Shown here: piece by piece, positions 1 to 64,000 of the stretch | How the letters are laid out: the number at the start of each line of letters is the position of its first letter | How positions within the stretch are numbered: the first letter of the stretch is position 1 | Origin: Patescibacteria group bacterium | GTDB lineage: Bacteria > Patescibacteriota > Microgenomatia > Levybacterales > UBA12049 | DNA length: 64,000 nt | NCBI GenBank assembly: GCA_023484045.1 | Contig: JAMDAA010000022.1 | Span: forward strand, 4,201 to 68,200 | Direction: 5' to 3' | Translations under genes and position numbers: made by a program | The notes under the pieces: model-generated | Seen by the model: only the letters and a program-made list of their open reading frames with translations | Databases searched by the model: none | Told to the model about the DNA's origin: nothing

Positions 1-133
1 TTTCCCGTTTTTGGCCAGTTGTTTCTTCGGCAAATCTTAAAACAGCGTCTGTTAATTTGCTTGTTTTTTCCTTGGATCTTTCTCTGCTATCATAGGCAGG
101 TATTATATTAAATTAGAAGTAATAAAACAATAG

Positions 134-2821
134 TTATTTGGAACTGAATATGGCGAATTGAATAAAAATAAATGTAAAGAAGACAATAAATACTATTGGT
201 GCTGCCATCGATAAATAATTTCTTTTATTCGGGCGGTAATATTTAAGGAGAAGAGAATTACTCACAACCGAAATTGAGCTTAGGGCCATCGCAAGTCCGG
301 CGAGTTCGGGTTTTAAAATAAGTCCGGCAAAGGCAAAAATTCTGGCCGCGATCGGTATTCCCATCACGTTATAAAAAAGCGCAAAAAACATATTTTGTTT
401 TATTTTGCCCATCGTTTCCTTCGAAAGTTTTATTGCCTGCGTGACATCTCTGAGGTCATTTTTTATGATTACAATTCCGCCTGTTTCCATCGCGACATCC
501 GTCCCCGAACCCATCGCAATCCCTAAATTAGCCTGCGCTAATGCTGGTGCATCATTAATTCCGTCCCCGACCATAGCGACCTTAAAGCCTTCGGCCTGAA
601 GTTTTTTAACCTCACTCGCCTTATCTTCGGGTAAAACTTCTGCCAAAACATTATCGATTCCGACTTGTTTCGCGATTGCATCGGCGGTAAGGCTATTATC
701 TCCTGTTATCATGTAAATTTTAATTTTCATTTTTTTAAGCTTGTCTACGGCTTCTTTAGACGATTCTTTAACCGTATCGGCAACACCAATAAGTCCTAAC
801 AATTCAGCTTGTTTACCCTGAGCTTGCCGAAGGGCTAGAATCATAACTGTCTTACCCTGCTCTTCGAGTCGCGATAATTTTCGGTCGACCCGGTCAATAG
901 AAAACCCTACAATATTATTTATTAATTTCCGGTTGCCAAAATAATATTTTCTGCCGTCGATTTTGCCTTCGATTCCGTGTCCCGGGATCGCTTTAAAGTT
1001 ATCAATATTTGTGAGTTTTAGAGATTCTTTTTCCGCTTCGTTTAGTATCGCTTCTGCGAGTGAATGTTCGGACTGCTTTTCTAAAGAAGCGGCAATTCCC
1101 AAAACTTCGTTTTCGTCAAAGCCATCGAACGTTTCGATGTCGGTTACGACTGGTTTACCGTTTGTCAAAGTTCCTGTTTTATCAAACACAATCGCATTTA
1201 CCTTGCATGCGGTTTCTAGAGGCTCTCCGCCTTTAATAAGAACTCCTTGTTCTGCACCTTTACCTGTGCCGACCATTATCGCCGTTGGTGTCGCAAGACC
1301 CAAAGCGCACGGACACGCGATAACGATTACCGAAGTTAAAGCCATCAGTGCAAAAGAAAGCGGTGCGTGCAAAATAAAAAACCAGATTATAAATGTAAGA
1401 ATCGAAATCAGAAGCACCGCCGGAACAAACCAGGACGAAATCCGGTCGGCAAAATCCTGAATCGGCGCTTTAGACCCTTGGGCTTCTTCGACAAGCCGAA
1501 TTATTCCGGCCAAAGTTGTTTCTTCACCGACGTGCGTCACGACAAATTCGAAACTGCCGGTTTTATTTATGGTGCCGCCGATAACGTTGTCACCGATTTT
1601 TTTCTCAACCGGAATACTTTCGCCTGTAATCATCGATTCATCGACAGCGGATCCTCCTTTAGATATTTTTCCGTCCGTCGGAATTTTTTCACCGGGCCTA
1701 ACTAAAATAGTATCGCCTTTTACAACCTCGTCGATTGGAATATCTCTTGTAACTCCCGCTTCGACCGCGAAGCGAGGCGAGCCGTCCGATATCACGCGTG
1801 CTGTTTTTGGCTTTAAACCCATTAATTTTTTAATCGCGTCGGATGTTTTTCCTTTTGCTTTTACTTCTAGCCATTTTCCCAAAGACACAAACGTTATAAG
1901 AAACGCCGCAGTTTCAAAATAGAGTTCCGGGATTTTCATACCCGATAAGCCGATTAATGATCTGCTATTGTAAACATAAAGCTCAAAATTTATAAGGCTG
2001 TAGAAATATGCGACACTCGTTCCGATCGCGATAAGGCTATCCATATTAAACGTTTTCATTTTCAGTGCCGACCACGTCCCTTTGTAAAAACCTTTTCCGA
2101 CATAAAATTGGATAGGAGTAGTTAAGATTAAAGAGATAAGTCCTATATACGGCATTAAAATTGTCCTGAGGGGTAGCCACGCAAAAAAATCGAGGAACAT
2201 AAAGTAAACCATCGGGATGCTTAAAATAAAACTTGTGATAAAATTCTTGCGGTAATACGCGATTTCGGATGCCTTTTTCTTTATTTCGAATTCGGTATCC
2301 GAAGGGTTAGCCACAGTTGCGCTATAGCCCGCTTTTTTTACTGCCTCGATAAGGTTTTCGGTTTTAGAAATTGACTCGTCGTAAGTAATAGACGCTTTTT
2401 CTGCCGCAAAATTTACGTGAGCTTCTTTTACGCCCGGAGTTTTATTCAAAGACTTTTCGATTAATAATGCGCAGGAAGCGCAATGCATTCCGGAGAGAGA
2501 AAGATTAACTCTCGCGGCATTAAACGAGTGTTGAACTGATGCATGATCAATAATATTTTCTGAAGCAAAGGCTTTGTGATTTTTATTGTCTCCGTTTGTA
2601 TTTTCAGAAATGATCGAAGCTTTGTATCCGGCGTCTTCGATCGCAGTAATTATTTTATCGTCCATAAGTTTATAGTTTGAGGCGACTAAAGAACCCAATC
2701 CGGATTTATGATCGATGTTAATATCTTGTACGCCGGTAAGCGAAGATAATTCTTCTTTAATAAGCGTTTCGCACGAACCACAATGCATTCCGCTTACTTT
2801 AAAGTCGATTTTCCTTTTCAT
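134..2821 (-). CDS. copA: Cu(I)-translocating P1B-type ATPase with two N-terminal HMA domains
   Basis: 895-aa ORF. Two GMHC(G/A)SC metal-binding motifs, CPC in the TM segment ([12 protein letters not shown]), DKTGTLT phosphorylation site, GDGINDAP hinge. Confidence 0.9.
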
Positions 2822-3027
2822 AAATTTTCTATTTTATAGGCAGTTCCTTCCAGTGCTTTTTTTAATTCATCGAGGTTAATTTCTCTTTTGGCGGTTACGG
2901 TTGTTTTTCCTGATCCTAAATCTACCTTTACTGATTCAACACCAGAAATACTTGATATCCTCTTTTCGGATAGTTTTTTACAGGCGTCACAACTTAACCC
3001 TAAAATTTTAAAAGATAAATTTTTCAT
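2818..3027 (-). CDS. copZ: small heavy-metal-associated (HMA) domain copper chaperone, CopZ-like
   Basis: 69 aa. N-terminal GLSCDACKK variant of the MxCxxC HMA motif. Overlaps the copA start by 4 nt, suggesting an operon. Confidence 0.7.
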
Positions 3028-3043
3028 TATTAAATATTAGCCC

Positions 3044-4864
3044 TTAGTTAACCTCAATTTGACCCCGTACTCCCATCGCGCATGTTATGTTGAATATTCC
3101 TGGTTTGCTGGGAGTAAAATCAAATGTTATTGTCTGTCCTTTAGAAAAAACTTCAATTTTGTTTGTCAGACCGGGAACCGTAACGCTTCCCATGCAGCCG
3201 TTACCGTCGTCTTTTGCTTCTATTTCAAATTTTACCGGTTTATTAGCTTTAACAATAAATTTATTCGGAACAATATCATTATCTGCGCTGTATGTAGCCT
3301 TAATCAGTTGGACTTCGCCTTGAGCAGTTACTTCTCCGTTTTTTACAGTATTAGCATTTCCCGCAGTATTTTTTTTAGCTCCGCAGCCGCATCCACTACC
3401 TCCACTACCGCAGGATTGTCCGGCCGGAGGGTTTGCGGCAGTAGTGTTTTGAACATTTTGAGTTGCGACCGACGTTGAAGTGTTGGATTCCGCGGAAGTA
3501 TTATCAATAACAGTAAACGATCCGGTGAACATGCCCATGGCACAAGAAAAACGGATCGTTCCGGCTTCATCGGGATTGAATTCGATAATATTCTCTCCTG
3601 CCTTGAGAGTTTGTTTAATTCCAAGCTTTTGAGAAACGATACTCGCAGTACAGCTGTTGCTGTCTTCAGAAGTAATAATCCACTTAACAGGAACCCCTTT
3701 TTTAATCGTGAAATTATTCGGAATATAACCGGAATTATTCTGTACCATTCGAACTTCCTGGACTCCGTTAACCAATTTTACATTCTCGTCTTGAGAAGAT
3801 GCTTCCGTGCTATTCGATTTTCCAAAAACCTGAGAAACATCAGGGTTGATTCCCAAGAGATTGAAGCCGTTCGAAATATTAAATAGCGCGAGAAATATAA
3901 CAATGATCCCGACTGTTCTAAAAAAGAACTTTGCGGATTGACCTTTAACGACAGATGTTATTCCGCCAACGGTTAACAACCCCGGTGCGGTTCCGATCGC
4001 AAATACACCCATAGTTAAAGCGCCTGCGAGCGGGCTTCCCGTGCTCATCGCGTATAATTGCATCGCCTGCGTAAAGCCGCATGGTAAAAAAAATGTCGAG
4101 GCACCCATTATCGATGCGTTTTTGTTGGTGTACTCAAGTTCGGAGCGGTCTTTTATGCCGAGCATCCTGCTTAGACCTTTTGGCATAGTAAAAGATATTT
4201 TTTTTAGGATCGGAAAAATATCGATAAGCTGGCTGCCCAATAAAAACATAACTAACCCTACAACAACGATCATAATTCCTAAAAATGACGTTGATAGTTG
4301 AAAAAACGATCCTGTATAACCGATTACGCCCCCAAGTATAAAATACGAAATAATTCGTCCGATGTTAAAAAATAAATGGGGTTTAAATTTCTCCATTCCC
4401 GAAGCGTTTGGATATTTTTTTGAAAAATGCGCGGACGCCCCTAAAACTAACCCACCGACAAGCGCCATACAACTCGAGACGCCGGCTGTTAGACCGATAA
4501 GAAGTACGACGGGAAGACTGGAATAATTTCCCGAGATCGAGCTCGTAAGACTAAAAACATCGAGCGTTTTTAATGTTAAAAAAAGAAATAAGACGATCAA
4601 AAAAGCTATGCTTAGCTCGATATAATCATAGTAGTTCCTCGAAAATAATGGAGATTTTTCTTTGCCTAAGGCGTAACCCGCGTTTTCGATAGCAGTTACA
4701 ACGGCATTCCGATTAAGTTGTCCTTCATAATATATTTCTGCGGTTCCGGCCCTGTGGTTCAAAACGGCTTTTTTAATCCCTTGAATTTTTGTGAGTTCGT
4801 CTTCGATCAAAATCTCGCAGGAACGGCAATACATGCCTTTAATATTTATTCTGCATTTTTCCAT
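3044..4864 (-). CDS. polytopic membrane protein: N-terminal HMA domain, permease core, Cys-rich linker and two C-terminal cupredoxin-like domains
   Basis: 606 aa. N-terminal GMYCRSCE HMA motif and multiple Gly-rich TM helices. Linker GQSCGSGGSGCGCG. Two repeated beta-rich domains ending F(S/T)CAMG(M/V)..G..(T/E)V. Confidence 0.6.
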   Translation of the reverse strand: MEKCRINIKGMYCRSCEILIEDELTKIQGIKKAVLNHRAGTAEIYYEGQLNRNAVVTAIENAGYALGKEKSPLFSRNYYDYIELSIAFLIVLFLFLTLKTLDVFSLTSSISGNYSSLPVVLLIGLTAGVSSCMALVGGLVLGASAHFSKKYPNASGMEKFKPHLFFNIGRIISYFILGGVIGYTGSFFQLSTSFLGIMIVVVGLVMFLLGSQLIDIFPILKKISFTMPKGLSRMLGIKDRSELEYTNKNASIMGASTFFLPCGFTQAMQLYAMSTGSPLAGALTMGVFAIGTAPGLLTVGGITSVVKGQSAKFFFRTVGIIVIFLALFNISNGFNLLGINPDVSQVFGKSNSTEASSQDENVKLVNGVQEVRMVQNNSGYIPNNFTIKKGVPVKWIITSEDSNSCTASIVSQKLGIKQTLKAGENIIEFNPDEAGTIRFSCAMGMFTGSFTVIDNTSAESNTSTSVATQNVQNTTAANPPAGQSCGSGGSGCGCGAKKNTAGNANTVKNGEVTAQGEVQLIKATYSADNDIVPNKFIVKANKPVKFEIEAKDDGNGCMGSVTVPGLTNKIEVFSKGQTITFDFTPSKPGIFNITCAMGVRGQIEVN

Positions 4865-5009
4865 AGCTTAAAGGATATCAGATGAAATATTAAGAAATTG
4901 TGAGAATTTCCGAGAAAAATCTTGTAATTTCAAAATTGCCTTCTAATACACCACACACATCCACTATTGTTAGTGGTGAATTTGATAAGCTCCCTCTTAT
5001 CAATAATGT

Positions 5010-5273
5010 TTATTTAGCAAATAATCTGTAAACTTTTGCAAAAATATAGCCGACTATCCAAGCCGTTATGGTTGATGATATTAATCCTGAAAAAAATGAC
5101 GCTAGTGTTAAATTCCAAGTACTCGCGTTACTAAGTTCAATACCATGGAACCATGATTGAGCAACTGCAAAAGACGCATCAGGAAACAAGCCCACCAATA
5201 CGCGGCATATCACAAAAACAACAGCCGTTGTAAGAGCTAGGGCATTAGGAATAGCATAGGATTGCGCTTTCAT
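5010..5273 (-). CDS. small hydrophobic membrane protein
   Basis: 87-aa ORF with two predicted TM segments. No recognisable motif. Confidence 0.35.
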   Translation of the reverse strand: MKAQSYAIPNALALTTAVVFVICRVLVGLFPDASFAVAQSWFHGIELSNASTWNLTLASFFSGLISSTITAWIVGYIFAKVYRLFAK

Positions 5274-5278
5274 TCAAG

Positions 5279-5950
5279 TCACCTCCTTTCGTTTAGTTTA
5301 ATACTCAAAAGATATTCGTAGATTGGTCCGAGTAACCCACCGGCTCCTATTGCCCATAAAATTTCTTCAACAGGAACACCCAGAAGAATTATCCCCGAAA
5401 GATTAGATAAATTCCAGTGTTTGATAAAACTAGGAGTAAAAAAAGAGAGTATTGAGAAGAAGAGAAAGTATAGTAGTCCAAAAAGTAAACCTGAATAAAG
5501 GACTTTTTTCAATAGGTCTGGCCTAGTAATAACAATAAGGACAACATCAACCACGATCCCGATATAGACCGCATACATGAAGTTTATTTTAAATAAAGCA
5601 TAAGTAAGAAAAATAACAATAATACCTATTCCCAATATCAATCCGTGAAAAAACTCGCCATTATAACAGTTGCAAAGTCTTTGATGTTTGACTTTACCTT
5701 TCATAAATAATTCATAAATAACAGCAATAATTCCACCTATAGCAAAACTAAAAATAAAATCTTCGATGGAAAGTTTAGGATTTCTGATAGTATCAGGAAG
5801 CCAATAGCCGGGAACAAAAAATACTTCTGATAAACCAGCAGGGGTAATAATTAGACTTGCGATAAGCATTTCTTTTCTTAATTTCTTTTGGGAAATAAAA
5901 ATTAGAAACCATATAGCAAGCAAGAATAATGAACCGAGCAGGTAGTGCAT
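5279..5950 (-). CDS. integral membrane protein of unknown function
   Basis: 223-aa ORF, about 6 hydrophobic helices. No recognisable motif. Confidence 0.4.
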   Translation of the reverse strand: MHYLLGSLFLLAIWFLIFISQKKLRKEMLIASLIITPAGLSEVFFVPGYWLPDTIRNPKLSIEDFIFSFAIGGIIAVIYELFMKGKVKHQRLCNCYNGEFFHGLILGIGIIVIFLTYALFKINFMYAVYIGIVVDVVLIVITRPDLLKKVLYSGLLFGLLYFLFFSILSFFTPSFIKHWNLSNLSGIILLGVPVEEILWAIGAGGLLGPIYEYLLSIKLNERR

Positions 5951-5958
5951 AGATTTAT

Positions 5959-5991
5959 CTTGACAGATACCCCCCCAGGGTGTATATTATT
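5959..5991 (+). promoter_or_regulatory. putative sigma70-type promoter with embedded GC pseudo-palindrome (candidate CsoR operator)
   Basis: TTGACA, 17 nt, TATATT immediately upstream of the csoR ATG. The spacer ATACCCCCCCAGGGTGTAT is an imperfect TACCC..GGGTA-type palindrome like known CsoR operators. Confidence 0.45.
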
Positions 5992-5998
5992 AGCGTAC

Positions 5999-6268
5999 AT
6001 GAAACAAGATAAGAATGTCAAGGACGAGGTCCAAAATCGAATTAATATTATCAAAGGCCAGCTTGACGGTTTGCTTAAAATGATTGAGGAAGATAAATAT
6101 TGCATAGATTTACTCAACCAAAGCTTGGCTATTCAAAATTCCATTAAAAGCCTTGATGCTCTTATATTTGAAAAACATTTAAAAACACATGTAGTTAGTC
6201 AGTTCCAAAATCAAAGAGACAAAGCAGTTGAAGAACTGCTAAGATTATTTAAGAGAGTCCATCAATAA
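5999..6268 (+). CDS. csoR: CsoR/RcnR-family metal-sensing transcriptional repressor
   Basis: About 90 aa from the ATG at 5999. Core RI.IIKGQLDGLLKMIEEDKYCIDLLNQSLAIQNSIKSLDALIFEKHL matches the CsoR fold, with conserved Cys (YCID) and His (HLKTH) ligand positions. Confidence 0.75.
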   Translation: MKQDKNVKDEVQNRINIIKGQLDGLLKMIEEDKYCIDLLNQSLAIQNSIKSLDALIFEKHLKTHVVSQFQNQRDKAVEELLRLFKRVHQ

Positions 6269-6314
6269 ACGTATAAATAATCTATGAAAATGTATGTGTG
6301 TCCAATGCCCCAGA

Positions 6315-6349
6315 ACCATTCGGTTCGGGGCTACCGGGCACCGAATGGT
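6315..6349 (+). promoter_or_regulatory. GC-rich 10-bp inverted repeat in the csoR-copB intergenic region (possible operator or attenuator)
   Basis: ACCATTCGGT...ACCGAATGGT with a GC-rich 15-nt spacer, 25 nt upstream of the copB start. Local GC is unusually high. Confidence 0.3.
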
Positions 6350-6375
6350 GACCCGGTGCATCCTTACGAGTTGAT

Positions 6376-8658
6376 ATGAATAAAAATTCTGTTATTTACA
6401 TCTGTCCTATGCACAGCGAGGTCAGATCTGGCAGGCCCGGAAAATGTCCTAAATGTGGGATGACTTTAATCGAGAAGGATGAACAATCACATCACGGAAT
6501 GGAATCCGTGCAACATACTTCCCGTACCCCAAAAGAAAATACGGATCAAGGCCAAGGGATTTTTTACACATGTCCCATGGATCCCGATGTTATACAAGAC
6601 ACTCCAGGTAATTGTCCAAAGTGCGGAATGAAGCTTGTGCCAATGAATTCAGAGCATGAAGGACATGAGGATCACGCCTCAATGGAGAAAGATTTTAGAA
6701 AGCGTTTCTTTATTACTTTACCTTTTGTTGTCACTACTATGCTTCTTTCGCCAAATATTCAGAAATGGCTTCGTTTCAATATAAATTTTTCGGGCAGTGA
6801 ATTACTACTTTTTGCCTTAGGGACATTTATTTTTTTCTTTGGCGGATTACCTTTCTTCAAAGCAGCAAAAGGTGAGTTATCCCGTAAAAACCCCGGGATG
6901 ATGACCTTAGTGGCTTTTGCCATAACAGTTGGTTATATTTTTTCGGTTGCCGCAACATTCTTTTTTCCGGGAGAATCCTTATATTGGGAAATATCCACTC
7001 TTACCTCAGTTTTTCTGTTAGGTCATTGGTTGGAGATGAGAGCTGTTAGAGGAGCAACAGGTGCTCTAGCAGAATTGGCTAAACTCATTCCCCCATCCGC
7101 TCACCTTATTAAAAATGGAAACATCACAGATGTTAAAACAAGCCAGTTAATAATAGGCGACAGGGTTTTGGTTAGGCCCGGTGAAAAAATTCCAGTAGAT
7201 GGACTAGTAATAGATGGAGAAAGTTCTGTTAACGAATCGATGGTAACCGGAGAATCAAGACCAATCAATAAGAAAAAAGGTGATAAGGTAATCGGTGGCA
7301 CTATCAATCAAGATGGATCTTTAACAATCGAAGTTGCCAAAACAGGAGTGGATACAGCCATCTCTCAAATTATGAAACTGATACGGGAAGCCCAAACCTC
7401 AAAACCAAATGTTCAACACTTGGCTGACAGAGCGGCGAGTGTCTTGTTTTATGTAGCTATTATTGCCGGGGCCGCTTCATTTATTACTTGGGTATTTATT
7501 TTACCTCACGGAGTTGTTTTTGCTGCGACTGTGGCCGTCGCGGCGATTGTTGTTGCTTGCCCTCACGCTTTGGGTTTGGCTATTCCTACAGTTACTACAA
7601 TTACATCTACCCTAGGTGCTAAAAATGGAATTTTAATAAAAGACATGAAGGGTTTAGAGATTGCTCGAAAAATCAGTTATGTAGTATTTGATAAAACAGG
7701 AACGCTGACAAAAGGAGAATTCGGAATAACCAATATTATTTTAAGCCAAAAATCAGGCATCAAAGACTCGCCTCGCTTCGCGGGCGAAGCGGGCCAGGAT
7801 GAATTATTGAAATTTGCCGCAGCTGTAGAAGTTCAATCACAACATTCTATCGCTCAAGGAATTGTTAATGATGCTAAAAATAAAAAATTAGAAATACCAA
7901 ATGTCAAAGAATTTAAGTCTTTCCCTGGTAAAGGAGCAGTTGGAAAAATTGATAATAAGAAAATTGCTGTTGGCAACAAAACACTAATGGAAGAAATGAA
8001 AGTCGGAACAGAAGATGGTAGCTGGAAGACAGAAAAGAAGGGTAATACACCAGTTTTTGTTGCTATAGATGACAAATTAGCTGGCGTGATACTTCTTGCA
8101 GATATTATTAGGGAGGAATCTAAAGAAGCGGTTAAAAGACTGCATGAGATGGGAATAAAAACAGCCATGCTGACAGGTGATACTCAAGATGTAGCTTCGG
8201 AAGTAGGAAAACAATTGGACATGGATACTGTTTTCGCCCAGGTACTACCGGAAGATAAGGTCGATAAAGTAAAAGAATTACAAAACAAAGGTAATGTTGT
8301 AGCCATGGTAGGTGATGGGGTCAACGATGCTCCATCCCTGACTCAGTCTCACGTCGGTATTGCTATAGGTGCAGGAACCGATGTTGCAGTCGAATCAGCA
8401 GGTATTGTGCTTATGAAAAACGACCCCATGGACGTAGTCAAAGCAATATCTTTAAGTCGTAAAACTAATACAAAAATGGTGCAAAACCTTGTTTGGGCGA
8501 CCGGATACAACGTCTTTGCTATTCCGACGGCAGCAGGAATATTTTACCCGTCATTTGGAATCCTACTTCGACCCGAATGGGCAGCATTACTCATGAGTGC
8601 ATCCTCTATCATTGTTGTCTTTAACGCTTTGCTTTTAAGAAGAGCAAAGCTTGATTAA
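6376..8658 (+). CDS. copB: CopB-type (P1B-3-like) heavy-metal P-type ATPase with CPH motif and two N-terminal CPxH...CPKCGM metal-binding repeats
   Basis: 760 aa. [11 protein letters not shown] (CPH) in the TM segment, [17 protein letters not shown]. Two N-terminal repeats, YICPMHSEV...GKCPKCGM and YTCPMDPDV...GNCPKCGM. Confidence 0.85.
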
Positions 8659-9244
8659 AAATATGAACTTTAAAAACACTGTTTTAAAAGTAATCGTTTT
8701 TTCGATAGCTTTTGCTTTTATAGAATCATCGGTTGTGATTTATTTAAGACATCTTTTAGGTGCAAGTCAACCTGTATTAAATAAAGATGAGGTACTGTTG
8801 TTACTTCCAGGAATTGCGTTTTTGGAACCTAAGACTGCTCTTAATATTATTTCCAACAGTCAGCTTTTGAATATTGAGATGATTAGAGAAGCATCTACCT
8901 TAATAATGTTAGCCTCTGTTGCTCTACTTGCAGCAAAGAAGTTTAAAGAAGCCTTTGCTTTTTTCTTTTTAGCATTTGGGATTTGGGATATTTTTTATTA
9001 TGTGTTTTTGAAACTCATTATAGATTGGCCTAAGTCTCTTTTTGATTTGGATACCTTCTTTCTATTGCCTGTTCCCTGGATCGGACCGGTGTTTGTTCCG
9101 ATCTTAATATCCTCGATCATAGTTTTTTTATCGCTTGTTTACCTTTTAATTTACGAAAAGAAACCCTCCTTCGCTAAAGCTTCGGAGGGCGACCCGCCTG
9201 CATGCGCCTCGAGCGCAAGCGATTGGCGGGCAGAAGGGAGGTGA
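8651..9244 (+). CDS. membrane protein of unknown function
   Basis: 197-aa ORF with 4-5 hydrophobic helices. Overlaps the copB stop, suggesting an operon. Confidence 0.4.
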
Positions 9245-9248
9245 TTTT

Positions 9249-9467
9249 ATGTTTGGATTTTCTAAAAAAGTTACGGACCCTGTTTGTAAAATGAAGGTGG
9301 ATAAAAATAAAACTAAGTACTCTTCAGAATATAAAGGCGAGAAATATTATTTTTGCTCTGAAGATTGCCTAAAAAAATTTGACACAGAACCGAAAAAATA
9401 TCTTGTTCAGGATGAGAATATTTCTACGCAAAACTGTTGCCATCAAAACAGTAAATCCTGCTGTTAA
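9249..9467 (+). CDS. YHS/TRASH-type metal-binding domain protein
   Basis: 72 aa. DPVCKMKV..YYFCSEDCLKKF matches the YHS pattern (C.M....Y.FCS..C...F). Cys-rich tail CCHQNSKSCC. Confidence 0.65.
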   Translation: MFGFSKKVTDPVCKMKVDKNKTKYSSEYKGEKYYFCSEDCLKKFDTEPKKYLVQDENISTQNCCHQNSKSCC

Positions 9468-9521
9468 CCCTAACTTTTAGCGATTTGCTTCTATGTATAG
9501 GGATTTTTATCAAACTCGGCT

Positions 9522-10205
9522 TTACAGCTTATTGATTTCCGTACTTAATTCCTGATTCCTTACAGCCATTTGAATATCATCTCTGGCAAATTTAACAATC
9601 CCCTCTTTATCGATCACAACGTAACTGTGTCCGGGAAACTGCCCTTTATGCATCGAGGAAGGAAGTGTTAAAACTCCATACTTTTGCGAAACTTGCCTAT
9701 TACCATCAAAAAGCACATTAGCAGAAGCAAGTTCCGGCATTTTATCGATGGCTTGCTTCCACTCATTTTTAGGATCAGCTGTAATATTTAATATCACCGC
9801 TTTACTCCCCAGTTCTGTGTCTTTTCCAAAAGCTGCAATCTGGTTCCAGCAAGCAGGATAACACATTAATCCTTCGTTAAAGAAAAGAATTACGTTTTTG
9901 CCTTTTAACTCACTTAGGATAATCTTTTTTCCATCATAGTTTTCTAGAGTAAAATCAGGAGCACTTTTACCGACCAGGCCATTAAAAATGGTTGCGTCAA
10001 CAGGAGTAGATCCTCCGTGGTGACTTGCCATGGAGTCAGTTTGTGATCCTTGGACCGACTGACCAGTCTCTTTATCTGTAGAAACCTGGTCTCCCTTGCT
10101 ATTTATGTTTACCTCGATATTAAAATTGCTAACAACTAATATCAAAGCTATAACTATCCCGGTACCTAAAATTGCGATAAGTCCAGTTTTATTCAAAATT
10201 ATCAC
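9522..10205 (-). CDS. secreted thioredoxin-fold protein with CxxxC motif (TlpA/Sco-like thiol:disulfide oxidoreductase)
   Basis: 227 aa with an N-terminal TM anchor. Motif ILFFNEGLMCYPACW. Paralog of 11210-11842. Overlaps the downstream CcdA-like gene. Confidence 0.5.
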   Translation of the reverse strand: MIILNKTGLIAILGTGIVIALILVVSNFNIEVNINSKGDQVSTDKETGQSVQGSQTDSMASHHGGSTPVDATIFNGLVGKSAPDFTLENYDGKKIILSELKGKNVILFFNEGLMCYPACWNQIAAFGKDTELGSKAVILNITADPKNEWKQAIDKMPELASANVLFDGNRQVSQKYGVLTLPSSMHKGQFPGHSYVVIDKEGIVKFARDDIQMAVRNQELSTEINKL

Positions 10206-11067
10206 CTCTTTTCTTCAAAGAGATAAATTGCTTAATAGCAAAATAAGCAATAAACAAAGCGATTCCTGTGAAAATAAGGGCCCAAGCAGCTTCTGGGATA
10301 ACTCTAGTAAACTGGTTTATAAATTTTATAAATTTAGTCAGATAAATATTTAGTGCAACTTGGTACGAAGAATGGGAAGTTAACTGGCTGGTTTTTGCAA
10401 GGTAGATAATAACTATTCCTAAAACTAAAAACATCAACCCGGAAAAAAAGTTGGCAAAGGTTAAATGGATCTTTTGACCGAGTAATTTATAAGACAAGTT
10501 TTTTCTGAAGGCAAAAAACTTTTTAGTAAAATCGACTTTATCAAGGAAAAAGGCGATAATAAAAAGAGGCAGAACAATCCCCAGTACATAAGCAAGAGTA
10601 TAAATCCCTCCTAAGATAAACGATCCAGGAAGCGCCGATAAGGTTAAAACTCCTGCCAGAACCGGAGCGCAACAAGTCGTTGCAATCGCAGAAAATATAC
10701 CTAAAATATAAACAGAAGCAAAATCCTGTCCTCTAAGTTTCGGGTGAACGCTAAAGGGCAGAGAAAATTGTCGTCCAAGTAGTAAACTTAACCCTAAAAA
10801 TATTAAAAATATTCCTCCAACGAAGAAGATCGTGTCATGGTATCGACTGAAAATTTGAGTGAGAAATGAAACTCCAAGGCCAATAGGAAGAAAGATAGAT
10901 AATATACCGAGGAAATAGACAAAAGTCATTAAAAATACTGGAGCTTTTTGCTTAAAAATTGAGGCAAAATAGGTTGGCAGAAGAACCGTGATACAACAGG
11001 GCGCAAAAAGCGCAGCGATCCCTGCAAAAAAAGAGGCTATAAAAGATGCGCTGATTAAAAGATCCAT
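10189..11067 (-). CDS. ccdA: CcdA/DsbD-family transmembrane thiol-disulfide transporter
   Basis: 292 aa. FAPCCITVLLPTY in TM1 and a second CCAPVLAGVL motif. Typical DsbD_2 architecture. Confidence 0.7.
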   Translation of the reverse strand: MDLLISASFIASFFAGIAALFAPCCITVLLPTYFASIFKQKAPVFLMTFVYFLGILSIFLPIGLGVSFLTQIFSRYHDTIFFVGGIFLIFLGLSLLLGRQFSLPFSVHPKLRGQDFASVYILGIFSAIATTCCAPVLAGVLTLSALPGSFILGGIYTLAYVLGIVLPLFIIAFFLDKVDFTKKFFAFRKNLSYKLLGQKIHLTFANFFSGLMFLVLGIVIIYLAKTSQLTSHSSYQVALNIYLTKFIKFINQFTRVIPEAAWALIFTGIALFIAYFAIKQFISLKKRGDNFE

Positions 11068-11210
11068 ATATTAAATACATTCGATCCATTCGACTACAGC
11101 TCAGGATCGTACTGAGTGAAATCGAATGTACGACTTTGCTCAGTATTTAATCTCTTCGAGCCTGAGCGATCGAGGCCCTCAGAGCCGAAGGCCTGAGTTC
11201 ATCGAAGGAT
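11068..11210. repeat. intergenic palindromic element (MITE/REP-like), 2 parts
   Basis: Part 1 (about 11068-11147) has terminal inverted repeats TTAAATAC...GTATTTAA and an internal hairpin CTCAGgatcgtaCTGAG. Part 2 carries CCTGAGCGA..GCCGAAGG..TCGAAGGAT motifs that recur at 46119-46190 and 57851-57868. Confidence 0.5.
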
Positions 11211-11842
11211 TAAAATTTGTCAATTTCTGTCAACAACTGCTGATTTCTTATTGCCATTTGGGGATCGTCTAAAACATACCGCACAATTCCCCTTTTATCA
11301 AGAACTACATAAGTGTGTCCGGGAAGTTGTCCTTTATGCATTGAAGAAGGAAGAGAAAGCATGTTATAAGAAGCGGAAACTTTTTTATCAGTGTCAAAAA
11401 GAACAGCGGCGGAAGCGAGTTCCGGCATTTTTTCGATCGCCCCTTTCCAGTCATTTTTGGAGTCATTTACAATAGTTAATACTACTGTCTCTTTGCTTGG
11501 GAATTGGTTATCCTTTCCAAAAGCAGCGATCTGATCCCAACAAGCCGGATAACACATTAATCCTTCGCTAAAAAAGAGGATCACATTTTTACCTTTAAGA
11601 CTGCTTAAGGTAATCTTTTTCCCATCATAGCTTTCTAAAGTAAAATCAGGCGCAGGTTTACCAACTAAACTATTAAGAACCGCTGGAGCAGTAGACTGAT
11701 TGGCAGAGGAGCCTTGCCCGCCTAGCTGCGAGGCCGGTCCACTATTACCAGTTAGTAAAAAGGCTACGGCAACAACAATTACAGCTAAAACTACAAACCC
11801 TACTGTAATAATTAATCCTTCTTTATTTCTCATATAATTCAA
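11210..11842 (-). CDS. secreted thioredoxin-fold protein with CxxxC motif, paralog of 9522-10205
   Basis: 210 aa. Same VILFFSEGLMCYPACWDQIAAFGKD core. N-terminal TM anchor. Confidence 0.5.
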   Translation of the reverse strand: MNYMRNKEGLIITVGFVVLAVIVVAVAFLLTGNSGPASQLGGQGSSANQSTAPAVLNSLVGKPAPDFTLESYDGKKITLSSLKGKNVILFFSEGLMCYPACWDQIAAFGKDNQFPSKETVVLTIVNDSKNDWKGAIEKMPELASAAVLFDTDKKVSASYNMLSLPSSMHKGQLPGHTYVVLDKRGIVRYVLDDPQMAIRNQQLLTEIDKF

Positions 11843-11860
11843 ACAATCCGTTCCTTTATA

Positions 11861-12082
11861 TTAATGACAAGATTTACCGTTTCCTTTGGTATTATCCTTT
11901 TTTTTATGATCACCGTGACCCTTCATCATGAATAGATGCATCAACGGACAGGCTAAAAGAACAGCAAAGAAGAAGAGATTCCCTATAGATACTTTAAAAA
12001 CTGTGATTGCAACGACTGTTATCGCAAAAACAGCAATACAAATCATTAGTAGCTTGCCTTTAATAAATTTTAAAGATTCCAT
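11861..12082 (-). CDS. small membrane protein with His/Lys-rich C-terminal tail
   Basis: 73 aa. Two TM helices, then MKGHGDHKKKDNTKGNGKSCH, a possible metal-binding tail. Confidence 0.3.
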   Translation of the reverse strand: MESLKFIKGKLLMICIAVFAITVVAITVFKVSIGNLFFFAVLLACPLMHLFMMKGHGDHKKKDNTKGNGKSCH

Positions 12083-12516
12083 TTAAAACTCCTTTCGGAA
12101 ACCCCGCCGACATTTTTTATTTTTAGCTCTAAAGACTTAGGTCTTGGCGAAATAGGGTTAAATTTTAAAATTCCTTTGCGATGATGACCTCCTGAATTAT
12201 CGCCTTCCCAAGCCAACGGTTTGTATACATGATTTTGATTATCGATAAGTACAGATACGGTAACCAAATCTGCGGTCAGCTCTTCCGTGTGCGTATTTAA
12301 TACTACCTGAAAATCCCAACCGGACAATCCGTTATTTAAATCATTTGGAGTAACAATAACGGAGACCGGCCCTTCGTTGTTTTCCTTTGTTTCCAAATTG
12401 CTACTGCCAGGATTACTTGCACTCTTTGGATTTAAGTTTACAGAAAAACTGTTTTTGAGTGTAAAAGCTAAGATTATAAGCAATAAAACAATAAAAATAA
12501 TTACAATTTTTTTCAT
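12070..12516 (-). CDS. secreted protein of unknown function
   Basis: 148 aa with an N-terminal signal/TM. Confidence 0.35.
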   Translation of the reverse strand: MKKIVIIFIVLLLIILAFTLKNSFSVNLNPKSASNPGSSNLETKENNEGPVSVIVTPNDLNNGLSGWDFQVVLNTHTEELTADLVTVSVLIDNQNHVYKPLAWEGDNSGGHHRKGILKFNPISPRPKSLELKIKNVGGVSERSFKWNL

Positions 12517-12983
12517 AATTGGCCGGAAAATTTTACTATTCGATTCCCGATATAGAGTATTCCTAAAAGATTGAAGAACAAGCCGATCCAGAAGAATTTA
12601 ACTTGGTATTGACCAATAAAAGTAATTATTCCTGTTACTCCAAGAATCGGTAAGATATTTGTTAGATAATGAGCACAGCAGGAAACCATCGCAGCAGTAG
12701 AAGTCGTCCCTGAAACGCCTAAAACCCGTCCGGTTGAAGCCCGTTGTTTAACAATCCCTTTAAGGTAGTTGTATAGACTAAATTGGATTCCGAATCCCAG
12801 AGCGAGTAGGAGAATATAGTACCAAAATTCTGTAAATTGTTCCCAAGTAAAGTTCCACCCGGAAACAAGAGTCAAGATCAAAAAATATACAGATAAAAGG
12901 GTGAGGAATGCTAAGATTCCCTTAAACACTGATTTTTTCAAAACTCCTAAATTTACGATTAAATTACTCATCTTAAGAACCAA
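12513..12983 (-). CDS. membrane protein of unknown function
   Basis: 156-aa ORF with 4 hydrophobic helices. Confidence 0.35.
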   Translation of the reverse strand: MVLKMSNLIVNLGVLKKSVFKGILAFLTLLSVYFLILTLVSGWNFTWEQFTEFWYYILLLALGFGIQFSLYNYLKGIVKQRASTGRVLGVSGTTSTAAMVSCCAHYLTNILPILGVTGIITFIGQYQVKFFWIGLFFNLLGILYIGNRIVKFSGQL

Positions 12984-13027
12984 TAATTTAGTTTAGCATA
13001 AAAGATACTACAATGTGTAGTACTAAT

Positions 13028-13672
13028 TTAGAGATGCGTTAAAATTGATTTTAAAAATTTGATCGACGGTAAAAAGGCAGGGGTATTTTTAAGGTAATGC
13101 CGATATTGAGGATATTTTTGTAAGACATCTTTTTCTTCCTTTCGGGCAAGCCTTATATACATGAAAGTTAAGATTGGTGCCATGATTAAGGTCGGAAGAG
13201 TTGGCCATTGCATTAAAAATCCGAGAATAATAATTATAAAACCGACATATTGTGGATGCCTTATGTATTTATAGGGCCCAGTCCTGGCGATAGTTTGGTT
13301 TTTTGTAGCCTGATAAAGTATGTTCCAGGACGCGCTGATTAAAATTAGTCCTCCAATAATTAACGCATAGCTTAAAATATGTAGGATGCTAAAATGTGGA
13401 TCACCTGTATTACCTAATAGATCTTCCCACAAATGCCCGGAATTATGGGAAAAATTTATCTGCGGAAACCTGTTCCCTGACAACGAAGAAAGTAGGTAGA
13501 TAGTGAGCGGAAAACCATACATCTCAGTAAACAAAGCAATAATAAAAGCAGAGAAGGCTCCAAATGACCGCCAATCAACACCTGTTTTAGGTTTAAAAGC
13601 ACCATAAGCAAACCAGAGAAATAATCCACTTAGTGCTATTGCTATAAACCAATTTCCGTATGCATATTCCAT
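13028..13672 (-). CDS. membrane methyltransferase of the ICMT/PEMT-like family
   Basis: 214 aa. TGPYKYIRHPQYVGFII matches the RHPxY.G motif of isoprenylcysteine carboxyl methyltransferase-like proteins. Confidence 0.55.
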   Translation of the reverse strand: MEYAYGNWFIAIALSGLFLWFAYGAFKPKTGVDWRSFGAFSAFIIALFTEMYGFPLTIYLLSSLSGNRFPQINFSHNSGHLWEDLLGNTGDPHFSILHILSYALIIGGLILISASWNILYQATKNQTIARTGPYKYIRHPQYVGFIIIILGFLMQWPTLPTLIMAPILTFMYIRLARKEEKDVLQKYPQYRHYLKNTPAFLPSIKFLKSILTHL

Positions 13673-13752
13673 AAGTTGATTTTCATCCTAAAAGGACAGA
13701 TTTTATTATAACAAATACTTACTACAATATGTAGTAATCAAAGCCTTGTAAA

Positions 13753-15165
13753 TTATGCGGGATTCTTTAAAGTTGGTAGTGTTACAATAACCGTAGTTCC
13801 TTTACCCATCTTACTATTTACATTTACTATTCCATTATGAGCTTTTATGATTCCTTGAGTTATCGCTAATCCTAATCCTGACCCTTTATTTGTATATAAC
13901 GTTACTCCCCTATAAAATGGTTCAAAAATATACGGTAAATCTTCTCGAGTAATACCGATACCATTGTCTTGTACTTTTACAATAACATTATTTTTATTAT
14001 GTAGAGTTATACGTATATAACCATGTTTAGGCGTAAATTTAATAGCATTATCGATAATGTTCAAAATAGCCCTGGCGAGCTTGTCTTTTTCTCCAAAAAG
14101 TTTAACTCCGCCGGTTATATCTCCGCTGATTGTAATATCCTTTGAAAGGGACATTTTTTTCGCTACATCCTGCAACTCCGCAATAAACTCGGAAAAGTCA
14201 AAGACCCTGCCTTGGACTTTAACATTTTCTGCTTTTGACCATGCCAGTTCGAGTATTTTATTGAACATTATTGAAGCTTTTTTTATGTCAATGAGCATTT
14301 CAGAAAATACTTTTTTATATTCTTTGGCCGATCTCTTCTTAGATAAAATTAGTTCGACACTACTTTGAAGAATTGCCAAAGGTGTTTTTAATTCATGAGT
14401 CACGTTAACAATAAATTGGTGTTCTCTTTTAAGCGCTTCTCTTAAGCGGTCGAGAAGTTCATTAAAAGTCTTTGTCAACTCTTCGATTTCATCTCCAGTG
14501 TGGGAATTTATAATTTGTTCTTCCAAATTCTCCATCTCAATTTTTTTCAATTTATTGGATAAAGCAGCCACTGGTTGCATACCAATATTGGCGAGGAAAT
14601 ATCCACCTAAAATAGTTAAAATGGACAAACCAAGGAATACGGCTCCCATAATAGTTAACAACCTATTTAAAGACATTTGAATAATATCTATCGGATGTGC
14701 GATGAGCACTACTCCATTAAATTTGTCATTTTTCTCGATGGGAGAAACTAAGAAGCGCATAGTCGAGCCATTTATATCCTGATCATTGAAAAATGGCTTT
14801 TTTGTATCCAAAGCAAGATTGAAAAGCTTTTTGAATAATTTGTTTTTAGGGTCGATCCCCACTGTGCCACTAATCGTTTGTCCCGAACTATCCATAATTA
14901 CTACAAGCATACCGGGGATCGCGCTAAATTCTTGCAAAAATCCCTGATCGGCAAGATATTGATGCATGCCAATATTTTGCTTTTTTACAATCTCGACGAC
15001 TTTACTTGCGTGAGAAGAAAGAATATTATCAGTGTAATTAAAAAGTGTCTGCTTTGTAATAATATAAAAACTACTAAAAATTATCGCCATGGATAAGTAA
15101 AGGGCGGATGTATACCAGAGGGTCATGCGGAATCTTAAACTTTTCCTATTCATGTGCTTTTGCAA
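13753..15165 (-). CDS. two-component sensor histidine kinase (no adjacent response regulator)
   Basis: 470 aa. Two TM helices flank a periplasmic domain. H-box NVTHELKTPLA. HATPase N and G boxes (DNAIKFT, DNGIGI, GSGLGLAI). Paralog of 20797-22206. Confidence 0.85.
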   Translation of the reverse strand: MQKHMNRKSLRFRMTLWYTSALYLSMAIIFSSFYIITKQTLFNYTDNILSSHASKVVEIVKKQNIGMHQYLADQGFLQEFSAIPGMLVVIMDSSGQTISGTVGIDPKNKLFKKLFNLALDTKKPFFNDQDINGSTMRFLVSPIEKNDKFNGVVLIAHPIDIIQMSLNRLLTIMGAVFLGLSILTILGGYFLANIGMQPVAALSNKLKKIEMENLEEQIINSHTGDEIEELTKTFNELLDRLREALKREHQFIVNVTHELKTPLAILQSSVELILSKKRSAKEYKKVFSEMLIDIKKASIMFNKILELAWSKAENVKVQGRVFDFSEFIAELQDVAKKMSLSKDITISGDITGGVKLFGEKDKLARAILNIIDNAIKFTPKHGYIRITLHNKNNVIVKVQDNGIGITREDLPYIFEPFYRGVTLYTNKGSGLGLAITQGIIKAHNGIVNVNSKMGKGTTVIVTLPTLKNPA

Positions 15166-15217
15166 GTATATATAACAAAGATTAAAATGTTATTAAGATT
15201 TTTATTGCATATTTTTA

Positions 15218-15745
15218 TTAGCATTGTTCGCTGACCTTACAAATATAATCTGTCAATTGCTGCTTATCTAAGAAGCCGTAAGCCGGAGGTTTTTCTACCC
15301 CTTTTGCGGTAAAAATAAATGTAGGGACACCGGAGATCTGATACTTCTTTGCGTCTTCAACGCAAGATTCCAACTCATACCACTCTCCATAAAAAAGATC
15401 CCCGTACTCCGGTAAAATCTGATCCAAAACTTTATTTTGGGTAACACAGTAGGGACACGTTTCGGATTCAAACAACTTAAACTTTAAGGAGGCGTCAGGG
15501 TTGCCGGCCTTTATATTAGGGCAGCTTTTTTCTCCGAGCACAATTTTCTTACTAAATTGCGCATTAACTACTCGGAGAGGCTTATCTGCCGCTTTCTCGA
15601 TTTGAGTAATATCTTGATTAGCCTTTTTAATGCCTAGATTAACAAAAACATTGAAACCAATAAATAATGTTACTAACACCACTAAAAATAACGGGGTCCT
15701 TTTAAAAATTTGTTGGTCAGTCCAAATAATTTTTGGTAAGCTCAT
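15218..15745 (-). CDS. membrane-anchored thioredoxin-like protein (CPYC active site)
   Basis: Real start is probably the Met at 15745; the longer ORF upstream overlaps the ccdA-like gene. ETCPYCV CxxC and cis-Pro GVPTFIF. Confidence 0.6.
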   Translation of the reverse strand: MSLPKIIWTDQQIFKRTPLFLVVLVTLFIGFNVFVNLGIKKANQDITQIEKAADKPLRVVNAQFSKKIVLGEKSCPNIKAGNPDASLKFKLFESETCPYCVTQNKVLDQILPEYGDLFYGEWYELESCVEDAKKYQISGVPTFIFTAKGVEKPPAYGFLDKQQLTDYICKVSEQC

Positions 15746-16419
15746 ATCGAAATTACCTGTAGCGCTAAATAGATTAAATAAATGCCAGCCAAAAGAATTA
15801 ACACTCCAGCGCTTTTTTGAATTTTCACCATATACTTTGCTAAAAAGTTGCGCATTGCGCTCTTCGATAAAGAAGATATAAGAGAAAATACGATCATAAG
15901 GCTCGACATCGCCAAAGCATAAACGGCAAAATTGATTATTCCTCCAAATATTCCTTCTTGAGCAAACGACTGGAAAATTACAAGCAGAAAAATTGGTAAA
16001 GTACATCCTAATGCCCCAAAGGCATAGGCTACACCGAAGAGGTAAAATCGTTTTCCTCCATTTGATTTGGTTTGGATACAAAGCGGTGGTTTGATGGCAA
16101 ATTCATAACCGAGCAATGTTGACGACCCCATAAATACAAGTAATCCACCAGTAAAAAGTTCGATCCAGGGAAATACTGGAGTAATAAGACGGCCGAAAAT
16201 GGTAACAATGATTCCGAAGGCAATATAAGCAGTTATTAGTCCCAGACTTGCCAGGCTGCCTGCTTTAAGCCCAAAAAGAAGTTGCTGTATCCGATTGCTA
16301 CCTCCTGTTTCGTGTTTAACACAGTAACCGACATACGCCGGGATTAAGGCAACACTGCACGGTGCAAAGAAAGCTTGCAGGCCCGCCAGAAATGAGAAGG
16401 AAACTAAAATTGGATTCAT
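15742..16419 (-). CDS. ccdA: CcdA/DsbD-family transmembrane thiol-disulfide transporter
   Basis: 225 aa. FFAPCSVALIPAYVGY in TM1 and a second Cys in ALGCTLPIF. Overlaps the downstream thioredoxin-like gene by 4 nt. Confidence 0.7.
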   Translation of the reverse strand: MNPILVSFSFLAGLQAFFAPCSVALIPAYVGYCVKHETGGSNRIQQLLFGLKAGSLASLGLITAYIAFGIIVTIFGRLITPVFPWIELFTGGLLVFMGSSTLLGYEFAIKPPLCIQTKSNGGKRFYLFGVAYAFGALGCTLPIFLLVIFQSFAQEGIFGGIINFAVYALAMSSLMIVFSLISSLSKSAMRNFLAKYMVKIQKSAGVLILLAGIYLIYLALQVISI

Positions 16420-16424
16420 CTTCT

Positions 16425-16742
16425 TTATTTGCCATTCTTTTTTGTAATATTTATACTTATGGAAAAAGGTTTATTCAAAGTGCCAGACGAGCTCATTTTC
16501 CACATCAGGAATTGATTGAATAAAAACCCTCCGATGATTATTGCTAGAAGGATCGCAGAAATGGATATTTTGGGATAGGAAATTTTAGCAGTTGGAACTT
16601 GCTTTGAAACCTTAAGTTTAGATATCTCCTCGTCTGAGATAAAAATTTTCTTAAAATTTCGAAAGAAAAAGAGGTAAATTATTCCTCCGAGTATTAAGGT
16701 CACACCTAAAAATAGGAAGAAATCGCTGTAATCGCTAATCAT
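16425..16742 (-). CDS. small membrane protein
   Basis: 105 aa, two TM helices. Confidence 0.3.
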   Translation of the reverse strand: MISDYSDFFLFLGVTLILGGIIYLFFFRNFKKIFISDEEISKLKVSKQVPTAKISYPKISISAILLAIIIGGFLFNQFLMWKMSSSGTLNKPFSISINITKKNGK

Positions 16743-17536
16743 TTTTTTAATCCGTGCATGCCATCTGAACCCGCCCCGCCGTGTGACTCGTGAGGTAATG
16801 CGCTTCCATTTCCGGTGGCTAACAGATAATCTTCAAGCATTCCTTTTGGATACCAAAGAGCATACCAGCGATGAGATTCACCAACAAGTTGCTCATCTGA
16901 ATATTTGTCACCATAATTTAAAATCATATAGCGGTAAAAGCCACGGACTGCCTTTGCGTGGGCGCAACCACAATTTTTATTCATTGTTACGTTGTTAGGT
17001 CCACCGCAGCAGTAGCTACAAGTCATCAGAAAAGTAATAAGTTTTTGGAACCTCGTCTCTTGTTCAGTTGGGAGCCTTATTGACGCTTCAAATGCTCCCC
17101 ATTTTTTTTGGGCGTTTACCGGATCGTCGAAAGAAATATCCTCGGGGGCATAGAACGGTTTACCCGTTGCCATCATCACTACCTTGGCATCAGAAAGCGC
17201 ATTTCCGCTATGGGGGTTAGCCATAACATCGGTAATTGTTGGCCATTCAACAAGTGAAGTAGTTTTTCCATCAGGGTTTACTTTTGGGGCAATAATTGTC
17301 TTAAAAGTATCGGTTTTCATACCTAAAAACGAAGCAATAAATCCTCCCGACGAAACCATCCCCATTGCCATTGCTACTCGAGTAATCATTAACTGATTAA
17401 ATAGAAAAAGAATTATTAAAAGCGGGATCAAAATTTCTTGAAGAGGTAAAATAATAACTGTTCTTGGCGTTTTAGTCACGGCCGTACGGCGGTTGATCGC
17501 TGGAATCATTTTTAACCTGTTTAATATATTTTTCAT
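16739..17536 (-). CDS. secreted Cys/Met/His-rich protein (PCYCGC-like motif), candidate metal-binding
   Basis: 265 aa with an N-terminal TM. MAMGMVSSGG, CSYCCGGPNN..NCGCAH, C-terminal HESHGGAGSDGMHG. Confidence 0.4.
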   Translation of the reverse strand: MKNILNRLKMIPAINRRTAVTKTPRTVIILPLQEILIPLLIILFLFNQLMITRVAMAMGMVSSGGFIASFLGMKTDTFKTIIAPKVNPDGKTTSLVEWPTITDVMANPHSGNALSDAKVVMMATGKPFYAPEDISFDDPVNAQKKWGAFEASIRLPTEQETRFQKLITFLMTCSYCCGGPNNVTMNKNCGCAHAKAVRGFYRYMILNYGDKYSDEQLVGESHRWYALWYPKGMLEDYLLATGNGSALPHESHGGAGSDGMHGLKK

Positions 17537-17548
17537 ATTTTTATATCT

Positions 17549-18835
17549 TCACTTTGTTGGATTAGGACTCGGCTTTGCAGGCCGAATTATTTGGTTATTA
17601 GTTAAATCTTTGTAAGTAATGTTTCCGAGCTGATTAAACCCTGTAAAAATATACCAACCGTCTGATCCAACTGTTCCTACACTTTTCCAGACATTTTTGA
17701 GATTTGTATACTGATCGGCTTCAGGAGATATTAAAATAGTCGGAACTTTGGTAATGCCATATTGCGCCAGCAAACTTTTTCCCTCCGTAGACGATATGTC
17801 TACCAAACGCTCTGAACGTAAAGCAACTCCGTACCCCTGGGTCAGAATTGGTTTTTGAATATCTTGTACCTTATAACAATCAGTACAACTTGAATCGGTA
17901 AGATAGATTAGATCAACAAGACCTACGATTTGTCCTTTTATTAAGTCTCGATACGGCAACGGAAGATTTCTAGCAATATAAGTCTTATCCTTTTCAACTG
18001 TACCAAAGTTTGGCCAATTACTTTTTAGGCTATCGTATAGATCAAATTCGGGTGAAAAGATAAAGGTCGGGATTTTAGTTATTTTATATTGGTTAATTGC
18101 ACTTTGACCATCTAAAGAGTTCCAGGCAAGCTCCTTTGTTTCCTTTACTTTAACACCCGCCTTTTTGAAATTTTCGATTATTGTTTTTAGGTCTACGCAT
18201 TGGGAACAAAATGAATCCGTGATCAGAGTAACTGTAACCTTTCCCATTTCTTGTCCGGTCCCCGTGTCGATAAATATAGGCGCTAATTTTGTAAATATAA
18301 AAGTATTGTTTTTAACCTCCCCGTTACTTTTAACAAAACCTTCTAAATTATTTTTAGTTACTTCACCCGTAATAAGATATGTCGGAACCTTTTTAATAGC
18401 AAACTGTTTAATAAAAGCTCTGGCTTCGGGTGAATCAAATACCTGGGTTTTCTCCCCTTCTACTTTAACGTTTAACTTCTTAAAACCGAAAACAGCATCG
18501 TCGACATTAAAACAATTCTTACAGTTAGGAGTGGTAATTTTAATAATTTTAATATTAGCAGGCCTTGCGGCTTCCTTTGCAGCAGCAATATTTTTATTAA
18601 TGACAGCGAGTGTCTTTGTAGAAACAAGCGCGCCGGCAATAGTTACTAAAAGAGTTATATATAAAATTATCTTCGGCCATGAAATATTAAGCCTCTTCCT
18701 ATTAGGAACAACATCCGACCTTATACTAGACACAACATCTTTTTTGTTCATAACATATAGACAGTCCGCTTTAACTTTAACAACCTCCAACCATTGATTG
18801 CGGTACATTGGCATTGCTTCCCGTACCAGTTCCAC
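17549..18835 (-). CDS. membrane-anchored protein with three tandem thioredoxin-like domains
   Basis: 428 aa. Three CxxC motifs (CKNC, CSQC, CTDC), each followed about 50 aa later by a K(V/I)PT cis-Pro motif. Confidence 0.55.
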   Translation of the reverse strand: MELVREAMPMYRNQWLEVVKVKADCLYVMNKKDVVSSIRSDVVPNRKRLNISWPKIILYITLLVTIAGALVSTKTLAVINKNIAAAKEAARPANIKIIKITTPNCKNCFNVDDAVFGFKKLNVKVEGEKTQVFDSPEARAFIKQFAIKKVPTYLITGEVTKNNLEGFVKSNGEVKNNTFIFTKLAPIFIDTGTGQEMGKVTVTLITDSFCSQCVDLKTIIENFKKAGVKVKETKELAWNSLDGQSAINQYKITKIPTFIFSPEFDLYDSLKSNWPNFGTVEKDKTYIARNLPLPYRDLIKGQIVGLVDLIYLTDSSCTDCYKVQDIQKPILTQGYGVALRSERLVDISSTEGKSLLAQYGITKVPTILISPEADQYTNLKNVWKSVGTVGSDGWYIFTGFNQLGNITYKDLTNNQIIRPAKPSPNPTK

Positions 18836-19052
18836 TATTTGTGGTTGTAGCAGCTGGAACAGTATTTACCGAAGCCGAGCTGGCTTTGGAACTTATACGC
18901 ACCAATTGGACGGTTTGAAAAATAGTAATTACGGCTATAAGTCCCAATACTACAATTTGTAGGTTAGGTTTTGGGACGCGCAATACTACATTATTTTCTT
19001 GACTTGGGTTTTGATGTACTGCGTTTGTTTTTAATCGTTGATTTTCTGTCAT
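18777..19052 (-). CDS. small TM protein with Ser/Thr/Gly-rich tail ending in Cys
   Basis: About 91 aa from the ATG. Strong upstream RBS AAAGGGGGTG. Overlaps the start of the downstream gene. Confidence 0.3.
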   Translation of the reverse strand: MTENQRLKTNAVHQNPSQENNVVLRVPKPNLQIVVLGLIAVITIFQTVQLVRISSKASSASVNTVPAATTTNSGTGTGSNANVPQSMVGGC

Positions 19053-19284
19053 AAGCACCCCCTTTCATTAGAAATAGTTTACGATTCGGCTTTGCCGGAG
19101 AGTAATTACTATTTCTTATGCCCTCCGAATAAACGCTCCTTGAGCCGCAGTAGAAATCTACTAAGGCAAAAGGTAAGTTATGGAGGGCTTTCTCATCTCT
19201 ACTACTTAGTGTAGTAGACTGCTTGTAATTTTGTCAATACCTTTAGTAAACTCAGTATTGTTTTTGACGTGAGGAATTGACCGG

Positions 19285-20367
19285 TTAGCGGTTAAGAAGT
19301 GGTGTTTGATATTTAAAAGCTTGTGTAGTAAGTAAGGGGCGGCTTACATTTTTGGGATCGTCGTCACACTTCTTTTCCGGTAAAAACAAATGGGCTGGGA
19401 TGTAATTTGTTGACTGCTCAAAATAAGGATGACATTGTTTGGAACAAGATTGATTATCTGAACACAGAAAATAAGTAGAGTCTGACTTTGAATCCATATG
19501 AAAGGCACTAACTGGTGTTTGTAACAAAAACCAACTAAAAAAAATGAATAAAAAAGTCGTTATAAAGCTTACTGATGAGAGTCTTAATCTATGTTTTGTT
19601 CCCGGATTTACTAAACGATTGATTCTGATTTCAAAATAATCAGGACCGGAAGCGTTAGAAACGGTAGAGAAATTGAGCTGGGGCGAGGCTAAGATCTTTT
19701 TAAGCGCACCGCGCAGGAAGGTAGAGTTTTGCTGGCGACTTATCGTCCATTGATCTGCTAATAATTCATTGACGGCCTCTATATTTTTATGGAGGTCGGC
19801 AAAGATCGGTAAAAAGAAAAACATCGAAGAAAACGTTTTTCCGATAAGTACCTTAACAGGATCTCGACTTAGCAGATGAGATTGTTCGTGAAGTAAAACT
19901 GCTTCTAATTCTTTATCCGTTAAGGATTGAACTAGACCTGTGGTAACCACAATATGTGGTGAAAAAATACCGCAACAAAAAGAAAATAAATTATTATCGT
20001 TAACCAAAATCACTTTATTTGTAAGACCTAATTTGTCTAAAACTTTTGCTAAGTATAAAGTTGTATTAACCCTATTCATAAGTAATTTTCTTATGAAGAT
20101 TTTCGTTTTAATAAGTTGCAATATGAAAGACAAAAGGCCTGTTCCCAAAACAACTCCGATTGCTAAAATAAACACATTAGGGAGCGAACGGGGAACTTCA
20201 AGCATAACATTAGAAATAAATTTCTGGCAGAGAAAGAGATTTTTTGAGGTAAATAAAGGAGACGCCTTATTTAAAAGAGCGATTGCAACCGAGCTGACGG
20301 TTAGCGCAGAGAAGATTAAAATATAAAAGCTATAGTTAATTCTTTTCATATTCAAGCAAAACGGCAA
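19285..20367 (-). CDS. BlaR1/MecR1-like M56 family membrane metalloprotease signal transducer with Cys-rich extracytoplasmic C-terminus
   Basis: 360 aa. HEQSHLLSRD (HExxH in the M56 context) after 4 TM helices. C-terminal domain CSDNQSCSKQCHPYF...KKCDDD. Confidence 0.75.
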   Translation of the reverse strand: MPFCLNMKRINYSFYILIFSALTVSSVAIALLNKASPLFTSKNLFLCQKFISNVMLEVPRSLPNVFILAIGVVLGTGLLSFILQLIKTKIFIRKLLMNRVNTTLYLAKVLDKLGLTNKVILVNDNNLFSFCCGIFSPHIVVTTGLVQSLTDKELEAVLLHEQSHLLSRDPVKVLIGKTFSSMFFFLPIFADLHKNIEAVNELLADQWTISRQQNSTFLRGALKKILASPQLNFSTVSNASGPDYFEIRINRLVNPGTKHRLRLSSVSFITTFLFIFFSWFLLQTPVSAFHMDSKSDSTYFLCSDNQSCSKQCHPYFEQSTNYIPAHLFLPEKKCDDDPKNVSRPLLTTQAFKYQTPLLNR

Positions 20368-20375
20368 ATTTTGGT

Positions 20376-20765
20376 TTAATCCTCATCTAATATCTTTAAC
20401 AACTGCTGCCGTTTCTTCGGACTAATTTTTTGAATTTCTTTTACGAAATGAGTTAATACCTCTTCGCCCAGAGTAGAAACGGCGGACGAGAAAATACCAT
20501 GAACAGCTTTGGCCATAAATTGGTCTTTAGTTCCTTTGGGTTTATATAAATAGCTTTGTCCACTAAGATACCTAACTAAAATACCTTTATTTGCAAGTCT
20601 TACCATTATAGTCATTACAGTTGTGTAAGCAATTCGTCGCCTTTTCTCTAAAATTTCAGTCACATCTTTAACAGAAACTGCTTTTTTTTGACTCCAGATA
20701 ATTTCCATTATCTTAGATTCTAGCTCTCCCAGGACTTTACCAGTAACCCCAGTTTTTTTGTTCAT
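20376..20765 (-). CDS. BlaI/MecI/CopY-family transcriptional repressor
   Basis: 129 aa. Winged-helix AYTTVMTIMVRLANKGIL typical of the penicillinase-repressor family. No C-terminal Cys cluster. Confidence 0.8.
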   Translation of the reverse strand: MNKKTGVTGKVLGELESKIMEIIWSQKKAVSVKDVTEILEKRRRIAYTTVMTIMVRLANKGILVRYLSGQSYLYKPKGTKDQFMAKAVHGIFSSAVSTLGEEVLTHFVKEIQKISPKKRQQLLKILDED

Positions 20766-20796
20766 ATTACTAACTATTGTAGTACTCGATTCCTAG

Positions 20797-22206
20797 TTAG
20801 TCAAATGGGTTGACGAGGGGTAAAGAAATTATAACGGAAGTACCTTTTCCGACTTTACTAACTATTTTAATCAGTCCTTTATGTGCCTGAATTATTCCCT
20901 GGGCGATTGCCAGGCCTAAGCCAGATCCTAATGTTTTAGTTGTTTTTGAGCCTCTGTAAAAACGTTCAAAAACATGAGGAAGTTCTTTTTCCGAAATACC
21001 TGCTCCCGTATCTTTGATCTCGAGAATCGCGCGTTTATTTCTTTTATAAAGCGCAATCGAGACCAAGCCCTTATTTGGAGTATATTTTATTGCGTTATCG
21101 ACAATATTTAAAATAGCGCGGGAAATTTTGTCTTCATCTCCTGTAATTTCCAAATTTGCTTCTATTTTTTCCTGCAATTTTATTTGTTTTTGCGATCCCA
21201 GTTTTAAAGCGATTTCCCTGATTTCATTGACGACATTAGACAAGTTGAAATACCGTTCTCCCAATTGCGCGTTTTCCGCCTCGAGCCAAGCTAAATCAAG
21301 TATGTTTTTAATTATCGTCGAAAGCCGGTTTGCGTCTACTAAAGTTTCTTCTAAAGCCCGTTTGTATTCATGCTCTGTTCTTTTTTTGGAAAGAACAAGC
21401 TCGATTTCGCTTCTTAGTGTTGCGACCGGAGTTTTAAGCTCGTGGGCAACATCGCCTATAAATTGCCTTTCCCTGTGAAACGCTTCTTGCATGCGACCCA
21501 AAAGATTATTAAAAGTGGTGGTTAGTTTCTCGATTTCATCCTCTGTTTTTGGATTATCGATTCTTTCGTCTAAATGTTCTGATGATATTTTTTCCATTCT
21601 GTTGCTGATATTGGATATCGGACGCATTATTTTACCGGCCAACAGTCTTCCTCCTAAAATAGTCGGTAAAATAAGGAGCAAAAAAACAATGCCAAGGGTA
21701 TTTAGCAACGAATTTAACGACTTTTGAATTGCGTCGATCGGATGGGCAACAAGAATTACTCCGGCAAGAGAATTGTTATATCGAACAGCTTGAGCGGTAA
21801 AACGCATCGGAGAATTTTTAATATCCTCGTTTGAGTAAACAGCTTGATTCGTGTGTTTTGCGCTCTCAAAAAGAGATTTGTAGAAATCATGCGGGTTTTC
21901 GGTAGTTAAGGAACTATTCACCGCATTGCCGTCTTTGTCCAGAAGCACCACAACCATTCCCGGAATTTGGCTAAATTCGGAGTACAGTTGTTGTTTTAGC
22001 ATCGCTTCGTGCATATTAACTCCTTGACGGGTTACTATTTCCGTAAGTTTCACTGCGTGTGTAGAAAGCTCTTTGTCGACCTGACTAAAAATAATTTGCC
22101 GTGTGACAAAATAAAAGCTCGAAAATATAAACGCGGTTGCTAAAAAAAGAGTTAAAGTATACCACAATAAAATTCTGAATCTGATGCTTTTCGTATTTAT
22201 AATCAT
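20797..22206 (-). CDS. two-component sensor histidine kinase
   Basis: 469 aa. H-box DVAHELKTPVA and HATPase boxes. Overlaps the upstream response-regulator gene by 4 nt. Confidence 0.85.
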   Translation of the reverse strand: MIINTKSIRFRILLWYTLTLFLATAFIFSSFYFVTRQIIFSQVDKELSTHAVKLTEIVTRQGVNMHEAMLKQQLYSEFSQIPGMVVVLLDKDGNAVNSSLTTENPHDFYKSLFESAKHTNQAVYSNEDIKNSPMRFTAQAVRYNNSLAGVILVAHPIDAIQKSLNSLLNTLGIVFLLLILPTILGGRLLAGKIMRPISNISNRMEKISSEHLDERIDNPKTEDEIEKLTTTFNNLLGRMQEAFHRERQFIGDVAHELKTPVATLRSEIELVLSKKRTEHEYKRALEETLVDANRLSTIIKNILDLAWLEAENAQLGERYFNLSNVVNEIREIALKLGSQKQIKLQEKIEANLEITGDEDKISRAILNIVDNAIKYTPNKGLVSIALYKRNKRAILEIKDTGAGISEKELPHVFERFYRGSKTTKTLGSGLGLAIAQGIIQAHKGLIKIVSKVGKGTSVIISLPLVNPFD

Positions 22207-22871
22207 TCGTTTATTCTGTATCCGACTCCGTGAATTGTTTGAATAAGTTTTACTTTAGTGCCTGAATCGATTTTTTTTCTAAGGGATGCGACGAAAACAT
22301 CAACGACATTACTCATCCCGTCAAAGTTGTAATCCCATACGTGTTCGATAATCATGGTTCTTGTAATAACTTCTCCTTTGTGGCGCAGTAAAAATTCCAA
22401 AATCGAAAACTCTTTTGGAGTTAGATTAATAATTTTTGTTCCGCGCTTTATGATATGTTTTAAAGGATCTGCTTCCAAATCTCTGGCTTTTAGTATGGGA
22501 GATGAATCTTTGTGGCTTCTTCTGATTAATGCGTGAATACGCGAACGAAACTCCAAAAAAGAAAATGGTTTAGTTATATAATCGTCGGCGCCGCTGTCCA
22601 GTCCCGCGACCTTATCTTCTGTTGTCGATTTTGCGGTTAGCATAAGAATCGGAATTTTTACGTTTTTATTCCTTAATTCCCTGCACACTTTAAGACCGTC
22701 AATTTTAGGAAGCATAATATCCAGAACAATCAAGTCGTATTGTTCCGACTCTCCTAAATATAACCCTTCTTCTCCGTCGAATGCCTGATCAATGGCAAAA
22801 CCGTCTTCTAGGAGCCCCTTTTTTATTATGTTTGACAGACGTCTTTCATCCTCGATCACTAAAATTCTCAT
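22203..22871 (-). CDS. OmpR-family response regulator (receiver plus winged helix)
   Basis: 222 aa. Receiver motifs (DLIVLDIMLP, Asp and Lys positions) and a C-terminal trans_reg_C pattern (VHGVGYR). Confidence 0.9.
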   Translation of the reverse strand: MRILVIEDERRLSNIIKKGLLEDGFAIDQAFDGEEGLYLGESEQYDLIVLDIMLPKIDGLKVCRELRNKNVKIPILMLTAKSTTEDKVAGLDSGADDYITKPFSFLEFRSRIHALIRRSHKDSSPILKARDLEADPLKHIIKRGTKIINLTPKEFSILEFLLRHKGEVITRTMIIEHVWDYNFDGMSNVVDVFVASLRKKIDSGTKVKLIQTIHGVGYRINE

Positions 22872-22989
22872 AAATATAATGATAATTATATCACAAAAAG
22901 TTAAAAAATTATGAAGATTTAATTAAAACGAAATTTAAAACACCGCACCCGCCGCCTGTTTTTGGAGGTTGTTCGATAATTTCTGTATT

Positions 22990-23814
22990 TTATTTTTCAT
23001 TATCTCCTTTGTATTTTAATAATTTGTAAAAAATAAACAGAATTACGGCAAAAACCGTTAAATCGATAATCGGATTTTGAAAATATTTGGCGATTCCAAA
23101 AACTGTCAGACGAATTGTCTGACTGTATGATTCCATCTGATTCATTTGAATCTTCCCCTGATAATTAAAAACTGCGATTAATACTCCTGTTATAAAAAAG
23201 ATAACGGCTCCCAAAAACTTTAAGACTTTATATATTTTTTGTCTGTTTTTTCCTGCAATCTTTGCCGTTGCCTTTTGATAAAACATCGACATAATAAACA
23301 AAGGCATAACAATACCGGTTACATACGATAGCGAAACTATAAGCGCCTGGAAAAGTGTTGGAGAAAGAGAAGTTAGTGTTACAGCCGCAAACAAAACGGG
23401 CGCACAGCAGGCAGACGTCAGTCCCGACATTAATCCTAAGCCGAATACACTCACAGTACTAATTTTTTTGTTATCAGGAGCGGATACGTGAAAAAACTGG
23501 GGGAGGTGAAAAACCGGCTTTAGAGTCATTGTCCCCATTAGAATCATTACAAAAGCTCCGATGTAATAGACTTGCAAATGATAGGTGTCGAGGAAAAAAA
23601 TCGCTGATCTTATGCCTAAAGCGATCGGTACAAGCACAAAAGCGAGTCCCAAGGCAAATATAAGCGTATAGTACATAACCCTGTTCTTTTCTTTGAAAAT
23701 GGTTCCTAAATACGACGGGAAAAGAAAAGTAATGCAGCAAGGAGCAAACAGGGCTAAAACCCCGGCTAAAAATGACGCGGTTAAAGAAATTCCGAATAAA
23801 AAATTTGAATCCAT
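22990..23814 (-). CDS. CcdA/DsbD-family transmembrane thiol-disulfide transporter (third paralog)
   Basis: 274 aa. FAPCCITFLFPSY and SACCAPVLFAAV motifs. Confidence 0.65.
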   Translation of the reverse strand: MDSNFLFGISLTASFLAGVLALFAPCCITFLFPSYLGTIFKEKNRVMYYTLIFALGLAFVLVPIALGIRSAIFFLDTYHLQVYYIGAFVMILMGTMTLKPVFHLPQFFHVSAPDNKKISTVSVFGLGLMSGLTSACCAPVLFAAVTLTSLSPTLFQALIVSLSYVTGIVMPLFIMSMFYQKATAKIAGKNRQKIYKVLKFLGAVIFFITGVLIAVFNYQGKIQMNQMESYSQTIRLTVFGIAKYFQNPIIDLTVFAVILFIFYKLLKYKGDNEK

Positions 23815-23816
23815 AT

Positions 23817-24314
23817 TTATTTGACGTTTGCTTTGATGCTAAAAACAAGTTTTTGATTTAGCGGATCATTAGTCGTTACATAAACTTCGCGTTCAACAAA
23901 TCCATACACAGGCATTGTAGCCGGTCTATAAATCAATCTAATAGTAGCTGTGTCACCAGGAACAATTTCTGTGACATACCCACTTTGTGAGTGCATGCCG
24001 TATTCTTTACTCGTAAAATCTTTATAGATAATTTGTCCGGCGGTACAACCGCAACTGGAATTAATATTAAGAATTTGCAAAGGTTTGCTTCCGGTATTTT
24101 TTAAAAAAAAATCTTTTTGTTTGATGTCAGAAACCTTAATATTGCCAAAATCGAAAAAATTTACTGCAGTTTCTGCTTTCGGGCGATTATTTTCTTTAAT
24201 AGAATATGTTGTTGTATTAGGTACTGGTTTTTGCCCCGATATCATGAGAAACGACAATGCGACAACAAGAACAATAAAACCGATCAAACCAAAAATAATT
24301 GTTTTTACAGACAT
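23817..24314 (-). CDS. secreted DUF1573-like protein
   Basis: 165 aa. FDFGNI...F.LKNTGSKPLQILNINSSCGCT matches the DUF1573 signature. Confidence 0.5.
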   Translation of the reverse strand: MSVKTIIFGLIGFIVLVVALSFLMISGQKPVPNTTTYSIKENNRPKAETAVNFFDFGNIKVSDIKQKDFFLKNTGSKPLQILNINSSCGCTAGQIIYKDFTSKEYGMHSQSGYVTEIVPGDTATIRLIYRPATMPVYGFVEREVYVTTNDPLNQKLVFSIKANVK

Positions 24315-24433
24315 TTTATTGAAATATTACACGGGAGTGGATTAAGATTTTGTGAAGAAGATGAAATTAGGGTATGTTTTATTGTATAATACTCCTCGTG
24401 AAAAAAAAGCGCAAAAAAAAGTATAATAAATTC

Positions 24434-25309
24434 ATGCTCAAGTTAAGGATTGGATCGGTTCTATTTTTTGTCTTGTTTATTATTCTTGTTTTGGAAAATT
24501 TTTATATATATTCGCCCAAAAAAATCACACGTAAAAACAGCGTGCGTCGCGTTGTTGCGTCTGCAAATATTATTCCAACCCCGACTGTTACCCCGACCGT
24601 AATCAAAAAGGCAGAAGTTACTCCAACTCCGGCGTATTACGGTTTTTGTTTGCGGGTTCCTGTTTTAATGTATCACCACGTTGAACCGATGGCGGTCGCT
24701 AAAGAGAAAGGTGACACATTATTTGCCGTTGACAGTGGAATTTTTGAGGGGCAAATGGCATATCTTAATTCGGCAGGATACACGACGATTCCGGCGAAAC
24801 AATTAATCGAAGCGCTTCGAAATCATTCAGGGCTTCCAGGTAAAAGTGTTGTTGTGACTCTCGACGATGGGTACAGTGATGCTTATCAATACGCGTACCC
24901 GATCGCACAGAGATACCGTATTATTTTGAATTTAGCAATTCCGACCGGTCTTATTAGCGGGGAAAGATACATGAATTGGGGCCAAATCGAGGAGATGTCG
25001 CGAAGCGGAATCGTAAATTTTATCGATCACACGTGGTCGCATTATTCTGTTAATCGCGGACCGCTCGAAAAAATTAAATACGAAATCGAGACGGCTAAAA
25101 CCCAGCTCGAGCAGCACACTGGCCAAAAAATTGATGTTTTTGTGTATCCGTATGGTTCATCTAGCCCGACATCGATTAATGTTTTAGAACAAGACGGTTT
25201 TATCGGTGCATTTTCGACTATTCCCGGAACTTACCAATGTGATTCATTTATTTTAAATCTTCACCGGACAAGAGTCGGCAACGCTCCCCTTTCGGCCTAC
25301 GGGTTGTAA
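24434..25309 (+). CDS. polysaccharide deacetylase (NodB-homology domain), membrane-anchored
   Basis: Motifs VLMYHHV, VVTLDDGYSD, HTWSH. Start taken at the ATG at 24434 after an A-rich leader. Confidence 0.75.
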   Translation: MLKLRIGSVLFFVLFIILVLENFYIYSPKKITRKNSVRRVVASANIIPTPTVTPTVIKKAEVTPTPAYYGFCLRVPVLMYHHVEPMAVAKEKGDTLFAVDSGIFEGQMAYLNSAGYTTIPAKQLIEALRNHSGLPGKSVVVTLDDGYSDAYQYAYPIAQRYRIILNLAIPTGLISGERYMNWGQIEEMSRSGIVNFIDHTWSHYSVNRGPLEKIKYEIETAKTQLEQHTGQKIDVFVYPYGSSSPTSINVLEQDGFIGAFSTIPGTYQCDSFILNLHRTRVGNAPLSAYGL

Positions 25310-25408
25310 ATTGATATAGTAATCACCAAGAGTAATCATCAAGGAGAGTTCTTGCATTAAGCTAACAAGGTCTCTCCTCTCTTCTTCTTGCTCTTCTTGC
25401 TCTTCTTG

Positions 25409-26092
25409 TTAACCATTTACTTCTTCCAAAGTAAGTTCTTTTAGTGCATATTCGGGGTTTTCTTTAAAATCTTCGACAAAGTTTTGATACGAAAAAATAT
25501 CTGACTTTGCTGTATTTTTTGATTTTTTAAAATAAGATGAAATTTCATCGATTTTTATCCAATCGGCGGTTTTACTTTTAAGATAATAGGGGTAACTCGA
25601 AAATTGGACATAGTCAAATTTTGAACTCTTTAATTTCATTGGGTTTCTATGAATATAGGAAGATAAATATAGATTTTGTTCTTCGGTTTCTATAAGAGCT
25701 GCTTTATAAACACTTTCGAACAGTGTTCCAATTCTTTTGTATTTATTATTGTAATACCGAACAAAACATGTCAAAACTCTTCTCGTTAATTTTTGTATAG
25801 CCTCTTTTGTATATTGTTTAACTTGTAAATGAAAGTGATTTGGCATTAATGTGAAAGACAAAAGATCAATCTCGCGATTCAAATTTAAATTATTTATTTT
25901 ATAAAGAAGTTTGGGCGACAAGGGTTTATCCTTAAGAAGATTTTGTGGCGTATCTAAATAGAGCTTTAGATAATGGAGGAAAACCGTGCAGTCTTTTTCA
26001 TCTATGAAAATTTCTTTCTTATCGATTCCCCTGTTATAAATATGATAATAACCATTTTCGACATACGTTTTAAGTGTGTTTTTACCCGGCAT
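25409..26092 (-). CDS. Y1 HUH transposase (IS200/IS605 TnpA or REP-associated RAYT-like)
   Basis: 227 aa. HUH motif MPNHFHLQV and catalytic-Tyr motif SSYIHRNPMK. Confidence 0.65.
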   Translation of the reverse strand: MPGKNTLKTYVENGYYHIYNRGIDKKEIFIDEKDCTVFLHYLKLYLDTPQNLLKDKPLSPKLLYKINNLNLNREIDLLSFTLMPNHFHLQVKQYTKEAIQKLTRRVLTCFVRYYNNKYKRIGTLFESVYKAALIETEEQNLYLSSYIHRNPMKLKSSKFDYVQFSSYPYYLKSKTADWIKIDEISSYFKKSKNTAKSDIFSYQNFVEDFKENPEYALKELTLEEVNG

Positions 26093-26214
26093 AGTTTATA
26101 AATATAATTTTAATATAGTTTTATTTTTGCATATCAGAGCAGTCTTTTGCAAGGACTCTCCTTGTAATGAAGAAGTTTGATATCTTTTATTCTGTTGTAA
26201 TTTGATTTATCTTC

Positions 26215-27018
26215 GTGTATTTTTTAAGTATGCCCAATTCTTCTTATAAGACAATTCTTCACATCGACTTCGATTCATCCTTTGCCAGTTGTGGACAACA
26301 ATATAATCCCAAGCTTCAAAAGAAACCAATCGGAGTCACTGCGGTAAACGGTAGAACTTGTATTATCGCTTCAAGCCGCGAGGCAAAAATTTTAGGGATA
26401 AAAACGGGAATGCGAACTTTTGAAGCTAAGAAAATCTGTCCGTCGGTAACATTCGTGCCGGCAAATTTTGTCAGATATTGGGAAGTTAGTAAAAAGTTCA
26501 TAAACATCTGCAAAGATTATTCGCCGCTGGTCGAAGTTTTCTCGATCGACGAATTATTTATCGACGCAACCTCAACCCTTCATCTTTTCGGTGGCGTATA
26601 TGGAATTATTTCAAAAATTAAAAAACGGATTAAAGCAGAAATCGGTGGATATATCACGGCCAAAATTCGCATCGGGACTCGATAAGCCAAACGGAATCGT
26701 CGAAATTGAAAAAAAGACGTCAGGATAGATTCTTTAATCTCAGAAGATTTTTACTTAAACACAAATTATATACGGCAAATTCATATTTATGTTTCAAATC
26801 TTGAAGACAAGAATAATTTAATGACTTCTCTTTTCGATTCTGATCAAAAGAAAGACAGGGTTACAAAAGTAGTCGATAAAATTAACGAAAAATTCGGAGA
26901 TCACACGATAAGAAACGGATTTCTACTCTATAGTGAAAAATTGACTACGACCCAGAACGGTTTTGGGTCTGATAAATACGAAAGAGTTAAGCTTACAGGC
27001 TCGGCTACTCGCGTTTGA
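26215..27018 (+). pseudogene. dinB: degraded Y-family DNA polymerase IV gene
   Basis: N-terminal 156 aa (ILHIDFDSSFASCG.., SIDELFID) ends at a frameshift in an A4 tract near 26663. The +1 frame continues FASGLDKPNGIVEI. About 100 aa are missing before the C-terminal fragment at 26821-27018. Confidence 0.65.
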
Positions 27019-27823
27019 GATCGGAGACAGATTTTGCCTCGGAAATAATTTGTTGAATTTTATTTTCGGAAAGATCAAGAATTCCAAGTTTAGTAGAATC
27101 GCTAACGATATCTTTACATAAAACTATGTGGTTTTTTAATAATTCTTGCTTTTGATTACCGGAAAGTGAAGAAAGAACAGTGATCGGGATGAGATCAAAT
27201 TTTTCGACTAAATCTCTTAAACTTTCGCCGTTCGGATAGCTCCAGCTTATAATTTTCATCCCGACGCACGACCCGTAAGTTATCGAATCCCCTGTTACTT
27301 TGGTGTTCGTAATTAAAAAAACATTCGAAAGCTTATTTTTTTCTTTTACATCGTCAAATCTTGCTTTGGTATACATCGCGACGTGTATGTCTGACCGGGT
27401 TCCCGGTAAATTATGGTATTTTACCTCGACCATAATTTTTTCGTTCGTTTTTTCGGCTAAAACATCGATTTCGTGACTTATACACTTCCCCTGCAATATT
27501 TTTCTGACGATTGTTTGGAATCCTTGGGCTTCGAGAATTTTTGAGATAAAGTCTTCAAAAGGGAAACCTGTCGGTCCTAAACTCATAATAGCCTGTTTTA
27601 AGCCGTATTTTGCGCTCGCGTATGGGATTTGCGATTTTTCCAAAAATCCGACGATCTGAGAATAAATTTCCGAAGTCGAAATGTTATTGCGGAGCTTTTT
27701 TTTAATATTCCCGATAACCTGATCTCGCAAATTTTCCGGAATTCCGGCGCGTGCGATCGAGCTCCTTACTTTTTGTTCACTGAAGGGCTCTTTTTCCCCA
27801 TTTGCTTTAATTACGTAAATCAC
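27005..27823 (-). CDS. ATP-cone domain protein fused to a PD-(D/E)xK-like nuclease core
   Basis: 272 aa. N-terminus MIYVIKANGEKEPFSEQKVRSSIARAGIP is ATP-cone-like. Mid-region HEIDVLAEK..IMVEVKYH fits a D..E.K nuclease motif. Confidence 0.45.
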   Translation of the reverse strand: MIYVIKANGEKEPFSEQKVRSSIARAGIPENLRDQVIGNIKKKLRNNISTSEIYSQIVGFLEKSQIPYASAKYGLKQAIMSLGPTGFPFEDFISKILEAQGFQTIVRKILQGKCISHEIDVLAEKTNEKIMVEVKYHNLPGTRSDIHVAMYTKARFDDVKEKNKLSNVFLITNTKVTGDSITYGSCVGMKIISWSYPNGESLRDLVEKFDLIPITVLSSLSGNQKQELLKNHIVLCKDIVSDSTKLGILDLSENKIQQIISEAKSVSDLKRE

Positions 27824-27840
27824 ACTTTAATCGTAGCAGA

Positions 27841-30222
27841 TTAATTTATTTTTTTAAATGCGATAAAATCGTCAATTTCTTTTATTACGATGTATCGAGG
27901 ATTACTTTTTAATTTTGTCACCATTTCTTTTTGGGCTTTTAGCGATGGCTGGGCGAATTGGTCGTTGAGTAAAAATATAACGATATTTGCCTTGTCGACT
28001 CCGATCGGAATCGTGTAGATATTTTTGCGGTGAGAAAGGTGCGCACCTAAATTATTGGTCGCGGCGATACTGTATCGTTTTGAAATGTGCGCGAGAAAAT
28101 CGACGACTTCATTTTTATGGATGTAAGGTTTCACAAACATATCAATATTCGGCGTTTTAGAGCCCGGAAGCGGGCCGAAAGAATAGGCCGAATATAAAGT
28201 TGCAATGGTTAAATATAAAACAAAGGCAAAAATTGGAATTTTCGGGAAAATCTTTTTTATTTGTTTTATCCCGTAGATCGCAGAGATAAATATAAACGGT
28301 GTTATGGTCGCACTATACTGAAAATATATTTGATGAAGCTGAAGGTTGTTGCTTAAAAGATTAATTAATAGATCGGGAAGTAAGAATATTAAATACAACG
28401 GAGAAAAAAGCGATAAATATCCAAGTGGCAAAAATAACTGGTTTAAATAATGGAGTTTTGCCGGTTGAACAATCGCGAGTATTGTTTTTTGCGGATGAAT
28501 AATTAAATTTCCTATAATCGATCCAGGTGACGACCCAAAATCCGAATAGTAACTAATCGCAAAATGATTTCCACCGCGCGCAGATGGAATCGCGATAGAA
28601 ATTAAATAATAAAAAACTCCGATTGAAAAAAGAAATAATATTAATCCCAAAACGTATTCTAAGCTTCTGTTTTTATTCGAGTTCACTCTTTTAATATCTA
28701 AATAAATATTAGATACGATTAAATATAATCCGAAGAGAGATATAATTGCCCACACCTGCTCTTTAGTAACCGCAGATAATACCGAAAAAATAATAAACAG
28801 GATATATTTTTTTTTAATCATGTAATAAAACGCGGCGAGCAAAAAAGTCGTCGCAAGCGACACGGCGTGAAAATCGTATAAATTAGTATATTGAATCGCG
28901 GGGCTTAAAAGGTAGACGGATGAAAAAACAAGGGCAAGATTTTTGTTTTTTAAAACATGTTTTGCGAGAAGGTAAGCAAAAATCGCGCCGATACCTAAAA
29001 CGACAGTTTGAATTAAAAGAAGCATTCTCGGATCGTTCCAGACGTAATAAAACGGGGTAATAAGGATTAAAATAAAATCTGCGTGGAACGCGAGTCTTGA
29101 AATATTATTAGTGCCGTCGGGGTCAGTTAATTGAAAAGTTCTGCCGTGCAGTGTATTCCAAACGGTTTGGTCCATGTTGCCCAAATCAAAGCGCCCGGCA
29201 TAAAAATTGTCGTATCTAAAAAAACTCGCGGTCGTAAAGTAAATAATGTAGATTAGGATAAATAGCGATAAAAAAATTGCTTGTTTATGTTCGCCGATAA
29301 AATTTTCCAAAAACAATACAACTCTGTTTTTTGAGTGGTACCAAACAAACGCAAAAACTAAAAAAATGATTTCAGAAAGAATTAGAATGACTCTCGCAAA
29401 TATTGAACCGAGTCCAGCAAGACTTAAAGGGATAAACTTTGCTAAACCGATCGTCATTATTCCTTCGCGTACGCCCAAACCCATCGGAGTAATAAACGAT
29501 AAGTAGCCGATCATAAGAGAAAAAACAAAAAAACCGATAAATGTTAGAAGGTAATACGGCTCTAAAAAGACGATCGAGGATATCGTAAAATATGTTCCGA
29601 TTCCGAAAAAGAAAAGGCAAAGTATAGAAATCATGAGTAAAAAAACGAGCGACCAGATCGAAAACCCCTTTAATACACTAAGAAGCTGGGAGTAAAATTT
29701 ATAGATCGAAACGGAGATTACTATAAATAAAAATAGTGCAACAAAAATCATCCAAAGTCCGACGTGAACAACGGGTGTTAAAATAAAAAAAATAAACGGA
29801 AGCGAAAAAAACGAAAAAATTGCACACGCGACAACGAGTAATACTCCCTCGGCGAGAAACGACACCGCGATATCTTTTTTACTTACTCCCCTTTTTGAAA
29901 AAATAACAGTCATCCCTAAAAACGACCAGATGTTTCCCGGGACAAATCGTTTGATTTGAGAAATTTCCCACAAAAAAGACAATTCTTTTAACGGAATTTC
30001 GTAACCTTTTTGTTTTAGTATCTGTTTCCAAAGGATAGCGCGTGTAAAAAAATAAGAAAAAAAACACAGAACCCCGAGCACTAGAAGTGCAAAATTTGTG
30101 TGCTCTAGGCTTACTAGAATTTGCGAACCGTTGGAATATACGACTTTAAATATAAAAAAAAGGGCGAGGATCGCGATTGGCCAGCCTAAGAGAAATTTAG
30201 AGATGTTTAATAATTTTTTCAT
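27841..30222 (-). CDS. large polytopic membrane protein (flippase-like N-terminal half, DUF2079-like C-terminal half)
   Basis: 793 aa with more than 15 TM helices. No catalytic motif recognised. Confidence 0.4.
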   Translation of the reverse strand: MKKLLNISKFLLGWPIAILALFFIFKVVYSNGSQILVSLEHTNFALLVLGVLCFFSYFFTRAILWKQILKQKGYEIPLKELSFLWEISQIKRFVPGNIWSFLGMTVIFSKRGVSKKDIAVSFLAEGVLLVVACAIFSFFSLPFIFFILTPVVHVGLWMIFVALFLFIVISVSIYKFYSQLLSVLKGFSIWSLVFLLMISILCLFFFGIGTYFTISSIVFLEPYYLLTFIGFFVFSLMIGYLSFITPMGLGVREGIMTIGLAKFIPLSLAGLGSIFARVILILSEIIFLVFAFVWYHSKNRVVLFLENFIGEHKQAIFLSLFILIYIIYFTTASFFRYDNFYAGRFDLGNMDQTVWNTLHGRTFQLTDPDGTNNISRLAFHADFILILITPFYYVWNDPRMLLLIQTVVLGIGAIFAYLLAKHVLKNKNLALVFSSVYLLSPAIQYTNLYDFHAVSLATTFLLAAFYYMIKKKYILFIIFSVLSAVTKEQVWAIISLFGLYLIVSNIYLDIKRVNSNKNRSLEYVLGLILFLFSIGVFYYLISIAIPSARGGNHFAISYYSDFGSSPGSIIGNLIIHPQKTILAIVQPAKLHYLNQLFLPLGYLSLFSPLYLIFLLPDLLINLLSNNLQLHQIYFQYSATITPFIFISAIYGIKQIKKIFPKIPIFAFVLYLTIATLYSAYSFGPLPGSKTPNIDMFVKPYIHKNEVVDFLAHISKRYSIAATNNLGAHLSHRKNIYTIPIGVDKANIVIFLLNDQFAQPSLKAQKEMVTKLKSNPRYIVIKEIDDFIAFKKIN

Positions 30223-30240
30223 GGGATTAAAACGGAGATG

Positions 30241-30313
30241 TGAGCTGCCGGGGACTCGAACCCCAAACCTACTCCTTAAGAGGGAGTTGCTCTACCAGTT
30301 GAGCTAGCAGCCC
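30241..30313 (-). tRNA. tRNA-Lys (anticodon CTT)
   Basis: Cloverleaf: acceptor GGGCTGC/GCAGCTC, anticodon stem ACTCC/GGAGT, loop CTCTTAA, T-loop TTCGAGT. No encoded CCA. Confidence 0.85.
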
Positions 30314-30425
30314 TTCGTAACTTCGTTACTCAGGATCTTCGACCCGCTTTATATTTTAGCTGTGATTTAGTATACTATAAACGTGTTATTTAGGGCAATA
30401 AGCTTCGTCTAAACGTTAAGGAAAA

Positions 30426-30500
30426 GCGCCTGTAGCTCAGTGGATTTAGAGCATCTCGCTTCGGACGAGAGGGTCGGGGGTTCGAATCCCTCCAGGCGCG
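30426..30500 (+). tRNA. tRNA-Arg (anticodon TCG)
   Basis: Acceptor GCGCCTG/CAGGCGC, anticodon stem TCTCG/CGAGA, loop CTTCGGA, T-loop TTCGAAT. Confidence 0.85.
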
Positions 30501-30513
30501 CAGAAGAGAACAT

Positions 30514-31125
30514 TTAGCGATTTACTTTTTTGCAGTAGTCGGTTTCTATTTTAGTTTGCTCCGCGAGTATCTTTTCTTTGCCGGGCATTTTATCGTTTCC
30601 GAAGAAGTGAGTAATAATATCATCGGTAATTAACTCTTTCGGAACAACACAATCAACCTCGCTTATCAACGGTGCACCATTTTGGTCGACAACTTTACTT
30701 GAGTAGTGACATTTCCCATTTTCTAGACCAAATACGGTAATTATGTAAGTACTATTGCCACCGCCACCAAACGGCATCGTAAGCTTGCTCGCCTTACACT
30801 GCAGAAAATTTGAGGCAAGGCATTGTGGATCGCTGCAGCTAACGGGGCCAGTCGGCTTTAGACTTGCGGTCGGAGATGAAATCGGAGTTGATGTAGGGAC
30901 GCGTGAAGTAGGCATCAGTGTTGGAGTAGCCGTCACAACGGGACTTGTTGCTTTTCCTTTAAATAATAAAAAGTAGCTGATTATTCCGGCGACGACTAAA
31001 AGTAGAAAAATAAATAAAACAAGACCAGCTGGATTACGTTTATTAGTAGGACTAGAGTTTCCCGATACTACTACAGTAGGTTGAATATCTTGTGTATTTT
31101 GCTGGAGCGTGTTTTCATCGCTCAT
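30514..31125 (-). CDS. membrane-anchored secreted protein with Pro/Thr/Ser-rich linker
   Basis: 203 aa. One TM, a PTS-rich linker, and a Cys-containing C-terminal domain. Confidence 0.35.
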   Translation of the reverse strand: MSDENTLQQNTQDIQPTVVVSGNSSPTNKRNPAGLVLFIFLLLVVAGIISYFLLFKGKATSPVVTATPTLMPTSRVPTSTPISSPTASLKPTGPVSCSDPQCLASNFLQCKASKLTMPFGGGGNSTYIITVFGLENGKCHYSSKVVDQNGAPLISEVDCVVPKELITDDIITHFFGNDKMPGKEKILAEQTKIETDYCKKVNR

Positions 31126-31170
31126 ATTATGAGTATTTCACTATTAAATGTGAGATGTCAAGAAGCTCAC

Positions 31171-32175
31171 TTATTTCTGACTCGGGGTTTTGAGTTCGGA
31201 AAAGATTATAAAAAGGACCGATAGAAAAGGAACGGACAGAAGTGCACCCAATATTCCCATTAATTTTGTTCCGATTACAACTCCGATTATTATAATAATC
31301 GGGTTTAAGCCTACTACCTGATGCATAATTCTCGGCACTAAAACATTATTTTCCAATTGGTGGATAACAAGATACGCGATTATCACAAATATCGCAAGGT
31401 TCGGAGAAATCGTAAGCGCCAAAAGAACTGCCGGAATCGCGGAAATTATCGGTCCGATGGTTGGAATTATCTCTAAAAGTCCGGCGAGCATTGCGAGCGG
31501 CAACGCGTATTCAATTTTTAAAATTATAAGCGCGATATATGTTAAGATCCCGATCGAAAGCGACAAAAGAATTTGACCCCGCATCCACGCACCGAGTTTT
31601 TGATCGATCTGAGAAATAATCGAAGCTACTCTTTTTTGGGAGTGCTCTGAAAAAAGTTTTGCGATATTCTCCTGAATCTTTTCATAATCGAGTAATAAAT
31701 AAAAACTCACGACGATTACCGTGATCATGGAAAATATGCTCCCGAACACGGTTCCGGTTACGTCGATAACGTTTTTTCCGATATTACCGAAGCTGTTCAT
31801 ATCGGGCGATATAAATGTCCCGACTTGGGATAAATCGAGCTTTAATCCGAAGAAGTCGACTGTCTTATTCAGGTAATCAGGAAGATTCGAAAAGAAAAGC
31901 TGAATCTGGGAGACTAAAAAAGGAATAAGCGGAACAATAAATAAAAACAAAAGCGCGAGAAAGATAAGATAAGCAAGTACAACCGATATGGCTTTAGGTA
32001 TTTTTAGCTTTCTGATAAGCGCCGACAGCGGGAAAATACTGACCGCGATTATATAAGCAATAAAAAGATCGACCAATATATTTCGGATCGAAAACACAAA
32101 CCATCCGAGCGCGATCAGAAAAACCGCAAATATAACCTGACTTTTCATTAAATATCTAAAAAATCCGCTGAGCAT
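31171..32175 (-). CDS. putative AI-2E (PerM/UPF0118) family transporter
   Basis: About 335 aa from an internal Met; the longer ORF overlaps rnhB. Seven to eight TM helices with a central hydrophilic loop. Confidence 0.5.
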   Translation of the reverse strand: MLSGFFRYLMKSQVIFAVFLIALGWFVFSIRNILVDLFIAYIIAVSIFPLSALIRKLKIPKAISVVLAYLIFLALLFLFIVPLIPFLVSQIQLFFSNLPDYLNKTVDFFGLKLDLSQVGTFISPDMNSFGNIGKNVIDVTGTVFGSIFSMITVIVVSFYLLLDYEKIQENIAKLFSEHSQKRVASIISQIDQKLGAWMRGQILLSLSIGILTYIALIILKIEYALPLAMLAGLLEIIPTIGPIISAIPAVLLALTISPNLAIFVIIAYLVIHQLENNVLVPRIMHQVVGLNPIIIIIGVVIGTKLMGILGALLSVPFLSVLFIIFSELKTPSQK

Positions 32176-32206
32176 GGTTATATTATAACGAATCGGCCAG
32201 TAAACA

Positions 32207-33001
32207 TCAAAAAGTAAATCTCGTAAGATTAAAGGATTTTCGGTGGATTTTAGACAAGCCGTATTTTTTAATCGCATTTTGGTGTTCTTTTGTCCCGTAA
32301 CCCTTGTTTTTTGAGAAATGATAATTCGGATATTTTTTATGGAGTAGCTTCATCAAGGAATCGCGGTGAACCTTTGCGATTATCGAAGACGCGGCGATCG
32401 AGACACATTTTTGGTCTCCTTTTATAATCGCTTTTTGATTTTTGAGTCCGATCTCTTTAATATATTTAATGTGAAAACCGTCGACCAAAACAAAACAATT
32501 TTGTTTTGGAATTTCCAATTTCCAATTTCCAATTTCCAATTCACCAGAAGTTTGTTTTATTTTTTTATTTCTTGATATTTGAAAGATGATACTTTTAACT
32601 GCCTTTCTAAATCCGATCGCCGTCGCTTTTCCGATCCCGTATTTGTTGATTATTGATACGGGAGTTGTCGCGATCGAGTAAATAAATTCTTTTTTTATCT
32701 CTTTTGCGAGCACTTTTCTTTTATTCGGCCTTATTTTTTTTGAATCATTTATTTCTGTAAGTAGTATCCTTTTAGCCTCGCAAGGCGTCGCCTTGCAAAA
32801 AGACTCCTTGTCGAGTGCAACCGCACCGACGACGACCGGTCCAGCAAACGCTCCCCTTCCGACTTCATCTAATCCGATTATCAGGTTGTAGCCTTTTTTA
32901 AAAGCGTTTTTTTCTTCGTTTAGATTGGGGTATTTCACGTCCAAATTATAGCATTTACAATACAATTTTAAATTGACATCGGGATTTTTATTTGTTAGCA
33001 T
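32207..33001 (-). CDS. rnhB: ribonuclease HII
   Basis: GLDEVGRGAFAGPVVVGAV catalytic motif, and the SASIIAK..RD region. Contains a 7-bp tandem-repeat insertion. Confidence 0.8.
   Translation of the reverse strand: MLTNKNPDVNLKLYCKCYNLDVKYPNLNEEKNAFKKGYNLIIGLDEVGRGAFAGPVVVGAVALDKESFCKATPCEAKRILLTEINDSKKIRPNKRKVLAKEIKKEFIYSIATTPVSIINKYGIGKATAIGFRKAVKSIIFQISRNKKIKQTSGELEIGNWKLEIPKQNCFVLVDGFHIKYIKEIGLKNQKAIIKGDQKCVSIAASSIIAKVHRDSLMKLLHKKYPNYHFSKNKGYGTKEHQNAIKKYGLSKIHRKSFNLTRFTF
32511..32541. repeat. (AATTTCC) x4 microsatellite inside the rnhB coding sequence
   Basis: aatttccaatttccaatttccaatttccaatt, encoding ELEIGNWKLEI in rnhB. Confidence 0.9.
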
Positions 33002-33432
33002 TTATCCAATGCTGGATAAATGCTAATATGAAATCTTTGATTCGAAACACGATCGTAAATTCGCTTTCCCTTTTGGCCTTGACCCAGCTTTTGGCCGGTG
33101 TAAAAATCGAAGGAGGAACACTAACGTATTTGATCGGCGGCATCGCGCTTTCGTTAATGATCTTTTTACTTAAGCCTTTGTTAAATCTCTTAGCGTTACC
33201 TTTAAATTTTATAACGTTTGGCACGTTTTCTTTTTTTATAAACGTGATTATTCTTTATCTATTGACAGTCGCGATCCCTCAAATTACAATTTCGGCATTT
33301 ACATTTAAGGGTGAATCTTTTATGGGTTTTGTTATCCCAAAAATTTCAGTTAACGCGTTTTTTGCGTACATCATTTCATCGGCTGTTTTATCATTCGTAG
33401 CATCACTCGTAAATTGGCTTATCAAAAAATAA
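32992..33432 (+). CDS. membrane protein of unknown function
   Basis: 146 aa, 4 TM helices. Confidence 0.3.
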   Translation: MLAFIQCWINANMKSLIRNTIVNSLSLLALTQLLAGVKIEGGTLTYLIGGIALSLMIFLLKPLLNLLALPLNFITFGTFSFFINVIILYLLTVAIPQITISAFTFKGESFMGFVIPKISVNAFFAYIISSAVLSFVASLVNWLIKK

Positions 33433-33435
33433 AAT

Positions 33436-34392
33436 ATGAAAACTAACAAAAAGATTGTGTGTCTAGGCGGTGGCATCGGTACAGTAAATTTAATAAAGGG
33501 ACTAAAAGAATATACAGATAATATAACCGTAGTTGTTTCGATGGCCGATGATGGAGGATCGGCCGGGAGACTGCGTAGGTTTTTCGGTGTTCCACCACCC
33601 GGAGATTTAGTAAGCTGTATCGCGGCGATGTCAGAAGCAGACAAAGAAATGAAAAGCCTTTTGACGTATCGATTTAACGGAAATCGGTACGGGTCGGATC
33701 ACACGCTTGCGGGTCACAAACTCGGAAATCTCATTTTGGTCGCGCTGACCTCGATCACAGGAAGTTTTAATAAAGCGGTTTCTGAAATGCAACGGATTTT
33801 TAACGCACAGGGTAAAATTCTCCCGTCGACAGACGAAAATATTTCGATATGGGCTAAAACATCGGTCGGAGAAAAGGTTTACCGCGAAGAGAACATCGAT
33901 CTTGGTAAATTTACGGGAAGGATCGACCGGTTATATCTTAAACCGAGTAGTCCGACGGCACCGAAAGAAGTTATTTCAGCACTTTTGGATGCGGACGCGA
34001 TTATCGCAGGCCCCGGAGATTTATACACAACCATTATGCCGACCCTTTTAGTTCCGAGTATTTTAAGCGCGATTAAGACGTCAAATGTCAAGAAGATTTT
34101 TGTCGTAAACGTAACGAATAAAGTATTCGAAACTCCGGAGTTTCGAATTGATGATTACGTTAACGCGATCATTAAACATTGTAAATCAAGAGTGTTTGAA
34201 TACTTTTTGGTAAACAATAATTTTAAATCCAAAATTCCGGCCAAATATAAATATCAATATGACTATGTCCCGATTAACGGAGTGACAGAAAATCTCAGAG
34301 ATAAAATTATAAAAGAAGACCTTATCGACGAAAATTTTCCCCTCTATCACGATTCAGAAAAGCTTGCCAAGGCGATTGTAAAAAGTATATAA
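33436..34392 (+). CDS. yvcK: YvcK/CofD-like (UPF0052) gluconeogenesis-factor family protein
   Basis: LGGGIGTVNLIKGL, VVSMADDGGSAGRLRR and GPGDLYTTIMP motifs. Confidence 0.8.
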   Translation: MKTNKKIVCLGGGIGTVNLIKGLKEYTDNITVVVSMADDGGSAGRLRRFFGVPPPGDLVSCIAAMSEADKEMKSLLTYRFNGNRYGSDHTLAGHKLGNLILVALTSITGSFNKAVSEMQRIFNAQGKILPSTDENISIWAKTSVGEKVYREENIDLGKFTGRIDRLYLKPSSPTAPKEVISALLDADAIIAGPGDLYTTIMPTLLVPSILSAIKTSNVKKIFVVNVTNKVFETPEFRIDDYVNAIIKHCKSRVFEYFLVNNNFKSKIPAKYKYQYDYVPINGVTENLRDKIIKEDLIDENFPLYHDSEKLAKAIVKSI

Positions 34393-34400
34393 TAAAGCCT

Positions 34401-34613
34401 GTGATACTCACGATATTTCAAATAGTAATCGCGGTTTTGCTTATCGGCGCAATTTTACTACAAATGCAGGGAAGCGGGTTGTCGACGGCGTTTGGAGGAA
34501 GCGGTGAATTTTACAGAAGCAAAAGAAGTGTGGAAAAACTACTCGTTTGGGTTACGATAATTTTGGCAACCCTCTTTGCGGTTTTATCAATTATTCAGCT
34601 TGTTCCTCGATAA
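34401..34613 (+). CDS. secG: preprotein translocase subunit SecG
   Basis: 70 aa. LLIGAILLQMQGSGLSTAFGG is the SecG signature. Confidence 0.7.
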   Translation: MILTIFQIVIAVLLIGAILLQMQGSGLSTAFGGSGEFYRSKRSVEKLLVWVTIILATLFAVLSIIQLVPR

Positions 34614-34622
34614 CGTCGTACT

Positions 34623-35978
34623 ATGGTCGTTATAAGAAAAAGACTTGTTTACTGGCTCGTAAGAGAGTACATCAAGAAATGGGGGAAAAGAATTCTCTTA
34701 TTTTTCTTTTTGGGTCTCGGATTTTTTTTTATTCTTAGTCTAGTTCTTCCGACAATAATCGCAAAAATTCCTGCAGGGCAGAAGGAATCGATCGGAATCG
34801 TCGGATCTTACACAACCGATAATCTTCCCGATACCATTTTAAATGATATTTCAAACGGTTTAACGAAGGTAGAAGATAATGCGACACCTAGGCCAGCGCT
34901 CGCAAAATCGTGGAAGGTTCACGAAAATGGAATGGGCTATATATTCAAATTAAGAGAAGATATTACGTTCTCCGACGGAACAAAATTTACATCGAAAGAC
35001 ATCGACTATAAGTTTAAAGACGTCACTGTTTACAAGCCCGACGATTACACGATCGCGTTTAAATTAAAAGAAGAATACGCTCCTTTTCTAACGACCGTGT
35101 CTGCGCCGATTTTTAAAAAAGGGTATGTTGGCACAGGTGAATATTCGATAAAAGACGTCCAGTTGAACGGAAATTTTATTGAATCTATAACATTAGCGTC
35201 GCGGAAAAACAAGTTTAAAATAAGAAAGTATCAATTTTATCCATCTATGGATGCTATAAAGACAGCGTATTCGCTCGGTGAAGTTTCTAGGATTATCGGA
35301 ATATCGAATCCGTATTTTAAAGACAGGTCACTCGGATTATTTCCAAACACAAACGTAAAGAAAAATGTCGATTATTCAAAATTAATAACAATTTTTTATA
35401 ACACCCAAGACAAGGTTTTGTCGGACAAAAAAATAAGAACAGGTCTTTCCTACGCTGTCTCCGACAAATTTGAGTATGGAGAAAGGGCGTACGGGCCGTA
35501 TCCTCCTGTTTCTTGGGCAAACAGGCCAGAAAACGCAGAACACATCCAAGATTTAGAACACTCAAGATTATTATTGTCCGCGGCGAACGAATCCGGAAAA
35601 GAAAAAATACAGGTCGATATGAAGGTATTCCCGAAATACAAAAAAATCGCCGAGGATATCGCCAAAGCCTGGAAAGAAGTCAATGTGGATACTAAAATCG
35701 AAGAAGTAAACTCTTTTCCACCTGTCTTTCAAGTTTTTTTGGGCGACTTTAATGTACCAGAAGATCCGGATCAATACACCCTTTGGCATTCCGATCAGGC
35801 AAACAATATATCCAATTATAAAAACCTGAGAATAGATAAACTTTTAGAAGACGGAAGAAAAACATTCGATGCAGAGAAGCGTAAAAAGATTTATTCCGAT
35901 TTTCAAAAATATCTGATCGACGATCAACCCGCGACGTTTCTTTACTTTCCTTACGAATATGTGATCCAACGAAAATGA
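34623..35978 (+). CDS. ABC transporter substrate-binding protein, family 5 (peptide/nickel type), membrane-anchored
   Basis: LAKSWKVHENGMGYIFKLREDITFSDGTKFTSKDI matches the SBP_bac_5 N-terminal signature. Confidence 0.6.
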   Translation: MVVIRKRLVYWLVREYIKKWGKRILLFFFLGLGFFFILSLVLPTIIAKIPAGQKESIGIVGSYTTDNLPDTILNDISNGLTKVEDNATPRPALAKSWKVHENGMGYIFKLREDITFSDGTKFTSKDIDYKFKDVTVYKPDDYTIAFKLKEEYAPFLTTVSAPIFKKGYVGTGEYSIKDVQLNGNFIESITLASRKNKFKIRKYQFYPSMDAIKTAYSLGEVSRIIGISNPYFKDRSLGLFPNTNVKKNVDYSKLITIFYNTQDKVLSDKKIRTGLSYAVSDKFEYGERAYGPYPPVSWANRPENAEHIQDLEHSRLLLSAANESGKEKIQVDMKVFPKYKKIAEDIAKAWKEVNVDTKIEEVNSFPPVFQVFLGDFNVPEDPDQYTLWHSDQANNISNYKNLRIDKLLEDGRKTFDAEKRKKIYSDFQKYLIDDQPATFLYFPYEYVIQRK

Positions 35979-36925
35979 GAAAAGATAGTGCGTCTTAGTT
36001 TTTTTAGCGACTTTTCCCGGATCTGTTTCACTCTTTCACCGGTTATTCCAAATTCGTGTCCAATTTCATCGGGCGTAAATTCTCTTCCATAAAATCCAAA
36101 AATCATTTTTATTATCTCTCTATCTCGACCTCTTAAATAAGATAGTAGATCCTCGACGTTGTCTCTTTGTTCATTCTTGGTTACCTCATCAAGAACAACA
36201 TCGCGATCATTATCTGCTCCCGTTAAAATAGCCTCGTTCAAAGCGCTAATTCTATAGTTAATATATTTTTTTATTTCTGCTTCCGGAACTCGAGTTTCCC
36301 ATGCAATCTGTCCGGTGAAATCATCAATATCTTTCTTTGTTAAGCTTTGCGCATCTTTATTAAGTTGATCATCCGATTCATCCACAGCAGTATTGTAAAA
36401 GGGATGTTCCGCAAGATTAAGTGGGCTATTATCTCTACTCGATAAATACGACGCTATCGCGAGTTTGGCAGAAACATATACTTGAATAACAATCGGTGCG
36501 TTAGGATTTAGTTTTCTACTCTTTTCTGTTATTGCTACGACTGCCGACATTACCATCTCGTCGCGTTCTTGAGGATCTTCATCATCAGCTTTATGAAAAT
36601 AATCTACTGCGCTTAAAAACGTCCTGAGATTTAAAAGTAAAAATGATTTGACTCCTTTATCTACGGTGTTTTTGTCTGTGCTCTCGAGTGTTTCCAATGC
36701 GGTTATTCGCGCTTGGGCCGGAATTTTTCCCGGTAAAATTTCGACGACTTTTTTGAACAGATCATAAATCCCGATATTTGGATTATCGTTGTAGGCCTCG
36801 AAAGTTTTATCCCAAATACTGCTCATTTGTTCAACATCTGGTTTACTCAAAACCCTTCTTACTAGGTTTTGAGTGCTCGATTCTTGACCTGTTACTTCTC
36901 CAATGCCTCTTTCTGGACTACTCAT
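35951..36925 (-). CDS. sigma-70 family RNA polymerase sigma factor (divergent N-terminus)
   Basis: C-terminal region 4 (REIIKMIFGFYG...TPDEIGHEFGITGERVKQIREKSLKKLRR). Region 2 not recognisable. Confidence 0.6.
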   Translation of the reverse strand: MSSPERGIGEVTGQESSTQNLVRRVLSKPDVEQMSSIWDKTFEAYNDNPNIGIYDLFKKVVEILPGKIPAQARITALETLESTDKNTVDKGVKSFLLLNLRTFLSAVDYFHKADDEDPQERDEMVMSAVVAITEKSRKLNPNAPIVIQVYVSAKLAIASYLSSRDNSPLNLAEHPFYNTAVDESDDQLNKDAQSLTKKDIDDFTGQIAWETRVPEAEIKKYINYRISALNEAILTGADNDRDVVLDEVTKNEQRDNVEDLLSYLRGRDREIIKMIFGFYGREFTPDEIGHEFGITGERVKQIREKSLKKLRRTIFSHFRWITYS

Positions 36926-36969
36926 TTTAGGATTATATAATACTATAAGTTTTAATTCAAGTAGAATAC

Positions 36970-38241
36970 TTAAATCTGGATCGATTTTGATCGAAGTTTT
37001 CTGTGGTATGTGATTGCAAATCTGTGACTTTCGTCACGAATCCGCATAAGAAGTTTTAGAGCGTTCCCGTTTCGCGCTAAAGTTATTTCGGAAAATTCGG
37101 GTGTTACGATCGTCTCAAGTCTTTTTGCGAGTCCGATAAGCGGAATTTTTTTCTTTACGGTTTCCATCGCTTCTAAAGCCGCCGATACTTGATTTTTTCC
37201 GCCGTCGACGACGATTAAGTCCGGAAATTCCCAGTCATCACGTTTCAATCTCCTGATTAATATTTCTTTCATCATCGCAAAGTCGTTCGGATGACCATCG
37301 ATTCTAATCCGGAATCTACGGTAAGACGAAGTATCCTTTTCGCCAAGGGTGAACACGACCATCGACCCGGTCGAAAATTTTCCAGATATGTTTGACACAT
37401 CAAAACACTCGATTCTGTCGAGTTTTTTAACCGCAAGTTCCATTTTTTGGAGTTCGTTAAAAAGCGAACCGAGCTCGATCTTTCTTAAATCGTAACTTAA
37501 GTTCGGGTTCAATTCATATTCGAAAGGTCTATGGATCGGACTTGTCACAACTTTTACGGCGTCAATCTTTTTTTGAATCGATTTTGCATTTTCATAGTCC
37601 TCATTTTTACTGAATCCATCTCTCTCTTTTTCGAGATTCTTTATAATCTTATTGATATCCCCTTTTAGAAATTGAATAATATATCTAATGTTTTTCTTGT
37701 ACGTTGTTATCTCTCCTGTAACCTCGGGACACGGACAAAGACCCAGGTGATTGTAAAAACATATTTTAGATGAGTGATTAATAACGGACTGAAACGGAAA
37801 TATTCTTCGAATTGTTCTTAAAACAAGTCTCATGGCGCCGGGATTCGGATACGGACCAAAATACAAAGAGTTTCTGTCGTCTTCATTTCTCGACGTGAGA
37901 ATTTTTGGAGCATTATCCTTTATGGTAATCCGTATAAGAGGATATGCCTTTTTGTCGATAAGTTTTACATTATACTCAGGCAGAAACTTTTTAATGTAAT
38001 GTGCTTCAAGCAGTAGCGATTCGAGCTCTGACTGTGTTTTGATAATCCTGATCTTTTCGATCCGCGATATGAGTTGCGCGGTCTTTTGCTCGGTATTTAT
38101 ACCTTTTGTAAAATACGATGAAACCCGGTTTTTAAGGTTTTTCGCCTTCCCCACGTAAATCACTTTCCTTTTTTCGTCCAAAAAAAGATATACGCCTGGT
38201 TCTTGCGGCAATAACAAATATGAAGATGATAAATATTCCAA
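36970..38241 (-). CDS. uvrC: excinuclease ABC subunit C (short form)
   Basis: N-terminal GIY-YIG (GVYLFLDEKRKVIYVGKAKNLKNRVSSYF) and the RNase H-like RDESHRFAITYHR motif. The 5' end overlaps the upstream gene in the ORF track. Confidence 0.8.
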   Translation of the reverse strand: MEYLSSSYLLLPQEPGVYLFLDEKRKVIYVGKAKNLKNRVSSYFTKGINTEQKTAQLISRIEKIRIIKTQSELESLLLEAHYIKKFLPEYNVKLIDKKAYPLIRITIKDNAPKILTSRNEDDRNSLYFGPYPNPGAMRLVLRTIRRIFPFQSVINHSSKICFYNHLGLCPCPEVTGEITTYKKNIRYIIQFLKGDINKIIKNLEKERDGFSKNEDYENAKSIQKKIDAVKVVTSPIHRPFEYELNPNLSYDLRKIELGSLFNELQKMELAVKKLDRIECFDVSNISGKFSTGSMVVFTLGEKDTSSYRRFRIRIDGHPNDFAMMKEILIRRLKRDDWEFPDLIVVDGGKNQVSAALEAMETVKKKIPLIGLAKRLETIVTPEFSEITLARNGNALKLLMRIRDESHRFAITYHRKLRSKSIQI

Positions 38242-39988
38242 TTAGAATACCTCCTAATATTACTAAACTGCTTAAGTACAGCGGAGAAATATTAATACTT
38301 GCAGTAATTTCCCGTCCCTGAGCTGTTATTCTAACTAATGCCTTTCTGTTTGTCAAAAAGGATGTTTTGTCGAACGTTATTTTTTTTGTTTCGTATCCAA
38401 ACGGAGGGATTCGGGAAAATGACAAGATTTGCTTACCCGGCGATAAAAAATCGGACGAGACATTAACGGTTTGAGAATCGAGAAGTTCCTGGCTCGTATT
38501 TTTAATCGTGATCTCGCCTTTTATCGGCAGATTAGACGGTACGGATTTTGGAATATCGGTCGAGATTTCAAAATTTTGGTTATGCGAAGGTTTTATCAGC
38601 GAAAAGTCGACGTTAACGTCTTTTGTGTTTTCTCTTCCCGGCAGTTTATATCCGCCTGCCGGAACCGGATAATTACTGTCCTGTCCTTTAACGATAAAAG
38701 CGACATGGTCAAAATCTAAAACATTAAAATAATCGACTCCCCCGGTCGTGTTTCCCCAAGTCGGGTCGACCATAACCCACGTTTCTAAATTTTTATCATA
38801 ATACTCGGGCCACGCGTGAAGAATGTCTTTTAAAAGAGAGAGAGGTCTCTGTTTTGAGTTTACTGTGTTTGCGTATCCGTCGATTTCGCGGGCCGGAATC
38901 CCTGCCGCCCGGGATAGTGCGACAAAAAGATCTGTGAACTCGAGGCAAACTGCTGATGAAGGATCGGAGAGAGTATTAAGCGCGCCGAGTCTTGATTTAT
39001 TTTGAGTGACTCTTGAAAAATCGTATTTTAAATTATTAATAACGTAGTTGTAGATTGCCTCCGGCGTTTTTAATTTTTCCGCCAACTGTTTTATTTTCGG
39101 GTTTGACGATTGCCAATAGTTTCTTTCCTCAAGGTATAGAGCTACTTCTCTATCCGTAATCTTTTGTTTTTTGGGATACAGGGAAACTTTGACCTTTCCT
39201 TTTACCGTAATATTCATTTTTTGCGTCGGCGCGAGCCTGTATTGCGCGAGCCAATTTCCGTCAGTATCTTCTGTAACGTTAATAGGTTTCGGATTTATAT
39301 CTTCGATAAAAACATCCTGATAATTGGTCGACGGGGGTATCGCGATTTCGGTTTTTACCGGAAAAATGTTTGTGTTGCCGATATAATAGGTAAGATTGAA
39401 ATCGTAAACTTGAAAATCCCCAAACGCGATTGAGATTCCCGATTTTCCGAGCTGTTCCTTGGTAAAATATAATTTGTTGTTTGCTTGGCGGGGTTTTATG
39501 TATGTCGGGTCTCCGAAACTTTGGGGAACGATTACATTAACGTTGAAATCAGAAAAATCGTTTTTGGGAGAAAGTCCCGGAATATTTATTTCCCAAATGC
39601 TACCGAGTTTATACGCGATGTCTTTTGTGTCAAAAGTTAGATTAAAATTTAAAACATTATTTTCTCCGATAACGCGCTTGTTAAACGTAACGTCGATTTT
39701 ATTTCCCTCATCGGTTTTTGTGACAACGGGCAAAATCGGTCCGTTCGGATCGTACGCTTTTATATTTCGGATGTCGCTGAATCCGAGTTCGATCGTATAA
39801 GAGGAAGCGTAAAATTGGGCAGATTTGTTTTTAATCGCGATATTAAAATTAGCATTTGTGTTGCCGTCGTTTGTTACGGTGTACGTTACGTCGTAAGAAG
39901 TGTTAAAATTATCAGCGGAAAAAACGGGTTTTGGAAAAAGAGTAAAAAAAATAAAAAAAGTAAGACAGATACTAAACAGTTTTTTCAT
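38132..39988 (-). CDS. secreted transglutaminase-like domain protein with C-terminal TM anchor
   Basis: N-terminal signal peptide. CLEFTDLFVALSRAAGIPAREIDGY transglutaminase-core motif. C-terminal TM plus basic tail. Confidence 0.55.
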   Translation of the reverse strand: MKKLFSICLTFFIFFTLFPKPVFSADNFNTSYDVTYTVTNDGNTNANFNIAIKNKSAQFYASSYTIELGFSDIRNIKAYDPNGPILPVVTKTDEGNKIDVTFNKRVIGENNVLNFNLTFDTKDIAYKLGSIWEINIPGLSPKNDFSDFNVNVIVPQSFGDPTYIKPRQANNKLYFTKEQLGKSGISIAFGDFQVYDFNLTYYIGNTNIFPVKTEIAIPPSTNYQDVFIEDINPKPINVTEDTDGNWLAQYRLAPTQKMNITVKGKVKVSLYPKKQKITDREVALYLEERNYWQSSNPKIKQLAEKLKTPEAIYNYVINNLKYDFSRVTQNKSRLGALNTLSDPSSAVCLEFTDLFVALSRAAGIPAREIDGYANTVNSKQRPLSLLKDILHAWPEYYDKNLETWVMVDPTWGNTTGGVDYFNVLDFDHVAFIVKGQDSNYPVPAGGYKLPGRENTKDVNVDFSLIKPSHNQNFEISTDIPKSVPSNLPIKGEITIKNTSQELLDSQTVNVSSDFLSPGKQILSFSRIPPFGYETKKITFDKTSFLTNRKALVRITAQGREITASINISPLYLSSLVILGGILIGIFIIFIFVIAARTRRISFFGRKKESDLRGEGEKP

Positions 39989-39998
39989 CCGTATAGAT

Positions 39999-42896
39999 TT
40001 AATCTAAAACACTTTTTAAAAATTGTCCAGTATAGGATTTTTGATTTTTGGCGATTTCCTTTGGGGTTCCGGTCGCAACAACATATCCTCCTTTTTCCCC
40101 GCCTTCCGGTCCGAGGTCGATTATATAATCCGCATTTTTAATCACGTCTAAATTGTGTTCGATCACGATTACTGTGTTTCCGAGATCGACGAGTTTTCGT
40201 AATGTAAAAAGTAATTTCTCGAGATCTGCAAAATGGAGTCCGGTCGTCGGTTCGTCTAGCAGGTAGATCGCGTTTCTTCCTTTTTTCGATAAATTTGCGG
40301 CGAGTTTTACCCTTTGGGCTTCACCGCCCGAAAGTGTCGGTGCCGGTTGACCGAGTTTTATGTAGGAAAGACCAACGTCAGACAAAGTTTGAAGTTTATG
40401 GTAGAGCGCCGGAACGTACGAAAAAAAGCTTAACGCTTCGTTCACGCTCATTTGTAATATTTCGGCGATATTTTTTCCGTTAAATAGCACTTCCAACGCT
40501 TCTTTTGTGTACTGGAGACCGCCACAGGTTTCGCACTTTATGTATACATCAGGTAAAAACTGCATCTCGATTTTTATTTGACCTTCTCCTTCACACGTTT
40601 CACATCTTCCGCCTTTTACGTTAAAAGAAAATCTTCCAGGCTTAAACCCTCGTATTTTTGCTTCTTTAGTACTCGCAAAAAGGTCTCTAATATACGAAAA
40701 AGCTCCCGTATAAGTAATCGGATTACTTCTCGGAGTGCGACCGATCGGAGACTGATCGATTAAAAAAACATTCTTTATTTTTTCGAAGCCGTCGATATTT
40801 TTAAATTTTCCGGGTTTTTCCCGGTGATACGGACTTATTTTTTGCATCAACGAGTGATATAAAATATCGTGAACGAGTGTTGATTTTCCGCTTCCCGACA
40901 CACCCGTTACGACTACAAACTTATTGAGCGGAAATACAACGTCAATATTTTTCAAATTGTGCTGTGATGCACCAAATACAGTTATGGTATCGTATTCTTT
41001 TTGATCATTTTTTCTTAAAAAATCGATTTTTTTAGCGCCGGACAAATATTTTCCAGTCAGAGAATTTGGATTTTTTTTAAGTTCATCGATCGTTCCTTTT
41101 GCGACAATTTTTCCACCCTCAAGGCCTGCGGCCGGACCAAAATCAATAATATAATCTGAGTTTTCCATCATTTCTTTGTCGTGTTCGACAACCAACACGG
41201 TGTTCCCGATATCGCGAAGTTTTTTGAGTGTGTCGATTAATTTTTTATTGTCTTTTTGGTGAAGACCGATCGACGGTTCGTCTAAAACATAGAGTACACC
41301 GGTTAATCCGCTCCCGATCTGGGACGCGAGTCTTATTCTTTGTGCTTCTCCACCCGCGAGCGTCTGCGCGCCTCTGGAAAGCGTTAAATAATCCAAACCC
41401 ACGTCGACTAAAAAGGTTAATCTTTGCCGGATCTCTTTTAGTATTAATTTTCCGATCTCTTTTTCTCTGTTTGATAAAATTTTATCTAGTCCGTTTACGA
41501 ATCCGATGCAGTTATTTATCGGTGAGTCGCAGACATCGACGATCGATTTATTGTCGATCGTTATGGACAGCGCTTCTTTTTTGAGACGCGCGCCGTGACA
41601 ATCGTTACAAACCTCGTACCGCATAAATTTTTCGATTTCGGCTTTTATAAACATCGACTCGGACTCGTTATACCGCTTTTTTAATTCATTAATGATCCCG
41701 TAAAACGGTTCAAAAATTACTGTTTCTCTTCCCCACCGATTTTCCCCGTATACTTCATACTCTTTTTCGCCCGTTCCAAAAAGCAATAATTTCTTTTTAT
41801 CGTCGTGAAATTGCCCGATCCTCAGATTAAGCTGTATTTCGTTTTCAGCGCAGAAAATTTTAAAGGTTCTCGAAAACCACGTGTCTTGCTCAGTCATATT
41901 CGGGAATGGTAAAATTCCGCCTTCTGAAATCGTCAAATTCTTATTTAAAATTAAATCTTCATCAACACTCAAAATCGTTCCCAAACCGTTGCAGGTAGGG
42001 CACGCGCCGTGAGGAGTGTTGAACGAAAAGATTCGCGGTTCGATATCCGACATCGAAATGTTGCATACAGGGCAGGCAAATTTTTCCGAAAACAAGATGT
42101 CTTCTGTGCTTCTGGGTTTCTCGGGAATTTCGAATCCTTTATCTTTTATAATCGATGTGATCATTTCTCCGTTTCCAAATTTTAACGCTTCCTCGACGTC
42201 GCCGGAAATCCTGACTTTATCGGTTTTTTTTGTTAAAACAACAGAATCTACGACGAGATCGATCGAATGTTTGTTTGTTTTTATCAGTACAAACTCGTCT
42301 GTTAATGAAAAAAAATGTCCGTCGATCCGGACTTTTTTATAGCCTCTTTTTTTAAGATCCAAAAAAAGCTCGGAATATTCTCCTTTTCGATCCTTAACCA
42401 AGGGTGCTAGAATTAAAATTTTTATCCCGTACGATGGATAGGTCGTATTTTTAAGTAAGTCTAATATAGAATCTATAATTTGCTCTTTTGATAAATGAGA
42501 GATTTCTTTTCCGCAATTCGGACAATGAGGATGCCCGACTCTCGCAAAAAGTAATCGTAAGTAATCATAAATTTCAGTTACTGTTCCGACGGTCGACCTA
42601 GGATTGTGCGATGTCGATTTTTGATCGATCGAAATCGCAGGTGAAAGCCCTTCGATTAAATCTACATCGGGTTTTTTCATTACACCCAAAAATTGCCGTG
42701 CATAAGACGAAAGGCTTTCCACGTATCTTCTTTGGCCTTCCGCGTAAATCGTGTCGAAAGCGAGCGACGATTTTCCACTGCCCGAAATCCCCGTAAAGAC
42801 AACCAATTTGTTTTTGGGAATCTCAACATCAATGTTTTTTAAATTATGCTCACGCGCGCCTTTTATAATAATTTTATCCATAAAAAAATGAACCAT
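39999..42896 (-). CDS. uvrA: excinuclease ABC subunit A
   Basis: 965 aa. Two ABC ATPase modules ([10 protein letters not shown] and [10 protein letters not shown] Walker A, LSGGE signatures) and zinc-finger CxxC pairs. Confidence 0.95.
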
Positions 42897-42993
42897 TAAT
42901 TATAATCGATATTTTTTAATCAAGCAACCCTCCCATAGAATTATCCAATTTTTAAAGTATTTGACAAAAGATTTTTTGTGATATAATACGCAA

Positions 42994-43665
42994 ATGGCAA
43001 AAGGTTCTGTAAAAAAATCAACTCAAAAAACATCGGTTTTAACAACACAAAAATCTCCTGAAGAAAATAAATCTTTTTTTAAGAAAGTAACGAGCAATAA
43101 AGTCATTTTAATTTTAGGTATTTTAATCATTATCGCGATCATATACTTAAAAAAGGATTTATTTATCGTCGCAACTGTAAACGGGCAACCGATTAGCAGA
43201 TTATCAGTAATAAACGAACTCGAAGGACAAGCCGGAAAACAAGTTTTAGACCAGCTCGTAACAAAATCGCTTATCCTTCAGGAAGCTAAAAAACAAAACG
43301 TGAATATCTCTCAAAAAGATATCGATTCTGAAATCGAAAAAGTAAAAAAAGAATTAGAAAAAAACGGTCAGTCGCTTGATCAATTGATGCAGTTTCAGAA
43401 TTTAACGAAAGAAAAACTCAATGAGCAAATAAAAATTCAGCTTATTATCGATCGTATTTTGGGAAAAAATATTACTGTTACAGACAAGGAAGTTAATGAT
43501 TATCTCGAGAAAAACAAAGACGTTTTAGATAAAAACAAAAGTCAGGACGAGTTAAAAGTAGGGATCAAAGATCAGATAAAACAGCAAAAATTATCTGACG
43601 AATTTAAAGCGTGGGTTACGCAACTTCAAACTAAAGCAAAAATCAACTACTACGTAAAGTTCTAA
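42994..43665 (+). CDS. membrane-anchored SurA N-terminal-domain-like chaperone
   Basis: 223 aa. One TM, then a helical Lys/Glu-rich domain like the SurA/PpiD N-terminal domain. No PPIase core. Confidence 0.4.
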   Translation: MAKGSVKKSTQKTSVLTTQKSPEENKSFFKKVTSNKVILILGILIIIAIIYLKKDLFIVATVNGQPISRLSVINELEGQAGKQVLDQLVTKSLILQEAKKQNVNISQKDIDSEIEKVKKELEKNGQSLDQLMQFQNLTKEKLNEQIKIQLIIDRILGKNITVTDKEVNDYLEKNKDVLDKNKSQDELKVGIKDQIKQQKLSDEFKAWVTQLQTKAKINYYVKF

Positions 43666-44014
43666 TCCTCAATTTTCTTTTCAGTGAGTCGGATCTTCGC
43701 TGCGGCTCCGAGATTCGAGACGGATCTCTCTTGGTCATTAAAAAATCCTCCAGAACTAAAATTCAGAGGATTTTTCAGTAAACCCAACGATACCTTGCAC
43801 AGACTGCGCGAATTCGTTGAAACCTTTCTTTCTATGAAGATTTTACCAGATTTAATATGGTGGCTGCAGCCAGAATTGGCCTCAAAAATGCCCGAGAGAA
43901 AAACATAACTCACTTTTGCTCCCTTGTTGTCTCTTTTAAATCTTGTTTATAAACCGATTTTTAATCCCAAATCATGTACAATAACAATTGTTAACTACTT
44001 TTATTTAGGATAAA

Positions 44015-44197
44015 ATGAAGCGGTCGAAACTTCTTACAATTAACCAAGTTGCAAAAATACTAGGGGTTATGTCACCAACTCTTAGACGTTGGGATAGAGA
44101 TGGTAAATTAAAAGCAATTAGGGTAGGAAATAAAAAAGGCGTTGGTGAAAGAAAATATCGCAGGGAAGATATTATTAAGTTTATAACGAAATCCTAA
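44015..44197 (+). CDS. small HTH DNA-binding protein (excisionase/MerR-like)
   Basis: 60 aa. LTINQVAKILGVMSPTLRRWDRDGKL helix-turn-helix. Confidence 0.5.
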   Translation: MKRSKLLTINQVAKILGVMSPTLRRWDRDGKLKAIRVGNKKGVGERKYRREDIIKFITKS

Positions 44198-44304
44198 ACA
44201 TATTCATTGTATATAATTGATAAAAATAGTATGTATAACTCATTTTTATACGAAAAAATGTTGACTATTGACATATAGATTATTTTTTGATACTATCTAA
44301 GCAA

Positions 44305-45516
44305 ATGATTCACTCTTTTACTTGCAAAAACTTTTATTCATTCCCTAAGAAAACAACCATTAGCTTTGTTGTTAATGAAAATGCTCCTGATAATAATGGA
44401 TATCTTAAAACTCCTTCAGGGGTGCGCCTTTCTAAGGCAGAAATTGTCATTGGTTCTAACGCTTCAGGGAAAACCAATCTTCTTAAAATAGTGCCGTTTT
44501 TAAAATGGATTATCCTTGACTCGTTTAACATAAATCCATCAGCACCCATACCGGTACAACCATTTATGTTTAGTGATTTAAAAAACAAACCAACAGAACT
44601 TTCTGTGGAGTTTGAAATTGATGGTAATATCTATCTGTACGAATTTGTTCTGAATAGCAAGAGAATCATATCGGAAAACCTTAAAGTTAAAAATAAAACT
44701 AAGAAACGTGTTACTTATAAAATGCTTTTTTCTCGAAATTGGGACGAAGAAAGCGAAAAATATAACTTTGAAGGCAAAAATTTCGATTTACCAAAAGGGT
44801 TTGAAAATTTACTTCGTTCAAATGCGAGTGTTATTGGTTCTGCTTCGCGATTGAACCATAAAGAAAGTCAAGAAATTGCAAAATATTGGCAACAAGTAGA
44901 GACAAATGTTATTGAAGCTGGTTGGATAGGCGATCATTTATTACTTAATGCGACTCAACAATTGCCAGAGGTATTTAACTTCTATAGCGAAAATGAGTCG
45001 TTAAAGAAGGAAGCTGAAAAGCTATTATCCCGTTTTGACCTGGGTTTAGCAGGATTTGAGATAGAAAAACAAAAACAGGAAAACGGTTTTTTACTTAATA
45101 TAAAGGCTACGCATTTATTGAATGGGCAAAAGCATTATCTTCCTGTTCAATATGAATCTTCGGGTACAAAACAGCTTTTTGTGCTTTTAAAGACAATTCT
45201 GCAGGTTTTAACTAAAGGTGGCGTAGCAATATTGGATGAGTTTGATGTTAATTTGCACCCGGAAATGGTTCTATCGCTTTTTGAATTATTTATTCAACCT
45301 GAAACCAATCCTAAAAATGCCCAAATATTATTTAGCACCCATAGCCACCTAGTCTTAAGCAAGCTAGACAAGTACCAGATAATTCTAACTGAAAAAAATG
45401 ATGATGGTGCAAGTGAATCCTGGCGTTTAGATGAAATGTCTGGAGTTCGTGCAGACGATAATTATTACTCAAAATATATTGCTGGTGCATATGGAGCCAT
45501 CCCAAAAATTAATTAA
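44305..45516 (+). CDS. AAA_21-type ABC/ATPase, AbiLi/RloA-like defence ATPase
   Basis: Walker A GSNASGKTN, Walker B AILDEFDVNLHP, ABC-like SSGTKQL. Promoter-like TTGACA..TACTAT immediately upstream. Confidence 0.7.
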   Translation: MIHSFTCKNFYSFPKKTTISFVVNENAPDNNGYLKTPSGVRLSKAEIVIGSNASGKTNLLKIVPFLKWIILDSFNINPSAPIPVQPFMFSDLKNKPTELSVEFEIDGNIYLYEFVLNSKRIISENLKVKNKTKKRVTYKMLFSRNWDEESEKYNFEGKNFDLPKGFENLLRSNASVIGSASRLNHKESQEIAKYWQQVETNVIEAGWIGDHLLLNATQQLPEVFNFYSENESLKKEAEKLLSRFDLGLAGFEIEKQKQENGFLLNIKATHLLNGQKHYLPVQYESSGTKQLFVLLKTILQVLTKGGVAILDEFDVNLHPEMVLSLFELFIQPETNPKNAQILFSTHSHLVLSKLDKYQIILTEKNDDGASESWRLDEMSGVRADDNYYSKYIAGAYGAIPKIN

Positions 45517-45527
45517 ATGGAAATACT

Positions 45528-46064
45528 ATGTCGAGAACAAATCCTTACAAGAAAAAAAGACGCTCGGCAAACAAGACAATTCTTATTTACAGTGAGGGAT
45601 TACATGAAGAAGTTTTCCTAAAGCACCTAAGAGGTTTATACTCCCAGAACAAAAATGTTGCAATTACTGTCAAAAAAGGTAAAGGCGGAACTGCTGATTC
45701 TCTTGTAATTCAGGCGAATAAAACATTAGGCGCCTTTGATAGAAGAGTCGTGGTATTAGATAACGATAAAAACAAATCCGAAATGCAAAAAGCTAGGCAA
45801 GAAGCAGAAAATAGAAAAATTGAATTATTCGAACATACACCTTGCCTTGAAGCGGTACTATTATCCATATTACGCAAAGGACAAAACTTCAAACAGAAAA
45901 GTTCCAGTTGGTGTAAACAAGAATTTGAATCAAAATATATTGATAGAAAAAAGAGAGGTGAAGTAGACGAATATGTAAAGCTTTTTCCTACGAGTCTACT
46001 GAATAAAGAAATTTCGAAAGTTGCCGAGTTAAAAAGGTTGATTTCTCTTATGCTTGGGGAGTGA
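45528..46064 (+). CDS. RloB/AbiLii-like (DUF4276, TOPRIM-like) partner protein
   Basis: 178 aa. N-terminus KKRRSANKTILIYSEGLHEEVFLKHL fits the RloB pattern (basic stretch plus ILIvcEG..tE). Lies 12 nt after the ATPase. Confidence 0.6.
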   Translation: MSRTNPYKKKRRSANKTILIYSEGLHEEVFLKHLRGLYSQNKNVAITVKKGKGGTADSLVIQANKTLGAFDRRVVVLDNDKNKSEMQKARQEAENRKIELFEHTPCLEAVLLSILRKGQNFKQKSSSWCKQEFESKYIDRKKRGEVDEYVKLFPTSLLNKEISKVAELKRLISLMLGE

Positions 46065-46078
46065 TTAGAAAGCTAAGT

Positions 46079-46208
46079 CTTCGATCCTTGTGGCCAAGAT
46101 GAATCACCAAATAAGTTTACCCTGAGCGAAGCCGAAGGGCTCCCTAACAGTAAGAGCCTGTCCTGAGCGAACGAAGTGAGTCGAAGGATACTTTCACCAC
46201 AAGGATCA
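46079..46208. repeat. intergenic palindromic repeat with CCTGAGCGAAGCCGAAGG motifs
   Basis: Inverted repeat GATCCTTGTGG...CCACAAGGATC flanks two copies of the CTGAGCGAA.CGAAG motif. The same motif occurs at 11158-11205 and 57851-57868. Confidence 0.45.
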
Positions 46209-46285
46209 TTCGGTAAATTGAGTATACCATAAATTTATTCCACCAAAAATTTGTGTTTATCCTATAAGGGTGATAAAATCCCTGC

Positions 46286-47428
46286 ATGAGTTTAGAAACA
46301 CAACCAGTTAGGTACGAAGATAGAGTTGCAACAGTTGTTGGTGGGCGTGGGCAACTAGGAAGCCGAATCGTCAAAGGTATTGATGGATTGGGCTTTAAAG
46401 AAGTAAGGGTTTGTGAAAAGGGAGATCCTTTTACTGATTTTATAAGATTGTCAACAGATCTATTTTTTGCTGTTGATGCAGATCAGGCAAAAGATATGCT
46501 TCACTCAACGCGCGATCTATTGCAGCCACAACATTCTATTCTTGATGGTTCAAGCGTGAAATCACCTTTAATTTCTCTTTATCGAGAATTAGATAATATT
46601 GGCATTAGCGTCTGTTCTACACATTTAGGAGCTGTTCCTGCTCAACCTTGGCGAGGAGTAAAAGTATGGGTTTGTGAAGTTGGCCAAAACTCAGAAAATG
46701 CTAAAAGACTAGCTGTAGATTTATTTTTAGCCAAGAACACATCAATCCAGCAAATCGATATTGAGGATCATCAGAAAGTAGAACAAGATCAATGGTTTAC
46801 TTTTGCTGTTATGCATATTTTTGCTGCAGCTCTGCGAAAATACGGGCTTCCTTTAGAAAGATTTAATGCTTTTGCGACTCTCAATGCAGAACTTGCGACA
46901 CTCCCTTTAGGCCGAACTCTTGGCCAAGGAACAGTTGTTCCATCGGAAGTTTTGCACAGTCAACCCCGAAAGAAAGAGTTTTTTGATGAAATCAGCGCAG
47001 CCTTAGAAGAGTTAAGAGGAAGTTTAGATGATAGAGAAAAGTTACAAGAATTTATGGGACGGAATATTGAATTTCATAATAATCCTACAGGAGTTGTAAA
47101 TTCGGTGTTTAAGAAAGCAGGTATTGTGGGAGCACGAAATGCCAATCTTCGTATGTATGCTTTTAGTTTCCGCACAACTGACGATAGACCAGGAAAACTA
47201 CGGGAGCTGCTTCGTCCATTTTATAATGAGGGTACTAATCTTACTGCAATTGATTCAATGCCTGGAGTAATTACACCTGATGAAGAGCAGCGGGGAGTAA
47301 ACTCAGACAATATTGTGGATTTTGACATAGGTATCGATCCTAAAACAATCAACCCTCAAAAGGCAGAAAGAATAAAGGAAAGATTAAGAGAAATGGGATG
47401 TGTAATTGATAACAGACAAATAATTTAA
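46286..47428 (+). CDS. tyrA: prephenate/arogenate dehydrogenase (TyrA-like) with C-terminal ACT-like domain
   Basis: N-terminal Rossmann VVGGRGQLGS, ILDGSSVKSPLI, IEDHQKV...AVMHIFAAAL. C-terminal FRTTDDRPGKLRELL fits the ACT fold. Confidence 0.55.
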   Translation: MSLETQPVRYEDRVATVVGGRGQLGSRIVKGIDGLGFKEVRVCEKGDPFTDFIRLSTDLFFAVDADQAKDMLHSTRDLLQPQHSILDGSSVKSPLISLYRELDNIGISVCSTHLGAVPAQPWRGVKVWVCEVGQNSENAKRLAVDLFLAKNTSIQQIDIEDHQKVEQDQWFTFAVMHIFAAALRKYGLPLERFNAFATLNAELATLPLGRTLGQGTVVPSEVLHSQPRKKEFFDEISAALEELRGSLDDREKLQEFMGRNIEFHNNPTGVVNSVFKKAGIVGARNANLRMYAFSFRTTDDRPGKLRELLRPFYNEGTNLTAIDSMPGVITPDEEQRGVNSDNIVDFDIGIDPKTINPQKAERIKERLREMGCVIDNRQII

Positions 47429-47480
47429 CTTATTTTTAGCTCGCTATATCAACCTAATCCCCAGTCTATTTTACAACTAT

Positions 47481-47500
47481 CTGGTGAGCCGGACAGGATT
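47481..47500 (-). other. duplicated 3'-end fragment of tRNA-Lys(TTT), T-loop to CCA
   Basis: ctggtgagccggacaggatt is identical to 56109-56128, the 3' end of the intact tRNA-Lys. Confidence 0.7.
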
Positions 47501-47556
47501 GCACTCCGCTAAAGCTTCGAGCAACTAGTTTTCCTGTTCGATATCTTTCTCTAAAG

Positions 47557-47808
47557 CTACATTTCTAGATTCAAAAATCTTTTCTTCATAAATGCGATGC
47601 CTGATCCTGTTTTAAGGTATCGTTCAAATGCCAATGCTTGCCTTTTTGTTTTAAACGCACAATGCCATTCAAGTTGATAATTCAAGTTTGATTTAGTAGA
47701 AAGAACTTTACCTGTCGAGTGTTTTTTTAGACGATTTTTTAAATCAGGGGTATATCCAACATAGTATCTGTTAGTGATGTTATTTCTTAAAATGTAAGTA
47801 TAATACAT
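47557..47808 (-). CDS. small GIY-YIG nuclease-family protein (copy 1)
   Basis: 83 aa. YYTYILRNNITNRYYVGYTPDLKNRLKKH carries the GIY and YIG elements, plus a downstream conserved Arg/Glu. Confidence 0.75.
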   Translation of the reverse strand: MYYTYILRNNITNRYYVGYTPDLKNRLKKHSTGKVLSTKSNLNYQLEWHCAFKTKRQALAFERYLKTGSGIAFMKKRFLNLEM

Positions 47809-47846
47809 TTTAGACAGCTTGCTATCTGTAGCTTTAGCGAAAGATA

Positions 47847-47986
47847 GTGAACGTTTACGAAAAAATTCGAACCTATTTTAAAAATTAATTACGTCTTGCG
47901 TCAGCTCCTCGCTCGTCCGGCTTCGCCGTCCTCGCTTCGTCGCTATTTCGCTTTCGGCGCGGCGCCCCCACCCGCCGCGCCTCCGC
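47847..47986. repeat. inverted repeat A (about 140 bp), partner A' at 54285-54423
   Basis: The reverse complement matches 54285-54423 with at least one mismatch. The GC-rich body contains the T-loop-like aataggttcgaat. Confidence 0.8.
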
Positions 47987-48720
47987 TCATTTTTTGCGCG
48001 CGCGATTTTCGGGAACTTCGTTCCCCTATAATACCACAAACTGAATCGGCCAAAATGGTGGAAATTGGCCGATTCCAAGTACAAAAACTTCCGGTTCCAC
48101 CACTTTTTTGGTTCTCGCCAAGCCAAACGAAAGAACGAACTGAAGATTTTTCCGGCGGTTCCCGCCGGTTTTTTTGTTTCGCCCCTTCCAAACACTTTAC
48201 TATTGTAGAAGAGTACAAGAGTAGAAGATTAAAGTAGAGGTTATCAAATTTCTATCAACCCACCCACCCGACTGAAATTGTTGGCGGCGACCCCATTCAT
48301 CGCGCGCTGGGCGCCCTAGGGGGCGCCTGCGACAACGGTTTTACTTTTCTAAGAGTTCCTACAGCGCGTCCCTCGCCCCGCTGCGGCGGGGCTTGTCTTT
48401 AGTTTTGACTTTTAAGGCTCGCGCGTTCTGGGGTGTCCGCTTTTCGCCCCCGCCTTCTTTATTTGACCCCTTCCTGCTATTCAGGGCTCGGGTTCACGCT
48501 TAAGGAAATAAACTTTAGAACCCTCGCTCCTGATCCCAATGGCTCGCCCCGCGTTTTCTTTCCCTTAAAGATTATCAAGCGGGGCTCGCGTTAGTCGGGA
48601 ACGCTCGTTAAAGTAAGTGGTAACTCGAAGGGTTTTCTGTCGCGTTCCCTCCTTTTTAGCTGGGTGCTATTGAGGGGGCGGGGGCGGCGGAGCCGCCAAC
48701 AACAAAATGAAAAAAAAAGA
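47987..48720 (+). ncRNA. GC-rich ORF-poor region with many stable hairpins; candidate large structured ncRNA (strand uncertain)
   Basis: About 60% GC against a ~35% background. Only overlapping short ORFs on both strands. Hairpins GGGAACuucgGTTCCC, GAATCGGCCAA..TTGGCCGATTC, GGCGCCCuagGGGGCGCC, GCCCCGCugcgGCGGGGC, GGCGGagCCGCC, and a terminator-like CCGGCGGttcCCGCCGG followed by T7. Confidence 0.4.
48152..48176 (+). terminator. intrinsic-terminator-like hairpin inside the GC-rich region
   Basis: CCGGCGG ttc CCGCCGG followed by TTTTTTTG. Confidence 0.45.
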
Positions 48721-48753
48721 TTTTCTTGTCCCATTTTGATACACTGTTAATAT

Positions 48754-49911
48754 ATGGCTGATGATATTCCCCAAGATCAGACACAAACAACGGAGACAAC
48801 AAGCCCAACAGTTCCACCAACTGACCAACCGCCAGTGGAAACTTCACCAGTGCAACCAACATCAGAACAATCATCAACAAATACAGTTTCTTCAGAAACT
48901 CTAAATATTCCTAATCCTGAACCAGTTGCTCCCGCAACTCCCGAACCACAAACACAACCCGCCGAAGCTAAAACAGAAACTCCTGCACAAATAGAAACAC
49001 AACCGCCTGTTTCTCCTCCTGTTTTTGATATTCCGGCATTACATTTTCCGTTCTCCGGTAATTTTCCAGTGACTTTTTCTTGTGGTCAGCAATCAGATAA
49101 CGAAGAAATCAAAAAGAAATTTCAGGAGTGGGGAATTGTTGGCCACAATGGTTTAGATTTTGGATTAACTTCTGGAACCGAAGTTTATCCATGTGATTCT
49201 GGAAAAGTTGTCCAGTCAGGAGATAACGGCGATTTTGGAACATCAATCACTATTCAACATTCGTGGGGACAATCAATTTACGGACATCTTCAAGAAACTA
49301 GAGTCAAAGAAGGCGACGAAATTCAAGTCAACAACGTAATTGGTCTTTCCGGTTCTTCCGGTGCCGCATTTGGTGATCATCTGCATTTTGCCATCAAACC
49401 AAACAATCCTGATTTAAATAATGGTTATCTTGGTTTTATCGACCCTGCGCCTTATTTATCTTTACCATCTCAAAAAGAAGAAACAACCGAAACACCACCA
49501 ATTCAAACCCCACCCGTTGAAGAACAAATGCCGCTGGAAGAAATTAAACCACCGGAACCAGTTATTCATCAAGAAGAGCCGACAATTAACATTGAGCCGG
49601 AAAAACCAGCAGAACAATCCCAAATTCCTCAACCGAGCAATGAAGAAATTCAAAAACAAGTGGATGAAAAACTAAAAACAGAGTTAGATGCCAGAAGATT
49701 AAAAGCTAATCAGGCCAGACAAACAAAGAGAGAAGAAAATTTAATGAAGATTGAAAAACTAATCGAGGAGAAAAAACTAATTAACAATGACGATGTACGA
49801 GAACTTCTTCATGTTTCCCAATCTACAGCCACTAATTACTTAGAGGATTTAGTAAAACGAGGAACAATTAAACTCAATGGCAAGGGTAAAGCAACGATTT
49901 ACAGTTATTAA
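48754..49911 (+). CDS. M23 (LytM-type) peptidase with Pro/Thr-rich N-terminal region and C-terminal winged-helix-like domain
   Basis: HNGLDFGLTSGTEVY...GHLQE...GDHLHFAIKP M23 motifs. N-terminal PT-rich low complexity. C-terminal VRELLHVSQSTATNYLEDLVKRGTI is HTH-like. Confidence 0.75.
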   Translation: MADDIPQDQTQTTETTSPTVPPTDQPPVETSPVQPTSEQSSTNTVSSETLNIPNPEPVAPATPEPQTQPAEAKTETPAQIETQPPVSPPVFDIPALHFPFSGNFPVTFSCGQQSDNEEIKKKFQEWGIVGHNGLDFGLTSGTEVYPCDSGKVVQSGDNGDFGTSITIQHSWGQSIYGHLQETRVKEGDEIQVNNVIGLSGSSGAAFGDHLHFAIKPNNPDLNNGYLGFIDPAPYLSLPSQKEETTETPPIQTPPVEEQMPLEEIKPPEPVIHQEEPTINIEPEKPAEQSQIPQPSNEEIQKQVDEKLKTELDARRLKANQARQTKREENLMKIEKLIEEKKLINNDDVRELLHVSQSTATNYLEDLVKRGTIKLNGKGKATIYSY

Positions 49912-49963
49912 CCCAACATTCAACAACAACAAATATACTCAAGTAATATTTCTATCCAATTAT

Positions 49964-50314
49964 TTATTTTGTTGCTGTGGGTGCCGGATTTGTTGCGGTT
50001 GTTGGTTCAGAGATCGTTTTAGCGACTACTCCGACATTAAACATTTGAGGAAATCTTAATCTGTAAAGGCTCTCCAGAAAATCGGTTCCGGCATAACCTG
50101 CAAGTAAAGATATTCGCCAATCACCATCAGCAATTAATCCTGAAACCACGCCAACAATACCGGAAACCAACATTGTTACCCCAAAATATTGCCAGTGAAT
50201 CTTAAACTCATCAGGGTTTTGAGTTTGTTTTAGTATTCCTACTAATCCGCGAACTAATCCTCCGGCCAGTCCAGTTACTAAATGATAAATTTGAAATTCA
50301 AGTTGTAATTGCAT
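49964..50314 (-). CDS. small two-TM membrane protein (holin-like)
   Basis: 116 aa. Two TM helices and a charged C-terminal tail. Inside the element, near the M23 peptidase. Confidence 0.35.
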   Translation of the reverse strand: MQLQLEFQIYHLVTGLAGGLVRGLVGILKQTQNPDEFKIHWQYFGVTMLVSGIVGVVSGLIADGDWRISLLAGYAGTDFLESLYRLRFPQMFNVGVVAKTISEPTTATNPAPTATK

Positions 50315-50628
50315 TAAGTTTTAGTCACCTCCTTAGATTTTTGTGCTTTTGTACTATTCTGCAAGAGTGCAAACCCACCTTTGCCAAACTTTATTACTTG
50401 ACCAATTTTTGAAATAGTTGAAGTGCTAACTGGAATTTCAGCGGCAATTTCTTCGTATGTTTTGCCTTCCAAAATTAGCTTTGCTATTTTTAGCCTTTGG
50501 GCAAAATCAAGTGTTTTCTCCGGTGAAAACAAGTCTTCGATAAAGATAGTTAAATTCTTTTTGGTTTTGATTTTGAAAAAAGAATTAATAACCAATTGAG
50601 TATCTTTGTTTAGATTTATTTTGTCCAT
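50314..50628 (-). CDS. TrpR-like (YerC/YecD family) DNA-binding protein
   Basis: 104 aa. RLKIAKLILEGKTYEEIAAEIPVSTSTISKIGQVIKFG matches the Trp-repressor-like HTH family. Confidence 0.6.
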   Translation of the reverse strand: MDKINLNKDTQLVINSFFKIKTKKNLTIFIEDLFSPEKTLDFAQRLKIAKLILEGKTYEEIAAEIPVSTSTISKIGQVIKFGKGGFALLQNSTKAQKSKEVTKT

Positions 50629-50629
50629 A

Positions 50630-53542
50630 TTAAACCTTCTTTTTCGCTTTAATTAATAAAACAACTGTAATAAGAATGATAAACGCCATTATTCCGATGA
50701 CTGATATTACTTGTGGATTAAGAAAAGCGTTTGTTTGCTTAACTTGAATGTTTAAATCAAATTCTTTGACATCTCCAGTTAGGTTTACTGTTTGTTCTCC
50801 TTGATAGTTAGCATAAGCAATGTTTATTTTATGTTGACCAGATTCCACATTAGAAAACTGAGCAATTCCGTTTTTATCGGTTGTGGTTTCTTGAACTTTT
50901 GAATGAATAGTAACTTTTGCACCTGGAACAGGTCTGTTTGTCGTATCCACAACCTTAATTTTGACTGTATAGCCATTTTGTTTAACAGCTTGTTTTTCTT
51001 CTTCTGTTTGAGCTGGAACAGTTTTTTGTTCGGTGATCTTAGTTTCTAAATTTCCATTGAATAGACTCTGTAGTGGAGCTGGCAAGTTGTTGTTTATTGA
51101 AAGATAAAATACAGGTTGAGTATATGTGTTTCCTGCACTATCCTTTAGTGCAATTGTACTTTGGTAATGCCCGTCAATTAACGGGAATGGAACAGTAATA
51201 TAAAATCTGGATGACTTTTTGTCGTTTGAACTGTCTTGAATGTTGGACAAAGAATAATCTTGGGTTAAATAGTCAGCATAAGTTTTATCGTCTTTTTGTC
51301 TTTTTAATGTCAGCGTAAGTGTTTGTGGTCCAGACGAAACTTTATCAAAAGTATCGGTCGAATTATTACTATTTGTCTTTATTGAACCCTGATAACTGTC
51401 GACTGCTAATCCTGAGAATGAAGGTGTTCGATTTAAAATACTTATGTTGTAAATTCCTCCGGAATTCACTATCGATACATTTGCAACGGCTAACTCTGAA
51501 ATAGCAGGTGAAGTTTTGTCAATATAAAAATCGGCAGATTGAGAAGTTGAATTAGATTGAGCATCATAAGTAGTAACTGTCCAAGTATGTTTTCCCTCAG
51601 TCAGTTCGGTATTGTTTAAATCTTTAAAGTAAACATGAATTTCGTCGTTTGAACTATCACTATCATTTTCGTTTATGAACTCGATTTTTACAGAGTTGTC
51701 ATCTTTCCATACATAATCGGCTGATCCATTTCCTGAAGTTGGAATACCAGAAGTTGAAAGGCTACGGTTCTTTCCTGAATCTAACGATACAGAATATGAG
51801 GATAAACCACTTCCAGAATCAGAAGACTTTTTGAAAACTAAAGTGGGTTTTGTATCTTCTTTGCTAAAACCCGTTGGAGAAGATAGGGATCCAGCCGTGG
51901 GTGCAGTTGTATCAACTCTAAAATCTGGACTGCCTCCCATGGAAACCCACGATCCGTTACCTGCTGAATTATTAATCCTTGCCTGCCAATGATAGGAAGT
52001 TCCGCTTGTTAACCCGGTAACTGTTACGCTTCCGGTTACGGCTGTTCCCGTAAAAGCGACGGCACTCCCCGTATTTGTGACTGAATTAGTGAAAGCGGTT
52101 CCGTTTGGCTGTATCTCTATTTGAGGAGTAAGGGAATCAGAAGAATTACTTGATGACATGTTAAACTTTAAAATAATTGTTCCTTCGTTTGTATATGCTC
52201 CTGAGGAAATTGCTGTTGTTCCATCTGTTTTATATTGAGCCAATGCGGAAGGTGCCGAGGGCAATATAAACTCATAGACTCCATCATCAGGGGCAGAACC
52301 CTGTGGAACTATTGTTCCGGCAAAATCTGAAGTAAGACTTAAATCCGTACCAGCATTAATTGCCGGGCTAGAAGATGTTAAATGAAAATCTGAACTACTT
52401 CTATTCAAAAATGAAGGTTCTACAAAAGTGCTATGACTATCCCATCCTGTATCTGTTTTCCAGGTTGCGAAATCAACAAATGCGTTATTATATCTAAATT
52501 GACCCTGTGCTGAACCATCTGTGTAGTAAATATTGTAATCAACATCGTTATCGCTCGCTGTATTATTGAGGTCGTCGCTAGCCCTAGTATTATACGCAAA
52601 GACATTATTTCGGATTACTACTCCACTAACAGTGGTTATTGTACTTCCTGGGCCAAATACAAACCCGTGCATATTACCATAACTGGTATTGTTATAAATA
52701 TATGAAACCCCATTCGCTCTTAAATGTTCTTCTACCCATACTCCATTCCAACCCGCTCCATAAGTTATGTTGTACCGAAAAATAAAACCGTTAGAGTTTA
52801 CGTCAAAATGAGCATTGCTCTTATAACCATTGTAAAAAGTGTTCTTTTCAACTAAGGCGTTGATTGTATCTCCCGTATATAAGTTATCACTCCAATCAAG
52901 AAAACCTTGGTTATCATTTAGAGTACTTCCTGTAATTATTGGAGCTGACAAATGGTTAAGCCAAACTCCGATTTGACCAATACTTGTATGATCTAGACCG
53001 TTGTTATAAACATGACTGCCATCTAAGCGAAAACCAGTTGATCGATAACTTGAGCTTTGACCTTCGATTCTAAGTCCAAAAACACCGTTATGATCAATAT
53101 CTGACGAATAAATTTTAAAGTTACTTATTGGGGTAAAATTAGTTGCGTAACTCATCCAAACTCCAGTGTAGTAGTTATTAGTGATCTTCATATTCTGAAG
53201 AGTTATATTTGAAGGTGTGTTCCAGGTTGGTTTTAATCCAAAACCTCTGCCGTACTGTCCGCCTGCTCCGTCAATTTGAAGTCCGTTAAAGGTTATATTA
53301 GATCTGTCATCACAAGATACAACATCATATCTGGCTCCAATTTCCATAGTGTGTGTTGAAGGATTTGCCCCGTCAGAAGCCCAGTAATACACAATATGAG
53401 CAGTGCTGTCATAGTAAAACATTTTTGCGCCTGTTATTGCCGCCAAACTTCCCACAGGTGTAGCCATTACGTTGTCTTCCAGAAGAAGATAAATACCAAT
53501 AGATGCCGTGTAGCTTGCTTTATAAATATTGCCACTTTGCAA
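50630..53542 (-). CDS. about 1000-aa surface protein: right-handed beta-helix (pectate-lyase-like) repeats, Ig/fibronectin-like and carboxypeptidase-regulatory-like domains, C-terminal TM anchor
   Basis: 970-aa ORF from a TTG. N-, S- and G-rich beta-helix repeats (NNVFAYN.., NNTSYGN.., VIRNNVF). C-terminal VISVIGIMAFIILITVVLLIKAKKKV. The true N-terminus with the signal peptide lies upstream in other frames (see 53467-53938). Confidence 0.7.
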   Translation of the reverse strand: MQSGNIYKASYTASIGIYLLLEDNVMATPVGSLAAITGAKMFYYDSTAHIVYYWASDGANPSTHTMEIGARYDVVSCDDRSNITFNGLQIDGAGGQYGRGFGLKPTWNTPSNITLQNMKITNNYYTGVWMSYATNFTPISNFKIYSSDIDHNGVFGLRIEGQSSSYRSTGFRLDGSHVYNNGLDHTSIGQIGVWLNHLSAPIITGSTLNDNQGFLDWSDNLYTGDTINALVEKNTFYNGYKSNAHFDVNSNGFIFRYNITYGAGWNGVWVEEHLRANGVSYIYNNTSYGNMHGFVFGPGSTITTVSGVVIRNNVFAYNTRASDDLNNTASDNDVDYNIYYTDGSAQGQFRYNNAFVDFATWKTDTGWDSHSTFVEPSFLNRSSSDFHLTSSSPAINAGTDLSLTSDFAGTIVPQGSAPDDGVYEFILPSAPSALAQYKTDGTTAISSGAYTNEGTIILKFNMSSSNSSDSLTPQIEIQPNGTAFTNSVTNTGSAVAFTGTAVTGSVTVTGLTSGTSYHWQARINNSAGNGSWVSMGGSPDFRVDTTAPTAGSLSSPTGFSKEDTKPTLVFKKSSDSGSGLSSYSVSLDSGKNRSLSTSGIPTSGNGSADYVWKDDNSVKIEFINENDSDSSNDEIHVYFKDLNNTELTEGKHTWTVTTYDAQSNSTSQSADFYIDKTSPAISELAVANVSIVNSGGIYNISILNRTPSFSGLAVDSYQGSIKTNSNNSTDTFDKVSSGPQTLTLTLKRQKDDKTYADYLTQDYSLSNIQDSSNDKKSSRFYITVPFPLIDGHYQSTIALKDSAGNTYTQPVFYLSINNNLPAPLQSLFNGNLETKITEQKTVPAQTEEEKQAVKQNGYTVKIKVVDTTNRPVPGAKVTIHSKVQETTTDKNGIAQFSNVESGQHKINIAYANYQGEQTVNLTGDVKEFDLNIQVKQTNAFLNPQVISVIGIMAFIILITVVLLIKAKKKV

Positions 53543-53938
53543 ACTCCAACCAGTAACAAGATCGGTCCCTGTGATACGGGTTTGGAAGCTGATGCACCGT
53601 AAGAGTTGTAGGTAATGGGGTTACCTGTGGAACCACCAGTATTTACATACCAAGTTTCTCTCCAAACATCACCTTTCTTTAGTGATACTTGATCTCCAGC
53701 AACAAAACCAAACCCAGCCAGTTTAGCCATCGTTTTAAATGGTCCTGTGCTTCCAGTTGTGTGAGTCTGTTCAAGCCCGTCATAAGAATCATACCCATCA
53801 GTTTGACTAACGTAATAAGTTGCAGCAAAAGCTTTAGTATTTACAACGAAGAATAATGAAACGAATACTAATAGAGAACAAAAAGTTTTTAGGAGAAAAT
53901 TTAGCCGCGGCCTTTTACTCTCTCTCTCTCTCTCTCAT
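53467..53938 (-). other. out-of-frame 5' part of the surface-protein gene: ATG, (GA)9, signal peptide, first beta-helix turns
   Basis: ATG at 53938-53936 is followed by (AG)9 and then an in-frame TAA. The +1 frame encodes SKRPRLNFLLKTFCSLLVFVSLFFVVNTKAFAATYYVSQTDG... continuing into the 87-aa ORF at 53467-53730. A second shift of -1 near 53560-53600 joins this to the 970-aa frame. Confidence 0.55.
53918..53935. repeat. (TC/GA)9 dinucleotide tract at codons 2-7 of the surface-protein gene
   Basis: ctctctctctctctctct on the plus strand. With 9 units the ATG frame stops immediately. With 10 units the ATG would be in frame with the signal peptide. Confidence 0.9.
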
Positions 53939-54120
53939 TTTTGATCCCGAAGTTGGGAGCAATTTGTTTAAACATAACATATTAGATGTGTGAAATTATA
54001 TTTCCCCTACTATTACTATTAAATATAGAAACAATTTCTAGCAAATGCAATAGATAGTTAAGCTTAAAACGTGCCTATTTTTGCTATTGTTTTCTTTTTC
54101 TGTTTTTTGTATATTAAAAA

Positions 54121-54209
54121 TGGACTCAGTTTTGACGGATTGTGTTTTTTAATGGCGCAATCGGACAGATAGGACACAATCCTAACTGAGTCCACCGGTT
54201 GCGCCATTT
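54121..54209. repeat. interleaved inverted repeats, potentially an H-type pseudoknot
   Basis: X TGGACTCAGTT (54121-31) pairs with AACTGAGTCCA (54185-95). Z GGATTGTG (54137-44) pairs with CACAATCC (54175-82). Y TAATGGCGCAA (54150-60) pairs with TTGCGCCATTA (54199-209). The order is X Z Y Z' X' Y'. Confidence 0.5.
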
Positions 54210-54284
54210 AAGTATTAAAAACTATAGGGAAAAAGTTCTTTAAAATTTTTGCGTTTTTTCTTTAGGATTCGAGCTGACAGTTTT

Positions 54285-54423
54285 CGGAGGCGCGGCGGGT
54301 GGAGGCGCCGCGCCGAAAGCGAAATAGCGACGAAGCGAGGACGGCGAAGCCGGACGAGCGAGGAGCTGACGCAAGACGTAATTAATTTTTAAAATAGGTT
54401 CGAATTTTTTCGTAAACGTTCAC
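54285..54423. repeat. inverted repeat A', partner of 47847-47986
   Basis: Reverse complement of A. Contiguous with B'. Confidence 0.8.
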
Positions 54424-54526
54424 CAGTAAAGAAATTGAAGCAGAAGTGGGGGCAGCGCGAGCCGCGCCCCCAATCGCGGCGAGCGCTGCAAAGGGATATT
54501 TTAACGCTGGCCGGAGTTGCCGGTTA
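54421..54526. repeat. inverted repeat B', perfect partner of 56010-56116
   Basis: tcaccagtaaagaaattgaagcagaagtgggggcagcgcgagccgcgcccccaatcgcggcgagcgctgcaaagggatattttaacgctggccggagttgccggtt equals the reverse complement of 56010-56116. Confidence 0.85.
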
Positions 54527-54614
54527 GAATGAAAGGACAGAAGAAAAAACGCAAAAATTAACAAGGTAGAATTTTAAAGAACTTTTTAAGAGTACAAAAG
54601 TACTAAACTAAAGT

Positions 54615-56009
54615 ATGAATAAATACATAGCATATTGCCGAAAATCAACCGACGAGAAAGACAAACAGGTGTTATCTATTGAAGCGCAAATTGCAGAACT
54701 CAAAGAATTTGCTAAACGTGATCATTTAGAAGTTGTTGAATTTATTACCGAAGCCAAAACAGCTAAAATGCCAGGGCGTGAGCAATTTGCGCTAGTCTTA
54801 AAGAAAATTGAAAAAGGAGAAGCCCAAGGCATTATAAGTTGGCACCCAGACCGTTTAGCCAGAAATTCAATAGATGGAGGTAAAGTTATCTATTTATTGG
54901 ATACCGGAAAGTTAATAGATTTGAAATTTCCGTCTTTTTGGTTTGAAAATACTCCCCAAGGAAAATTTATGTTATCCATTGCCTTCGGCCAGTCAAAATA
55001 TTATGTGGATAATTTATCGGAAAATGTAAAGCGTGGTAATCGCCAAAAACTTCGTCGTGGTGAGTGGCCTTCAAAAGCACCATACGGATATATTAATAAT
55101 CCTAAAACCAGAGCCGTTGATGTTGACCCCGAATTATCCAAAGTTGTTAAAAAAGCTTTTCAGCTTTTTTCCGAAGGCAATAAGTCGTTTACGGAAATTT
55201 CAAACTTTATGTTTAAGTTTGGGATGAAGCGGGAAAGTTGTGGGAAACCGATTAAAGTTGATCAAATAAAACGGATGTTATCAAACAAATTTTATGTAGG
55301 AATTTTAAAGTATGCCGATGAATATTATGAAGCTTCCCATAAATGTTTCATCTCCAAACAACTTTTTAATGATGTCCAAAAGCAGGTGGAAAAAATCTTG
55401 CGTCCTAGGCAACACGGCCACGATTTTGCTTTTTCCGGTTTAGCCACTTGTGGAGAGTGCGGCGCCGCAATCACGGCAGAACAACACGTAAAACATTACA
55501 AAAATGGTAAATCCCAAACTTTTATCTATTACCGCTGTACTAAAAAGTTAAAGCCCTGTACACAAAAGTATTTACCAGAAGGTGATTTAGAAGAGCAATT
55601 AAAAAAAGTGGTGGGTGATTGCGGCTTGCACCAGGATTGGGAACCCTATTTTGAAAAATGGATGGCCGAAGATGAGAAAAAAGATCAAGCTAATTCAGAC
55701 ACAGAATTAAGAAGGCTTGGCGAGAACCAAAAGGAAATTGAAACAAAACTTAATCGCTTACTTAATGGTTATTTAGATCAAGTGGTGGAACCGGAAGTTT
55801 ACAAACAAAAGAAAAATGAATTATTTGACGAAAAACTAAAACTTACCGAGCAAATTGCCAAAGTTTCAAAGATTGGTTCGTCTTGGCTCGAACCTATGAG
55901 AGAATTCGTAATTAGCGCCTTGCAGGCGCAAAAAATCGCGCGCGTAAAAAATGAGTGCCATGATTTGGCGATCATGGCAAAAACTGTCGGCTCGAACTAT
56001 TCTTTATTT
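54615..56009 (+). CDS. large serine recombinase (resolvase/invertase catalytic domain plus recombinase and zinc-ribbon-like extension)
   Basis: N-terminus YIAYCRKSTDEKDKQVLSIEAQ with the catalytic Ser in the Y.R.S context. About 465 aa to the start of repeat B. The frame stays open through B and antisense tRNA-Lys to 56276. C-terminal Cys pairs CGECG..CTKK. Confidence 0.8.
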
Positions 56010-56116
56010 AACCGGCAACTCCGGCCAGCGTTAAAATATCCCTTTGCAGCGCTCGCCGCGATTGGGGGCGCGGCTCGCGCTGCCCCCACTTCTGCTTCAA
56101 TTTCTTTACTGGTGAG
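56010..56116. repeat. inverted repeat B (107 bp) abutting and overlapping the tRNA-Lys CCA end
   Basis: Perfect reverse complement of 54421-54526. Contains the strong hairpin GGGGGCGCGgctCGCGCtgCCCCC. Ends in CTGGTGA, shared with the tRNA 3' terminus. Confidence 0.85.
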
Positions 56117-56184
56117 CCGGACAGGATTCGAACCTGTGACCAATTGCTTAAAAGGCAACTGCTCTACCGCTGAGCTACCGGCCC
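56110..56184 (-). tRNA. tRNA-Lys (anticodon TTT) with encoded CCA
   Basis: Acceptor GGGCCGG/CCGGCTC, anticodon stem GTTGC/GCAAT, loop CTTTTAA, T-loop TTCGAAT, 3' ACCA. Confidence 0.85.
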
Positions 56185-56272
56185 GCCCACCACGCAAGCC
56201 GAGCATTGCGAGGCGTTGCGGGCAGGCCCGCTCGCCCCATCTTCACACTCAACTTTTGCAGCTTTTTAAATT

Positions 56273-56524
56273 CTAGTTTTCAAAAATTTTCTTCCAAATC
56301 CAGTTTTAAAATATTTTTCTCTTTTAATCGCCTTTTCTTTATCTAAGCACGCTTCGTAATATATTAGTCTTAAAGGTAATCTGCCTTTTGTTGCTAAGCT
56401 TTTTCTTTTTCTGTGAACTTCTAACCTTTTCTTTAAATCTTCTGTATATCCAGTATAAAGCTTACCGTCTTTTTCACTTTTAAGAACATATGTATAAACA
56501 TTACCTTTTCTCGTGATTATATCA
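56273..56524 (-). pseudogene. GIY-YIG nuclease-family gene (copy 3) lacking a canonical start codon
   Basis: Minus-strand frame encodes ITRKGNVYTYVLKSEKDGKLYTGYTEDLKKRLEVHRK...REKYFKTGFGRKFL with an in-frame TAA immediately upstream and no ATG, GTG or TTG. Not in the ORF track. Lies 88 bp upstream of tRNA-Lys on the same strand. Confidence 0.5.
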
Positions 56525-56538
56525 ATTTATATGTATTA

Positions 56539-56567
56539 TTGACAAGTTCGATCGAGCTAATATAAAC
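56539..56567 (+). promoter_or_regulatory. putative sigma70-type promoter
   Basis: TTGACA, 16 nt, TATAAA about 135 nt upstream of the 56700 ORF. Confidence 0.4.
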
Positions 56568-56650
56568 TAAATCTGTTTTATAAAATTAAATAAGGGGGCA
56601 GAATGTCCCCGAAGCTTGTGCCTAAAACAGGTGTTTATAAAAAAATTAGG

Positions 56651-56678
56651 AGTGAATCATCATTCACTAAAGTTTTTG
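56651..56678 (+). terminator. terminator/attenuator-like hairpin in the 5' leader of the 56700 gene
   Basis: AGTGAAT catc ATTCACT followed by AAAGTTTTTG. Sits between the promoter and the RBS GGGGGTG. Confidence 0.35.
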
Positions 56679-56699
56679 ATGCGTGAAAGGGGGTGAAAA

Positions 56700-57359
56700 A
56701 TGACAGATATTGGACAAACGTTGCTAGCATCTTTAAATAATGGACTAGCTGCGGTCGTAAGCTTTATTCCTAAATTCTTTGCCGGAGTAATAATATTAAT
56801 ACTCGGCTTTGTTGTCGCGTCGATCGTAAAACAAATCGTAATTCAAATAATAAAAGCGCTAAGAGTCGAGGCCTTACTTAAAAAGTACAGTGTTCCGGAG
56901 GGAAAAGAGGAATTTAACTGGGCGAACATTTTAGCCGAAATCGTCCGATGGTTTATAATCATAATATTTTTGATCCCGACGGCTGACGTTTGGGGACTTC
57001 CCCAAATCGTCACGGTTTTAAACACGTTTTTGCTGTATTTGCCAAACGTGTTCGTCGCGGCGATCATCGGTCTTGTCGGTTTTGTGTTTGCGCAGCTTGC
57101 TTACGATATAATGCTCGCATCGACCAAAAGTATTTCGTCAAACACTTCTAAAACTATTGCGTCCTTCACAAAATGGGCGATAACAGTTTTTGTGATTCTG
57201 GCGATTCTAACACAACTTGGGGTCGCAGCAGATTTAGTCAGAATTTTATTCACCGGATTAGTCGCGATGCTTGCGATCGCTGGCGGTATTGCGTTTGGTT
57301 TGGGCGGAAAAGACTCTGCTAAAAGTGTAATCGAAGAAGTACACAAAAAACTTAAATAA
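56700..57359 (+). CDS. membrane protein with TM-helix repeats (MscS-associated conserved TM helix type)
   Basis: 219 aa, 5-6 TM helices, repeated hydrophobic modules. Strong RBS. Confidence 0.45.
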   Translation: MTDIGQTLLASLNNGLAAVVSFIPKFFAGVIILILGFVVASIVKQIVIQIIKALRVEALLKKYSVPEGKEEFNWANILAEIVRWFIIIIFLIPTADVWGLPQIVTVLNTFLLYLPNVFVAAIIGLVGFVFAQLAYDIMLASTKSISSNTSKTIASFTKWAITVFVILAILTQLGVAADLVRILFTGLVAMLAIAGGIAFGLGGKDSAKSVIEEVHKKLK

Positions 57360-57446
57360 ATTGAACGTATTTAGGTTTTAGGATATAATATACGAACGCC
57401 GCGTTCGTCTAGTGGCGGTAATTAGGTTTTTCCCGAGACAATTTTT

Positions 57447-57520
57447 GGCGCGTTCGTCTAGAGGCCTAGGACAGATGGTTTTCATCCATCAAATCGCGGG
57501 TTCGAATCCCGCACGCGCTA
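57447..57520 (+). tRNA. tRNA-Glu (anticodon TTC)
   Basis: Acceptor GGCGCGT/ACGCGCT, anticodon stem GATGG/CCATC, loop TTTTCAT, T-loop TTCGAAT. The upstream 57399-57411 partially duplicates the 5' end (gcgttcgtctag). Confidence 0.85.
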
Positions 57521-57547
57521 CACTTCGGCAGGCTCAGTGCAAGCAAT

Positions 57548-57838
57548 ATGAATAAGCCTCAGAGTTGGTATCTTTACATGCTTCTTTGCGATCAGAAATC
57601 TTTTTATGTTGGGATTACTCCTAATCCGAAAGAAAGAATAGCCGAACATAGAAATAAAGAGTGCATCGCGACGAAAGAATTTTCTGATTTTAAAATGGTT
57701 TATTGTGAAAAGTATTTGAATAAATTTGAAGCAGTAAAAAGAGAAAAACAAATTAAAGGTTGGAGTAGAACAAAGAAGCAAATGCTTATTGAAGGAAAAT
57801 TAGGGATAAATACAAGCACTGAGTTTGTCGAAGTGTAA
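57548..57838 (+). CDS. small GIY-YIG nuclease-family protein (copy 2)
   Basis: 96 aa. WYLYMLLCDQKSFYVGITPNPKERIAEH, with a downstream conserved Arg and Glu. Starts 27 nt after tRNA-Glu. Confidence 0.75.
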   Translation: MNKPQSWYLYMLLCDQKSFYVGITPNPKERIAEHRNKECIATKEFSDFKMVYCEKYLNKFEAVKREKQIKGWSRTKKQMLIEGKLGINTSTEFVEV

Positions 57839-57874
57839 AGAGGATGAGAAGTTTACTCTGAGCGAAGCCGAAGA

Positions 57875-57892
57875 GAATCCCGCACGCGCTAC
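57875..57892 (+). other. duplicated 3'-end fragment of tRNA-Glu (T-loop to 3' end)
   Basis: gaatcccgcacgcgctac is identical to 57504-57521 of the intact tRNA. Preceded by a CTGAGCGAAGCCGAAG motif. Confidence 0.7.
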
Positions 57893-57973
57893 CATTACTG
57901 CCTAACCTTCTTGACATTCGTTTTTAAATCTCCATATACTGATAAAGATCTTATTTTTGAAAGGGGGTGAATT

Positions 57974-58396
57974 ATGGAAACAATACCTACAGATATTCAA
58001 ATTCCGACCGGGCTTCCCGAAAATATTAATCCGGCTACAGTCGCAGGTTTAGGATTACTCGCCGGTATTGGAATAACGGTGTATTTAGTAGTTATTCTCG
58101 CGGCATACATTTATCTTGCAATTTGTTTAATGACCATTTCCAATAAAACAAAACTGGGTACAGGTTGGTGGGCGTGGATACCGATTTTAAATTACGCTTT
58201 AATGCTTAAAATCGCGAAAAAGCCGATGTGGTGGATAATTTTACTTTTAATTACACCCATTAATTTATTTTTCTTTATCTGGATTTGGATGAGAATCGCG
58301 CAAGCCGTTAACAAACCAGATTGGTGGGGAATTTTAATGTTAATTCCGGTATTCAATCTCTTTGTTCCGGGTTATCTTGCATTCTCTAAAAAATAA
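57974..58396 (+). CDS. small polytopic membrane protein with internal WW..IP..N repeats
   Basis: 140 aa, 3-4 TM helices. Strong RBS GAAAGGGGGTG. Confidence 0.4.
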   Translation: METIPTDIQIPTGLPENINPATVAGLGLLAGIGITVYLVVILAAYIYLAICLMTISNKTKLGTGWWAWIPILNYALMLKIAKKPMWWIILLLITPINLFFFIWIWMRIAQAVNKPDWWGILMLIPVFNLFVPGYLAFSKK

Positions 58397-58401
58397 TATT
58401 T

Positions 58402-59106
58402 TTAAACGATATTATTTTCGGAGACCAGACGAAAATATTCGTGTCGAAATTTTAGAAGATTGATTCGTTTTAAGAAACGTTCCCAATCTTTGTGTTGTGT
58501 TTTGTGACATTTAAGTGCCTTGATTTTGATATTGATGGTATTTTTGATATTAACAGTTGTCGTAATAAGTTTATCGTCTGTACCTTCAACTTTACCAAAT
58601 ACATTATAAGATAGGCCGCTTTTGTTGAATTGTTCGATTAATGATTTCGGTGTTACGGTGTAATAAAGCCTAACGTGCTTGTCGGATATCTTTTGGTATT
58701 CAAAAAAGGCTATTGTCGTGCTTTTGTGCATTTGAATGTGATCGGGATGCTTTGAACCACCTTCTTCATTAAATGTAATCACAGCATCGGGTTTTTCTTT
58801 TTTAAAAATCTCTAAAACTTTTTTTGCGATAGTTTTTGAGTCGATTTTATGGAGAGTGCCATCGATCAGTCCTAAAAAGTAAATCTTTGATATTCCTAAA
58901 ATTTTTGCGGCATTTCGTAACTCTTTTTCGCGAATTTTTCCGAGCTTTTCTTTCGTTGTAAGCGGAGGGTTCCCGACTTGACCAGCTTCTCCCTTAGTCG
59001 CAGTAATAAGTTTTACAGACACTCCGCGATTTGTCAGATAAGCTATTGCCCCGCCGCTTGAAAAAGATTCGTCGTCGGGATGGGCAAAAACAAAAATTAC
59101 TTTCAT
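58402..59106 (-). CDS. PIG-L/LmbE-family N-acetylglucosaminyl deacetylase
   Basis: VIFVFAHPDDESFSSGGAIA N-terminal signature and a conserved HPDH. Confidence 0.75.
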   Translation of the reverse strand: MKVIFVFAHPDDESFSSGGAIAYLTNRGVSVKLITATKGEAGQVGNPPLTTKEKLGKIREKELRNAAKILGISKIYFLGLIDGTLHKIDSKTIAKKVLEIFKKEKPDAVITFNEEGGSKHPDHIQMHKSTTIAFFEYQKISDKHVRLYYTVTPKSLIEQFNKSGLSYNVFGKVEGTDDKLITTTVNIKNTINIKIKALKCHKTQHKDWERFLKRINLLKFRHEYFRLVSENNIV

Positions 59107-59150
59107 ATTTATATTATATCATTTACAATATGTAATTAAGTTAACAACAT

Positions 59151-60326
59151 ATGCTAATCTATAATTCATTATCAGACAAAAAAGAAACATTTAAACCATT
59201 ATCGAATAAAACGGTCAAAATCTATGTATGCGGAATAACCCCGTATGATACAACGCACCTCGGTCACGCATTTACTTACGTTTTTTTCGATACCTTAGTC
59301 CGTTATCTAAAATTTAAGGATTATAAAATTATTTATACCCAAAACGTTACGGATATCGACGACGATATTTTAAAAAAAGCAAAAGAAGTAAATCAGGACT
59401 GGAAACTTTTGGGAAAATATTGGACCGATAAATTTCTGAATAACTTAAAACAATTAAATATAGAGCTTCCGACTCACTACACTAAGGCTACTGACTCGAT
59501 TGATATAATGATTAAAATTATTTCTAAATTACTTTTAATAAAATTCGCGTATGAAAAAAGCGGCAACGTGTATTTTGATATCAGTAAAGTAAAAAAATAT
59601 GGATCACTTTCAAAATTCGGTGAGAAACAAATGATTTTAATCTCTAAAGAACGCGGTGGAAATCCTAACGATCCTTTGAAAAAAAATCCCCTCGATTTTT
59701 TGTTGTGGCAGAAAAGTGCTAAAAATGAACCATTTTGGAAAAGTCCGTGGTCTGATGGCCGACCCGGATGGCATATTGAATGCTCGGCGATGATAAATAA
59801 ATATTTAGGAAACAGAATCGATATTCACGGCGGAGGCAGGGATTTAATTTTTCCTCATCACGAAAGTGAAATCGCACAATCAGAGAGCTTTACGGGCAAA
59901 AAACCGTTTGTTAAATATTGGATGCACACGGCGATGCTTTTATATAAGCATGAGAAAATGTCAAAATCTTTAGGAAACTTAGTGATGATCGACGATTTAT
60001 TAAAAAAATATTCTGCGAATGAGATTCGATATGTTTTACTCTCGCACCATTACCGCGTCCCTTGGGAATACGACGAAACGATGTTCTCGAAGGCAAAACG
60101 ATCGTTGAATCTAATTAACAATGTATTAAAGGCTAAAAATAATAAATCAAAAAAGGATAAAGATTCACTTGAGCAGTTCTCAAAATATATGGATAATGAT
60201 TTTGATATACCAAAGGTTCTTTCTTTAATCCTGAACTTGTCAAAAGATAAAAGTAACTCGGCTTCGATCAAAAAAATAATGTCGATCCTCGGTTTCTCCT
60301 TGCAAGGCCTCCCCTTGCGAGGCTAA
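59151..60326 (+). CDS. cysS: cysteinyl-tRNA synthetase (short form)
   Basis: Class I HIGH (TTHLGHAF) and KMSKS (KMSKSLGN). Zinc-binding Cys in CGITPYD and HIECSAM contexts typical of CysRS. Confidence 0.8.
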   Translation: MLIYNSLSDKKETFKPLSNKTVKIYVCGITPYDTTHLGHAFTYVFFDTLVRYLKFKDYKIIYTQNVTDIDDDILKKAKEVNQDWKLLGKYWTDKFLNNLKQLNIELPTHYTKATDSIDIMIKIISKLLLIKFAYEKSGNVYFDISKVKKYGSLSKFGEKQMILISKERGGNPNDPLKKNPLDFLLWQKSAKNEPFWKSPWSDGRPGWHIECSAMINKYLGNRIDIHGGGRDLIFPHHESEIAQSESFTGKKPFVKYWMHTAMLLYKHEKMSKSLGNLVMIDDLLKKYSANEIRYVLLSHHYRVPWEYDETMFSKAKRSLNLINNVLKAKNNKSKKDKDSLEQFSKYMDNDFDIPKVLSLILNLSKDKSNSASIKKIMSILGFSLQGLPLRG

Positions 60327-60400
60327 ACAACGATACAACAAGTAGTATTTTTAATAAAAACCTTTTTAATTATTTCTCTAATATTGTAAAATGGAGATCT

Positions 60401-61561
60401 GTGAGAAAAATATTTTTTTGGATTATCATTTTTATCGTCACATCTATTTTTTATACAGTATGTTTAGTGCCAAAGGCGTTCGCCGTTCAAAACCCCCTAG
60501 GCGTGCCCAATAACAAGTTCGGAATTCATATTTTGTTCTCAGACGAAATAACCGACGCCGCGAAACTCGTAAACACAAACGGCGGCTTATACGGATACGT
60601 CGTGATCCCGATTCAATCCGGTGATAAAGATCTTTTAAAATGGCAAAAGTTTATGGACCGCGCAAGATCATTACAATTAATTCCGGTCATAAGGCTTGCG
60701 ACTGAGGGTGATTATTTTAATACCAGGGTTTGGCGAAAGCCGGTGCCGGCAGACATCGTCGATTTTGCCAATTTTTTAAATTCATTAAACTGGCCGACAA
60801 AAAACAGATACGTTGTTGTATATAACGAACCAAACCGGGGAGACGAATGGGGAGGAAAAACCGACCCTACGGAATACGCACAAATCCTAAGTTACGCGGT
60901 TACCATTTTTAAATCAAAAAGCCCGGATTTCTTTATAATCTCGGCCGGTATGGATAACGCTGCAGCGAACAAGGGTGAAATCTCTATGAATGCGTACGAT
61001 TTTTTTAAACGAATGAATGATGCTGTTCCCGGAATTTTTAACCAAATCGACGGATTCGCAAGTCATTCTTATCCGAACCCGGCTTTTTCCCAACCGCCGT
61101 CAAAACAGGATAAACAAAGTATCGCGTCGTTTAAGTTCGAAAAAGATTTTTTAAAATCCATGTCTAATAAGGATTTACCCGCATTTATTACGGAAACCGG
61201 CTGGTCAAAAGAAAATTTATCCGAAAGTAAAATTGCCGAGTATTATAAAACAGCGTATACGACGGTTTGGAACGACGATTCTTTAGTTTCTGTCGCACCG
61301 TTTCTTCTGCGCGCAGACACGATGCCTTTTTTGAATTTTTCGTTTCTCGATAAGGAAAATCCAAATTTGCTGTTCAAAACAATTGAATCGATGGCAAAAA
61401 CAAAAGGCGCTCCCCTTTTGGAAAAAGAAGTACTGGGAGAAAAAACAAAAGCGACCCAAAATATAAAATATAAAAGTTTTAATAACGCAGCGCCAAAACA
61501 ATTGGGATTGGCCGAAAAGGCGGCAAACGCAATCTTTGCGTGGCTTTTGAAATTAAACTGA
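60401..61561 (+). CDS. secreted TIM-barrel glycoside hydrolase (clan GH-A-like)
   Basis: Signal peptide. VVVYNEPN (acid/base Glu in NEP) and FITETGW (nucleophile Glu) motifs. Confidence 0.5.
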   Translation: MRKIFFWIIIFIVTSIFYTVCLVPKAFAVQNPLGVPNNKFGIHILFSDEITDAAKLVNTNGGLYGYVVIPIQSGDKDLLKWQKFMDRARSLQLIPVIRLATEGDYFNTRVWRKPVPADIVDFANFLNSLNWPTKNRYVVVYNEPNRGDEWGGKTDPTEYAQILSYAVTIFKSKSPDFFIISAGMDNAAANKGEISMNAYDFFKRMNDAVPGIFNQIDGFASHSYPNPAFSQPPSKQDKQSIASFKFEKDFLKSMSNKDLPAFITETGWSKENLSESKIAEYYKTAYTTVWNDDSLVSVAPFLLRADTMPFLNFSFLDKENPNLLFKTIESMAKTKGAPLLEKEVLGEKTKATQNIKYKSFNNAAPKQLGLAEKAANAIFAWLLKLN

Positions 61562-61603
61562 CTAAGTGATAAAATTGGATGTCGAATTTATAACCCCGTA
61601 ATT

Positions 61604-62125
61604 ATGAAAAATCTTGATTTATCATGCGAAACGTTTATTAGTCTTTCACACGGTAAGCTTTCGATCGACGCTGTGATCAGCAAAATTAAATCGTTTCTGG
61701 AGGAAGATCCCAAAAGCGAATATAGTCTTGTGATCGGAACAGATTCATCAGAAAAGTTTGAAAATGGCGATAAAAAACGATCGGTGAATCTTATAACTGC
61801 TGTCGTAGTTCACCGCAAAGGATTCGGCGGAAAATATTTTTGGAAAAAGAAAAATATGCACAATATTCATAACTTAAGACAAAAAATCTACGCAGAAACG
61901 TTTGAATCTTTAGCGTTTGCCGGAAGTTTTGTCCCGGTGTTTAAAAAATCGCTCAACGGTCATTCACCGAATTATAAACTCGAGATACACGTGGATATCG
62001 GAGAGCACGGAGACACACGGACGATGATAAAAGAGATCGTCGGAATCGTTACCGGAAGCGGATTTGTCGCAAAAACAAAACCCGATTCCTACGGTGCGTC
62101 GTTTATTGCAGACAAACACACATAA
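61604..62125 (+). CDS. DUF458-like (RNase H-like fold) protein
   Basis: 173 aa. YSLVIGTDSS...LITAVVVH pattern. Confidence 0.35.
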   Translation: MKNLDLSCETFISLSHGKLSIDAVISKIKSFLEEDPKSEYSLVIGTDSSEKFENGDKKRSVNLITAVVVHRKGFGGKYFWKKKNMHNIHNLRQKIYAETFESLAFAGSFVPVFKKSLNGHSPNYKLEIHVDIGEHGDTRTMIKEIVGIVTGSGFVAKTKPDSYGASFIADKHT

Positions 62126-62203
62126 GAATTTCAAATGTCAAATTTCAAATCTCAAATATTAATAAAAGAGAAATAAAAGAGGTTCAACCTCTAAAATTAA
62201 GAT

Positions 62204-62584
62204 ATGGATTGGGAAGAAGCAAAAGACGTTGAGCAAAAAATTAAACTAATCTTATATCATTTAGACATGCCTCACGTCGTTCAATCAAGAATTTTCTGCT
62301 ACAGAACTCACGGTTCCAAATCACGGGCCTATGCCCGAATCTGGACTTTTCCCAAAATTTTTCAACAAGCATTAAATATTGAGGCGTCTTACGTAATCGA
62401 AGTCCTGTCAAAATATTATGATAAATTAAACGAAAAAGATCAGCACAAGGTTTTAATTCACGAGCTTTTGCATATCCCCAAGAATTTTTCGGGCGCACTT
62501 TTACCCCACCGGAGCCGCGGAAGACATTTGGGAAAACAGGTAAACATATTATTCGAAGAATTTAAAAAGAAAATAGATTTATGA
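62204..62584 (+). CDS. putative zinc metallopeptidase-like protein (HExxH)
   Basis: 126 aa. KVLIHELLHIP motif. Overlaps the downstream gene by 4 nt. Confidence 0.4.
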   Translation: MDWEEAKDVEQKIKLILYHLDMPHVVQSRIFCYRTHGSKSRAYARIWTFPKIFQQALNIEASYVIEVLSKYYDKLNEKDQHKVLIHELLHIPKNFSGALLPHRSRGRHLGKQVNILFEEFKKKIDL

Positions 62585-63270
62585 TAACGATTATTCACGG
62601 CGACGACACATCGACTTCCCGTAACTATTTTCTTTCCCAAAAGATAAATTTTAAAAATTCGATAAGTTTCTCCGGTGAAAAATTGACGCTAACAGAGTTA
62701 GTACAGGTTTTTGAAGGCGGAGAACTATTTTCGGATGATAAAAATGTTTTTATCGAAGAATTATTTTCTAAAAGAAAACCGAGTAAAGAATTAACTGATA
62801 TTTTAATTTATTTAAACAAAAATAAATCTGCAAATATTTTCTTTTGGGAAAACAAAATTCTTACCGCAAAGAGTTTGAGCTGGATAAAAAACGCTGTAGT
62901 GAAAGAATTTAAATTCCCAAAAACCATTTTTTTATTTTTAGATTCGATAAAACCCGGAAACGGAAAAAGATTAATTGAATTATTTCATGAAACGTTAAAA
63001 ACGACCGAAATCGAGATTATCGTTTTTATGATAATCAGACAACTACGATTATTGCTCGCACTACACGAAAAAAGTTCTACGAATATAGAAGAAGTGAACA
63101 AGCTCCAATCGTGGCAAAAAGGAAAGCTCGAAAAACAATCAAAATATTTTGATTTAGAATCCCTCAAAAAAATCTACAAAAGGCTTTTTGAAATCGACCT
63201 CGGAAACAAAACCGGAAATCTGAATATGCCGCTAATTCACGCGATTGACTTTTTTTTACTCGATTTGTAA
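62581..63270 (+). CDS. holA: DNA polymerase III delta-subunit-like protein
   Basis: 229 aa. N-terminus MITIIHGDD..S is typical of HolA. Helical C-terminal half. Confidence 0.4.
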   Translation: MITIIHGDDTSTSRNYFLSQKINFKNSISFSGEKLTLTELVQVFEGGELFSDDKNVFIEELFSKRKPSKELTDILIYLNKNKSANIFFWENKILTAKSLSWIKNAVVKEFKFPKTIFLFLDSIKPGNGKRLIELFHETLKTTEIEIIVFMIIRQLRLLLALHEKSSTNIEEVNKLQSWQKGKLEKQSKYFDLESLKKIYKRLFEIDLGNKTGNLNMPLIHAIDFFLLDL

Positions 63271-63279
63271 GATAATACA

Positions 63280-64000
63280 ATGAACATTAACTCTTCTATC
63301 TTTAAATCTTACGACGTCCGAGGCATCTACCCCACGGATTTCAACGAAGAAATCGCAGAAAAAATAACAAAAGCGTACATAAAGATTCTTACTCCTAAAA
63401 AGGTTGTTCTCGGTCATGACGTAAGAAAATCAGGAGAAAGTTTACACGCTTCGATAATGAATACGTTTGTCGAATCGGGCGTAGACGTTCTGGATATTGG
63501 ATTGGTTTCGACAGATATGTTTTATTTTGCTGTAGGAAAACTAGAGACAGACGGAGGTATAACTGTTTCGGCTTCCCACAACCCGGCAGAATACAACGGG
63601 ATGAATTTTTGTAAAAAAAATGCAGAACCTGTTTCTTCCGAAACCGGACTAAATAAAATAAAAGAGTTAATTTTGAACGACAATCTCGAGCTTCCGGCTT
63701 CCGCTAAAAAGGGCATTATAGAAAAAAGAGACATAATGGATGATTTTATAAAAAGCGTCGTGTCTTTTGTCGACATAAAGAATATAAAACCCGTGAAACT
63801 CGTCGCAAACGCAAATTTTGGCGTAGACGCAGTAATTTTAAAAAAGATTATTCAAATTTATAATCTTCCATTAGATGTCATTTATTTAAATGACATACCT
63901 GACGGGACATTTCCCAAAGGTCCACCAAACCCCTTACTTCCCGAAAATAGAAACGAATTTTTGGATCTTATAAAAAAAACAAAAGCAGACCTGGGGGTTT
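63280..64000 (+). CDS. phosphomannomutase/phosphoglucomutase (alpha-D-phosphohexomutase), 5' partial
   Basis: GITVSASHNPAEYNGM active-site serine loop. The ORF runs off the window end. Confidence 0.8.
   Translation, partial: MNINSSIFKSYDVRGIYPTDFNEEIAEKITKAYIKILTPKKVVLGHDVRKSGESLHASIMNTFVESGVDVLDIGLVSTDMFYFAVGKLETDGGITVSASHNPAEYNGMNFCKKNAEPVSSETGLNKIKELILNDNLELPASAKKGIIEKRDIMDDFIKSVVSFVDIKNIKPVKLVANANFGVDAVILKKIIQIYNLPLDVIYLNDIPDGTFPKGPPNPLLPENRNEFLDLIKKTKADLGV

Follow-up and report, generated by a model that had tools for sequence, protein, structure and literature searches.

The nested inverted repeats of the 64-kb window (the whole stretch of DNA that was analysed) very probably belong to an 8.3-kb integrative element, inserted in tRNA-Lys(UUU) by a large serine recombinase (LSR), which carries its attP in the 3′ end of the LSR gene together with a duplicated, inverted attP. 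Judging from the aligned sequences, the two pairs of repeats would be the A arm of attL and the B arm of attR, each pairing with one half of the internal attP. The features on which this proposal is built are collected in Table 1.

Inverted repeats and attachment sites

Two pairs of long inverted repeats, A/A′ and B′/B, are present in the window, and no others. By repeat search and alignment, A and A′ match over 139 nt with a single mismatch at 47967, where A has a C and the complement of its A′ partner is a T, while B′ and B are 100% identical over 107 nt, a match that blastn lengthens to 116 nt at 98%. The first 23 nt of A occur exactly twice in the window, against zero expected from shuffled sequences. 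A′ and B′ overlap by 4 nt, TCAC (54420-54423), and a third, weaker mirror pair, C and C′, brackets A′B′, with plus/minus blastn matches of 18 and 19 nt at 100%. An earlier, sequence-only reading of this DNA had described A/A′ as inverted copies with at least one mismatch and B′/B as perfect ones; the mismatch count and the alignment bear this out, and its repeat coordinates were right to within 1 nt. It had called A′ and B′ contiguous, and they do adjoin, but the overlap makes them more than that. It had also taken B to flank the recombinase gene, whereas B sits within the 3′ end of that ORF (54615-56276), with its last bases inside the 3′ end of tRNA-Lys(UUU).

The arms make up an att triad, in which attL is X-GTGA-A, attR is B-GTGA-tRNA and an intact inverted attP, A′-TCAC-B′ (54285-54526), precedes the LSR start codon by about 90 nt. 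When the triads of the window and about 35 relatives were aligned, the minimal A′/B′ overlap was 4 nt, and attL and attR were hybrids with only a short common crossover, the mark of attP × attB recombination by an LSR. The crossover in attR falls within 56112-56115. To the left of the attL crossover, X is native tRNA trailer (..GCGAAAGATA); this left half of attB has no conservation in the alignment of the window with the relatives, which is unusual for LSRs.

In the A arm lie the 12 codons that end the native LSR gene (47850-47885), followed by the stop codon (47886-47888). The arm holds a mimic of the tRNA T arm, ATTCGAACC, placed 4 nt farther from the crossover than in the tRNA, and is closed by a G+C-rich hairpin at about 47956-47981. 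In the alignment of about 35 loci, A arms and target-tRNA classes vary together. Within the B arm there is a covarying hairpin (about 56046-56083), and the arm provides the CCA end of tRNA-Lys; in B′, a tblastn search picks up LSR residues 466-500 on the minus strand. A T-arm-like motif also occurs in the B arm, at a tRNA-like spacing that is unlike the A-like one; the half-site geometry is therefore not that of a textbook attP.

We propose that attP has the form B-GTGA-A, where B comprises the 36 LSR codons that precede the crossover and A the final 12 codons, the stop and the 3′ hairpin. Recombination of this site with the end of the tRNA gene (X-GTGA-tRNA) would produce the attL at 47847 (X-GTGA-A) and the attR at 56115 (B-GTGA-tRNA). 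The second complete attP, inverted, lies between a conserved putative promoter with its structured leader RNA and the LSR start codon. Excision by attL × attR would release a circle that two inverted 242-bp copies of attP divide into an LSR arc of 1.5 kb and a variable cargo arc, and integration would normally proceed via the copy in the LSR 3′ end.

Known LSR systems are similar in that attP and attB are non-identical, with few common crossover bases and quasi-palindromic attP half-sites, and in the 4-nt shift of the motif between the P-type arm (here A) and the attB arm (here the tRNA). In the published model of LSR bound to DNA, the shared motif is reportedly offset by 4 nt between these two arms. 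Unlike those systems, the present element targets the extreme 3′ end of many tRNA genes, has attP inside the LSR frame and keeps a second, inverted attP inside, and its family has an unconserved left attB half and no conserved recombination directionality factor.

The tRNA gene is intact after the insertion at its 3′ end. The 20-nt copy of that end to the left is a leftover from an earlier integration into this tRNA gene and falls outside the present element. Abutting the distal end of A, a degenerate remnant of an LSR 3′ end reads ..LGENQK.., VVEPEV and KIARAKNE in three frames; in a relative, L166, the same remnant comes after A.

Table 1. Coordinates of the features discussed, in positions of the window
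Feature	Position	Strand	Basis or remark
Element, 8.3 kb, integrated at the 3′ end of tRNA-Lys(UUU)	47847-56115		
20-nt copy of the tRNA-Lys 3′ end, CTGGTGAGCCGGACAGGATT	47481-47500	-	direct repeat with 56109-56128
attL crossover region GTGA; X left (GCGAAAGATA), arm A right	47847-47850	+	att alignment, window and ~35 relatives
Arm A, putative P′ arm of attP	47847-47985	+	repeat search, alignment, translation, att alignment
Degenerate LSR 3′-end remnant	47986-48200	-	inverted matches, translations
Cargo gene block	48754-53900	both	Pfam scan, frame analysis
M23 peptidase with winged-HTH tail	48754-49911	+	Pfam
116-aa ORF	49964-50314	-	
TrpR-like HTH protein	50314-50628	-	Pfam
Giant beta-helix/Ig-like secreted protein	50630-53542	-	Pfam, frame analysis
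Conserved structured RNA motif	54108-54215	+	covariance model R1, 140 bits here
Block C, mirror copy of C′	54230-54262	+	blastn
Arm A′, inverted copy of A	54285-54423	+	repeat search, alignment
Arm B′, inverted copy of the 36 LSR codons that precede the crossover	54420-54526	+	repeats, att alignment
Promoter-like TTAACG-18-TAGAAT	54501-54530		straddles the end of B′
Block C′, LSR upstream region	54541-54587	+	blastn
LSR gene as integrated, 553 aa	54615-56276	+	Pfam, structure match, homolog tails
Terminator-like hairpin and T-run, inside the LSR coding region	55956-55979	- (tRNA strand)	terminator prediction
Arm B, putative P arm of attP, within the LSR 3′ end	56009-56115	+	repeats, alignment
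tRNA-Lys(UUU), putative attB half of attR	56110-56184	-	ARAGORN; Rfam tRNA, 75.5 bits

Recombinase, upstream RNA motif and cargo

The recombinase has an N-terminal resolvase catalytic domain (PF00239, E = 2e-20, residues 5-151), a recombinase domain (PF07508, E = 5e-10) and a zinc ribbon (PF13408, E = 3e-11), the same architecture as in phiC31, Bxb1, A118, SPbeta SprA and Tn4451 TnpX. SprA is the closest solved structure (E = 8e-15), and its YLRRSR aligns with the YCRKST motif of the LSR, which places the serine nucleophile. The look-up for the exact protein returned no identical record; the family comprises 7872 protein matches, with thousands of homologs in CPR metagenomes.

The native coding part of the gene ends at 56114, and the rest is read-through of antisense tRNA-Lys, giving the tail ..SRTGFEPVTNCLKG.. 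in the integrated form. The crossover lies within the reading frame, and the native tail recovered from A matches those of free-form homologs: the hypothetical B-A junction product has 512 aa and ends in LLVNVYEKIRTYFKN before the stop, and a homolog (P0004) that matches it is also 512 aa long and ends in LLVNAYEQIRTFFKN. Among the 120 best homologs, antisense-tRNA tails (GFEP) are found in about 69 and native tails in about 6-8. The terminator-like hairpin that lies within the LSR coding region, on the strand of the tRNA, would, as predicted, stop read-through from the tRNA.

SSV1-type integrases and mycobacteriophage integration-dependent immunity offer a precedent, as there too integration cuts the element's own gene and the C-termini of the integrated and free proteins differ, which corresponds here to an antisense-tRNA tail versus a native 12-aa tail. 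Those systems, however, use tyrosine recombinases and have no spare inverted attP. Unlike in the SSV1 type, only the last 12 codons of the LSR are exchanged here, and the tail may be functionally irrelevant.

Upstream of A′B′, the structured RNA motif has three covarying helices, with helix 3 interleaved with helix 1/2. It is preceded by a -10-like TGTATATT and reads toward A′B′ and the LSR. Covariance model R1 matched 79 places in 166 loci, with motif and -10-like box upstream of A′B′ on the LSR strand, and the G-U pairs of the motif are confined to that strand. Terminator prediction gave no match between the motif and the LSR gene. The motif is absent from Rfam, and the 46-58 kb region yields only two tRNAs and a sub-threshold chance match; this covarying RNA just upstream of the internal attP is new. 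An antisense mini-ORF across A′B′ (54382-54564, minus strand) was considered as a regulator peptide related to the LSR tail and rejected: it has an upstream in-frame ATG in 22 of 126 loci and no start codon at all in 44.

The cargo of the window includes a giant secreted protein whose N-terminal portion, reaching to about 53880, lies in another frame. The module recurs in five relatives (L001, L004, L008, L009 and L091) at other tRNAs; the same cargo is found at Lys-CUU, Lys-UUU, Val-GAC, Glu-CUC and Glu-UUC, with up to 91-97% identity in the best-aligned segments, the alignments spanning roughly one third to two thirds of the arc. Such shared cargo at different tRNAs points to recent mobility. 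Across the family, the cargo is hypervariable and nearly all unrelated between elements, with conserved arms and arc ends. No protein is conserved across the cargo arcs of the relatives, so these arcs offer no conserved candidate for a recombination directionality factor. The idea that the small cargo arcs, of about 1.4 kb, are a second intact LSR was rejected, as they have no second LSR matches and their proteins are unrelated. The IMG/VR scan returned no matches and thus no sign of a viral element.

Relatives, arc orientation and composite loci

More than 100 independent assemblies show the nested layout, one of them a complete genome (CP011210.1, locus L009). Among evaluable unique loci, B′/B is present in 70 of 77 and a downstream tRNA in 67 of 77, and A/A′ is found in 27 of the 34 loci whose upstream flank is at least 9 kb long; the targets across the family amount to 26 tRNA species (isoacceptors). 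The duplicated-attP layout is a family trait in Microgenomates (CPR). Inverted repeats often break or mis-join short-read assemblies, and many related contigs do end in the arms, so that an assembly artefact has to be weighed. The assemblies with the layout come from different projects and assemblers, however, one of them is a closed genome, and the arm sequences are element-specific and co-vary with each element. We consider the chance of an artefact negligible, and a collapsed duplication, which had been entertained as an explanation of the repeats, is ruled out by the recurrence of the layout.

The arms evolve in concert. Median identity is 98% within elements against 60% between them (0.981 versus 0.598 for B arms, 0.986 versus 0.611 for A arms), and B′ is nearest to its own B in 93 of 100 elements. 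The sequence-only reading had suggested recombination or gene conversion between the copies from their near-identity, and this pattern agrees with it. Since a few relatives lack the internal attP (L003) or have it displaced to a place upstream of the RNA motif (LSR1 of L085), it is not absolutely required.

Could the repeats serve a programmed inversion switch? In such a switch, the LSR, or RecA acting on repeats of 107-139 nt, would often flip the LSR arc, the cargo arc or both. With the LSR arc flipped, the recombinase would have its native tail and would immediately follow the tRNA gene, in the same direction; with the cargo arc flipped, the promoter and leader RNA would be cut off from the LSR. 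The outcome would be ON/OFF phase control of the recombinase or of the surface-protein cargo. The geometry permits both inversions with junction types unchanged, the concerted evolution implies physical interaction between arms, and the native tails in about 6-8 of the 120 best homologs would be in line with flipping. A search of the relatives for alternative orientations did find rare cases, with the cargo arc flipped in L114 and L131 and the LSR arc in L167. These are ambiguous in short-read assemblies, however, and one mis-join caused by the repeats at low coverage is enough to account for L114 and, likewise, for L167; contigs that end inside the repeats were rejected as evidence of inversion, as such breaks are expected anyway. 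Against such a switch, the LSR reads into the tRNA in about 120 of 166 loci, and conserved cargo-end segments give 1597 same-orientation matches versus about 35 opposite ones, so that the polarity of both arcs is nearly fixed across relatives. Canonical LSRs, moreover, are not known to recombine attP with attL, attR or another attP.

We therefore think a frequently flipping switch unlikely, and the proposed kinship with Hin, Gin and Cin was rejected. Those systems likewise have inverted copies of the recombinase's own site on either side of a serine recombinase gene, but Hin-type enzymes have about 190 aa and a C-terminal HTH, and use an enhancer, Fis and 26-bp sites. Here an LSR of 512 aa (native) or 553 aa (integrated) is bracketed by arms of 107-139 nt that would be att halves, in a nearly fixed orientation. 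An enzyme of more than 500 aa of the LSR type is neither a Hin/Gin/Cin invertase nor FLP-like.

Composite loci bring in a further alternative, natural cassette exchange, in which the inverted attPs would bracket the cargo arc so that a pair of site-specific recombination events could swap cargo or LSR arcs between elements or pick them up from DNA flanked by tRNA genes. Such a device would be a natural counterpart of engineered RMCE and would explain the hypervariable single-gene cargos. Almost all cargo arcs are indeed unrelated between conserved arms and arc ends, and A arms are common to elements whose B arms differ. In L085, one LSR arc lies between two attP-type junctions and a single cargo arc has a different LSR arc on either side; in L068 an LSR arc lies between two inverted tRNA-Glu genes. 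Such exchange would, however, need attP × attP or attP × attL/attR, reactions not known for LSRs, and homologous recombination in the conserved arms could give the same patterns. We regard cassette exchange as a doubtful account of the layout.

The sequence-only reading had also raised an arrangement like that of the yeast 2-micron plasmid (FLP/FRT, 599-bp inverted repeats), with two inverted repeats that split a circle into two arcs interconverted by the recombinase. A plasmid of this kind would be a free circular replicon that raises its copy number through recombination between the repeats. For the excised element, the att logic predicts the same topology, a two-arc circle with a recombination site in each repeat. 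In accordance with it, L166 (a k127 contig) reads B′ (part)-C′-LSR-B-o-A-remnant-cargo-RNA motif-C, a circular permutation that would fit a free circle and, equally, an element integrated via the internal copy. The data do not point to such amplification. Pfam matches of the window's cargo proteins include no recognised replication or partition genes, no protein is common to the arcs of relatives, a search for terminal direct repeats in all 166 loci revealed no circular contigs, and more than 100 loci are integrated in the chromosome at tRNA genes. Unlike the 2-micron plasmid, the element encodes a serine recombinase in place of a tyrosine recombinase, lacks replicon functions, rests integrated at chromosomal tRNA genes and gives no sign of equimolar isomers. 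A plasmid of this type is highly improbable.

Possible roles of the internal attP and their meaning

If the element is, as we propose, an LSR integrative element with a duplicated attP, what is the internal copy for? Its identity to the outer arms would be kept through arm-to-arm gene conversion. We infer for it a role as an operator, an alternative site or an occasional substrate of inversion. Most likely, the LSR would bind it as an operator or roadblock in the leader of its own gene. We favour such autoregulation because the res site of Tn3/gamma-delta, which lies between tnpA and tnpR and so likewise places the recombinase's own site in the control region of its gene, acts as an operator. 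Unlike in Tn3, where one site does both jobs, the site is duplicated here, and the leader copy would normally not be the integration site. It may also be a spare functional site, permitting occasional arc inversion or alternative integration, and its recombination with other tRNA genes or with a resident attR could give rise to the composite arrays of relatives; the arrangements in L085 and L068 are taken as signs of such secondary reactions of att sites.

It is tempting to go further and view the duplicated inverted attP and the leader RNA as a self-contained control and exchange module, although we hold this to be rather unlikely. In such a module, the internal attP would recombine with the element's own attR or attL, or with the attR of another element, to invert or swap arcs, and this would rewire the recombinase to the tRNA promoter and its native tail. 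If true, it would mean control of directionality without a recombination directionality factor and a natural exchange of cargo cassettes.

Tycheposons and other tRNA-targeting cargo islands are comparable in being small and site-specific, with a variable, "flexible" cargo, and in forming arrays. Of 937 tycheposon-type elements, 910 use tyrosine recombinases, and no duplicated inverted attP is described in that paper, unlike what is seen in the present element (bioRxiv 10.1101/2020.12.28.424599). Our literature search found nothing relevant on natural elements with two inverted attP sites or on this family.

LSRs are leading tools for the insertion of large DNA, and their directionality and site rules are under active study. 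This family is unusual in targeting the last bases of many tRNA genes with a left attB half that is apparently sequence-free, in having its attP in the enzyme's own frame, and in keeping a conserved spare attP, which evolves in concert with the outer arms, in the leader of the recombinase; the want of a conserved directionality factor and the new covarying RNA motif are unusual as well. Should the spare attP prove to have a part in regulation, inversion or cassette exchange, this would be a natural design principle undescribed in the literature searched. The mobile elements of CPR bacteria are poorly known, and the family appears to be a main vehicle for single-gene cargo, such as transporters, nucleases and surface proteins, in these streamlined genomes.

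The recombinase gene and its attachment sites

The product of the long ORF at the right of the element carries the Pfam domains resolvase, recombinase and zinc ribbon, the three that mark a large serine recombinase (LSR); among solved structures, that of the SPbeta integrase SprA is the closest. This is an LSR element integrated at tRNA-Lys. A repeat search of 46-58 kb, with base-by-base comparison, recovers the two inverted pairs claimed by the sequence-only reading, A/A' (139 nt) and B'/B (107 nt, perfect); A and A', whose mismatches that reading left to be counted, differ at one position. The same reading had placed B outside the recombinase gene, which is incorrect since the ORF runs through it. 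Self-comparison of the whole window found no other long inverted repeats, and the window contains exactly two copies of the initial 23 nt of A, versus none in shuffles.

Features of the element and its surroundings (window positions)
Feature	Position	Strand	Remark
Direct repeat	9595-9971 / 11283-11662		~380 nt, 75% identical; unrelated to element
25-nt direct repeat	46113-46137 and 57849-57873		AAGTTTAC(C/T)CTGAGCGAAGCCGAAG, 96% identical; flanks whole tRNA/element region
tRNA-Lys 3'-end copy	47481-47500		20 nt; 346 nt left of attL
Small GIY-YIG gene	47557-47808		between the copy and attL
Repeat A	47847-47985		inverted pair with A'
970-aa ORF, giant cargo protein	50630-53542		
Apparent disruption of giant cargo protein	53380-53940		signal peptide and first ~130 residues; out of frame with 970-aa ORF
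(CT)9 run	53919-53937		just upstream
Structured RNA motif	54108-54215	+	~105 nt; about 70 nt upstream of A'
Mirror-image blocks C/C'	54230-54262 and 54541-54587		either side of A'B'
Repeat A'	54285-54423		
A'/B' overlap	54420-54423		4 bases, TCAC
Repeat B'	54420-54526		inverted pair with B
LSR ORF	54615-56276	+	sole long ORF here; through B, then antisense through tRNA-Lys(UUU)
Repeat B	56009-56115		
tRNA-Lys(UUU)	56110-56184	-	tRNA scan; read antisense by LSR ORF

Three junctions can be read in one orientation: X-GTGA-A at 47847, where X is the native tRNA trailer; B-GTGA-A, the reverse complement of 54285-54526; and B-GTGA-tRNA at 56115. At the level of sequence, this trio is the pattern of attL, attP and attR, with the crossover inside GTGA, and shows the repeats to be the arms of attP. 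The CCA is missing from X and is supplied by the B arm. The start of A, ACGTTTACGAAAAAATTCGAACC, mimics the tRNA T-arm and lies 4 nt further from the crossover than in the tRNA; the published LSR-DNA model leads one to expect an offset of this kind between attP-type and attB-type half-sites. Immediately right of A is the decayed 3' end of an LSR gene on the minus strand.

When B is joined to A in silico, the LSR frame stops after 12 further codons (..LLVNVYEKIRTYFKN*, 512 aa), and a homolog that is 88% identical (P0004) is likewise 512 aa, with the C-terminus ..LLVNAYEQIRTFFKN*. Most other homologs have tails like ..GFEP.., the antisense reading of a tRNA T-loop. Therefore, the native LSR gene spans attP, and integration replaces its last codons by antisense tRNA. 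About a dozen homologs (P0001, P0007, P0023, P0051, P0061 and others; 42-68% identity to the query) are about 900 aa long, some twice the normal length; fusion of tandem LSRs, or gene calls that read through in arrays, may account for them.

The 20-nt copy of the tRNA-Lys 3' end includes the CCA-G seen at the ends of the B arms and looks like what is left of a previous integration at this tRNA gene. GIY-YIG genes also lie beside tRNA-Asp (locus L001, 15682-15942) and tRNA-Glu (L004, 8868-9122). The 25-nt direct repeat is possibly a dispersed element of short length; near 46165 there is a further, similar unit, CTGAGCGAA..GAAGG.

A family of elements with homogenised arms

Homologs of the LSR number in the thousands in groundwater and sediment metagenomes. 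We collected 166 loci, 80 from species-representative genomes and the others from metagenomes; their LSRs are 51-94% identical to that of the window. Self-comparison and tRNA scanning give 138 unique LSR genes. Almost all of the 80 carry Microgenomates-group CPR titles. Many element-bearing species-representative MAG records (L006, L008, L010, L018, L019 and others) are titled 'uncultured Gammaproteobacteria', 'Pseudomonadales' or 'Saccharibacteria', probably placeholder mislabels, as both gene content and tRNA clusters resemble those of Microgenomates.

Among 77 unique loci with enough flank, 70 have the B'/B pair, typically of 103 nt, and in 67 the LSR reads into a minus-strand tRNA. The A/A' pair, with A' abutting B', is present in 27 of the 34 loci with at least 9 kb upstream. 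Judged from these assemblies, the nested-repeat layout characterises the family. The targets comprise 26 tRNA isoacceptors, and arm sequence co-varies with target class (for example, TGGTCG|AGATTTACGAAAAAGTTAGAACC for tRNA-Pro). Arrays of two or three LSR genes or remnants share one tRNA locus in L027/L130, L038/L164, L085 and L102, so elements accumulate in tandem or nested fashion.

Median arm identity within an element is 0.981 for B and 0.986 for A, versus only about 0.60 between elements, and in 93 of 100 cases no B arm is closer to B' than the one in its own element. Even where a relative's LSR is 92% identical to that of the window, the B arms are just 77-83% identical to the window's B, yet each matches its own B'. 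The suspected ongoing homogenisation between copies is thus borne out. B contains a hairpin with compensatory changes; in L017, L040, L092 and L165 its loop has an extra insert of ~25 nt (CCCTACGTTCCTCAGGGTAAAGG), which is in both arm copies and lengthens the LSR tail.

The LSR leader and the cargo

A -10-like TGTATATT stands just before the structured RNA motif. Searching the 166 loci with a covariance model derived from three sequences gives 79 hits (L001-L165, e.g., L093:9553-9662 and L085:9519-9627), nearly always on the LSR strand and 300-450 nt ahead of the LSR start. All three helices covary, including one absent from the model: 93% of cells are paired versus 70% in shuffles, double changes occur in 23-25 of 32 pairs, and none of 500 shuffles reaches these values. 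The signal is lost when partners are slid, and G-U pairs occur on the LSR strand only. Helix 1/2 and helix 3 interleave, and folds of single sequences go from one to the other at equal energy; the motif is therefore read as a pseudoknot or two-state switch. It has no match in Rfam 15 and is new, and it is the only conserved component besides the LSR and att arms. No terminator is predicted between motif and LSR, and in L003 the motif stands directly ahead of the LSR with no A'B' between; therefore, the internal attP appears to lie within the LSR leader.

In other genomes, the cargo module of the window (M23 peptidase, small ORF, TrpR-like protein and giant secreted beta-helix protein) is also found at Lys-CUU, Val-GAC, Glu-CUC and Glu-UUC; identity reaches 91-97% in the segments that align best, and about one third to two thirds of the arc can be aligned. 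Hence the element moved recently. Cargo arcs apart from this module are 0.7-8.7 kb, mutually unrelated and often of one gene only; no conserved directionality factor was found among them. The giant protein, whose homologs are 1296-1362 aa, looks disrupted; decay to a pseudogene, an error in sequencing or slipped-strand variation could account for this.

Arc orientation and a probable role for the spare attP

The repeats had been proposed to act as an inversion switch flipping the LSR gene or the cargo. The LSR reads into the tRNA in about 120 of 166 loci, and conserved segments at the cargo-arc ends give 1597 same-orientation matches versus about 35 opposite. Free flipping would make both orientations common among assemblies, and it is therefore disfavoured. 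The alternative orientation does occur in relatives as a rare exception: the cargo arc is flipped in L114 and L131, and the layout of L167 is the expected outcome of an LSR-arc flip. L114 and L167 can each be obtained from one mis-join within a repeat.

More telling is the k127 MEGAHIT contig L166. Its order is B'(part)-C'-LSR(native tail)-B-o-A-LSR remnant-cargo-RNA motif-C, where o is the crossover, and it ends where A' should start. An excised element should show this circular permutation, as should one integrated by way of the internal copy. Both B (103 nt) and A (about 100 nt) fall short of k in length, so the contig requires real B-o-A-remnant molecules. In the composite L085, a second LSR arc lies between two attP-type junctions; recombination between a resident attR and a circle coming in would explain this. 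The LSR arc of L068 lies between two inverted tRNA-Glu genes, the arrangement to be expected from recombination of an internal attP with another tRNA gene.

The element is classed among the LSR integrative elements. It is like SSV1-type elements in that attP lies inside a gene of its own, and like tycheposons in targeting tRNAs and carrying variable cargo. Of the likenesses suggested earlier, that to 2-micron holds only for the predicted topology of the excised form, and that to Hin only in that the recombinase gene is bracketed by its own sites. Literature searches turned up neither a description of this LSR element family nor one of any natural element whose attP sites are duplicated and inverted.

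An antisense-encoded peptide spanning A'B' was considered and rejected, since it is not conserved. What the comparisons of sequence show is a conserved, homogenised, inverted spare attP in the element. Excision would give a circle with two repeats, and the attP copy in the LSR 3' end would be the one normally used for integration, so that promoter, leader, spare attP and LSR would stay intact as a unit. Arm-to-arm gene conversion would hold the spare copy identical. By analogy with the Tn3 res site as operator, the LSR probably binds the spare attP, in the leader of the LSR's own gene. The spare copy may also be a competent attP, whose occasional reactions would include inversion, alternative integration and recombination with other sites, either tRNA or attR. 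For specialists in LSRs and mobile elements, the element is of real interest.

What the first reader, a model, noticed from the sequence alone, without database searches (positions are those of the whole stretch)
54615..56276. Recombinase reading frame runs through repeat B and antisense tRNA-Lys without a stop
The recombinase ORF has no stop at the end of its catalytic and recombinase domains, around 56009. It stays open for another ~90 codons through repeat B, the antisense tRNA-Lys and on to 56276.

The inverted copy B'A' would instead terminate the same peptide 18 codons after ...SISLLV, as seen in the 60-aa ORF 54382-54564 (ending ...SISLLVNVYEKIRTYFKN). If the element excises so that B joins A, the recombinase C-terminus would change. 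The crossover site would then lie inside the recombinase's own 3' coding region, coupling integration state to recombinase structure and perhaps directionality.

Alternatively the tail is non-coding and the protein ends by an unseen mechanism.
Basis: inference. Interest (0 to 1): 0.5.

Follow-up and report, generated by a model that had tools for sequence, protein, structure and literature searches.

The report
Serine integrase gene spanning its attachment site
The long reading frame is the integrase of an 8.3-kb mobile element inserted at the end of a tRNA-Lys gene, with the DNA crossover point inside the integrase's own last codons, so the protein's tail depends on what the element is joined to; the same unusual layout recurs in dozens of related uncultured bacteria.

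Summary
ORF 54615-56276 (553 aa) is a large serine recombinase. It runs through a 107-nt perfect inverted repeat (56009-56115 vs 54420-54526) and the antisense tRNA-Lys(UUU).

It is the integrase of an 8.27-kb element (47847-56115) inserted at the tRNA 3' end. The crossover core GTGA (56112-56115) lies at codons 500/501.

- Codons 466-500, inside repeat B, are real coding sequence: the frame is always open, a beta-hairpin and helix are predicted, and the peptide is conserved.
- The 53 codons after the core are junction-dependent read-through. They are unconserved and predicted disordered; in relatives this part is 2-300 aa.
- The upstream copy A'B' looks like an intact attP. Its outer arm carries the tRNA T-loop motif TTCGAAC, shifted 4 bp outward.
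- Joined to that arm, the ORF ends 12 codons later (NVYEKIRTYFKN). Natural homologues with this ending exist.

The layout is family-wide in Microgenomates: 54 of 60 assessable loci end in an antisense tRNA (16 anticodons), and 47 of 51 have the repeat.

Open points: why an inverted attP is kept next to the gene, and whether the tail affects activity. The literature I could search does not describe tRNA-targeting serine integrases.

The parts
47847..47850 (+). Left junction of the element (attR-like, c'|a'). This is the 4-nt core GTGA shared with the two other junctions.
   Evidence: Identity with the internal site starts here. Homology to related elements at other tRNAs starts at 47844-47847.
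47847..47985 (+). Distal copy of repeat A (a'). It holds the P-type arm GTGA-ACGTTTACGAAAAAATTCGAACC, a stop for the attP-form ORF and a GC-rich hairpin.
   Evidence: 139 nt, 99% inverted repeat with 54285-54423. Arm consensus from 48 loci.
47986..48124 (-). Short patches of the recombinase 3' region (RLGENQK, QVVEPEV, KIARAKNE codons), inverted relative to the intact gene. A terminator-like hairpin follows at 48152-48168 (+).
   Evidence: The same patches are present in about 30 related loci.
48125..54229 (.). Cargo segment: M23 peptidase (48754-49911, +), small membrane protein (49964-50314, -), TrpR-like HTH protein (50314-50628, -) and a 970-aa beta-helix/Ig surface protein (50630-53542, -).
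   Evidence: Gene order is conserved in L001 and L004. Cargo differs in other clades.
54230..54262 (+). Short inverted repeat u', which pairs with 54541-54587 and brackets the internal attP block.
   Evidence: I3, I4. It recurs in many loci.
54285..54526 (+). Internal attP-like site A'B' (a|b), core TCAC at 54420-54423, in inverted orientation relative to both end junctions.
54615..56114 (+). Constant part of the large serine recombinase (aa 1-500): resolvase domain 5-151, recombinase domain 172-260, zinc ribbon 273-332, coiled coil about 340-443, C-terminal beta-hairpin and helix 459-481, then a linker.
   Evidence: Pfam, AF2, Foldseek hits to the SPbeta, PhiC31, Bxb1 and LI integrases, homologues.
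56009..56115 (+). Repeat B (b'). It encodes aa 466-500 and doubles as the element-side arm of the right junction. It contains a GC-rich hairpin (about 56063-56086) and the TCAATTTC arm motif (SIS codons).
56112..56115 (+). Right junction core GTGA (attL-like, b'|t'), equal to tRNA positions 71-74 on the other strand.
56115..56276 (+). Junction-dependent 53-codon read-through into host DNA (antisense tRNA-Lys and beyond), plus the stop codon.
   Evidence: pLDDT about 30. The equivalent extension is 2-300 aa in relatives and follows whichever tRNA is present.
56110..56184 (-). tRNA-Lys(UUU), intact. The sequence from within the core (about position 73) through the CCA is supplied by the element.
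55956..55979 (-). Hairpin plus T-run inside the recombinase coding region (CHDLAIMA / KIARVKNE codons). It is terminator-like on the tRNA strand.
   Evidence: This is inference only.

Best explanation
The ORF is the integrase gene of an 8.27-kb integrative element (47847-56115). The integrase is a large serine recombinase, and the element sits at the 3' end of tRNA-Lys(UUU).

The gene lies at the right edge of the element and reads outward. Its last 35 element-encoded codons (repeat B) encode the end of the folded protein and a linker. The same DNA also serves as the element-side arm of the attachment site.

Strand exchange takes place in the 4-nt core GTGA, most likely at the GA (tRNA positions 71-72), between codons 500 and 501. 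Everything after codon 500 therefore comes from whatever DNA is joined there.
- In the integrated state this is 53 fortuitous codons of antisense tRNA and host DNA.
- When joined to arm A (the attP configuration) it is 12 codons, NVYEKIRTYFKN, then a stop.

The upstream block A'B' looks like a complete attP kept in inverted orientation. Its A arm carries the tRNA T-loop motif TTCGAAC 4 bp further from the core than the real tRNA does. This is the attP-versus-attB geometry known for serine integrases, and it would explain how the family can use many different tRNAs.

Shown: the anatomy, the element boundaries, the coding status of aa 466-500, and the family-wide recurrence. Inferred: the crossover position, excision to a circle, and the absence of any function for the extension.
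For: - **Protein family.** The domains and fold are those of large serine recombinases.
- **Element boundaries.** Homology to related elements at tRNA-Lys(CUU), Glu(CUC), Glu(UUC) and Val(GAC) begins at 47844-47847 and ends at 56104-56118.
- **Shared core.** All three junctions share only GTGA. The shortest shared core in any locus is 2 nt (L026).
- **Recurrence.** 54 of 60 assessable loci run into an antisense tRNA, covering 16 anticodons. 47 of 51 have the repeat, with median length 103 nt and median identity 98.4%.
- **Arm motifs.** The tRNA arm has GGA.TCGAACC at positions 9-19 and the A arm has AAATTCGAACC at 13-23 (48 loci). This fits the roughly 5-bp shift of the zinc-ribbon motif between attB and attP (PMC3783163).
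- **Tail coding.** Frame 0 has a stop in 0 of 41 loci, against 8-25 of 41 in the other frames. Codons 466-475 vary mostly at the third position, and indels are in frame. pN/pS is 0.64 for the tail and 0.24 for the body.
- **Structure prediction.** A beta-hairpin and helix reach aa 481 with pLDDT 77-83. pLDDT is about 30 after aa 505.
- **attP-form tails** occur in nature: P0004/L003, P0020/L085 and L084.
Against: - No excised circle junction and no empty attB were recovered.
- No directionality factor was identified.
- The B arm carries its motif at the tRNA-like distance, so calling A|B a clean P-P' site is not secure.
- A circle made by end-to-end excision would hold two identical inverted attP sites. 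Integration through the second should give tRNA->B->recombinase, which was never seen (0 of 54).
- Translation of the 53-codon extension and the 3' end of the mRNA are unknown.
- There is no experimental evidence of activity.
Confidence: 0.8

Rival explanations
1. The recombinase is a DNA invertase. The 107-nt inverted repeats are its inversion sites, so the enzyme flips its own gene. This would switch its C-terminus and its promoter context, working as a phase switch rather than as an integration module.
For: - The gene is flanked by perfect inverted repeats whose cores are inverted.
- A second repeat pair flanks the cargo.
- Both tail types exist in databases.
Against: - The gene orientation is the same in all 54 loci that have a tRNA.
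- The K1 (distal) and K2 (proximal) markers show the cargo in a single orientation in about 30 loci.
- The unit is found at different tRNAs with sharp homology boundaries, so it moves as a whole.
- The protein has the coiled-coil and zinc-ribbon architecture of integrases, not of small invertases.
Confidence: 0.08
2. The junction-dependent C-terminus is functional. The integrated-form tail and the attP-form tail would give the enzyme different activity or directionality, as in Mx8 IntP/IntX, replacing or supplementing a directionality factor.
For: - There is a precedent in the tyrosine integrase of Mx8, where integration creates a new 3' end and alters integrase behaviour (PMC6070905).
- The attP-form tail x[YF]E[KQ]IRT[YF]FK is conserved across clades.
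- No directionality factor was found.
Against: - Integrated-form extensions are 2-300 aa, unrelated in sequence and set only by the adjacent tRNA.
- They are predicted disordered.
- Conservation of the attP-form tail coincides exactly with the TTCGAAC DNA motif, so a DNA-level constraint is sufficient to explain it.
Confidence: 0.2
3. The repeat and the read-through are assembly artefacts, such as a chimeric join or a palindromic mis-assembly at a repeat.
For: Contigs from the same samples break at the repeats: L097 ends 30 nt into a', and L095 starts just past the tRNA.
Against: The same architecture appears in independent assemblies from different studies and assemblers, at different tRNAs and with divergent sequences. 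These include a closed genome, CP011210.
Confidence: 0.01
4. The mRNA ends before the stop codon, for example at the GC hairpin and U-rich stretch in repeat B, or through collision with tRNA transcription. The protein would then be made from a non-stop message and be kept scarce by ribosome rescue. The frame beyond about 56090 would never be translated.
For: - A GC-rich hairpin is kept in structure but not in sequence across clades, and is followed by a T-rich stretch on the sense strand.
- There is no conserved stop after the core.
- Transcription converges with a tRNA gene.
Against: - The terminator scan did not call it.
- The fold z-scores are weak, -1.9 and -1.1.
- The frame stays open up to the core in 41 of 41 loci, which would not be needed if translation stopped earlier.
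Confidence: 0.1

Closest known systems
Large serine integrases of phages and islands (SPbeta SprA/YokA, PhiC31, Bxb1, Listeria A118/LI)
   Same: The domain order is the same: resolvase catalytic domain, recombinase domain, zinc ribbon and embedded coiled coil. Full-length Foldseek matches reach E = 9e-19. The attachment arms carry one motif shifted by about half a helical turn between the P-type and B-type arm (PMC3783163).
   Different: The target is the 3' end of many different tRNA genes; the searched literature says this was not known for this enzyme class (PMC4383910; PMC7192596). The ORF crosses the crossover site. An intact inverted attP is kept beside the gene. No directionality factor was seen.
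Myxococcus phage Mx8 IntP/IntX, and SSV-type integrases (tyrosine recombinases whose ORF spans attP)
   Same: attP lies inside the integrase coding sequence. Integration into a tRNA gene gives the integrase a new 3' end (PMC6070905; PMC4383910).
   Different: Those are tyrosine recombinases, and a large C-terminal part is exchanged (Mx8) or the gene is split (SSV). Here the enzyme is a serine recombinase, only the residues after aa 500 change, and the folded protein is untouched.
Yeast 2-micron plasmid (FLP/FRT in two inverted repeats)
   Same: If the element excises, the circle would have two unique segments (recombinase and cargo) separated by two identical inverted repeats, each holding a recombination site. 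This comparison rests on my own knowledge of the 2-micron plasmid.
   Different: No flip isomers were seen. The recombinase is serine type, not tyrosine type. The element is integrative and no replication genes were found.
tRNA-targeting genomic islands with tyrosine integrases (Islander type)
   Same: The integrase gene sits at the island edge next to a tRNA gene that stays intact, and the cargo is variable.
   Different: There is no displaced tRNA fragment as a direct repeat; only a 2-10 nt core is shared. The integrase is of the serine family.

Membership tests
Large serine recombinase (serine integrase) | N-terminal resolvase-type catalytic domain with the conserved Arg/Ser motif | tested here: met
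   PF00239 matches aa 5-151 with E = 2.1e-20. R9, S11 and other residues are invariant in 67 sequences.
Large serine recombinase (serine integrase) | C-terminal recombinase domain, zinc ribbon and coiled coil | tested here: met
   PF07508 and PF13408 match. Long helices at 340-443 flank the ribbon. Foldseek finds the SPbeta, PhiC31, Bxb1 and LI integrases.
Large serine recombinase (serine integrase) | attP and attB arms share a distal motif that lies about 5 bp closer to the centre in attB | tested here: met
   TCGAAC lies at 13-18 in the tRNA arm and at 17-22 in the A arm (48 loci), compared with PMC3783163. The B arm does not fit cleanly.
Large serine recombinase (serine integrase) | Exchange at a 2-bp central dinucleotide, without target duplication | tested here: inconclusive
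   The shared core is 2-10 nt, 4 nt here and 2 nt at minimum (L026). No duplication is seen. The cleavage site itself cannot be read from sequence.
Large serine recombinase (serine integrase) | Catalyses attP x attB integration, with excision needing a directionality factor | not testable with these tools
   No assay is possible. No candidate factor is conserved among the cargos.
Integrase whose ORF spans attP (Mx8 / SSV type) | The crossover site lies inside the integrase coding sequence, so integration changes the 3' end | tested here: met
   The core sits at codons 500/501. The tail is 53 aa or 12 aa depending on the partner. Both forms occur in natural homologues.
Integrase whose ORF spans attP (Mx8 / SSV type) | The changed C-terminus changes enzyme behaviour | not testable with these tools
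   Only indirect evidence is available: the extension is unconserved and predicted disordered.
Invertible-segment switch (Hin/Gin type, or FLP-like flip-flop) | Both orientations of the segment occur among members or within populations | tested here: not met
   None of 54 loci has the recombinase flipped. Cargo orientation markers are fixed in about 30 loci. None of 9 metagenome matches shows a flipped or circular junction.
tRNA-targeting genomic island (Islander signature) | An intact tRNA at one end and a displaced tRNA fragment as a direct repeat at the other end | tested here: not met
   The 20-nt tRNA-Lys fragment at 47481-47500 lies outside the homologous unit, which starts at 47847. It is associated with a GIY-YIG gene.

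The most novel reading that the evidence does not exclude
This would be a previously undescribed class of serine-integrase element, specialised on the universal T-loop and acceptor end of tRNA genes.

Its free form would carry two identical inverted attP sites, laid out like the 2-micron plasmid. The internal attP would be a live second site that can exchange with other tRNA genes. Locus L068, where the recombinase sits between two real tRNA-Glu genes, may show this. Such exchange would drive inversions or capture events between tRNA loci in these small genomes.

The junction-dependent C-terminus and the antisense tRNA context would set when the enzyme is made, or in which direction it works, without a separate directionality factor.
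Probability: 0.25. Interest if true: 0.8.

Novelty: new variant of a known kind. Interest (0 to 1): 0.6.

Why it matters
Serine integrases are major genome-engineering tools. Surveys of genomic islands state that they were not known to target tRNA genes (PMC4383910; PMC7192596).

A large family (368 confirmed matches in one scan of species-representative genomes) uses the tRNA 3' end through a T-loop-mimicking arm. This would add a new target logic, in which one conserved RNA-gene motif gives access to many sites.

It would also give a natural example of the attP/attB motif-shift rule. And it describes a mobile element type that carries cargo genes between tRNA loci in Candidate Phyla Radiation bacteria, whose mobile elements appear little described in the literature I could search.

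The conserved internal inverted attP is a concrete, testable puzzle about how directionality and expression are controlled.

Tried and rejected
1. **The 20-nt direct repeat as an element end.** I first took the repeat of the tRNA-Lys 3' end (47481-47500 and 56109-56128) to mark the element ends. I rejected this because homology to related elements starts only at 47847. The fragment sits beside a GIY-YIG gene flanked by its own inverted repeat.
2. **Independent cassettes.** I considered that the recombinase and cargo segments are separate cassettes, each with a palindromic site. I rejected this because the cores flanking each segment are inverted (TCAC...GTGA), so conservative recombination could only invert them, not excise them.
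3. **Metagenome scan for the circle junction or a flipped cargo** (a' plus K1 pattern). It gave 9 hits, and all were ordinary integrated left ends.
4. **Exact-protein look-ups of flanking genes to find an empty site**. They returned only short contigs identical to the window, which break at the repeats.
5. **Rfam search for the non-tRNA targets in L010, L016 and L044**. Nothing was found.
6. **RNA folding of repeats A and B**. The z-scores, -1.1 to -2.2, are not convincing on their own. A weak sucC-RNA hit in repeat A (24.8 bits against a threshold of 50) was dismissed.
7. **Literature searches** for serine recombinases at tRNA genes in CPR/Patescibacteria. No description was found.

Full report
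**The observation**

ORF 54615-56276 (+, 553 aa) is real and has no stop before 56274. It overlaps, in antisense, tRNA-Lys(UUU) at 56110-56184. Pfam places a resolvase catalytic domain at aa 5-151, a recombinase domain at 172-260 and a recombinase zinc ribbon at 273-332.

Repeat B (56009-56115) is a 107-nt, 100% inverted copy of 54420-54526 (BLAST E = 1.9e-53). Repeat A' (54285-54423) abuts B' with a 4-nt overlap. It has its own 139-nt, 99% inverted copy at 47847-47985.

The minus-strand 60-aa ORF ends ...SISLLVNVYEKIRTYFKN. The alternative ending is therefore 12 codons after SISLLV, not 18.

**A family feature, not an artefact**

Thousands of homologues exist. Their C-termini share GSNFFL.NRRLSA.L.FPFAALSAEGGAASAAP...SIS.LV. 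After that they continue with translations of different antisense tRNAs (GFEP, GIEP, GLEP = TTCGAACC). A few end instead in NAYEQIRTFFKN-type tails.

In 85 loci (metagenome contigs, 80 species-representative genomes of Microgenomates/Patescibacteria, and the window):
- 54 of 60 assessable loci run into the 3' end of an antisense tRNA. These cover 16 anticodons for Lys, Glu, Gln, Pro, Val, Ile, Leu, Tyr, Arg and Ser.
- 47 of 51 have the inverted repeat flanking the recombinase gene. Its median length is 103 nt and its median identity 98.4%, although the repeat sequence differs between loci.
- The extension after the boundary is 2-300 aa, with a median of 26.
- Nearly all loci with enough flank also have the second repeat pair A/A', which encloses 1-8 kb of variable cargo.

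**Element boundaries and junctions**

Related elements sit at tRNA-Lys(CUU), Glu(CUC), Glu(UUC) and Val(GAC). Their homology to the window begins at 47844-47847 and ends at 56104-56118. The mobile unit is therefore 47847-56115.

The three junctions are host|A at 47847, A|B at 54420-54423 and B|tRNA at 56112-56115. They share only the core GTGA. The shortest shared core in any locus is 2 nt, which corresponds to the GA of GTGA (L026). On the tRNA this is positions 71-74, so the element supplies the discriminator base and the CCA, and the tRNA stays intact.

**The arms follow serine-integrase rules**

Across 48 loci the tRNA arm shows GGA.TCGAACC at positions 9-19 from the core. The A arm shows AAATTCGAACC at 13-23. 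The host arm on the far side shows no conservation.

A shared distal motif that lies about 5 bp closer to the centre in attB than in attP is the published geometry for the Listeria integrase and other serine integrases (PMC3783163). Arm A is therefore a P-type arm that mimics the T-loop, and the tRNA is the B-type arm.

On this reading A|B is attP, B|tRNA and A|host are the hybrid sites, and tRNA|host was attB. One caveat: the B arm carries its GAAATCGA-like motif at the tRNA-like distance, so the typing is not fully clean.

**Is the tail coding?**

Up to the core, yes.
- In 41 loci frame 0 never has a stop in the tail, while the other five frames have stops in 8-25 loci.
- Codons 466-475 vary mainly at the third position (entropy 0.99 / 0.77 / 1.58). 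Indels are in frame.
- pN/pS is 0.64, against 0.24 for the body of the protein. Constraint is weaker but present.
- Codons 476-493 lie over a GC-rich hairpin that is kept in structure but not in sequence. They show no codon-position signal.
- The SIS codons coincide with the arm motif.
- AlphaFold2, run with 67 sequences, predicts strands 459-465 and 468-473 and a helix 475-481 at pLDDT 77-83. pLDDT is about 69 up to aa 500 and about 30 from aa 505 on.
- The model matches full-length SPbeta, PhiC31, Bxb1 and LI integrases.

So the fold ends about 16 residues inside repeat B. The linker up to aa 500 is encoded by the attachment arm. The 53 residues after the core are junction-dependent read-through.

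**The alternative ending**

When B is joined to A, the frame reads V-NVYEKIRTYFKN-stop. This form occurs naturally in P0004/L003, P0020/L085 and L084. Its conservation across clades coincides with the TTCGAAC motif, so a DNA-level constraint is enough to explain it.

The idea that integration changes an integrase's C-terminus has a precedent in the tyrosine integrase of Mx8 (PMC6070905). I found no serine-integrase example in the literature I could search.

**What remains unexplained**

Every member keeps an intact, inverted A|B site 35-115 nt upstream of the start codon, bracketed by a further short inverted repeat (54230-54262 and 54541-54587).

End-to-end excision would give a circle with two identical inverted attP sites. 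Integration through the second site, or inversion, should then give a tRNA->B->recombinase arrangement, which was never seen. The recombinase orientation is fixed in all 54 loci. Two short copies of recombinase 3' sequence, K1 next to the distal A and K2 next to the proximal A, mark a single cargo orientation in about 30 loci.

A metagenome scan for the circle or flip junction found only integrated left ends. In L068 the recombinase lies between two real tRNA-Glu genes, which hints that the internal site can exchange with a second tRNA. L085 shows two modules chained at one tRNA.

**Novelty**

Two surveys of genomic islands state that serine integrases were not known to target tRNA genes (PMC4383910; PMC7192596). 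My searches for such elements in CPR bacteria found nothing. The enzyme kind is known. The target logic, the ORF-spanning site in a serine integrase and the internal inverted attP together make this a new variant.

Noticed in passing
Proteins P0001, P0007, P0023, P0051: The ~900-aa 'homologues' are read-through fusions. A complete recombinase of a sister subfamily runs, at its own crossover point, into residue ~122 (LAFGQSKYYVDNL) of a recombinase of the window's subfamily. A sister element therefore appears to integrate into the catalytic-domain coding region of this family's recombinase gene.
   Followed up: no
window 47481-47500 and 47557-47808: A 20-nt copy of the tRNA-Lys 3' end lies 8.6 kb from the tRNA, next to a GIY-YIG gene that is flanked by an inverted repeat (tatctttc[t/g]ctaaagctaca). 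It lies outside the recombinase element. It may mark an older GIY-YIG insertion at the tRNA.
   Followed up: partly
window about 56276-56520 (-), 57548-57838 (+); L001 15575-15963; L004 8868-9122: Small GIY-YIG genes sit beside tRNA genes repeatedly. In L001 the 5' part of tRNA-Asp is duplicated on either side of one. The 56276-56520 reading frame is from my own reading of the sequence and was not run through Pfam.
   Followed up: no
window 47986-48009 and 54268-54284; about 30 related loci: Each copy of repeat A is flanked on its inner side by a short inverted copy of recombinase 3' sequence. K1 (KIARAKN codons) is always at the distal copy and K2 (KTVGSN codons) at the proximal one. In the gene itself, K1 and K2 flank the 24-nt hairpin at 55956-55979.
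   Followed up: partly
L068 9802-9875 and 11516-11588: In this locus the recombinase is flanked by two real tRNA-Glu genes (UUC and CUC) in inverted orientation, with no A arm on either side.
   Followed up: partly
L085 6467-11542: Two recombinase modules are chained at one tRNA-Lys. The order is tRNA|B1, recombinase 1, B1'|A', a 1.2-kb cargo, A|B2, recombinase 2, B2'|A'. A type I restriction-modification system follows.
   Followed up: partly
L017, L040, L080, P0043, P0001 (tail region): The same 7-aa in-frame insertion, PYVPQGK, occurs in the GC-hairpin part of the tail in different clades.
   Followed up: no
L010 11492 onward; L016 8795 onward: In two loci the recombinase tail abuts a shared sequence that is not a tRNA (...CACCGGTGGAACC..TTCGA.AGTG, peptide HRWN). 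Rfam finds nothing there. It may be another target type.
   Followed up: partly
window 44287-46064: An AAA_21 (AbiEii-like ATPase) gene and an RloB-like gene pair, a defence-type pair, lie just left of the element.
   Followed up: no
window 46113-46137 and 57849-57873: A 25-nt direct repeat, AAGTTTAC[C/T]CTGAGCGAAGCCGAAG (96% identity), lies on either side of the whole tRNA/element region.
   Followed up: no

Follow-up and report, generated by a model that had tools for sequence, protein, structure and literature searches.

What is a small GIY-YIG nuclease gene doing between a complete tRNA-Glu gene and a second copy of the 3' end of that same tRNA? The arrangement is found in the window, by which we mean the whole 64-kb stretch of DNA that was analysed. 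We propose that the gene belongs to a minimal selfish cassette of about 330-400 bp, specialised for the 3' ends of tRNA genes and widespread in Patescibacteria. We consider this reading likely (probability about 0.7); the mechanism of mobility is inferred. What was established is the architecture of the unit, its recurrence at many tRNAs, the agreement of the flanking repeats with the local tRNA, a syntenic relative whose site is empty, exact tandem and miniature copies, purifying selection on the nuclease, and the lack of a promoter of its own. The features of the locus are the following.

57361 to 57389, plus strand: promoter-like site TTGAAC-17-TATAAT, 5' of the tRNA region; also conserved in L089, the relative with the empty site.
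57398 to 57416, plus strand: 5' remnant of a resident tRNA-Glu, GCCGCGTTCGTCTAGTGGC (tRNA positions 1-19), matching the start of the L089 tRNA-Glu at 19/19 nt.
57417 to 57446, plus strand: 30-nt spacer, missing in L089 (from the alignment; L089 homology ends at 57416).
57447 to 57521, plus strand: functional tRNA-Glu(TTC) (ARAGORN; Rfam match at 57447-57520, 59.5 bits).
57504 to 57521, plus strand: direct repeat copy 1, tRNA positions 57-74, within the tRNA.
57521 to 57539, plus strand: left-end motif, arms CACT/AGTG flanking the core TCGGCAGGCTC, its first C being tRNA C74.
57522 to 57892, plus strand: 371-nt segment missing from the L089 empty site, i.e. the cassette and one repeat copy (from the alignment).
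57548 to 57838, plus strand: GIY-YIG nuclease ORF, 96 aa, UPF0213/SLX1-like, catalytic domain only.
57816 to 57837, plus strand: inner right motif, which repeats the left end in inverted orientation and codes for the conserved C-terminus STEFVEV.
57850 to 57875, plus strand: outer right-end motif, AGTTTAC followed by arms CTCT/AGAG flanking the core GAGCGAAGCCGA.
57875 to 57892, plus strand: direct repeat copy 2, a fragment of tRNA positions 57-74; the next two letters are CA, giving an encoded ACCA.
57911 to 57940, plus strand: promoter-like site of the downstream DUF5684 gene, in the host flank and conserved in L089.

The tRNA, ORF, repeat and motif had been reported in a first-pass annotation, made without database searches, and all four were confirmed, with coordinates exact or within 1 nt. 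The ORF starts with the ATG at 57548, 26 nt 3' of the tRNA, and its stop codon ends at 57838. The motif reported next to the repeat also held (tttactCTGAGCGAAGCCGAAGa at 57852-57874; a 16-mer of it recurs at 46122-46137), and the last G of the outer right-end motif is G57 of repeat copy 2. The 18-nt repeat GAATCCCGCACGCGCTAC begins at the T-loop G57 and finishes at C74. Its two copies (57504-57521 and 57875-57892) are 100% identical and are the only two matches in the 64 kb, even when up to 3 mismatches are allowed; none of 100 shuffles gave two matches. Inclusion of the fragment in a longer unrelated repeat would have refuted the first-pass interpretation, and repeat searches of the window showed that it is not so included.

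The arrangement is not peculiar to this tRNA. Among 80 genome loci carrying homologues of the gene, about 35 have a same-strand tRNA 27-100 nt upstream. In the recurring layout, a tRNA precedes a GIY-YIG gene on the same strand, after which tRNA positions 57/59 to 74/76 are repeated; the tRNAs concerned include those for Asn, Glu, Gln, Ser, His, Asp, Lys and Met, and overall the layout recurs with at least 10 tRNA types in dozens of Patescibacteria. The other cassette loci measure 330-400 nt, contain one GIY-YIG ORF each, and have junction sequences conserved across tRNA types. In the 49 loci that have the left-end motif, the 16-nt tRNA end recurred downstream at 16/16 positions in 24 and at 13/16 or more in 33, compared with at most 11/16 in the upstream control. 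Similarly, 22 of 29 GIY-associated tRNAs had a 3' repeat of 14 nt or more, versus 4 of 36 other tRNAs. The flanking 16-18-nt repeats vary from site to site and match the local tRNA (Glu, Asn, Gln, Ser, His, Asp, Lys), which is a transposon-type trait. The closest relative of the window gene (L091, 76% amino acid identity) lies behind a tRNA-Lys, with its own perfect 18-nt repeat. On the protein tree the tRNA types are polyphyletic, with a partial clustering of proteins by tRNA type; this is a UPGMA tree in which the neighbour L016 is a truncated ORF that distorts nearest-neighbour counts. In about one-third of the loci the second repeat copy has diverged or the upstream tRNA is unrecognisable. 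The two repeat copies differ in loci such as L007, L009 and L014. These comparisons support the general claim of the first-pass annotation that small GIY-YIG genes adjacent to tRNAs are tRNA-targeting mobile cassettes of about 400 bp. Its term 'target-site duplication' remains an inference, as neither an insertion event nor nuclease activity was observed.

The ends of the unit are marked by related motifs. The left-end motif adjoins the tRNA 3' end and is conserved in the 49 loci; at the right end, the consensus GTTTACCCTGAG-N5-CCGAAGG lies immediately next to the tRNA fragment from locus to locus. The motifs of the two ends are inverted versions of each other, again a transposon-type trait. 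The motif search suggested by the first-pass annotation was run and showed that the motif is a conserved element end that recurs elsewhere in the window: six solo copies were found versus 0.3 expected. Copies of the motif lie in either orientation, both in intergenic DNA and, in frame, inside a copA gene. The arms of the motif covary across 173 motif instances. The inner right motif can pair over 22 nt with 57519-57540 if G-U/G-T is allowed; complementarity between the left end and the inner right motif is 87.7%, and in 8 pairs both partners have changed, a result equalled by none of 500 shuffles. The resulting helix is present in both the MFE and the centroid folds (RNA z-score -3.0), and oppositions on the sense strand were G:T in 78 cases versus A:C in 29. 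This excess may point to an RNA helix, but it is suggestive only, because one arm of the helix is coding. The 4-bp/11-nt hairpins taken alone were marginal (about -1 kcal/mol, no better than shuffles); the local hairpins are supported by covariation only, not by thermodynamics. It is also possible that the covariation of the arms reflects the binding of a dyad-symmetric protein to duplex DNA.

The protein matches the Pfam GIY-YIG family (PF01541) over residues 7-77 with E=5.1e-16 and 59.2 bits, for a cut-off of 22.6. Residues Y10, Y20, G22, R30, H34, E66 and N88 are invariant in 29 homologues; we take the invariant residues to be catalytic (two Tyr, Arg, His, Glu, Asn), from I-TevI and UvrC. 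Compared with solved structures, the family profile matched 1zg2 (BH0048, E=8.7e-12) and 1ywl (EF2693, E=7.7e-10), and SLX1 only weakly (E=0.003). A single domain, a length of about 90-110 aa and similarity to BH0048 and EF2693 together place it with UPF0213/YhbQ-like proteins. No DNA-binding module besides the catalytic domain was detected in the 96-aa protein, and the NCBIfam, PHROGs and PADLOC (anti-phage defence) models gave no match. The dN/dS ratio was 0.06-0.21 with dS of about 1-2, and the nuclease gene is under purifying selection. No HUH (Y1) or other known-class transposase (DDE, serine, tyrosine) was identified with Pfam, the sole ORF being GIY-YIG, and no integrase was present inside the repeat-bounded element, either in the 371 nt of the window or in the other loci. 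Between tRNA and ORF there is no promoter-like or terminator-like site; the site at 57361..57389 is the only promoter-like site ahead of the ORF. Rfam searches of the whole window at the gathering threshold, and of 57300-58000 at E<=5, returned tRNA or tRNA-like matches only. A hammerhead-like reading of GGATGAG...CGAA was dropped, this stretch being the end of the ancestral ORF (GGATGA).

A comparison of related tRNA-Glu loci with and without the cassette, as proposed in the first-pass annotation, was carried out and was in its favour. Locus L089 has the same flanking genes in identical order and the tRNA-Glu, and it lacks the cassette. The extra 371 nt of the window start exactly after the tRNA 3' end (position C74); an empty tRNA-Glu junction would read GGTTCGAATCCCGCACGCGCTACCATTACTG. 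The DUF5684 promoter-like site marks the end of the insert region. It remains possible that the empty site of L089 results equally from precise loss of a cassette by recombination between the repeats. Presence or absence at a conserved site together with co-conversion of flanking markers (L089 versus window) is a homing-type trait.

This co-conversion is visible upstream of the tRNA, where a partial duplication of the tRNA 5' end had been noted. The duplication is real but longer than reported (19 nt, 57398-57416); within it, CGCGTTCGTCTAGTGGC at 57400-57416 matches tRNA 57449-57465 at 16 of 17 positions. Its assignment to the same duplication as the 3' fragment failed. It is the leftover 5' end of a resident tRNA-Glu, because its 19 nt are identical to the L089 tRNA and the functional tRNA is a different allele. 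The place of the remnant relative to the shared promoter is that of the start of the L089 tRNA-Glu, and its C2 cannot pair with C71 of either the functional tRNA or the downstream repeat. The functional tRNA-Glu allele (G2:C71, with a different anticodon stem and T stem) is unlike those of the syntenic relatives. We infer that a foreign tRNA-Glu and its cassette replaced the resident tRNA-Glu, leaving the first 19 nt behind. The 30-nt spacer (57417-57446) is then likely to be upstream flank brought by the incoming tRNA; no match to a donor was found in any fetched locus. Assemblies of SRR10267473 and SRR10252151 contain this sequence too, and both contigs break at window position 57443, presumably on account of an alternative sequence. 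Fragments of tRNA 5' ends lie upstream of 8 of the 29 GIY-associated tRNAs.

Several loci carry multiple or degraded copies. Locus L036 contains two tandem units identical at 341/341 positions; this exact pair was the single case of near-identical copies seen within one genome (no whole genomes were used). Locus L050 contains an ORF-less 79-nt element with the same bounding motifs and the same flanking 18-nt repeat, and a scan of the loci for ORF-less motif pairs with flanking repeats returned L050 and L076 only. Truncated copies were found in L016, L027, L033, L051 and L067, and the window ORF itself stops before the ancestral stop. In an all-against-all comparison of cassette DNA from species-representative genomes no pair exceeded 80% identity, so that the comparison gives no direct indication of very recent transfer among species. 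Yet half of the repeats are perfect despite dS of about 1-2, and for this reason recent insertion or re-insertion is favoured; the contrast between repeats and dS suggests this without establishing it.

In our preferred reading, the mobile unit would begin with the left-end motif at tRNA C74, continue with a GIY-YIG gene of about 95 aa that has an inverted motif at its 3' end, and finish with a second inverted motif on the right. The tRNA stays intact because the unit sits between two copies of the T-loop-to-3'-end segment. The nuclease is predicted to recognise two features of similar build, the dyad motif of the element ends and the tRNA T arm, the T-loop TTCGAAT resembling the motif core TCGG/A.... 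It would break the two strands, one at about position 57-59 and one after position 74; the distance from T-loop to position 74 could act as a ruler because it is the same in every tRNA. Insertion and fill-in would duplicate the 16-18 nt between the breaks. The gene may be expressed through read-through from the tRNA promoter, and between genomes the cassette would also spread by recombination that carries the adjacent tRNA along. Against this reading, nuclease activity, the cleavage site and a transposition event are all unobserved. The insertion chemistry would in addition require host repair or ligation, since a GIY-YIG domain alone hydrolyses DNA and, to our knowledge, is not known to join it.

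A bolder version would make the cassette a new class of autonomous transposable element, the smallest known (about 350 bp). Its 96-aa structure-specific nuclease would recognise the end motifs and look-alike T arms and make two target breaks 16-18 nt apart with the T-loop-to-74 ruler, the host providing joining and fill-in, and the motif would be a mobile miniature repeat in intergenic DNA and in-frame in genes. We are tentative about this version and lean slightly against it. In the full-text literature searched, neither GIY-YIG cassettes at tRNA 3' ends nor GIY-YIG genes with flanking palindromic repeats were found to be described; a tRNA-targeting element of this very small size appears undescribed.

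The alternative that survives best, which we consider unlikely, is a pure homing endonuclease gene. It would cut cassette-free alleles of one and the same tRNA gene, which are then repaired from the filled allele; the 18-nt fragment would be an inherited homology arm, and new tRNA targets would be reached only via rare illegitimate events. In favour of homing, the window shows co-conversion (tRNA-Glu allele, cassette and repeat copy 2 differ from the resident type, and the 19-nt remnant survives), proteins partly cluster by tRNA type, the 5' fragments upstream of 8/29 associated tRNAs suggest sloppy break repair, and SegB of phage T4, a GIY-YIG homing endonuclease whose free-standing gene lies in a tRNA cluster, is a precedent (PMC2330249). 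However, a precise repeat (57-59 to 74 or 76) at 10 or more tRNA species fits regular creation better than inheritance, as does the switch between Glu and Lys among 76%-identical proteins, each with a perfect repeat. The filled allele retains an intact tRNA, which leaves immunity to self-cleavage unexplained. The protein is also without the DNA-binding domain that known GIY-YIG homing enzymes have, and homing genes come with neither inverted end motifs nor ORF-less derivatives.

A second alternative is a non-mobile, host-serving housekeeping nuclease co-transcribed with tRNAs, the repeat and motifs acting on RNA (in processing, as an mRNA-stabilising 22-bp helix around the ORF, or as a decoy tRNA 3' end). 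Purifying selection is strong, co-transcription from the tRNA promoter is obligatory as inferred from sequence (no promoter-like site of its own), and the helix between left end and inner right motif is supported by the MFE and centroid folds, the z-score of -3.0 and the G:T to A:C ratio of 78 to 29. We nevertheless regard this alternative as very unlikely. The cassette is missing in a close syntenic relative and lies at different tRNAs in different genomes; copies are truncated in five loci (listed above) and the window ORF falls short of the ancestral stop; there are identical tandem copies, and the motif is found in either orientation, between genes and within copA; and no Rfam family except tRNA was matched.

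The two remaining alternatives are all but excluded. According to the first, the duplication is an att site made by an integrase and the cassette is the remnant of an integrative element, mobilised for example by the large serine recombinase encoded 1.2 kb upstream (ORF at 54615-56276); T-loop-targeting integrases do leave T-loop-to-3'-end identity blocks, but neither the 371 nt of the window nor the units of other loci contain a recombinase, the upstream one is parted from the cassette by a host gene and lies at a different tRNA (Lys), and the att site would need to match each of at least 10 tRNAs. An att site was rejected for a unit without recombinase. According to the second, the cassette is an intron-like T-loop insert removed at the RNA level, the downstream fragment being the true 3' end; left and right motifs can indeed pair and bring the repeat copies together, and group I introns are abundant in the tRNAs of Patescibacteria (PMC13011429), but this T-loop or group I intron was rejected since the upstream tRNA is complete and scores normally without splicing, no ribozyme family matched even at permissive thresholds, and published Patescibacteria tRNA introns lie at position 35/36, not in the T-loop (PMC13011429).

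If the selfish-cassette reading is true, it explains the many small 'GIY-YIG nuclease family' genes annotated beside Patescibacteria tRNAs, as well as tRNA fragments and replaced tRNA alleles in reduced genomes. The cassette would be a compact unit that mixes homing traits (selfish nuclease, tRNA co-conversion) with transposon traits (inverted ends, site-specific repeats), for which tRNA genes would provide universal, harmless and strongly transcribed landing sites. Its nuclease, for which both substrate and cut positions are predicted, would be easy to test and may have a simple structure-guided specificity. For the annotation of metagenome-assembled genomes, such cassettes would be one cause of contig breaks, of ORF calls over-extended at the N-terminus and of pseudo-tRNA fragments.

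Each known system shares only part of these properties. Insertion sequences that encode GIY-YIG proteins and are neither group I nor group II introns have been described in rRNA genes of CPR bacteria (PMC11270868). They resemble the cassette by the bacterial group, by a small GIY-YIG protein in genes for structured RNAs and by the absence of a ribozyme; in contrast, they interrupt rRNA genes and are called sparse, and tRNA is not mentioned in that paper (0 occurrences). Phage T4 Seg genes, above all SegB within the tRNA cluster (PMC2330249; also PMC13096335), are likewise selfish GIY-YIG genes among tRNA genes. SegB is co-inherited with flanking tRNA sequence, and breaks in the tRNA region are tied to local duplications. 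However, Seg proteins have about 200 aa or more and a separate DNA-binding domain, compared with 96 aa and a catalytic domain only for the cassette protein, and their genes are found in phage, without inverted end motifs or flanking target repeats, whereas the cassette is chromosomal in Patescibacteria.

The best matches among solved structures, UPF0213/YhbQ-type proteins (1zg2 BH0048, 1ywl EF2693) and SLX1, are likewise single-domain GIY-YIG proteins of about 100 aa. The cellular function of UPF0213 is unknown, and SLX1 resolves branched DNA. Recognition of DNA structure rather than sequence would fit the cassette protein, because it has no DNA-binding domain. For UPF0213 or SLX1, neither a mobile context nor linkage to tRNAs is described, nor are end motifs or flanking repeats.

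Elements moved by T-loop-targeting tyrosine integrases share with the cassette the T-loop-to-3'-end direct repeat and an intact restored tRNA; the cassette differs by the absence of an integrase, by a size of about 370 bp instead of kilobases, and by the use of many tRNAs, each with a matching repeat. Finally, REP/REPIN-RAYT systems and IS200/IS605 elements have in common with it one small nuclease gene, inverted short palindromic motifs, ORF-less doublets and scattered solo copies. These systems rely on HUH tyrosine transposases, insert beside a short target motif and do not duplicate their target, whereas the sole protein of the cassette is GIY-YIG, its target is the tRNA 3' end, and it is flanked by a 16-18-nt repeat.

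The first-pass annotation had described a tRNA-Glu gene followed by a GIY-YIG nuclease gene and an 18-nt direct repeat of the tRNA 3' end, and had interpreted this arrangement as a tRNA-targeting mini-cassette flanked by a target-site duplication. The gene order and the repeat were confirmed by ARAGORN, Rfam, a domain match and a repeat search, and the motif reported to adjoin the downstream repeat is present.

Features of the tRNA-Glu locus
57361-57389, promoter-like site TTGAAC-17-TATAAT, the sole promoter-like site upstream
57447-57521 (ARAGORN) or 57447-57520 (Rfam, 59.5 bits), + strand, tRNA-Glu(TTC)
57521-57539, left-end motif CACT-TCGGCAGGCTC-AGTG, immediately 3' of tRNA C74
57548-57838, same strand as tRNA-Glu, GIY-YIG ORF of 96 aa, catalytic domain match E=5e-16
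57817-57835, inner right motif CACT-GAGTTTGTCGA-AGTG, inverted copy of the left end
57856-57875, outer right motif CTCT-GAGCGAAGCCGA-AGAG, third copy, inverted, preceded by AGTTTA and adjoining repeat copy 2

The 18-mer GAATCCCGCACGCGCTAC at 57504-57521 (repeat copy 1) corresponds to positions 57-74 of the tRNA, starting in the T-loop and ending one base past the discriminator, and recurs at 57875-57892 (repeat copy 2). No third site was found in the window with three mismatches allowed, and none of 100 shuffles contained two matches. Neither a promoter-like nor a terminator-like site was found between tRNA-Glu and the ORF, and a single promoter-like site lies upstream; therefore, transcription of the nuclease gene must depend on read-through starting at the tRNA promoter.

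This layout is real and general. An alignment of homologues yielded 80 loci, mostly of Patescibacteria, in species-representative genomes; about 35 of these loci carry a same-strand tRNA 27-100 nt upstream (types include Asn, Glu with two anticodons, Gln with two, Ser with several, His, Asp and Met). At most tRNA-linked loci the last 16-18 nt of the locus's own upstream tRNA are repeated 30-90 nt past the ORF. The 16 nt ending at C74 were found downstream with 16/16 matches in 24 of the 49 loci that have a left-end motif, and with at least 13/16 in 33 of them, versus 11/16 at most in an upstream control region. Similarly, 3' repeats of 14 nt or more accompanied 22/29 GIY-associated tRNAs versus 4/36 other tRNAs of the same loci. 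The same junctions are also kept at loci without an ARAGORN call, some of which appear to hold intron-bearing or decayed tRNAs. Two sequence subfamilies share one common plan.

Cassette subfamilies
First subfamily: left end (A)CTTCGGCAAGCTCAGTGCAAGC, right end GTTTACCCTGAG-N5-CCGAAGG, repeat from position 57/58
Second subfamily: left end CCTTCGACAAGCTCAGGGTTT, right end GGTGAGCCTGTCGAACC, repeat from position 59

Where the tRNA gene encodes CCA (loci L048 and L050), the repeat spans 59-76. It was observed that position 74 is C in 71/71 tRNA genes (loci L003-L082 and the window), so that a C closes the left motif in every case, and that full CCA is encoded in only 19; conceivably, this constant C74 bears on tRNA 3' processing in these bacteria.

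The left-end motif is built of an 11-nt core between two inverted 4-nt arms, and the inner right motif supplies the C-terminal codons of the ORF (STEFVEV). Left end and inner right motif can pair over 22 nt, G-T/G-U pairs counted, and this pairing is the closing helix in MFE and centroid folds, for RNA and DNA alike. Over all loci the core, TCG(G/A)CNNNCTC, occurs 173 times, beside complementary arms of four or five bases (71-77% Watson-Crick at positions 1-4, 55% at position 5, about 22% further out). Arm types are many, among them CACT/AGTG, CCCT/AGGG, ATCCT/AGGAT and ATGGT/ACCAT. tRNA C74 closes the left motif, and G57 of repeat copy 2 closes the outer right one. In 33 loci, left end and inner right motif were 87.7% complementary over 21 nt, with eight pairs altered on both sides (equalled by 0/500 shuffles) and 78 G:T versus 29 A:C oppositions. 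These figures carry the caveats that the right-arm register was picked for its complementarity, that one of the arms is coding, and that isolated motif hairpins are weak (about -1 kcal/mol, not better than shuffles). The motifs could therefore work as hairpins or cruciforms stabilised by protein, as dyad sites bound in duplex DNA, or as a long-range helix in single-stranded nucleic acid.

Comparison of tRNA-Glu loci in related genomes had been proposed in the first-pass annotation. The DUF5684 protein beside the cassette has an 82%-identical homologue on contig L089 (GCA_023485715.1), in which the gene order is that of the window (MscS-like gene, tRNA-Glu(TTC), DUF5684, PIG-L, CysRS) and tRNA-Glu is present without the cassette. 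The gap between the first two protein genes is 193 nt in L089 versus 614 nt in the window, and alignment showed two window insertions, one of 371 nt that begins exactly past ...CTAC (C74), and one of 49 nt inside the tRNA 5' region. In two farther relatives, L086 and L087, tRNA-Glu likewise lacks a cassette. The L089 tRNA starts with the same 19 nt as are found at window 57398-57416 (GCCGCGTTCGTCTAGTGGC), and both lie at equal distance from the shared promoter. The functional tRNA-Glu of the window is a different allele (G2:C71, with differences in the anticodon stem and T stem), and the downstream 18-mer has C71 as well, indicating that functional tRNA, cassette and repeat copy 2 belong together. 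These three are inferred to have replaced the resident tRNA-Glu, with only its 5' end surviving. The partial 5' duplication claimed from sequence alone is present (57400-57416 versus 57449-57465, 16/17 matching), but it is the scar of this replacement and does not belong to the 3' duplication; the remainder of the earlier interpretation is supported, its mechanism unproven.

Several side observations concern this region. DNA identity to L089 is 88% left of the insert region (56687-57416) versus 77% right of it (57904-60107), which might reflect incoming DNA reaching well right of the cassette, or merely different constraints. Two contigs from different sequencing runs (L001, L002) match the window at 100% identity, each beginning at 57443, 4 nt before the tRNA, a possible hint of a sequence variant or branch where the resident remnant meets the incoming tRNA. 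In L083 (3855-4290), where the relative of the MscS-like gene upstream is 70% identical, a different GIY-YIG-like sequence precedes tRNA-Glu, and the T arm and acceptor remnant of another tRNA-Glu allele lie about 75 nt past the tRNA; this has the look of a further tRNA replacement.

The cassette protein consists of the catalytic domain alone. Among solved structures it most resembles two UPF0213 proteins, BH0048 (E=9e-12) and EF2693 (E=8e-10), with a weak match to SLX1 next. Y10, Y20, G22, R30, H34, E66 and N88 do not vary among 29 homologues. When 1.84 billion cluster representatives were searched with a profile, 2344 proteins were returned at E<=1e-10 and 11 at E<=1e-30; the tight subfamily is compact and forms part of a large family. 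Many matches have N-terminal extensions, fitting ORF calls through the left motif (homologue P0086 starts ...ALRQAQCR).

The closest protein relative, P0002 (76% aa identity), lies behind tRNA-Lys(TTT) with GAATCCTGTACGGCTCAC on both sides; a change of tRNA among close relatives thus brings a new, perfectly matching repeat. In the protein tree, tRNA types cluster only partly, Asn, Glu and Gln each occurring in several clades. Locus L036 contains two tandem units (341/341 identical), L010 an additional truncated unit, and L050 a 79-nt ORF-less element with the same bounding motifs between repeat copies 2 and 3. Purifying selection acts on the proteins (dN/dS 0.06-0.21), with synonymous sites near saturation. 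Without constraint, an 18-nt fragment dating back to the divergence of the cassettes should have decayed; as it is perfect in half of the loci, we infer recent insertion or re-insertion, or concerted evolution. No pair of cassette DNAs was more than 80% identical, which counts against very recent spread between species. Past the tRNA-Lys cassette and repeat of L091 (555-801), more motif copies were seen, as well as the beginning of a further, distinct GIY-YIG gene, and a single tRNA tail seems able to gather several cassettes.

Nuclease-free motif copies number six in the window versus 0.3 expected. The following were observed there and at other loci. At 46108-46189, GTTTACCCTGAGCGAAGCCGAAGGG, which shares a 16-mer (at 46122) with the cassette right end, is followed by a long-loop variant in the same intergenic gap; three motif-like pieces cluster in intergenic DNA at 11150-11210; and a copy at 30312-30333 (-) directly adjoins the 5' end of tRNA-Lys(ctt). 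At 811-834, motif CCCTTCGGCAAGCTCAGGGTAAAC lies in frame in a CopA-type P-ATPase gene (copA; ORF 134-2821, -), encoding LRQAQGK exactly where a 6-residue insertion is found relative to A. fulgidus CopA (2b8e, 3a1c), suggesting that the short motif can enter coding DNA by itself. A second GIY-YIG reading frame of another subfamily (56266-56499, -; Pfam E=2e-14) lies 82 nt upstream of same-strand tRNA-Lys(ttt) (56110-56184, -) and, lacking an in-frame ATG/GTG/TTG start, is probably a frameshifted pseudogene. This '5'-class' arrangement, with the GIY-YIG gene upstream of the tRNA, is intact in loci L092 (870-1121), L033 and L008, where the gene is preceded by a tRNA-Asn 5' fragment split by the hairpin TCCGCCAG(C/T)TGGCGGA; the tRNA-Asn of L092 has GIY-YIG genes upstream and downstream. 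A large serine recombinase ORF (54615-56276, +; Resolvase, Recombinase and Zn-ribbon domains), whose 3' end runs antisense through tRNA-Lys(ttt), might mark the edge of an element integrated at this tRNA. Outside Patescibacteria, small GIY-YIG genes surrounded by core-motif copies (such as CCTTCGACAAGCTCAGGGTGAC and GTCATCCTGAGCTTGTCGAAGGATG) were seen in Nitrospirota, Ignavibacteria, Chlorobiota, Nitrospinota, Chloroflexota and Spirochaetales (L058, L063, L064, L067, L069, L071, L072, L079), usually without an adjacent tRNA, so the motif-nuclease link extends beyond tRNA targeting.

What the data establish is the architecture, with repeats specific to the tRNA, an empty site, derivatives in tandem and in miniature, selection acting on the nuclease, and its dependence on the tRNA promoter. 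The reading we favour, at a probability of about 0.7, is a selfish mobile cassette targeting tRNA 3' ends, by a mechanism that is unproven. By inference, the nuclease would recognise both the dyad motif of the element ends and the T arm, which is built in a similar way. One strand would be cut at the T-loop and the other after position 74, placing the element at the tRNA end regardless of tRNA sequence, since the distance between these points is the same in every tRNA. Fill-in would then duplicate the intervening 16-18 nt, and tandem arrays would follow because the restored tRNA stays a target. Additional spread between genomes can occur by break repair or by recombination, a homologous locus that is already filled serving as partner; the tRNA is dragged along, as the replaced tRNA and 5' scar of the window indicate. 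Within the selfish-cassette reading, we consider a duplication created at insertion about as likely as homing with an inherited repeat.

Among the rivals, a pure homing endonuclease gene survives best and is nevertheless unlikely; the cassette protein lacks the DNA-binding module of homing enzymes. A host-serving gene, the repeat having roles at the RNA level, is more doubtful still. An att remnant left by an integrase, and a tRNA intervening sequence, are all but excluded: unlike tRNA-targeting integrative elements, the cassette has no integrase, and the tRNA ahead of it is complete.

No account of such a cassette was found in the open-access literature searched, and prior mention in subscription journals is not excluded. 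Closest to it among known systems are T4 SegB, which is a homing endonuclease of the free-standing GIY-YIG kind from a tRNA cluster (PMC2330249; see also PMC13096335), non-intron insertions encoding GIY-YIG in CPR rRNA genes (PMC11270868), UPF0213 and SLX1 proteins, REP/REPIN-RAYT systems and IS200/IS605, and T-loop-targeting integrative elements. In contrast to transposons, the cassette has no known transposase; as one defining feature is missing for each mobile class tested, it was assigned to none of them. By analogy, its workings would come closest to a hybrid of homing endonuclease gene and small transposon.
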